In this document: positions 1-28,795 of the stretch, one piece after another
Position numbering within the stretch: position 1 is the first letter of the stretch
Layout: the number at the start of each line of letters is the position of its first letter
From: Granulicella sp.
GTDB lineage: Bacteria > Acidobacteriota > Terriglobia > Terriglobales > Acidobacteriaceae
Assembly (NCBI GenBank): GCA_027339965.1
Contig: DAHWNL010000063.1
Span: 1-28,795 of the forward strand
Reading direction: 5' to 3'
DNA length: 28,795 nucleotides
Notes under the pieces: generated by a model
Seen by the model: the letters and a program-made list of their open reading frames with translations, nothing else
The model's database searches: none
What the model was told of the DNA's origin: nothing
Position numbers and translations under genes: made by a program

Positions 1-851
1 GAGATATCACACCCAGGGGTCGCTGGAGGTGATCTCCCAGATGCTGGATGTTTACGAGGACACCGGCAACCTCGCCTTTGCGAAGAGTTCGATCGTCCCG
101 TTGGCCGACGCGGTCGTCACCTACTACGACCAGCATTGGCCTCGCGGAGCAGACGGCAAGATTCGGATGTCTCCTGCGGCTGCTGGCTTTACCCCCGTCC
201 GTTTCGACATGGCAGCAAAGGATGTTGTGGAACAGGACTCTGCGAGAGCTGCCAGCGCTTCCGATGGGAAGGACTGGGGCGAACGGCAAGACGTCGCCAA
301 ATGGAGTGGGCGGCCCCAACGGCAGGCCAATTCTGCTACCCGCACAGGAGTAGGGAGCGACGAGGAACATGGAAAACCCGGAGCTGTACGTAACCTTCCC
401 TTACCCCCTCTATGGGGTTGGAAAGCCGGGGCTGAAGTTGGCGTGCCATACCTTTCTTGCGCGGCGATTTCCGCAGGACACCTGCTGGGGGCAGGACGGA
501 ACCGAGGCTGCGGCGCTCGGCCTGACAGAGGTCGCCCAGCGTGCAGTTGTGGATGAATTCACCAACTATGGCGACGAACGATTCCAGTGGTTCTGGAGGG
601 CGAGTCATGACTGGATTCCAGATCTGGACAATGGTGGTTCCGGGATGATGACGCTCGAAGAGATGCTGCTGCAAACGGACGGTCGAAGACTTATCCTGCT
701 ACCCGCATGGCCGAGAGACTGGTCAGCGGAGTTCAAGCTGCATGCACCCTTCGAAACGACTTTGGAGGGCCAGGTAAGACAAGGAAAGCTGGTGCGGCTG
801 GTCGTGACGCCGCCGAGCCGGGCGAGGGACATCATCGTCGCCAACCCTTAG
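1..851 (+). pseudogene. Disrupted C-terminal part of a DUF5703 / GH95-like glycosidase-family gene (5' part outside window)
   Basis: Frame 2 reads RYHTQGSLEVISQMLDVYEDTG...YYDQHWPRGADGKIRMSP. Protein-like sequence then continues in frame 3 (LRLLALPP...ILLPAQE), hits an in-frame TAG at 351-353, and continues in the same frame as GATRNMENPELYVTFPY...DWIPDLDNGGSGMMTLEEMLLQ...LLPAWPRDWSAEFKLHAP. ENPELY and LLPAWP..W...FKLHAP are motifs I recognise from DUF5703/GH95-like C-termini. Confidence 0.75.
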
Positions 852-948
852 GTTGACCAACTATAGCCCCGGAGCGCGACGCCGTGAACCCGGAGCGCGT
901 CTCCCGATGCCCCAGTTGAACCTGACCAACCGGGACGCTCCCGGATGC

Positions 949-1770
949 TCACACCCGCAGCTCCCGCTTGGCGGTCTCCGCGACCCGGCCCAGGTCGGCC
1001 ACGGTGAGCACGCGGATCTCCTCCTGTTCCATCGCCCGGATGCCGAATCCATACTGCTCCTGATCGGCCACCGAGGCGATCCGCTCCACGATCGCAGTCA
1101 GTTCCAACTCCAGTCCCTCGGCGCGCTGGACGCCGCTGCGCAGCGCCTCGGCCGAGTAGGCAAAGCCTTTGGCCCCTTCGACGTCGCTCTCCAGGGAGAC
1201 GGCGTGGAACATGCGCACCTTGCCGTTGCGGTAGCCGCAGTCGATCTTCAACGGATCGCCCGGCTGGGTGTAGGTGGCGGCGGCAATCTTCTTGCGCATC
1301 AGCCGCCAGACCCCGGCGGCCTCAAAGGCATCTCGCATGGAGGAGACGATGGCCTGGCGGCCGGACGCTCTACGGCGCCCCGCCGGGGCCTTCAAGGGCT
1401 CGACATACATTCGCAGCAGTTGCTCCATCTCAGCCGGCAGGCTTTCGGCCAGGGTGCCGCGCATCTCGGTGAGCTGCACGCTGTTGGAGAGCGAGTCCTC
1501 CAGCGTCTCCAGCACTGGCCTGGCGTTCACCCGCAGCTCAACGCCCGCCTGCAGCCGCTGGGCAATCTCCGCCTCCAGCGCCTCCAGCAACTCCACGTCG
1601 GCATCCGGATCCAAGCAGCGCACGCGGCTCCAGTCGCGCGTGAAGCGGACGGTCGCGGTCTCATCCCGCCCAGCCTCGCGCAGCACCACGCCGATATTGG
1701 CGAACTCCCCCTTGACCACATCCGGCACATACCGGATCAGGGAAAACTCGCACTGTAGCCGCTCCTGCAC
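949..1770 (-). CDS. DUF3037 domain-containing protein (long form with C-terminal extension)
   Basis: N-terminus has the DUF3037 signature F.LIRYVPD.VKGEF.NIGVVL, with NSVQL further on. Start placed at GTG 1770, 5 nt after GGAGG; the ORF track starts at 1782. Lies directly downstream of a HipA-like kinase. Confidence 0.85.
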   Translation of the reverse strand: MQERLQCEFSLIRYVPDVVKGEFANIGVVLREAGRDETATVRFTRDWSRVRCLDPDADVELLEALEAEIAQRLQAGVELRVNARPVLETLEDSLSNSVQLTEMRGTLAESLPAEMEQLLRMYVEPLKAPAGRRRASGRQAIVSSMRDAFEAAGVWRLMRKKIAAATYTQPGDPLKIDCGYRNGKVRMFHAVSLESDVEGAKGFAYSAEALRSGVQRAEGLELELTAIVERIASVADQEQYGFGIRAMEQEEIRVLTVADLGRVAETAKRELRV

Positions 1771-1829
1771 TGGAACCTCCACCTCAATTTACCCTTAACC
1801 TCCGCATCCCCCTCCAGATTTCTCCGGGA

Positions 1830-2696
1830 TCACATGAGATATCCCGGGGCGTTCTGGGGCGCTGCGGATCCCCCCGGCACGGGCTGGCTTGCGACCAGTC
1901 CCCAAAGCGGAAACGGCTGCCGATCCGAATGGTGAAACTGTCCGATCAGGTCTCTGACCCTTTGCCGGCGCTGCAACAGGGTCTCCATGAGGCGTTCGAT
2001 GGTCAGCGGATCGCCGCCGTACCACTCGGGAGGAACCTCCTCGGCCACCTTCCAGAGTTGCTCCGGCGAGAACTGCTCGACGCGGCTGAGCCAGGGTTCA
2101 AAACTATCCCAGCCGCGAATCTTGGCATACACCTGGTTGCGCGCAAAGACTCCGCGCAGCGGCGCATCCGGAAACGTCCACTCCCCGGCGTTGAAGCAGT
2201 AGCCCTGGTCGATGAATGTGGCCCGATACTTGTGCTCCCGGGGGCGACGTTCAAAGACCGCCTGCCGCCCATTGCAGTTTCCGGTCCACTTGTCCACCAC
2301 CAGCATGCCGGCGAACTCCGCCAGATTGCGCACCTCCTCCAACTGTTGCTCGGGGAGGTAATCCACGACCTGTCCCGGCATCAGTCCGCCGACAAACCGG
2401 CTGCCGAACTGCAATCCGCTGGCGCAGCGCTGGCGCACTCCACGGCCCATCTCCATGACCATTCCCGGACTATTGTCGACCAGCCACTGGCTGACCTCCA
2501 CCACATCGCTCTTGGGCACGGTGAGTCCCACCGCTTCCGCGATCCGGGTTCCGATCAACTCATTGGCCAGCACGCGCAGGTGTTGAGGGTTATTCTTGAA
2601 CTTTACCACCCACAGGTTGCCATCCGCACCCAGCATGAGCTGGCTCTGCGCCCCGCCGCGCATCCGCCGGATTGTCTGAACTGCCGTAACCGCCAA
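1830..2696 (-). CDS. HipA-like kinase (HipA_2 type); catalytic Asp apparently Asn
   Basis: Gly-rich loop RRMRGGAQSQ, VVKF lysine, LANELIG..IA..VGL.VP helix, D.W..N.x.R loop (DKWTGNCNGRQ) and metal-binding FIDQG. TTG start 6 nt after AAAGGA. Confidence 0.85.
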   Translation of the reverse strand: MAVTAVQTIRRMRGGAQSQLMLGADGNLWVVKFKNNPQHLRVLANELIGTRIAEAVGLTVPKSDVVEVSQWLVDNSPGMVMEMGRGVRQRCASGLQFGSRFVGGLMPGQVVDYLPEQQLEEVRNLAEFAGMLVVDKWTGNCNGRQAVFERRPREHKYRATFIDQGYCFNAGEWTFPDAPLRGVFARNQVYAKIRGWDSFEPWLSRVEQFSPEQLWKVAEEVPPEWYGGDPLTIERLMETLLQRRQRVRDLIGQFHHSDRQPFPLWGLVASQPVPGGSAAPQNAPGYLM

Positions 2697-2945
2697 TGCA
2701 AATCCTTTCGGCCCGCGTACTCCCGGGCCTCGACTTCTGGCCGCGATCTGCCGGCGAGGGTGATGGAACCACCCGCCGAAGGCTCAGGCCAAGCCCATGC
2801 TTGCGAACGGCAAGCCGGCGCGCCAGGTCCGTGCCGATGCTTTGTCTTGAAGCGACTCCCTGAAACGGGACTCCTTCATGGTAGCTGTTTGCTGATCTGT
2901 GCCGAAGTCAAGCGCCCCCCCCCGGGCGAGGCCCGGTCCGTGCCA

Positions 2946-2975
2946 TTGCAGCCGACTCAGCCGAACCGCTACCAT
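2946..2975 (+). promoter_or_regulatory. Putative sigma70-type promoter for the small ORF / oxidoreductase
   Basis: TTGCAG-N18-TACCAT in the divergent intergenic region. Confidence 0.35.
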
Positions 2976-3110
2976 CAGCTTGAGGACATGGCTTCTCGCG
3001 GCGTAGCCCAGAGACGGCTGCTGCGCAGAAGGCAGCCGCCGTTTCCAGCTCTTGCAGAGAGCCTGCGAAGGCCGCTGGGGTGTTCTCGCAACCTGTTTGG
3101 AAAGGCTTCT

Positions 3111-3359
3111 ATGGACTCCAGCACTAACAGCTCCGCCGCTCGCCGCTCGGAAGATATCGCACTTGATCTGCTCAAGGTCCTTGCTCCCTTCGCTCACCTG
3201 AGCAACAAGACCGGCTCTGGAACCGGCTTTGGCCTTCCCTTGGCACCCCGGTCGGAGGAGCAGATCGACCAGCTCTTCGAGCTTTATACGCGCTGCCGGG
3301 TGGCCGTAGAGGCTCCACTGCCCTCCCACGCGAAGCCCGGCGCGGCGACACAGAAGTAA
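3111..3359 (+). CDS. Small hypothetical protein (82 aa)
   Basis: 3' end of the 1929..3359 ORF: MDSSTNSSAARRSEDIALDLLKVLA...QIDQLFELYTRCRVAVE. It has amphipathic helices, GGAAAGG upstream, and a stop 2 nt before the next ATG. An alternative in-frame ATG at 2988 follows GAGGA. The RR.EDIALDLLK pattern resembles an acidobacterial hypothetical family (recollection). Confidence 0.7.
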   Translation: MDSSTNSSAARRSEDIALDLLKVLAPFAHLSNKTGSGTGFGLPLAPRSEEQIDQLFELYTRCRVAVEAPLPSHAKPGAATQK

Positions 3360-3361
3360 CC

Positions 3362-4432
3362 ATGCCGCCCGTTCCCGTTGTTGTGGTGGGCGCCGGCGCC
3401 TTTGGCCGCAATCATCTGCGGGTTTATCGCCAGTTGCAGGAGGCCCACCCGGAGCTGGTTCAGCTTAGCGCCTTGGTGGAGCCGGAGGCTGTGCGGCGGC
3501 AGGAGGCTGCCTCCAGCTACAACATCCCGGGCTATGCGTCAGTCGCAGAGCTTCTCGCGGCGACACTGCCGCTGCGGGCCGCCTCCATCTGCGCTCCCAC
3601 GCTGCATCACGCCGCGCTGGCGGAAGAGCTTCTGCGAGCCGGCCTGGACGTTCTGATTGAGAAGCCATTCGCCGCCAGCCTGGACGAGGCGGATCGTGTC
3701 CTGGAGCTGGCACAGACGCTGGGCCGCACGGTGGCCGTGGGTCATCTGGAACGATTCAATCCGGCCGTTGCGGCTACCATCGCCGCGCTCCACCAGCCCA
3801 TGTTCTTCGAGGCGCACCGCCTCAGCATCTTCACGCCGCGGTCCCTGGATGTGGATGTGGTGCTCGATCTGATGATTCACGATCTGGACGTCGTCCTCAG
3901 CCTGGCCGGTTCGCCGGTCCGCGAGGTCCGCGCCGTGGGCCTGCCCGTGCTGTCGTCGCGGACGGACATTGCCAATGTTCGGGTCGAGTTCGAATCCGGC
4001 TGCGTGGCCAACTTCACCGCCAGCCGGGTCTCCACCGAACAGGTCCGGAAGCTGCGCCTCTTCCAGCCGGGCGAGTACCTGTCTCTAGACTTCGCCCGCC
4101 AGGAGCTGCTCCGGATCAGCGTGGACCGGGAGGCCGTGGCTGCGATGTTGGCTGCCGGCCTGTCCCCGGGAACGCCAGCCAAGGCTCCGCTTTCCGCCGC
4201 TCGCCCGCCGGCGGAAGGGCCGGCGCAGCACCCCACGGCGGGGCTGACGCTCACCCGCTCCCAGGTTCCCAAGGGCGAGCCGCTGTTGCTGGAGCTGGAA
4301 GACTTCCTGCGTGCGGTTGTGACAGGAGGCCGGCCGCGAGTCGCGGCCGAAGCCGGTCGTGAAGCGCTGGCGCTGGCGTTGCGGATCAACGATCAGATTG
4401 CCAGCCACGCGCAGCGCGCCGGCCTGCTGTAG
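3362..4432 (+). CDS. Gfo/Idh/MocA family NAD-dependent oxidoreductase (GnnA-like)
   Basis: Rossmann VVVGAGAFG, IEKP, VGHLERFNPA, DVVLDLMIHDLD, ANFTASRVS. Confidence 0.9.
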   Translation: MPPVPVVVVGAGAFGRNHLRVYRQLQEAHPELVQLSALVEPEAVRRQEAASSYNIPGYASVAELLAATLPLRAASICAPTLHHAALAEELLRAGLDVLIEKPFAASLDEADRVLELAQTLGRTVAVGHLERFNPAVAATIAALHQPMFFEAHRLSIFTPRSLDVDVVLDLMIHDLDVVLSLAGSPVREVRAVGLPVLSSRTDIANVRVEFESGCVANFTASRVSTEQVRKLRLFQPGEYLSLDFARQELLRISVDREAVAAMLAAGLSPGTPAKAPLSAARPPAEGPAQHPTAGLTLTRSQVPKGEPLLLELEDFLRAVVTGGRPRVAAEAGREALALALRINDQIASHAQRAGLL

Positions 4433-4440
4433 GCACCGGC

Positions 4441-5331
4441 TTACTGCAGCTTCTGCACGGGAGTTCCGGGGGGAATCGTCAATTGGAACTGATCCGGGTC
4501 AAAGGACCGGTTCAAGATCAACTTGGTGACCACGATCTTCAGAGAGTACTCATCCAGCGGTCTCCAAATGTTAATCACGGTGGGAAAGGGGACGCCGGCG
4601 TAGGTCTGATAACTGTCATAGGTGGCCTGGGTAACTACCTCGCCCTGATCGTCGTAGATGTCTTGCTGAAAGGGCAGCATGGTGACCCGGCTGACATGCA
4701 CCACGCGCTTCATGCGCAGAAGATTGCCGCTGGTCCGCTGCAGCACCAGCAGGTTGTAGATCGGCTCGACGGTCTGGGTTCTGCGGCGCAGATCCTGGTG
4801 CAGCACGCGGGTGGACTCCGTCATGGTGACGTACTGACTGGGCGAGACCCCGGGGACCAGCAGGGAGTTCAGAAAGATGGACGGGCGCAGGTTTTCCAAC
4901 CCGTTCTTGGAGGGCGTGGTCACCGTGTCGGTTCCCTGCACCCATACGTTGCCGTGCGAAGAGGCATGCATCAGCGTAAAGGAGTGGTTCCGGCTCACCA
5001 TATCCAGGGCCCGGGATCCGATCACCGGGAGTTGCAGAATCACACGCAGGGAATCCGGCTTTTGCACGAAGATGTACCCGGTGAACGAGGTGTATTGCTT
5101 CAGCTTGCCTTCTTTGCCGCCGCCCGTCGTTGCGGTGATCTCGACCTGGGCATTCAAGGTCTTCACGGCGCGATCGCGATCCGAGATCTGCTGCTCCACC
5201 TGGCCCACGGTGTAGGTCTGGAAGACGCTCGGCGCCTGGGTCTTCACCACCAGCCGTGTGGTCGAAAAGCAGCCGGTGAGCCCGCCTGTCATCCACACAA
5301 CCAGCACCGGCAACGTTCGAAGGTTCCTCAT
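4441..5331 (-). CDS. Lipoprotein of the LolA-like / DUF4292 fold
   Basis: Signal peptide with lipobox LTGC. Beta-rich body ends Y..Y.GVPFP..I.I.RP...Y.L.I....LN...DQF.L.IP, typical of LolA-like proteins. Start ATG 5331 or TTG 5340. Confidence 0.7.
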   Translation of the reverse strand: MRNLRTLPVLVVWMTGGLTGCFSTTRLVVKTQAPSVFQTYTVGQVEQQISDRDRAVKTLNAQVEITATTGGGKEGKLKQYTSFTGYIFVQKPDSLRVILQLPVIGSRALDMVSRNHSFTLMHASSHGNVWVQGTDTVTTPSKNGLENLRPSIFLNSLLVPGVSPSQYVTMTESTRVLHQDLRRRTQTVEPIYNLLVLQRTSGNLLRMKRVVHVSRVTMLPFQQDIYDDQGEVVTQATYDSYQTYAGVPFPTVINIWRPLDEYSLKIVVTKLILNRSFDPDQFQLTIPPGTPVQKLQ

Positions 5332-5504
5332 CAATCGCAAACTTCCATTATATCGACTCGATCCCGGTCTGACGGGATTCAGAATCGCTTGAAATCCTGA
5401 GCCAGAACCGGCCCAGGAAGCCCGTTAAGAGGCGCGGGGGCAGCTTTTCCCTCCGTGCTGCGCGCCGAGCGCGGCCGGGGCGCTCTGTGCGCCGCAAAGC
5501 GGCT

Positions 5505-6515
5505 TCAATGCCGGGAGGAGGAGCGATAGGCGGCTACATTGGCGTTGTGCTGGGCCAAAGTTGCAGCGAACCGGGTGGCTCCCTTGGCATCGGCTACAAA
5601 GTACAGATAGTCCGTGCGGGCTGGGTGCAGCGCCGCCCGCAGCGATGCCACCCCGGGATTGCAGATCGGTCCCGGGGGCAGATCGGGATGGGTATAGGTG
5701 TTGTACGCGGAGTCCGACTTGAGCTCGCTCTGATGAATGACTCCGGTCCAGGAGCCGCGCAGCAGCGCAGCATAGATCACGGACGGGTCAGTCTGCAGCG
5801 GCATTCCCGCCGCCAGACGGTTGGCAAAGACGCTGGCAACTTCGGGGCGCTCCGCATCCAGGTTCACTTCCTTCTCCACGAGAGACGCCAGGATGACCAC
5901 GCCGGGCGTTTCCGCCGGCGTCATCCCCAAGCGCCTGGCCTCCACCCCGAACTGGCGAACCATGGCGCTCAGGATCCTGAGCGCTCCCGCATGGCGACTG
6001 AACTTGTAGGTGTCCGGAAACAGATACCCCTCCAGGGAGTTTGCGCGGCCGGAAGGGACCCACTGGGCGATGAGTTGGGTGTCATTCTGCTCGGCGCGGA
6101 GGAAGTCGGCTCTGGAGTCCAGACCAGCCGCGGCCACTGCGTTGGCGATATCAAAGATGTTGAACCCCTCCGGGATGACCAGCGTCACGGTGTAGACGTC
6201 TCCGCGCCTGATGCGGTCATAGACCTCCTGCATGCCGGCGGGATGGTCAAACCGGTACTCGCCGTTCTCGAGCGCCGCCGCTCGACGCCCATGCAGGGAG
6301 TTCCACAACACCAGTGCGTCAAAGGCCAGCGCGCTGCGGACGACCCCCTGGCGCTGCAACTGGCGGGCGATCTGCAGCCGGCTCATGCCGGCTGGAATCT
6401 CCACAAACGTCTCGTGGGCAGGCCCGTAGGGCAGGTAGAAGTCGAGGAAGAGGAAGAACGCCAGGCCGAGCGCAGCTCCCACCGCCGGCACCAGCATGAA
6501 TTTGAGCAGCCGCAC
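5505..6515 (-). CDS. mltG: Endolytic transglycosylase MltG
   Basis: N-terminal TM helix, IPEG, LEGYLFPDTY, ASLVEKE (catalytic Glu), LQTDPSVIY, YNTY...LPPGPICNPG, YLYFVA. GGAGG upstream. Confidence 0.95.
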   Translation of the reverse strand: MRLLKFMLVPAVGAALGLAFFLFLDFYLPYGPAHETFVEIPAGMSRLQIARQLQRQGVVRSALAFDALVLWNSLHGRRAAALENGEYRFDHPAGMQEVYDRIRRGDVYTVTLVIPEGFNIFDIANAVAAAGLDSRADFLRAEQNDTQLIAQWVPSGRANSLEGYLFPDTYKFSRHAGALRILSAMVRQFGVEARRLGMTPAETPGVVILASLVEKEVNLDAERPEVASVFANRLAAGMPLQTDPSVIYAALLRGSWTGVIHQSELKSDSAYNTYTHPDLPPGPICNPGVASLRAALHPARTDYLYFVADAKGATRFAATLAQHNANVAAYRSSSRH

Positions 6516-6598
6516 AGCGCCTCCGGTTCAATTTTATTCAGAATCTGTCCGTCTTCGAAGATAGTAGAGGCAGCGGGAGGGGCTGAAGGGATCTGCCC

Positions 6599-7144
6599 TC
6601 ACGGCTCCGATGGCTGGCCGGGAAGAAGGCTGGGGGCGTCCGCGGAGAGGAAGCTCTCCAGCAGCAGGGTAGCTGCCACCTGGTCGATGATCTGGCGGCG
6701 CTCCAGCCGGCCCTTCCGGTCTTGGCGAAGCGGGTATCCGGAGTGGTCCAGCAGGGCGTGGGCGTCGCGGGTAGTAAGGCGCTCGTCGAAGAGGTGAACG
6801 TTGAGGTTGGGGTGCGTCTTCGCCAGAGCCTCCTGGAGGCTCTGGGCAAACTCCCGCGCCTTGGCCGCCTGGGGGCTGGGAGATCCGTCGGCGTGAAGGG
6901 GATGGCCGATCACCAGGATCTCCACTTTCTGCTGACGGAGGAAGCGCGCAATCGCCTTGATGTCAGCGCGCAGGCTGGTGCGATGCAGGGTAAAGAGCGG
7001 CTGCGCGGTGAGGCCCAGCGGATCGGTGATAGCCAGCCCGATGCGGCGGTCGCCGAGATCCAGCGCGAGGGTTCGGGGATGAGCCGGCAACGGAAGAGGT
7101 TCTCCTGTGCCTCTACTCTCTACCGTCGGCTCTCGGCTGTCCAC
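6599..7144 (-). CDS. ruvX: RuvX/YqgF RNase H-fold nuclease
   Basis: LALDLGDRRIGLAITD, VIGHP, FDERLTT, IDQVAATLLLE. Start uncertain (GTG 7144 or TTG 7090); the ORF-track extension to 7363 overlaps greA. Confidence 0.9.
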   Translation of the reverse strand: MDSREPTVESRGTGEPLPLPAHPRTLALDLGDRRIGLAITDPLGLTAQPLFTLHRTSLRADIKAIARFLRQQKVEILVIGHPLHADGSPSPQAAKAREFAQSLQEALAKTHPNLNVHLFDERLTTRDAHALLDHSGYPLRQDRKGRLERRQIIDQVAATLLLESFLSADAPSLLPGQPSEP

Positions 7145-7171
7145 CCGGCTGTTTCTCCCTGTTCCCTTTCG

Positions 7172-7177
7172 TATAAT
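7172..7177 (+). promoter_or_regulatory. -10 element for greA
   Basis: Perfect TATAAT 57 nt upstream of the greA ATG in GC-rich DNA; no clear -35. Confidence 0.5.
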
Positions 7178-7234
7178 GGAGTTTTGACTCCACGACCTCC
7201 GGGGCCTGCCCGGACGGCCAGCAAAGAAGCCAGC

Positions 7235-7744
7235 ATGGAAGATATTAAGAAGGCTCTGGAAGAGCAGATCAAAGCGCTTGAGTACGAACTGACCACCGAA
7301 CTGCCGGCGGAGATCAAGAAGGCCGTCGCGCTGGGCGATCTTTCCGAAAACGCCGAGTACCACATGGCCAAGCAGCGTCAGGTGTTCGTCAACGCCCGTC
7401 TGGGCCAGCTCAAGAAGCGCATGGGCGAGCTGGCCATGGTGAACCTGGAGAATATCCCCCGGGACAAGGTGGGCTTCGGCTCCACGGTGGTGGTCTTCGA
7501 TAGCACCAAGGAGGAGGAGTTCACCTACAAGCTGGTCACCAGCGAAGAGTCCGACGTCGCCAAGGGCCTGATCTCCACCACCTCACCGATTGGCCGCGCC
7601 CTGTTGGGCAAGCAGTTGGGAGACGCTGCGACGGTGGTGACCCCGAACGGCAAGCGCGAGTTGGAGATTCTGAAGCTGTTTACGATTCACGACTCCATAC
7701 AGGGAGAGGCGGCAGACGCCACGCCCCGGAGTGAAGCATCTTAG
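7235..7744 (+). CDS. greA: Transcription elongation factor GreA
   Basis: GDLSENAEY, VGFGS.V, IS..SPIGRALLGK..GD...V.TPNG. Start at ATG 7235; the ORF-track 5' extension is antisense to ruvX. Confidence 0.92.
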   Translation: MEDIKKALEEQIKALEYELTTELPAEIKKAVALGDLSENAEYHMAKQRQVFVNARLGQLKKRMGELAMVNLENIPRDKVGFGSTVVVFDSTKEEEFTYKLVTSEESDVAKGLISTTSPIGRALLGKQLGDAATVVTPNGKRELEILKLFTIHDSIQGEAADATPRSEAS

Positions 7745-7765
7745 AATTTAGACTGGTTCGATGCG

Positions 7766-8401
7766 ATGACCTGGACAAGTGCTTTCGGCAAGGGCTGCGG
7801 CTGGCTGCTTCAGAAGATCGTCAACGGGCTGGCTCTCTCCAGAATCTCTCCCAACACCCTTACCTTCATCGGATTGATGATCAATGTAGTCGCTGCATTC
7901 TTTTTTGGATATGCGCGCGCGGAGAACTACATCCGCATGTTCCTGTACGCCGGACTGGTCATCATCGGCGCCGGCCTGTTTGATATGGTGGACGGTCGCG
8001 TGGCGCGGCAGACCAATCAGGTCTCCGTCTTCGGGGCCTTCTTCGACTCGGTTCTGGACCGCTACTCCGACGTCGCCCTGTTCTTTGGTCTGTTGGTCTT
8101 CTACGCTCGGGGCAGCCGGCTCTTTTATGTCTTCCTGGTGGCCTTCGTGATGACCGCCAGCCTGATGGTCAGCTATACCCGGGCCCGCGCCGAAGCTCTG
8201 ATCGGATCCTGCAAGGTGGGTTTCATGGAGCGGCCGGAGCGGGTCGTTCTCATCATCCTGGGAGCGCTCTTCGAGCGTTGGGGGGCCATGGCGCCAGCGC
8301 TCTGGGTGCTGGCCATCTTCTCCACCATCACGGTCATCCATCGCATCCGTTACACCTACCTGGAGACCGAGCGCCGCAAGCTGGAACTTGCGCGCGGTTA
8401 G
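7766..8401 (+). CDS. CDP-alcohol phosphatidyltransferase
   Basis: SPN.LT, D..DG.VAR......S.FGAFFDS.LDRYSD, SYTRARAE, ERPER; multiple TM helices. Confidence 0.92.
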   Translation: MTWTSAFGKGCGWLLQKIVNGLALSRISPNTLTFIGLMINVVAAFFFGYARAENYIRMFLYAGLVIIGAGLFDMVDGRVARQTNQVSVFGAFFDSVLDRYSDVALFFGLLVFYARGSRLFYVFLVAFVMTASLMVSYTRARAEALIGSCKVGFMERPERVVLIILGALFERWGAMAPALWVLAIFSTITVIHRIRYTYLETERRKLELARG

Positions 8402-8701
8402 GGCGGCTTCGGGGAGGGCGGTTCCAGGATGGCGGTTCAAGGATGGTTCTGCCGCGAAGCCACCAGCTTCAACCGAGTACGAGCCACCGAGAGCTGCCAC
8501 GTGGAGCCCACGCAGATCGGGTAGAGCCGGTTGTGAAGTTTCTTGTAGCCTGAAACCGCTCTGGAAGTCTACTGCGAGACGAGCCCAAGCAAGGAGCAAG
8601 GCCCAGCCCATGGCGCAACAACCAAGCCAGAGACCGGATCGCTGGGTTCTCTTCGCGGCTGCACCGCTCTCCTTTCTCAGACACCTGAAGGATCCCTGCC
8701 C

Positions 8702-9649
8702 ATGACCTTGCGCTCCCCGATTCTGCTCATCCATGGCGGCGCCTGGGCGATGCCCGATGACGCCGTAGCTCCGCACCAGCGCGGCATCGCCAACGCGCTG
8801 CAAGCCGGATGGTCGATTCTGCGCGCGGGCGGCTCCGCTCTGGACGCGGTGGAGGCGGCGGTGACCGTGATGGAGGACGATGAGACCTTCGACGCCGGTC
8901 GCGGCTCCTTTCTTACCTCCGATGGACGGGTGCAGCTCGATGCTCTGCTGATGGATGGAGCCAACCTGAGGAGTGGCGGGGTAGCTTGCGTGGAGCGCCT
9001 GCGCAACCCGATCCGGGCCGCCCGTCTGGTCCTGGACCGCTCACCGCACGTTTACTTCGTCGGCGCCGGCGCGGAGAGCTTTGCGGCGGAGAACGGCATG
9101 CCGTTGATCGACAACAACGATCTGATCGTGGCGCGCGAGCGCGAGCGGCTGCTCGCCTTTCAGCGTTCCCAGGCAACCGGTCAACCGGACACGACGTTCT
9201 CGGGACGATTCGGTCAGAAGCCCGCCAACCGCGACGCCGGGCACGACACGGTGGGCGCGGTTGCGCTGGACTCGTTGGGGCATCTAGCCGCCGGCACCTC
9301 CACTGGCGGCACACTCAGCAAGGCTCCGGGCCGCGTGGGAGACAGCTCTCTGATTGGCTGCGGCTGTTACGCGGACGACCTCTCCGCCGCGGTTTCTCTC
9401 ACCGGATGGGGCGAGCCGATCATGAAGCTGGTGCTGGGCAAGTGGGCCGTGGATCGCGTCGCCAGCGGAGCTTCGGCCCAGGACGCGGCCACGACGGCCA
9501 TCGACTACCTGCATAACCGTCTTGGCGGCCACGGGGGAATCATTCTGCTCGCTCCCGACGGCGGAATCGGCCTGGCGCATAACACGCCGCGCATGGCCTG
9601 GGGCATGGCCGGCAGCGAAGGCCGGCAGCTCGGCATCACGCGCAATTGA
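8702..9649 (+). CDS. iaaA: Isoaspartyl peptidase / L-asparaginase (Ntn hydrolase)
   Basis: IHGGA, G.SALDAVE.AV..MEDD..FDAG.GS, DTVGAVA (autocleavage Thr), TSTGG, GRVGDS, TGWGE. Confidence 0.92.
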   Translation: MTLRSPILLIHGGAWAMPDDAVAPHQRGIANALQAGWSILRAGGSALDAVEAAVTVMEDDETFDAGRGSFLTSDGRVQLDALLMDGANLRSGGVACVERLRNPIRAARLVLDRSPHVYFVGAGAESFAAENGMPLIDNNDLIVARERERLLAFQRSQATGQPDTTFSGRFGQKPANRDAGHDTVGAVALDSLGHLAAGTSTGGTLSKAPGRVGDSSLIGCGCYADDLSAAVSLTGWGEPIMKLVLGKWAVDRVASGASAQDAATTAIDYLHNRLGGHGGIILLAPDGGIGLAHNTPRMAWGMAGSEGRQLGITRN

Positions 9650-9869
9650 AGCCGGTCCTGAGCCGAACTTTAGCCGGCCTGATCCCTCGCCTTGCAGAGG
9701 CAGGAATGGCCTTGCTGCGCCGGACGACCCTCCGGTTTCCCAGCCATAGAAAGGGGTTTGGAACGGCATTCTCCAGCGCAAACCCGGCCCAGGGTCTGCT
9801 GCGCCAACAAGCCGTCCGTGGGCCGCGGCCTCTGCTCCAGCTTGCCAAGGTGAAGCCCGGCACGGATCG

Positions 9870-9889
9870 GCAGGGTGCTCCCTGCTTTT
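9870..9889 (+). terminator. Possible intrinsic terminator
   Basis: GCAGGG-TGCT-CCCTGC-TTTT between iaaA and the thiC leader. Confidence 0.4.
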
Positions 9890-9965
9890 GCACACGCTGC
9901 TTGACCTCACCCGGGACGCGGCCGGCTTGCTGGGGGTATGAAATCATGCTGTAATCGCAGTAGTG

Positions 9966-10044
9966 AACCAGGGGTGCCCTACCGCGCGTACGGCTGAGAG
10001 ATACCCTTTGAACCCGATCCGGATCGTGCCGGCGTGGGAAGGTT
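9966..10044 (+). ncRNA. TPP riboswitch (THI element)
   Basis: AACC-AGGGGTGC...GGCTGAGAG-ATACCCTTTGAACCCGATCCGGATCGTGCCGGCGTGGGAA-GGTT contains the UGAGA motif and P1 AACC/GGTT, upstream of thiC. Anti-SD ACCTCC (10083-10088) pairs with SD GGAGGT (10104-10109), implying translational control. Confidence 0.95.
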
Positions 10045-10083
10045 TCAGGCATCGTTTGCTTGTGGCCATGCTCCTGGGCATAA

Positions 10084-12101
<2,018 letters not shown>

Positions 12102-12133
12102 CCCGATCCGCTTTTGAAGACCGACCTCTGGAC

Positions 12134-12170
12134 GCAACAAGGGCGAGCCATTCCGGCTCGCCCTTGTTGC
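12134..12170. terminator. Perfect 16-bp hairpin (terminator / REP-like)
   Basis: GCAACAAGGGCGAGCC-ATTCC-GGCTCGCCCTTGTTGC downstream of thiC. Confidence 0.65.
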
Positions 12171-12220
12171 ATGTTGTGAGCCTCGGGCGCGAAGCTTCCG
12201 AGCCGGGGATCCGGCCGTCC

Positions 12221-12256
12221 GTTGCCACGGAGGTTGCCCCGGAGGTTGCCCCGGAG
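12221..12256. repeat. 3 x 12-bp tandem repeat
   Basis: GTTGCCACGGAG GTTGCCCCGGAG GTTGCCCCGGAG. Confidence 0.8.
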
Positions 12257-12378
12257 CAGAAGGCGCGGACCCAAGCGCGCCGTTGTCCGAAGGCGGAGAG
12301 AACCACCGGTAGACGGCGGAACGATATTTTAGATTGTTCCATCAAAAACTGAATGTTTCTGATTTCGAAGATGCCTAG

Positions 12379-12431
12379 AATCAATTGATTAGTTTTTTGT
12401 CTTGACAATCGTATTACGCTGGAACGATAAT
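12379..12431 (+). promoter_or_regulatory. Sigma70 promoter with upstream palindrome
   Basis: TTGACA (12402-12407)-N18-GATAAT (12426-12431); perfect 12-bp palindrome AATCAATTGATT at 12379-12390 in an AT-rich patch. Confidence 0.6.
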
Positions 12432-12466
12432 AGTGACGGTGACTATCGTCGCCAAGGAGGTTTTCA

Positions 12467-12856
12467 GTGAGCCGAATCATTGCAGCCAGTCTTGTTCTTT
12501 CCATGCTGACTCTATCCACGGCGGCGAAAGCCAGTGCCCCAGCCGACGGCGCCACCAACCCAACCCCGGTTCGTGTCAGTTCTGGAGCGGTCCCTCCAGC
12601 GCTGCTGGGTGCTCCGGTGCTCTACCTGCCGGACAGTACCTTGATTGATCTACTTCCCGAGGGCGCCCAGGTCGGGCTCTCGCTCACCGTCAACAAGAAA
12701 GGTCAAGCCGAGAACATCCGGGTGATCAAGACGTTCGACCCGTTTGTGGACAATCGTCTGGTTGAGGCCGTCAACCAGATGCACTTCCGTCCTGCCACCA
12801 TCGACGGTCAGCCCACCGCGGCGGACATGAATCTTGAGTTCACGGTCGCACGCTGA
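12467..12856 (+). CDS. Small exported TonB C-terminal domain protein
   Basis: AAGGAGG RBS + GTG; signal-peptide-like N-terminus. V.LSLTVNKKG...NIRVIK...P..D...VEAV.QMHFRPA..DGQP matches the TonB_C pattern. Confidence 0.8.
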   Translation: MSRIIAASLVLSMLTLSTAAKASAPADGATNPTPVRVSSGAVPPALLGAPVLYLPDSTLIDLLPEGAQVGLSLTVNKKGQAENIRVIKTFDPFVDNRLVEAVNQMHFRPATIDGQPTAADMNLEFTVAR

Positions 12857-12996
12857 GGCAATGGTTCGTTCCTGCGGCCATCTCTGGGCCTGCCGTTGAA
12901 ACTGGCGGCGGGCCCTTCTCTATTTCGCGGGGAAGATTTCCAGACTCTGCAGGCGCAGCCAGGACAGCCGGAAGAGGCTTGAGAGCACGAGGCGCC

Positions 12997-13043
12997 GGCA
13001 ACAGCAGAGGGCGAGCCCTCTCGGCTCGCCCTCTGCTGTTGCC
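12997..13043. terminator. Perfect 21-bp hairpin between convergent genes
   Basis: GGCAACAGCAGAGGGCGAGCC-CTCTC-GGCTCGCCCTCTGCTGTTGCC, 14 nt past the metK stop. Confidence 0.7.
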
Positions 13044-13057
13044 ATCTACCTTGACGT

Positions 13058-14227
13058 TTACTTCGCAGCCAGCTCCGCGTTGGCACCGGCCTTGAGCGCC
13101 GCCGCCTTGTCGGTGGCCTCCCAGGTGAAGGCTTCCCCGCTGCGGCCACAGTGGCCGTAGGCCGCGGTCTGCTTGAAGATGGGACGGCGCAGGTTCAGGC
13201 TCTCGATGATACCTTTGGGCGTAAGGCTGAAGTTCTCGCGCACCAGTTCGATGAGCGTGGCTTCGGGCAGCGTGCCGGTGCCAAAGGTGTCGATGCGGAT
13301 GCTGACGGGATCGGCGACGCCGATGGCGTAGGCTAGCTGCACTTCGGCCCGGTCGGCCAGACCTGCGGCCACAATGTTTTTGGCGATGTAGCGAGCCATG
13401 TAAGCAGCGCTCCGGTCCACCTTGGTGGCATCCTTGCCGGAGAAGGCGCCGCCGCCGTGACGGCCCATGCCCCCGTAGGTATCCACAATGATCTTGCGTC
13501 CGGTGAGACCGGTATCGCCCATGGGGCCGCCTATCACAAAGCGGCCAGTGGGGTTGATGTGGTACTTGGTGTCAGCGTCCAGCAACTGGGGGGGAATCAC
13601 AGTCTGAATCACGTGCCGCAGGATATCGGCGCGGAGTTGATCGTTGCCGACTTCCTCGGCGTGCTGGGTGGAGATCACGACCGCATCCACGCGCACTGGC
13701 TTATAGTTGCTGTCGTACTCCACCGTGACCTGGCTCTTGCCGTCGGGGCGAAGGTAGGGCAGCGTGCCGGACTTTCGTACCTCGGTAAGCTTTTCGGCCA
13801 GGCGGTGGGCCAGCGAGATGGGGGTCGGCATCAGCTCGGGAGTCTCGTTGCTGGCGTAGCCAAACATCATGCCCTGGTCGCCCGCGCCTCCGGTGTCCAC
13901 GCCCTGCGCGATGTCCGGGGACTGTCGGTTGATGGTGGAGATAACACCACAGGTGTTGCAGTCGAAGCCCTTCAGGGCGTCGTCGTAGCCGATCTCACGG
14001 ACCGTCTCGCGCACCAGGGTCTGGAAGTCGACGTAGGTTTTGGTGGTAATCTCACCCGCCACGACGATCAGGCCGGTACAGGTGAGGGTCTCGCAGGCGA
14101 CCCGGCTGTACGGATCCTCGGCCAGGCAGGCGTCAAGGATGGCGTCGGAGATCTGATCCGCGATCTTGTCGGGATGACCTTCTGTGACAGACTCGCTGGT
14201 GAAGAGAAAGCGGTTGGTTGTAGGCAA
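13058..14227 (-). CDS. metK: S-adenosylmethionine synthetase
   Basis: [59 protein letters not shown] start after AAGGAG. Confidence 0.98.
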
Positions 14228-14426
14228 AGCGGAATGCTCCTTAGCTCAGAATAGCCGGACACGCCCCATGGGAGGCGGAGCGCCCGACGACCGGTTCCGA
14301 CTCCTGCCGCAGGCCGCGCCGTGGGAAGGAGCCCTGGAAGATGCCAGGCAGGCAGGGGTAGCAGTAGTCTCCGGTCGTTCCCCCTAAGACGGCGAAGAGC
14401 CGCAGGGTTGGAACCCCTCTATTCTA
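14228..14426 (-). promoter_or_regulatory. metK -10 box and ~185-nt structured 5' leader
   Basis: TAGAAT on the minus strand (14421-14426), followed by hairpin 14377-14414, stem 14287-14294/14371-14378 and an anti-SD at 14326-14332. Confidence 0.5.
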
Positions 14427-14546
14427 CCCGCAGACCCATCAGGCAAGCCGAAGGAGAAACAGCGAGTGGAAGAAAATCCGGTCTGAAGAGCGCGGATGCG
14501 AAGATAAGATGCGTTCGCGGAACCTGCCTTCAGACGCCGTGCGCGC

Positions 14547-16178
14547 TCAGACCGGCCGCAGGCGCAGCATCTGCGCGGGCAGTTCGGAGCGCAGCGCCAG
14601 CAGGGTTAAAAACGCGGCCAGCGCCCAGGCCAGGCTGCCCCCCGCGATGATCAGCAGAGCTTCCAGATGTCCCCCGAGACGTGTCGCCAGTTCGGGCAGC
14701 CCATGAGCGAGTGCTTGCGCCAGAACATGGGCGCCGGCGTTGCTGGCGGCAAAGGCGATGAGCGCCGCAGCCAGCGCCCGTCCCAACTCGGCGAACTCCA
14801 GATGGAGCAGGCTGACCAGCCGCTTGCGATGCAGCAGAATGGCCAGCGCGGCGGTCTGGACCAACATGCCCGCATCGGAGGCGATCGCCAGGCCGGTGAG
14901 GCCAAAGCCGTGGAACAGGGCCCAGTACATGGGAATGGAGAGGATGGTGATCAAGGTTCCGGTGATGGCCGGCGTCTTGGTGTCACTGGCCGCATAGAAG
15001 GCGCGGGCATAGATGCCTTGCACAGCCCAGATGGCCAGCGTCACGGAGAAGATCTGAAACAGGAAGGTAACGCTGAGAACATCCGTGCGGCTGAACTTGC
15101 CGCCCTTGAACAGATTGAGCAGCCACGGCGCCAGCGCGATCATCCACGCCGAGACCAGCATCCCGGCAGCGAACAGACGTGAAACCGAGCGGCCCACCGA
15201 GGCCGAGAAGTCATGAGCTCGCTTCTGCTGGTAGAGCGAGGTGAAGAAGGGCAGAGAAGCCGCTCCCGCAGCCGGGCCAATGACGTTGAACGGCGCGTTG
15301 AACAGGTCCTTGGCGTTGCCGATCAGTGTGATGCCGCCCTGGGCGATGGAGGCGAAGTAGTTCAGGAAGAACCCGTCAAACATCACCAGCGAGACGCCGA
15401 TCATCAACGGCAGGGTCAGCCGGAACCACTCCCGGAACGCGGGGTCGCGGAAGCCGACCACCGGCCGGAAGCGCAGGCCGGTGCGGAAGGCACCCACCGA
15501 ATTCAGCAGCAGGGAGCCGCACAGGACGCCGGCGAGCACGCCAACCGCCAGCGAGTAGACGCCGATGCGGCGATGCAGAAGCACCGCCCCCAGGATGATG
15601 CCCGCGTTGTACACCAGGGGTGCTCCGGCCTGGTAGATGAAGATCTTGCGCACCTGCAACCGTGAACTCATGCAGGAACCGATGAAGAAGAAGAGCTGCG
15701 CAGGCAGGATCATGCGGGTCAGCGAGGTGCAAAGGTGAGCCCGCACCGGGTCGGTGCGGAAGCCGGCGTTGGCCAGCCAGACGTACCAGGGAGCAATCAC
15801 TTCGGAGATCAGCACGCCGGCCGCCAGCACCACACTCATGGTGGTGAGCACCACCGAGAGCGCGCGGTCGGCGCCCTCTTCGTCGCCTCGCTCGCGGTAG
15901 CGATTCAGGATGGTAATCAGGGAGATAGCCACCGCGCCGCCGGTGAGGAAGTAGCTGAGCAGGTCCGGCAGTTTGAAGGCCGCCCGGTACGCGTCCTGCG
16001 CGGCGCCGGCGCCGAAGAGAAAGTTCACATACTTGATTCTCACCAAGGCCAGCAGGCCGGAGCCGATCGAGCTCAGCATGAGAAGAATGGCGGCCGAGCC
16101 TGCCGTGTGGGTCTTGCGCCTGCCTGGAGCGGGCTTGGAGATGGGCCTGGTGGTCATGGAGGAGGTGAGGTTCGACAT
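14547..16178 (-). CDS. murJ: Lipid II flippase MurJ
   Basis: L.R......FGAG...DAY.AAF.LPDLL....GG pattern, P..YN..II, many TM helices, RAFYA..DTKTP. Start trimmed to ATG 16178. Confidence 0.93.
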   Translation of the reverse strand: MSNLTSSMTTRPISKPAPGRRKTHTAGSAAILLMLSSIGSGLLALVRIKYVNFLFGAGAAQDAYRAAFKLPDLLSYFLTGGAVAISLITILNRYRERGDEEGADRALSVVLTTMSVVLAAGVLISEVIAPWYVWLANAGFRTDPVRAHLCTSLTRMILPAQLFFFIGSCMSSRLQVRKIFIYQAGAPLVYNAGIILGAVLLHRRIGVYSLAVGVLAGVLCGSLLLNSVGAFRTGLRFRPVVGFRDPAFREWFRLTLPLMIGVSLVMFDGFFLNYFASIAQGGITLIGNAKDLFNAPFNVIGPAAGAASLPFFTSLYQQKRAHDFSASVGRSVSRLFAAGMLVSAWMIALAPWLLNLFKGGKFSRTDVLSVTFLFQIFSVTLAIWAVQGIYARAFYAASDTKTPAITGTLITILSIPMYWALFHGFGLTGLAIASDAGMLVQTAALAILLHRKRLVSLLHLEFAELGRALAAALIAFAASNAGAHVLAQALAHGLPELATRLGGHLEALLIIAGGSLAWALAAFLTLLALRSELPAQMLRLRPV

Positions 16179-16284
16179 GTGCAAGAGGCCGAGCCTTCTT
16201 CCCACCGGGTCGGCCTGGCTGACCTTGGGTCTGGCGCAGGAGAAAGAATAAGAAGAAGAAAAATGGTGGCTCAAGAACAGTATG

Positions 16285-16944
16285 TCATTCGGAGGGAAAG
16301 AGGTCTCCCTGATCGGTGTGACGGGCGCTGAACCTGGGCTCGGCTTTGGGCTCCAGAACCAGACGGGGACGCATGGTCTTCGGTTTGGGCTCGGCAGCGC
16401 CCGCCTCAGCCAGGATGGGCCCCCCGGGCGGACTCCCGGCTGCGGCCTGAGGCAGGGGCTGCGCCAGCCTGCTGGCCAGAGCACGAAGTTCGTCGCGCAA
16501 AGCAGTGAGGAGCATGCGGCGCAGCTGATCCTCGCGGCCCGCTGCGCCGGCATCCGCCGGGTTGCCGGGGGCCCTCTCGCTGGGCCGCGGATCCGCCACA
16601 GACACGGTCAGCGGGATCTCTGTGGCAAGCGCTGCAGGCTCTGCTGCCTCCTTGGCCTTGGAGTCGGCCGCAAATACCTGCCGGGCACCGGCGATCGTGT
16701 AGCCCTGCTCGTACAGCAGACTCTTAATGCGTAGCGCTACCTCAACATCGCGCTTGCGATACAGGCGCTGCCCTGTGCCGCCTTTGTTCGGTTTGAGCTG
16801 GCTGAACTCCGTCTCCCAAAAGCGCAGCACATAGGCGGGAACGCCGCAGAGTTTGGCTACATCCCCGATCCGGAAGTAGAGCTTGTCCGGAATCACTGGT
16901 GCGCTGGGGGCTACGATCTTCCGAATTGGGTGATGAGAGGTCAC
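16285..16944 (-). CDS. MerR-family HTH transcriptional regulator with long low-complexity tail
   Basis: [34 protein letters not shown]...GQRLYR..D...[13 protein letters not shown]. Start GTG 16944 preferred because TATACT (-10) at 16962-16967 overlaps the ORF-track TTG. Confidence 0.9.
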
Positions 16945-17066
16945 TTGCTTCCGCAGTACCAAAGTATAGGATCGCGGAGAGATTCGACCATTAGTAAGTC
17001 CGGTTCCGCCCCGCGATTCGTTTAGATGTAGAGACGTATCATAGTAGTAAATAGTTGGTTCGAGAG

Positions 17067-18284
17067 TTACTTGAAGAGTCGGGCGGGGCGGGATGAAGCG
17101 GCAAGGGCATCTGCTCCATTCTGAATCCCAGCCTGCCGTTCCGGCTCCGCCAGAGGCTGCCGCCGCTGCACCGGGCCGAGGGCGGCGCGTTCATACTGCA
17201 CCGGCCAGCACCCGGGCAGGTGCAGCTCCTGGGCGGCGCGCAGGGGCCAGTAGGGATCGCGCAGCAGCTCCCTGGCCAGCAGGATCAGATCGGCCTGGCC
17301 GGTGCGGAGAATCTGATCGGCCTGAACCGGGCTGGTGATCAGTCCGACGGCGCCGGTAGCCAGCCCGGTCTCGCGGCGGATGCGCTCGGCAAAGGCGACC
17401 TGGTAACCCGGACCCAGTGGAATCTGTTGGTGGGGGTCGTTGCCACCGGAGGAGACGTCCAGCAGATCGACGCCCTCCGCCTTCACCAGCCGTGCAAACT
17501 CCACGGTGTCCTCGATGCTTAGGCCGCCCTCGACCCAGTCCACGGCGGAGACGCGAACCCAGACTGGAAGATGGGCCGGGAAGGCGGCCCGCACCGCGCG
17601 GATGATCTCCAGAGGAAAGCGCGCCCGGTTGGTCAGGCTTCCCCCATAGGCATCGCTGCGGCGGTTGGAGAGCGGGCTGAGGAACTCATGGGCCAGGTAG
17701 CCGTGGGCGGCGTGAACCTCAGCGATGAGAAAGCCCGCGGCGGCGGCCCGGTGAGAGGCACAGGCGAAGTCAGCCACAACTTTGTCCATGCCCTTGCGGT
17801 CCAGCGCCTGAGGTAGAAGGTACTCGTCATGAAAGCGGATGGCGGAGGGAGCCACCACACGCGTCCAGCCGCTGCGGAGATCCACGCGATTTTCAAACCC
17901 GGCGGGCTGAGGCGTGGCGGCCCGCGAACCCTTCCAGGGCGGCAACATGCCGGCCTTGCGGCCGGCGTGAGCGAGCTGGATGGCGGGAACGCTCCCGTTC
18001 TGCTTCAGAAACGCGGTGATGCGGGCCAGCATGGGAATGTGGCCGTCGCTATAGATACCCAGATCCCCGGGAGTAATGCGGCCTTCGGGACTGACGGCAG
18101 CCGCTTCCGTCATCACCGTACCGGCCCCGCCGATGGCGCGGCTGCCCAGGTGGACCAGGTGCCAATCCGAGGCATATCCGTCGGTGGAGCTGTACTGGCA
18201 CATGGGCGAAACGACGATACGGTTGGGCAGGTTGAGGCCGCGCTGGGGCAGCGGGCTGAACAGACTGTTCGCCGGATGGTTCAT
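17067..18284 (-). CDS. NADH:flavin oxidoreductase / old yellow enzyme (YqjM/NamA-like)
   Basis: [56 protein letters not shown]-terminal QYER. Start trimmed to ATG 18284. Confidence 0.93.
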
Positions 18285-18388
18285 GGGTGATTGGATGAGG
18301 CTGTGCGGCTCTCCGATCTCTGCCGGGGCCGCCGGAACAGGGTCTGCGTCCGATGCGGACTGCGGGCGTCCAATACAATAAGAGTGCT

Positions 18389-19456
18389 GTGTCTCCTGCT
18401 GTGAATACAACCGCGCTGCCGCCCGAACCCGCGCCCCCTGAGGTCATCCACAACTGTCCCTCCTGCAGTCACTGGCTGCCGGAGGGCTCACTTGCCTGTC
18501 CAGACTGCCAGACGCTCACCTACGGCGTGCATCTGAACCAGCTTGCCTATCTGGCCCAGCAGTTGGAGGCGCAACAGCAGTGGGCGCAGGCGCGGGAGCG
18601 ATGGATCTCGGCGCTGGCCTGGCTGCCGCAGGATGCGCAGCAGGCCCAGAGCGTCCACCAGCACATTGCGCAACTGGATGCGCGCATCCAGGCGGAGGAA
18701 GCTACCAAGGCCAAGTGGACCCGGCGGCTGGGGCCCTTTGCTCCGATCGCGCTGTTTCTGATGAAGATCAAGTCGGCGATCTTTCTGCTCTTCAAGCTGA
18801 AGTTTCTGCTCAGCTTTCTGGCCTTCTTCGGAATCTATTGGGCGTTGTTCGGCTGGCAGTTCGCCGCCGGGTTTCTGGCCTGTCTGCTGATCCATGAGAT
18901 GGGCCACTTTGTCGCTCTCAAACGGCGTGGCCTGAGGGCGGAGCTACCGGTGTTTGTGCCCTTGATGGGGGCCTATGTAAAGTGGTACGCGCAGGGCGTC
19001 TCCCTGGAGGATCTGGCCTCGATCTCTCTGGCAGGACCGTTGTATGGGTTGCTGGCGGCCGCGGCCTGTTATGGGCTGTTCGTAGCCACGCACGCCGCGA
19101 TCTTCATGGTGCTGGTGTACGTGGGAGCCTGGGTGAACTTCCTGAATCTGCTGCCGGTGCTGGGGCTGGATGGAGCGCAGGCCACCTATGCCCTCTCCCG
19201 GCTGCAGCGCGGGCTGATCGCCGCCACCTGCCTGGTGCTGTTCGCTCTTTCGGCGCCCAATGGGAATCTCTTTGGCGCCGCGACGATCTGGATCTTTCTG
19301 ATCGTGGGCGTGGGCATGGGCTGGCGATGCCTGACCCGAGATGAGCCGGAGAAGCCGAGCACCAGGACATTTTTCTACTTTCAGGCCCTGGTGCTGATCC
19401 TGGGCGTCATCGTCTACCGCACCCAGTTTGCCGGCATGGCGGCTTCAGCCCACTGA
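18389..19456 (+). CDS. Site-2 protease (peptidase M50) with N-terminal zinc ribbon
   Basis: HEMGH, LAGP, NLLP...LDG; N-terminal CPSC-x10-CPDC. Start GTG 18389 or 18401, after TACAAT at 18374-18379. Confidence 0.88.
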   Translation: MSPAVNTTALPPEPAPPEVIHNCPSCSHWLPEGSLACPDCQTLTYGVHLNQLAYLAQQLEAQQQWAQARERWISALAWLPQDAQQAQSVHQHIAQLDARIQAEEATKAKWTRRLGPFAPIALFLMKIKSAIFLLFKLKFLLSFLAFFGIYWALFGWQFAAGFLACLLIHEMGHFVALKRRGLRAELPVFVPLMGAYVKWYAQGVSLEDLASISLAGPLYGLLAAAACYGLFVATHAAIFMVLVYVGAWVNFLNLLPVLGLDGAQATYALSRLQRGLIAATCLVLFALSAPNGNLFGAATIWIFLIVGVGMGWRCLTRDEPEKPSTRTFFYFQALVLILGVIVYRTQFAGMAASAH

Positions 19457-19772
19457 AGTTTCTCCCCTACCAACCGGAAGCGGCTGCCTGTAGCAAGGTC
19501 AGGAGGTTGTTCCTCTCCGGAGCGGAACCCCATCGCTTGGACTGGTTCCGTCTGGGGAGATTCTTCCGCCTGGCGGAGGCCACAGAAGGGCAGAACGGGC
19601 GAGTGTCGTGCTTCCCGTCCTTTCTCCGATTGAATTGCGGGCGTCCCATCTCGGCTTTTTTAGACCTGGGCTTGCAGGATGCCAGGGGTGCCTCCTGGCG
19701 GGTCCTGGTCCCGGACGGCGGCTCTCGGAAGGTCATCCCCGCCCGTGAATCTGGTGGCTCTTTGGCTCCGCG

Positions 19773-20993
19773 CTAACAGTAGACGACGCGGGAGGAGGCT
19801 CTGCGCAGAACCCGTCCCACCACCCAGGAGTGTTCATTGATCCGCTTCAGCGTCTGCTGCGCTTTCTTCAGCCTGTCCGGTGGAACCACGGCGACCAGAC
19901 CGATACCCATGTTGAAGGTGCGCAACATCTCCTCCATCGGTAGGCGGCCCAGATGCTGGAGGTGGGAAAACAGGGGTGGGGGTTCCCAGGCCGAGAGGTC
20001 GATCTGGGCGCAGAGTCCGCGGGGAAGGATGCGGGGAAGGTTCTCCGTCAGGCCTCCGCCGGTGATGTGAGAGAAGCCGCTGACGGCCTCGGCCTGAATG
20101 AGCTTGCGGATGGGAGCCAGATAGCTGCGATGGGGACGCATCAGAGCGGCGCCCACCTTGTCGCCGATCTCGTTCACGTACTGCTCCGGCCGGTAGCTTG
20201 CGCTCTTGAGCAGCAGTTGCAGCGCGAAGGAGTAACCGGCAGTGTGCAGACCGTTGGCCGCCAGGCCTAACAGGCAGTCGCCTTCGCGGATGGCGTCGCC
20301 GGTGAGCAGTTGGGAGCGGCTGACGGCGCCGGTGAGAAAGCCGGCCAGCTCATAGGTACCGGCGCGATAGAGCCAGGGTGTCTCGGCGGTCTCGCCGCCC
20401 AGCAGGGCGCAGCCGTTGGCCTTGCAGGCATCCACCAGGCCGCTGATCACCTGTTGCACCACATCGGGATCCAGAAGACCCGTGGCGAAGTAGTCCAGGA
20501 AGAACAGCGGCGTGGCGCCCTGGATGGCGATGTCGTTCACACAGTGGTTGACCAGATCGGCTGCGACGCTGGAGTGGAGGCCAAGCCGGATGGCCAGCTC
20601 CAGCTTGTTGCCGACCCCATCGCTGGAAGCGACCAGCACCGGGTCGGGAAAGCGCTCCCTGTCCACGCTGAACAGGCCGGAGAATCCGCCGATCTCGCTC
20701 AGCACATTACGGTTGAAGGTGCGGCGGGCCAGGCCCTTGATACGCTCCCGTGAGAGCGCCTGGCGGCCGGCAGGCACCAGACTGGGGTCTTCCGGCAGCC
20801 CTGCCCGGCTGCGGTCCGCCGTCGGCCGAGCGGCTTCCGGGATCGACGAGAGCTGGTTGGGGGCCCGCGGCTCGGGGGACGCGCGCGGCTTCGGAGGAGC
20901 ATCAGGCTCGCGCAGCGAGGGCACGACGTTGCCGGAGATGGACTTTGCCACGGAGGCCACCTTGTGAGGGCTGAATGACGATGCAGCTTTCAA
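19773..20993 (-). CDS. purM: Phosphoribosylformylglycinamidine cyclo-ligase (AIR synthetase), divergent
   Basis: IGGFSGLF, DGVG.K, D.V...VND....GA.PLFFLDY, GGETAE.P, HITGGGLTENLPR, EMLRTFNMGIG. Start uncertain. Confidence 0.88.
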   Translation of the reverse strand: MKAASSFSPHKVASVAKSISGNVVPSLREPDAPPKPRASPEPRAPNQLSSIPEAARPTADRSRAGLPEDPSLVPAGRQALSRERIKGLARRTFNRNVLSEIGGFSGLFSVDRERFPDPVLVASSDGVGNKLELAIRLGLHSSVAADLVNHCVNDIAIQGATPLFFLDYFATGLLDPDVVQQVISGLVDACKANGCALLGGETAETPWLYRAGTYELAGFLTGAVSRSQLLTGDAIREGDCLLGLAANGLHTAGYSFALQLLLKSASYRPEQYVNEIGDKVGAALMRPHRSYLAPIRKLIQAEAVSGFSHITGGGLTENLPRILPRGLCAQIDLSAWEPPPLFSHLQHLGRLPMEEMLRTFNMGIGLVAVVPPDRLKKAQQTLKRINEHSWVVGRVLRRASSRVVYC

Positions 20994-21121
20994 GCTTACC
21001 AGCCGGATTTGTGGGCCGTCCTGTGACTGGCAATCGGCTTGCCGGTTAGCGGAAGACGAGCGCCGCCAGGTCGTCCACGAGCCACGTTCTCCTTCATCGG
21101 CCGGCTTTTATACTGGGCAGC

Positions 21122-22456
21122 ATGGCTATTTCAAGGGAACGTTCGGCGCAGCTCCAGACGCGCGCGGAGAGATTTCTGCCTGGAGGAGTGGACTCGCCGG
21201 TGCGCGCCTTTCGCGCCGTGGGTGGGCATCCGCCATTTGTCGATCAGGCCGAGGGCGCCTACCTTCAGGACGCCGACGGCAATCGCTACGTCGATCTGTT
21301 CGGCTCCTGGGGGCCGATGCTGCTGGGACACGCCTATCCGCCCGTGGTGCAAGCCATTCGAGAGGCTGCCGGCAAAAGCCCTTCCTTCGGCGCCAGCACG
21401 GCGGCGGAGGCGGATCTGGCGGAGCTGGTGCAGCGCTGTTATCCATCGATGGAGAAGATGCGCTTTGTCAGCTCCGGCACGGAGGCCTGCATGTCCGCCA
21501 TTCGCCTGGCGCGCGGCTTTACCGGACGGCCCTTTGTGATCAAGTTTGAAGGTTGTTATCACGGCCACGCGGACGCGCTGCTGGTCAAGGCCGGCAGCGG
21601 CGTGGCGACCTTCGGCATCCCCGGCTCCGCGGGCGTTCCGGAACAGACGGCGATGCATACCCTGGCTCTGCCGTACAACGATCTGCCGGCGGTTGAAGCG
21701 GCTTTTGCGCTGCATCCGGAGGAGATTGCGACCGTTATCCTGGAGCCGGTGGTGGGCAATGCCGGCGTCATCCCGCCCCAGCCCGGCTACCTGGCGGGAC
21801 TGCGCCGGCTTACCCGCAGGCACGGAACGCTGCTGATCTTCGACGAGGTGATGGTTGGCTTCCGGCTGGCAGCCGGCGGAGCTCAGGAGCGCTTTGCCGG
21901 CGAACTCGACGGTCCGCCGGATCTGACCACCCTGGGAAAGATTGTGGGCGGCGGTCTTCCCGTGGGCGTACTGGGCGGGCGCGCGGAGGTGATGGACTAC
22001 CTGGCTCCGCTGGGCCCGGTGTACCAGGCGGGCACGCTGAGCGGCAATCCTCTGGCGATGGCTGCCGGAATTGCGATGCTGACCGCGCTGCTCGCCGGCG
22101 GCGGCGAGTTGTATCGCCGGCTGGAGAAGACCACGGCGGCCATCCAGGAGGGCGTGGCTTTGCTGGCGGCCGAGCAGGGCATTGCGCTTACCTCCAATCG
22201 CGTAGGGAGCATGTTCACATGGTTTTTTACTCCGCGCCCGGTGCAGGACTTCGCCTCCGCTGCCAGCTCGGACGCGGCGGCCTTCGCTCGGTTTCACCGG
22301 GCCATGCTGGAGCACGGCGTCTGGCTGCCGCCGAGCCAGTACGAGGCGGCGTTTGTGAGCGCGGCGCACGGGGATAACGAGGTGGAGCTTATCTTGCAGG
22401 CGGCTCGTGCGGCGCTGCAAGCGGTCGCCGGCTCACCCAGAAGAGCAACGCCATGA
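21122..22456 (+). CDS. hemL: Glutamate-1-semialdehyde 2,1-aminomutase
   Basis: [66 protein letters not shown]. Confidence 0.97.
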
Positions 22457-22671
22457 ACGCCTGAAGGATCTGCGCAAGGATGATCCACAGGGCAGCGCGG
22501 TGGCGCTCAGCCGCTGGCGGTTAGATCCGGTGGGGCGCTGCACAGTGGCCGAATCATCGCGCGCCCGCGATGGCGGAGCGGGATGAGGCACGGGTCAACC
22601 TTGCTCCTGGCTTGGCTGCGCGATCCGTGGCGTGACTTCCACCTCTTCCTTTTGCGCCTTGCCTGAAGACC

Positions 22672-24873
22672 TTACGGGGTATTTTCGACCAGGCCCAGGT
22701 CCTTGAGCATGGGTTCCACGCTGGGCTGGGCGCCCAGCCAGCGGGTGTACATCGTCTCCAGGTCCTCGGTGTTGCCGCGCGAGAGCACCATCCTGCGGAA
22801 GCGGTCGCCGTTGGCGCGGGTGAGCCCGCCGTGGTCCTGAAACCACTGGAAGGCATCGTCGTCCAGCATTTGGGTCCAGGCGTAGGCATAGTAGCCAGCT
22901 GCGTAGCCGTTGGCCCAGATGTGCAGGAAGTAGCTGGAGCGGTAGCGCGGCGGCACCGCCTCGAGATAGAGATGGGTGCGCGTGAGAGCCTGGCGCTCGA
23001 ACTCGTCCACGTTTTGCAAGGGCGCGCCAGCCGGCAACAGGTGCCACTGCATATCCAGCTCGGAGGCGGCCAGCGCCTCTGTAACCAGATAGCCTTGGTC
23101 GAACTTGGCGGCTTTGCGCATCCTGTCTGCCAGCTCCTGCGGCATGGGAGCGCCGGTCTTGTAGTTCAAGGCGTAGTGGCGGAAGACCTGCGGATCGCTG
23201 GCCCAGTGCTCATTGAACTGGGAGGGAAACTCGACGAAGTCGCGGGGCGTGTTGGTGCCGGAGAGGCTGGGGTATTCGGTATCGGCGAACATGCCGTTCA
23301 GCCCGTGGCCGAACTCATGGAACATGGTGGTGACGTCAGAGAAGCTGAGCAACGCGGGCTGGCCCGGAGCGGGCTTGGTGAAGTTGGCCACGTTGTAGAT
23401 CACCGGTAGGGTTCCCAGCAGCCTGGATTGCCCGACGAAGTTATCCATCCAGGCCCCGCCGGCCTTGTTGTCGCGCTTGAAGTAATCAAAGTACATCAGC
23501 GCCAACGGCTTCTTGTCAGCGTCGAAGACCTCATAGACCATCACGTCCGGCTGATAGACCGGGATATCGGTGCGGCGCTGAAAGGTGATCCCGTAGAGCT
23601 GGTGCGCGGCGTAAAAGACGCCGTCCTGGAGCACGCGGTTCAGCTCGAAGTAGGGCTTCAGCTCCGCCTCATCCACGTCATACTGCGCCTTGCGCACCTG
23701 TTCCGAGTAGAAGTTCCAGTCCCAGGGACGGACCTGGAAGGAGCCGCTCTCCATGCCGCCGGCCTGACCGCCGGCCTGGGCCGCGGCCTGCTGGTCGATA
23801 AGGGCTTGAATCTGCTTTTGTTCGCTGGCAGCCTTGGCGGTAGCGGGCCCCACCAGAGCGCTCAAGAACTTGAGCGCGGCCTCCGGGGTCTTCGCCATCT
23901 GGTCCTGGAGGGCCCAGGCGGCGTAGTTGGGGTAGCCGAGCAGAGCAGCCTTCTGCGCCCGCACCTGGGCCAGGCGAGCGATGGTGGCGCGGGTGTCATT
24001 GGCGTCGCCGCGCTCCGTGCGGGTCCAGGAGTCCTGGAAGAGCTGCATGCGAGTCCGCCGGTTGCTGAGGTAGGCCAGGTCCGGCTGCTGCGTGGTGTTC
24101 TGCAGGGGGATCAACCATCCACTCTCTCCCCGCCCCTGGGCGGAGAGCGTGGCGGAGGCCATCTGGGCGGCGCTGAGCCCGGCGAGGGAGGTCTGATCCT
24201 GGGTGTGGAGGGCAGCCGCTTTGGTTCCGGCCAGCAGCTTGTTGGTGAAGGTATTGGAGAGGACGGCCTCTTCTTCATTCAGCGTCCTCAGCTTTGCCTT
24301 GTCGGCGTCGCTCAGTTTGGCCCCGGCCTTCACAAACTGGCGGTAGTCGACCTCTACCAGGCGCAAGGACTCGGGGTCCAGGTGCAGCGTGGCGCGCTCC
24401 TGATAGATCTTCTGCACCCGCGCGAACACCCGGTCGTTGAGGTAGATGGCGTCCTGTTGCGCGGCCAGCTTGGGCGTAACCGCGTCCTGGATCTTCTGCA
24501 GCGTGGGATCCGTGTTGGCCTGGGTGATGGCGAAGAAGACTTGCGTCACCCGTCGCAGGAGCTGTCCGGACTTTTCCATCGCCACCAGGGTGTTCTCGAA
24601 GGTGGGCGGCTCCGGATTGTTGGCGATGGCCGTAATTTCACGCAGTTGCTCCGCGATGCCGGCCTCGATGGCCGGCTCATAATCGGAGTCGTGGATCCGG
24701 TCAAAGGGCGGAGCCTGGAAGGGCAGCGGGCTGGGCGCATAGAACGGATTCGACGGCCCGAATCCGGAGGTGGGTGGAGCTCCATCCGCCTGTCCGCTCT
24801 GTGCTGCCGCCATTGAAGCTCCGAGTGCCGCCGCCATGATCAATCCGGATACCCTCCCCAAACGCCAGTTCAT
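22672..24873 (-). CDS. dcp: M3-family metallopeptidase, peptidyl-dipeptidase Dcp, with signal peptide
   Basis: NTTQQP, K.GGAWM, HEFGH, DFVEFPSQFNE, PRYRSSYF.HI..GYAAGYYAY.W. Confidence 0.92.
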   Translation of the reverse strand: MNWRLGRVSGLIMAAALGASMAAAQSGQADGAPPTSGFGPSNPFYAPSPLPFQAPPFDRIHDSDYEPAIEAGIAEQLREITAIANNPEPPTFENTLVAMEKSGQLLRRVTQVFFAITQANTDPTLQKIQDAVTPKLAAQQDAIYLNDRVFARVQKIYQERATLHLDPESLRLVEVDYRQFVKAGAKLSDADKAKLRTLNEEEAVLSNTFTNKLLAGTKAAALHTQDQTSLAGLSAAQMASATLSAQGRGESGWLIPLQNTTQQPDLAYLSNRRTRMQLFQDSWTRTERGDANDTRATIARLAQVRAQKAALLGYPNYAAWALQDQMAKTPEAALKFLSALVGPATAKAASEQKQIQALIDQQAAAQAGGQAGGMESGSFQVRPWDWNFYSEQVRKAQYDVDEAELKPYFELNRVLQDGVFYAAHQLYGITFQRRTDIPVYQPDVMVYEVFDADKKPLALMYFDYFKRDNKAGGAWMDNFVGQSRLLGTLPVIYNVANFTKPAPGQPALLSFSDVTTMFHEFGHGLNGMFADTEYPSLSGTNTPRDFVEFPSQFNEHWASDPQVFRHYALNYKTGAPMPQELADRMRKAAKFDQGYLVTEALAASELDMQWHLLPAGAPLQNVDEFERQALTRTHLYLEAVPPRYRSSYFLHIWANGYAAGYYAYAWTQMLDDDAFQWFQDHGGLTRANGDRFRRMVLSRGNTEDLETMYTRWLGAQPSVEPMLKDLGLVENTP

Positions 24874-24952
24874 TGCAAGACTCCTATCCCCATGAACCTA
24901 CAGCTTCCACCCAGGGGAAAACAACCCTCGGTGGCGCGTACACTGGTCGAGC

Positions 24953-26380
24953 ATGGCTATCGAGAATAAAGTCACACTCAACCCTTCTTCTCCTCCGTCT
25001 GTCTGGTCTGCAAGCCGCATCACCACCATCGCGGAGATCGGGGAGCACGTGGACGAGCGGGTGACGCTGCGCGGCTGGCTGTACAATCTGCGCGCCTCCG
25101 GCAGGCTGCTGTTTCCCATCTTTCGTGACGGCAGTGGGACGATTCAGGGTATCGTGCCCAAGGCGGAGGTGCCGGAGCGGGTCTTTGAGACGTTGAAGAC
25201 GCTGACCCTGGAGTCCTCGCTGATGGTGACAGGAAGGGTACGGGCTGACAGCCGGGCGCCTTCCGGCTTCGAGCTGGACGTGGAGGATCTGACCGTCATC
25301 CAGCGCGTCCCGGAGGAGACACCCTATCCGATTCAGCTCAAAGAGGCCGGCGTTGACTTTCTGATGGAGCACCGTCATCTCTGGATCCGTACACCGCGCC
25401 AGTCGGCGATTCTGAGGGTGCGGGCGACGATCATGCGCGCAGCGGCGGAGTTCTTTGACAACCGCGGGTTCGTCCGCACCGATCCACCCATTCTGACGCC
25501 GAACGCCTGCGAGGGAACCTCCGAGCTCTTCGAGATGGAGTACTTCGACGAGGGCAAGGCGTATCTTACGCAGTCTGGCCAGCTCTACGTGGAAGCCACG
25601 GCAATGGCGCTGGGCCGAGTGTACTCTTTTGGGCCCACCTTCCGTGCGGAAAAGTCCAAGACGCGCCGGCACCTGACCGAGTTCTGGATGATCGAGCCGG
25701 AGGTGACCTACATGGACCTGGATGGGCTGATGAATCTGGCCGAGTGCTTCCTGACGCACATCGTCCGGCGAGCTCTGGAGGCGCACACCGCGGATCTGAA
25801 GATCATCGGCAAGGACGTGACCAAGCTGGAAGCGGTGATCGCCGGCTCTGCCCCCAATGACTGTGTGGACGGCAGAAAGCAGCGCAGCAGCTTTCCCCGC
25901 CTGAGCTACGACCAGGCGCACGCCATGCTGATCGAAGCCCACCAGCGCGGTTTGCTGGAGAGCGCGCATCGTTATGGCGATGACTTTGGCTCCCCGGATG
26001 AGACCTACCTGAGCTCGCAGTTCGCCAAGCCGGTAATGGTGCATCGCTATCCGGCCGACGTAAAGGCTTTCTACATGCAGCCGGATCCGCTGGACCCGAG
26101 CAAGGCGCTGTGCGTGGACGTTCTGGCCCCGGAGGGCTACGGAGAGATCATTGGAGGCTCGCAGCGCGTCGACGACTACGATCTGCTGCGGCGCCGCATT
26201 GAACAGCATCATTTGCCCCTGGAGGCTTTCGAGTGGTATCTGGATCTGCGCCGTTATGGCAGCGTACCGCACTCCGGCTTCGGCATGGGCATCGAGCGCT
26301 GCGTGGCGTGGATCTGCGGACTGGAGCATATCCGCGAGACGATTCCGTTCGCCCGAACGCTGCACCGGATCTATCCCTGA
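24953..26380 (+). CDS. asnS: Asparagine--tRNA ligase
   Basis: OB-fold start, [62 protein letters not shown]. Confidence 0.95.
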
Positions 26381-26666
26381 CGGGAGCGGCGGAGCGAGGC
26401 GGACCGCGCCGCTGCCATGTGGACAACTTTGCACTGCTCATCCGATAATGAGCTATTCTTTCGCGCCCGAGCGCCAGGATCGACATGCTTGGCTGAGGCG
26501 CGTTCCCGGTGGCTGCCCCCGGCCAGCCGCATCGACTTGAGTTTGATCGCTGCGGGTAGCCTTGGACCACGGAAAGCCGGGCACCGCTTGGCTGGAAACT
26601 GCCTTGCCTGGAACCGCTTCAAGGTCCGCCATCTCCCACCCCACCTTACATCGACGAGAGGACTCC

Positions 26667-27638
26667 ATGAATATCGCCAACAACGCCATCGAACTCATCG
26701 GCCGCACTCCCCTGGTCCAACTGAATCGGGTGACCGCCGGCTGCAGCGCTCGCGTGGTACTCAAGATGGAGAGCAACAATCCGGCCGCAAGCGTAAAGGA
26801 TCGCATCGGCTTTGCCATGATCCAGGCCGCTGAACGGGAGGGCAAGATTACGCCCGGCGTGACCACGCTGATCGAACCTACCTCCGGCAACACGGGCATC
26901 GGCCTGGCCTTTGCCGCCGCGGTCCGGGGTTACAAGCTGATCCTGGTGATGCCCGAGACCATGTCCGTGGAGCGGCGGGTGTTGCTGCTGGCCTTTGGAG
27001 CGCAGATCATCCTCACGCCCGGTCCCGCAGGCATGAAGGGCGCGATCCTGAAAGCGGAAGAGGTGCTGGCCGGCACCGCCAACGGTTACATCCTGCAACA
27101 GTTCAACAACCCGGCCAACCCCAAGATCCATTTTGACACCACCGGCCCGGAGATCTGGAATGACACGGACGGCGCGGTCGATGTGCTGGTCTCCGGCGTC
27201 GGCACGGGAGGCACCCTTACCGGGGTGAGCGAGTACATCAAGGCGCGCAAACACAACTTCTATACGGTGGCCGTAGAGCCCACCGATAGCCCGGTGCTGT
27301 CTGGCGGCAAGCCGGGTCCGCACAAGATTCAAGGCATCGGCGCGGGCTTTGTTCCCAGCATTCTGCGCACGGATCTGATCGATGAGATTGTGCAGGTAAG
27401 CAACGACGAGGCTCTGGCCATGGCCCGAAGACTGCCCAGAGAAGAAGGGTTGCTGGTGGGCATCTCCTCCGGCGCGGCGGTATGGGCGGCGCTGAAGATC
27501 GCCCGCGAACCGCGCCACGCCGGCAAGCTGATTGTGGCCATCATCCCCAGCTCCGGCGAGCGCTACCTCTCCACGGTCCTGTTCGATGAGCTGCGGCAAC
27601 AGGCGCTCAATACGCCCACCTCGCCAGTGACTTTGTGA
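26667..27638 (+). CDS. cysK: Cysteine synthase A
   Basis: [18 protein letters not shown] (PLP Lys), [46 protein letters not shown] before ATG 26667. Confidence 0.97.
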
Positions 27639-27750
27639 AGCACGGGCGCTTCTGGAATCCGCTTGCGGAGAATCTCCGTGGGGCCGACGGCGCGTCCCGC
27701 CCGGCTGACGGGGACGGGCTAACTCGTCCGCGCAGGATGAAGTGCAAAGT

Positions 27751-28512
27751 ATGAACCTGTTTGAATCCATCCGCGAAGACACTCGCATTGTTCTGGAGCG
27801 CGACCCGGCGGCCAGCTCCCGGCTGATGGTGCTGCTGTGTTATCCGGGTCTGCAGGCAGTGTGGGTTCACCGGATCAACCACTGGCTTTGGCGGCACAAC
27901 CTGAAGCTGCTGGCGCGGCTGATGTCGCAGGTAGCGCGGTTCTGGACCGGCATCGAGATCCATCCCGGCGCGACGATCGGCCGCCGCCTGTTCATCGACC
28001 ACGGAATGGGGGTGGTGATCGGCGAGACGGCCACGGTAGGCGATGACGTGACGCTCTACCAGGGAGTAACCCTGGGAGGCACGGGCAAGGTCAGTGGCAA
28101 GCGCCACCCCACACTGCGCAACAACGTATTTGTGGGCAACAACGCCAACATCCTGGGCAATATCACCATCGGGGAAAACTCCCGGGTAGGGGCAGGCTCG
28201 GTGGTGCTGCGCGACGTACCTCCAGACTCCACTGTGGTTGGGGTTCCGGCTCACATCGTCTATCAGGGGGGTAAGCGGGTGTTGATCACCGATCCGCGCG
28301 AGATCAACGACCCGCTCTCGGACGTGCTGATCGCTCTGGCCGACCAGGTCCATACCCTGCGGGCGCGGGTGGACCGGATGGATGGCGAGCTGCACCCCGA
28401 GGCTCCGCCGGCGGCGGCCAGCGGCCTGGTGACCGAGCAAGAAGAGAGAGCACAGTATCGCTCTGAGCAGTTGGCCCGCGCCGATCTGGTGAATCACGGC
28501 GAAGGAATTTAG
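27751..28512 (+). CDS. cysE: Serine O-acetyltransferase
   Basis: [22 protein letters not shown]...[21 protein letters not shown]....KRHP, hexapeptide repeats, C-terminal GEGI. Confidence 0.96.
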
Positions 28513-28634
28513 GAAATCTCGTTGAGCGCTCACAGAAGGGGCGTCTTGAGGCGGTAAGAGCTGCTTATCAGCGGGATGACGCCGACTCCGCATTCGGAGA
28601 TGTGTTGTTCTTCTGGTCAGAATAGCACTTCGAC

Positions 28635-28795
28635 TATTGATCTGGCATGGAAGGAATGCGATTATGCGGCATAGGCGACATCTTTCTGGCCGAAGTAGTT
28701 TTCGACTCGATCAGGCTGTTTGTGGATGCTGCGCAGAGCGCCGATGGCGGTGCGCGTCAGCGCCATCTTCGTTCTAGGCGGGGCGGTCTTGGTGA
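28635..28795 (-). mobile_element. 3' end of an IS630-family insertion sequence (rest outside window)
   Basis: The minus frame from the window edge to TAA at 28662-28664 reads TKTAPPRTKMALTRTAIGALRSIHKQPDRVENYFGQKDVAYAA*, matching the ..P..V..YF....V.YAA* C-terminus of IS630 transposases. It is followed ~25 nt later by ...GCCAGATCAA-TA, consistent with a terminal IR and TA target. Confidence 0.78.

Follow-up and report, generated by a model that had tools for sequence, protein, structure and literature searches.

A HipA_2/DUF3037 gene pair of Granulicella that looks like the surviving piece of a phage-like cluster

Introduction

Gene pairs that encode a HipA_2 kinase and a DUF3037 protein are known as kinase-based anti-phage toxin-antitoxin systems from two reports, both of which we draw on in excerpt (PMC12548924 and PMC13092281). 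In the Retron-Sda1 operon, deletion of the HipA kinase gene abolished defence and deletion of the DUF3037 gene was toxic, and the pair adjacent to the retron is described as a standalone defence in which the kinase is the toxin and the DUF3037 protein its neutraliser (excerpts of PMC12548924). DS-6, one of the defence systems identified in E. coli prophages and since renamed HipAD, has its kinase gene first: DS-6A is a HipA_2 protein of 249 aa, and its partner DS-6B (275 aa) carries DUF3037 at residues 7-125 and a weak DUF1829 at 163-260 with an HHpred probability of 0.78. A catalytic mutant of the DS-6 kinase, D139A, lost defence in E. coli, and AlphaFold3 gave DS-6A and DS-6B together an ipTM of 0.76-0.79 (excerpts of PMC13092281).

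The locus described here lies in a 28,795-nt stretch of DNA from Granulicella sp. (contig DAHWNL010000063.1), referred to below as the window. An earlier note on it had singled out a HipA-like kinase gene followed by a DUF3037 gene and had held that the function of such pairs had not been shown; this statement is outdated, as the pairing is the phage-defence candidate PDC-M66 of PADLOC and E. coli experiments have validated homologous pairs, according to the excerpts above. Judged by its matches to family models, the window pair is a relative of PDC-M66, DS-6 (HipAD) and the Retron-Sda1 pair.

Results

A kinase gene and a DUF3037 gene form a two-gene module

Two co-oriented genes 59 nt apart had been read from the letters of the window, and two minus-strand ORFs bear this reading out. 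The features of the module and its surroundings are as follows.

2..851, plus strand: GH95-like fragment in two overlapping frames (2-556 and 369-851), outside the module, marking the downstream breakpoint
949..1770, minus strand: gene for a two-domain DUF3037 protein, 273 aa, GTG start at 1770, presumed antitoxin
1771..1829, minus strand: spacer of 59 nt between the kinase and DUF3037 genes, with a GGAGG ribosome-binding site for the DUF3037 gene
1830..2696, minus strand: HipA_2-family Ser/Thr-kinase-like gene, 288 aa, TTG start at 2696, presumed toxin
2697..3104, no strand: divergent intergenic region, which must hold the promoter of the pair
3105..3359, plus strand: small ORF with relatives present in related loci
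3362..4432: GFO/IDH/MocA oxidoreductase gene (mocA)

As an ORF the DUF3037 gene covers 949..1782 (277 aa, GTG at 1782), which leaves a gap of 47 nt to the kinase gene. GTG 1770 is the most likely start, preferred because GGAGG stands 5 nt upstream of it, and the resulting 273-aa form has exactly the sequence of database protein P0001. The kinase start at TTG 2696 and the AAGGA upstream of it are conserved in the window and in three related loci (L001, L003 and L009); an alternative start at ATG 2663 gives a protein of 277 aa, and the database entry P0121, of 100% identity, begins 11 residues later.

Profile searches returned the two families that the earlier note had named for these genes, with the kinase matching Pfam HipA_2 (3.5e-9, above the cut-off, over residues 8-106 only) and its partner matching Pfam DUF3037 (1.5e-25, full model 1-118, residues 13-127 of the 277-aa form). 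The kinase reached 22.4 bits against Pfam HipA_C, under the cut-off of 30.5. DUF1829, which the same note had brought up, is absent from the C-terminal half of the DUF3037 protein in Pfam even at E<=10. In a PADLOC scan that took in, among the window proteins, the two of the pair, the kinase matched PDC-M66A (6.8e-10, residues 3-247) and the DUF3037 protein PDC-M66B (5.6e-15, reaching residue 221), with no other model matched and with modest scores of 36.6 and 53.6 bits. Among PHROG families, both of them of unknown function, the kinase falls in phrog_3162 (3.6e-12) and its partner in phrog_5137 (1.1e-13). An NCBIfam search gave no match for either protein, and sequence searches of the PDB gave chance-level matches only.

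The AF2 model of the kinase (pLDDT 80.6) matches PI4KII-alpha, HipA, Fam20 and CtkA, with 47 matches at E<=1e-3; the HipA structures include those from S. oneidensis (4pu4, 6.3e-6) and E. coli (3dnv, 3tpb). Residues G14, G15, K32, D135, K136, N140, D163, Q164 and G165 are invariant in 54 kinase sequences, and by this alignment the catalytic loop and motifs are intact. The model of the DUF3037 protein (pLDDT 92.1) is laid out as an N-terminal DUF3037 domain (about 1-123), a flexible linker (124-136) and a C-terminal domain (137-273), the last with pLDDT mostly >90 and with secondary-structure elements that we read in the order alpha-beta-beta-beta-alpha-beta. Foldseek searches of the PDB with this protein gave weak matches only, the best at E 4.4e-3 and mostly to nuclease folds, and in the model the C-terminal domain bears a weak resemblance to restriction-endonuclease PD-(D/E)xK folds. 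Against BFVD the protein had two full-length viral matches (3.6e-11 and 4.8e-10), and a search of the ESM Atlas with the C-terminal domain gave no usable match.

The module stands among housekeeping genes

The divergent intergenic region proposed in the earlier note is present at 2697-3104, beyond which the plus-strand ORF 3105-3359 begins. It contains a 12-nt inverted repeat (2878-2889 / 2964-2975), and a promoter scan of the region returned no sigma-70-like site. A minus-strand ORF upstream of the kinase gene (2784-3329, 181 aa) had tblastn matches and was dropped as an antisense shadow because the gene caller, which requires high G+C at the third codon position, skipped it in the window and picked the conserved plus-strand ORF in the related loci.

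On the other side, the convergent pseudogene of the earlier note survives in part. There are overlapping plus-strand frames, and the frame 369..851 is glycoside hydrolase family 95-like (ESM Atlas score 0.96, 28 of 30 matches), while neither it nor the frame 2..556 has a Pfam match; a frameshifted GH95 fragment is plausible from the sequence, but the frameshift could instead be a sequencing error.

A Pfam scan of 25 other window ORFs found 0 HTH domains, in agreement with the claim that no HipB or HTH gene lies near the pair. The idea of a defence island fared differently: the neighbours in the window are housekeeping genes (MltG, RuvX, GreA, ThiC, MetK, MurJ, a tRNA synthetase and others), with no defence genes among those scanned. 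An Rfam scan of positions 1-4000 and a tRNA scan returned nothing, and thus there is neither a retron ncRNA nor a tRNA attachment site.

Comparison with described kinase pairs

Like DS-6/HipAD, the window module consists of two same-strand genes with the kinase gene first, a short HipA_2 kinase (249 aa in DS-6A, 288 aa here) and a partner, about 275 aa long, that begins with DUF3037 and continues into a further domain, which may correspond to that of DS-6B; it has no HipB. The DS-6A loop around the mutated Asp139, FDKWILNADR, also resembles by eye the invariant VDKWTGNCNGR of the window kinase, the two sharing DKW..N. The two differ in that their sequences are very diverged, the link between them being shared PADLOC models, at modest scores, and shared Pfam models. 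Furthermore, there is a 4-nt overlap between the DS-6 genes, DS-6B has its weak DUF1829 and the system is prophage-borne in E. coli (excerpts of PMC13092281), whereas here the genes are separated by 59 nt, Pfam finds no DUF1829 and the pair is vertically inherited and family-wide, as described below.

The likeness to the pair adjacent to Retron-Sda1 lies in the exclusive matches of the window proteins to PDC-M66A and PDC-M66B. It is tempered by E-values (1e-10 and 1e-15) that are not strong and by the absence of a retron reverse transcriptase or ncRNA here, the Rfam scan of 1-4000 being empty.

In hipBA operons the antitoxin gene is upstream of the toxin gene, and the targets of HipA and HipT are aminoacyl-tRNA synthetases. 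With HipBA and HipBST the window pair shares a HipA-type kinase fold and, presumably and by analogy, the principle of a toxin kinase that is checked by a protein partner. It differs from HipBA in lacking both the HipB HTH antitoxin and the HipA N-terminal domain (Pfam), in having the presumed antitoxin gene downstream of the kinase gene, and in the fold of the partner, which is unrelated by sequence.

The pair is near-universal and constrained in Acidobacteriaceae

The recurring neighbourhood of HipA-like kinases and DUF3037 that the earlier note had named is seen here in the same order across the family: of 80 related loci from Acidobacteriaceae, 79 have the kinase gene immediately upstream of the DUF3037 gene on the same strand, a count taken over close relatives only (57-96% identity) and without bearing on gene context in other phyla. 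The exception, L073, has just 85 nt of sequence upstream of the DUF3037 gene. The pair is a tightly linked, near-obligate unit, more so than chance would give. Measured in 78 loci and in the window, 79 sources in all, the distance between the two genes is mostly 0-170 nt; in two loci a PhyH dioxygenase gene is inserted between them. The kinase match contains an in-frame stop in 2 of the 79 sources (L004 and L029). We count both the insertions and the stops against the reading preferred in the Discussion.

In a one-genome-per-species collection, 582 of 599 candidate stretches encode a relative, making the pair near-universal in the sampled Acidobacteriaceae. Its own tree follows the genus names given in the record titles, and by this measure it is inherited vertically within the sampled family. 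Purifying selection on both genes is strong, with dN/dS of 0.04-0.18 for the kinase and 0.05-0.15 for the DUF3037 gene; these ranges include comparisons inside the clade that has lost the phage-like cluster described below. The dS of the pair is about that of the flanking host gene mocA, and the pair is more constrained than this neighbour. The PADLOC models carry over to the relatives, with PDC-M66A matching 54 of 54 related kinases and PDC-M66B 69 of 78 diverse DUF3037 proteins. By tblastn, the DUF3037 protein had no relatives among sequenced plasmids and phages, and among phages neither the distant family member P0352 nor the kinase, which was searched against phages only, had any.

In most relatives the pair occupies a fixed slot in a phage-like cluster

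In most of the related loci, the pair is embedded in a conserved phage-like cluster of co-oriented genes, with the large terminase (TerL) gene on one side and the portal gene on the other. Of the testable loci, 66 of 70 have the portal gene directly downstream of the pair and 62 of 68 have TerL directly upstream of it; two loci, L017 and L019, lack TerL and retain the pair. The cluster comprises TerL, portal, a head-tail adaptor and 8 further conserved families, for which Pfam, PHROG and PDB searches gave no assignment, and its structural genes have dN/dS of 0.03-0.29. It comes in two arrangements that differ in gene order, and its chromosomal contexts number at least three; the pair holds its slot in both arrangements. 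Host genes flank the cluster on both sides, the host neighbours being metabolic, and a scan of flank gene families out to 10 kb turned up no integrase. Cluster-bearing strains include Terriglobus roseus DSM 18391 (L046), where the cluster lies within NC_018014.1 at about 150.8-171.6 kb, and Tunturiibacter empetritectus M8UP27 (L048). We did not find a description of the cluster or of this context of the pair in the literature searched; the neighbourhood files of PMC12548924 might show phage contexts of DUF3037 homologues.

The cluster may be a domesticated, GTA-like element. As in GTAs such as RcGTA, it is made of head-packaging genes with host genes to either side and no integrase seen, the tree of the pair tracks host genera, and selection is purifying. 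It is unlike GTAs in that most of its genes have no recognisable family and in its varied gene orders and chromosomal contexts. To our knowledge, no known GTA cluster contains a kinase/DUF3037 pair.

The pair has outlived the cluster at least twice

The window and four of the loci (L001, L003, L009 and L018) are without every phage gene and have kept the pair; L018, from Granulicella mallensis X5P3, is thus an orphan pair too. On the tree of the pair this orphan state amounts to two changes, one for the clade of the window, L001, L003 and L009, which has an SH-aLRT of 100 and is nested among cluster-bearing loci, and one for L018, and on this phylogeny loss of the cluster happened at least twice. 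Junction mapping by blastn places the deletion edges in the window within about 10 nt of the start and stop codons of the pair. On the upstream side, about 230 nt (2714-2945) are absent from cluster-bearing relatives by the same mapping and by alignment of the orphan loci, and on the downstream side homology to the closest relative, L001, ends at the DUF3037 stop codon at 949. From these junctions the window pair looks like the only surviving piece of the phage-like cluster. That both genes came through at least two separate losses fits a self-sufficient toxin-antitoxin unit, either selected or addictive.

Discussion

With moderate confidence, we favor the reading that the pair is a diverged, phage-derived member of the HipA_2/DUF3037 toxin-antitoxin family, serving abortive infection or addiction and kept after the element around it decayed. 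The earlier note had made the DUF3037 protein the partner of the kinase in an anti-phage or toxin-antitoxin module, leaving its role as antitoxin, substrate or effector; experiments on homologues back an antitoxin-like role, which would extend to the window protein by analogy (excerpts of PMC12548924 and PMC13092281). On the same analogy, the short HipA-like kinase would be a growth-arresting toxin that is bound and silenced by the two-domain DUF3037 protein, and the latter may in addition contact DNA through its endonuclease-fold C-terminal domain. Some trigger, for example phage infection, would release the kinase, and the released kinase would phosphorylate an essential host or phage target, such that the infection is aborted.

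Defence systems are usually patchy and fast-evolving, and the near-universality of the pair, its genus-tracking tree and its strong constraint count against the defence part of this reading. Also against the preferred reading are the modest PADLOC scores, the short reach of the HipA_2 match, the missing DUF1829, the housekeeping surroundings in the window and the empty tblastn searches of plasmids and phages. One alternative is that the pair is no defence system at all and is a working part of a phage-like, possibly GTA-like, element, the window copy being a relic that persists for a secondary reason. In such an element it might time particle production, shut down the producer cell or phosphorylate packaging or host proteins. 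The place of the pair argues for this, being the same slot between TerL and portal in nearly all testable loci and in both arrangements of the cluster, as do a rate and constraint like those of the structural genes and the membership of both proteins in PHROG families. We nevertheless consider it improbable, given that the genes are intact and under purifying selection where all structural genes are gone, at least twice over, that L017 and L019 keep the pair without TerL, and that homologues act in E. coli as two-gene defence without phage structural genes, according to the excerpts cited above.

The toxin-antitoxin reading could also be stripped of any benefit to the host. In a purely selfish addiction module of a toxin kinase and a labile antitoxin, cells that lose the module die and the host gains no defence, which is consistent with deletions that ran up to the start and stop codons of the pair and never removed the pair itself, and with the toxicity of deleting the DUF3037 gene in a homologue (excerpts of PMC12548924). 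Family-wide vertical inheritance and a toxin dN/dS near 0.1 are not easily explained in this way, since prior inactivation of the toxin would be neutral, and homologues do protect against phage in the excerpts; we regard pure addiction as distinctly unlikely. Very unlikely, finally, is a non-toxic, domesticated signalling pair, in which the kinase would have a housekeeping substrate and the DUF3037 protein would be its regulator or that substrate: the pair is near-universal, vertical, more conserved than mocA and set in a housekeeping neighbourhood in the window, but it is usually housed in a phage structural cluster and not in a metabolic operon, and the sole experimental data on the family, those of the excerpts cited above, are of toxicity and defence.

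The preferred toxin-antitoxin reading can be joined to a wider and more tentative proposal, namely that the genomes of Acidobacteriaceae contain a GTA-like phage head cluster, ancient, domesticated and passed on vertically, of which the pair is a fixed internal component between terminase and portal, possibly a kill switch or guardian, that outlives the element as a selected two-gene orphan, as in the window. In that role the pair could halt the growth of a cell that is infected or is producing particles, or it could ensure that the element is never lost. We hold this proposal to be possible, if doubtful.

As a type of module the pair is ordinary, because HipA_2/DUF3037 pairs have already been demonstrated as anti-phage toxin-antitoxin systems. 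The interest lies in the history of the clade, in which a defence or addiction module behaves like a core gene, and in the conserved phage-like cluster that has been brought to light in a major, poorly studied soil family. The questions raised here are directly testable, as culturable strains of both the cluster-bearing and the orphan state exist. If the GTA-like reading is true, the cluster would represent a class of domesticated phage element not reported before, from a phylum that is dominant in soil, and the pair would show a HipA-family toxin-antitoxin system in a place and role that are likewise unreported.

Gene organization and family of the pair

The earlier note had singled out a HipA-like kinase gene and a DUF3037 gene as a two-gene unit, and the ORF calls agree: both genes lie on the minus strand, separated by 59 nt when the DUF3037 gene is started at GTG 1770. 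This start is the most likely one because a GGAGG lies just upstream, and the 273-aa product that it yields matches database protein P0001 exactly. For the kinase, the TTG 2696 start and the AAGGA ribosome-binding site before it are conserved in the window and in three related loci (L001, L003 and L009); a database protein with 100% identity to the kinase (P0121, 277 aa) starts 11 residues later. No shift in G+C content marks the pair.

Features of the pair and its flanks
2..556 and 369..851, plus strand: overlapping frames of a GH95-like glycoside hydrolase fragment that looks frameshifted
949..1782, minus strand: DUF3037 gene (longest ORF), co-oriented with the kinase gene
1830..2696, minus strand: kinase gene, 288 aa, TTG start
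2697..3104: divergent intergenic region, 408 nt
2784..3329, minus strand: 181-aa ORF upstream of the kinase gene
2878..2889 and 2964..2975: 12-nt inverted repeat upstream of the kinase gene, 11/12 complementary, arms 74 nt apart
3105..3359, plus strand: conserved small ORF, just upstream of a MocA-type oxidoreductase gene (mocA)

The boundaries of the unit largely hold. The divergent region is present on the right, and the two overlapping GH95-like frames on the left (2–851) would fit the convergent pseudogene that had been described there, with an assembly frameshift as the alternative; this fragment adjoins the pair in none of the 80 related loci. As previously noted, no HipB or HTH gene was found in Pfam scans of the pair and 25 other window ORFs, and scans around the pair found no tRNA or Rfam match. 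A promoter scan of 2697–3104 found no sigma-70-like site. The ORF at 2784–3329 has tblastn matches in relatives and overlaps the small plus-strand ORF; since the gene caller, which demands high third-codon-position G+C, chooses the plus-strand ORF in the loci, it is probably an antisense shadow rather than a gene. Outside the pair, the window holds housekeeping genes (MltG, RuvX, GreA, asparaginase, ThiC, MetK, MurJ, an old-yellow-enzyme-type oxidoreductase, an M50 peptidase, an AIR-synthase-related protein, an aminotransferase, an M3 peptidase, a class II tRNA synthetase and a PLP enzyme).

Family membership is shown at the HMM level. Of the families that the earlier note had named, Pfam HipA_2 matched the kinase (3.5e-9, residues 8–106 only) and DUF3037 matched the second protein (1.5e-25), with DUF1829 undetected in the latter; HipA_C fell below cut-off on the kinase, and NCBIfam gave no match for either protein. 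The only PADLOC-DB matches of the two proteins were to the candidate system PDC-M66 (PDC-M66A, 6.8e-10, residues 3–247; PDC-M66B, 5.6e-15), which was also the sole PADLOC system matched by related kinases (PDC-M66A, 54/54) and by diverse DUF3037 proteins (PDC-M66B, 69/78).

PMC12548924 describes a strong association of DUF3037 with HipA-like kinases, the pairing that PADLOC names PDC-M66, and reports that in the Retron-Sda1 operon defence against phage Bas51 was lost when the HipA kinase was deleted, deletion of the DUF3037 gene was toxic, and the retron parts were dispensable. A second pair, the E. coli anti-phage system DS-6, is described in PMC13092281, whose authors suggest as a hypothesis that it is a toxin-antitoxin system akin to HipAB, and state that it was renamed HipAD in Brenes & Laub 2025. 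DS-6A is a 249-aa HipA_2 kinase (Table S8) and DS-6B a 275-aa protein with DUF3037 at 7–125 and DUF1829 at 163–260 (HHpred probability 0.78); a D139A mutant lost defence, and AlphaFold3 ipTM was 0.76–0.79 for DS-6A with DS-6B and 0.67 with DNA. By eye, the DS-6A loop that carries the mutated D139 (FDKWILNADR) resembles the D135 loop of the window kinase (VDKWTGNCNGR). The earlier note's observation is confirmed and its interpretation partly supported: these homologue experiments support, for the family, the proposal that the DUF3037 protein is the cognate partner or antitoxin, and the statement that function had never been shown is out of date, as the Retron-Sda1 pair and DS-6 have been tested. 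The module adds a new, diverged member to a kind of system that is already known and was validated recently.

Predicted structures

The AF2 model of the kinase (pLDDT 80.6, pTM 0.81, tail 271–288 disordered) gave 47 structural matches at E<=1e-3, including PI4KII-alpha (1.3e-6), Shewanella HipA (6.3e-6), Golgi casein kinase/Fam20, H. pylori CtkA and E. coli HipA. Invariant in 54 kinase sequences are the glycine-rich loop R13-G14-G15-A16-Q17-S18, K32, the catalytic loop D135-K136..N140, and D163-Q164-G165; judged by sequence, the catalytic motifs are intact.

The DUF3037 protein model (pLDDT 92.1) comprises two domains, 1–123 and 137–273, joined by a floppy linker. Secondary-structure elements of the second domain follow the alpha-beta-beta-beta-alpha-beta order of PD-(D/E)xK nucleases, D172 and D177 each show at least 90% conservation over 78 diverse members, and no canonical ExK motif was seen in this domain. 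Foldseek against the PDB gave no match at E<=1e-3, and the best of the weak matches were mostly nuclease folds (BstEII, Can2, SfsA, Cdn1, XPF, XisH). Among viral models there were two full-length matches (3.6e-11 and 4.8e-10), followed by endonuclease-like and DUF1828 proteins. An exhaustive search returned 1090 DUF3037-protein clusters (50% identity) at E<=1e-3, many of them full-length two-domain proteins of 260–300 aa.

The pair occupies a terminase-portal slot in relatives

A one-genome-per-species scan gave at least 599 candidate stretches, at least 582 of which encode a relative; we analysed the best 80 loci (57–96% identity, almost all Acidobacteriaceae), a sample that, because the query alignment was narrowed, speaks for close relatives and not for other phyla. 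The linkage raised in the earlier note is near-obligate here: the kinase gene lies directly upstream of the DUF3037 gene on the same strand in 79/80 loci, the exception being cut by a contig end. In L010 (8997–9992) and the matching place in L026, a co-oriented PhyH-family dioxygenase gene (Pfam 3.5e-12) lies between the two genes, which are 1031 nt apart.

In most loci the pair is embedded in a co-oriented gene string. Crude gene calling followed by clustering into families identified the large terminase (TerL, c3; phrog_2, 3.9e-22), the portal (c2; Phage_portal, 4.7e-48) and a head-tail adaptor (c6; 1.9e-18), and eight further conserved families (c10, c11, c12, c5, c7, c4, c9, c8) received no assignment from Pfam, PHROGs or PDB searches. 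By tblastn, the terminase is directly upstream of the kinase gene in 62/68 testable loci, and the portal immediately follows the DUF3037 gene in 66/70. Two gene orders share the TerL-kinase-DUF3037-portal core:

Order 1: c10-TerL-kinase-DUF3037-portal-c11-c12-c5-adaptor-c7-c4-c9-c8
Order 2: adaptor-c7-c4-c9-c10-TerL-kinase-DUF3037-portal-c8

Order 2 has either a transposed block or a circularly permuted cluster, and is found in loci of Edaphobacter/Tunturiibacter type (L035, L036, L040, L045, L047-L050, L054, L061, L065-L067, L074, L076, L079, L080).

The cluster spans ~15–17 kb in most sampled Acidobacteriaceae (L002-L080; examples are L014:4235-19400, L050, and L046 from Terriglobus roseus DSM 18391, NC_018014.1 150760-171584). 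It is flanked by host genes (mocA/lolA/mltG, catalase/ADH, E2/LipB/E3 genes, purE/purK), no integrase was seen among flank families scanned within 10 kb, its genes show dN/dS of 0.03–0.29, and its portal is only ~25% identical to any deposited phage. Table 1 of a 2018 survey (PMC5900883) lists strain KBS 146 with no prophage detected and one portal gene counted; L067, which derives from KBS 146, has the cluster. For these reasons the cluster, known here from its genes, may be a phage-derived, possibly GTA-like, domesticated element. Its genes seem to be lost bit by bit around the pair, since L017, L019 and L042 retain pair and portal with two small genes in place of terminase and c10: c14, which has a weak, sub-threshold sigma-70 region 4 match, and c19. 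One in-frame stop in each kinase match of L004 and L029 reflects either occasional toxin inactivation or MAG sequence errors.

Probable persistence of the pair after loss of the cluster

Terminase, portal and other cluster genes are absent from the 28.8-kb window and from L001, L003, L009 and L018, which we call orphans. In blastn junction mapping of the window against cluster-bearing L002, L004 and L006-L008, homology ends in the host flank at ~3088–2946, resumes 0–9 nt before the kinase start codon and stops 4–12 nt before the DUF3037 gene end; L001, the closest relative, diverges from the window exactly at the DUF3037 stop codon. The inverted repeat, both arms of which are conserved in L001, L003 and L009, straddles the point (~2946) at which host-flank homology to the cluster-bearing relatives ends; it might serve as an operator or RNA element, or be a scar of the deletion.

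A concatenated-pair tree (73 rows; IQ-TREE quick search, LG+G4, unrooted) was built without L004 and L029 and without five further loci in which the kinase match was missing or the kinase or DUF3037 match short. It tracks the genus names in titles (Terriglobus, Edaphobacter/Tunturiibacter, Granulicella) and places the orphan state as two changes: the window clade (SH-aLRT support 100), nested within cluster-bearing rows, and L018, Granulicella mallensis X5P3. We read these as losses on this unrooted tree because 68 rows bear the cluster against 5 orphans (four loci and the window). A few rows bear other phylum names in their record titles and are probably mis-binned MAG contigs. Ten contigs (L005, L013, L017, L023, L029, L032, L034, L053, L065, L072) come from bins named outside the family (Bradyrhizobium, Aquilonibacter, Acetobacteraceae, Verrucomicrobia, Janthinobacterium, Rhodanobacteraceae); pair sequences of the 7/10 placed on the tree group within Acidobacteriaceae clades, pointing to mis-binning of MAG contigs rather than gene transfer.

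Pairwise Nei-Gojobori dN/dS is 0.04–0.18 for the kinase and 0.05–0.15 for DUF3037, pairs within the orphan clade included, and 0.11–0.44 for the flanking mocA. The dS values of the pair match those of mocA (kinase, DUF3037 and mocA: 0.23, 0.28 and 0.29 against L001; 0.81, 0.75 and 0.92 against L003), which, with the low dN/dS, indicates that the pair has been passed on along with the chromosome and has stayed functional since the element was lost from this locus. Comparative sequence analysis shows an origin in the phage-like cluster, near-obligate linkage, purifying selection and, more than once, the keeping of both genes as a unit.

Proposed role

By analogy with the characterised homologues, the kinase would be a toxin that the DUF3037 protein binds and neutralises, and phage infection would release the kinase and arrest the cell; DNA binding by the endonuclease-fold domain of the DUF3037 protein may serve autoregulation or sensing. 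The family-wide, core-like distribution of the pair is unusual for a defence system and keeps three less likely alternatives alive: that the pair serves the phage-like element's own biology, that it is a pure addiction module, or that it has taken on a domesticated signalling role.

We found no literature report of a conserved phage-like cluster in Acidobacteriaceae with the pair between terminase and portal, or of the pair surviving as an orphan, and both appear unreported; the neighbourhood files that supplement PMC12548924, and Brenes & Laub, could bear on this point. The kind of module is already known, and what appears new here is the context of the pair: its slot in the cluster and its survival as an orphan.
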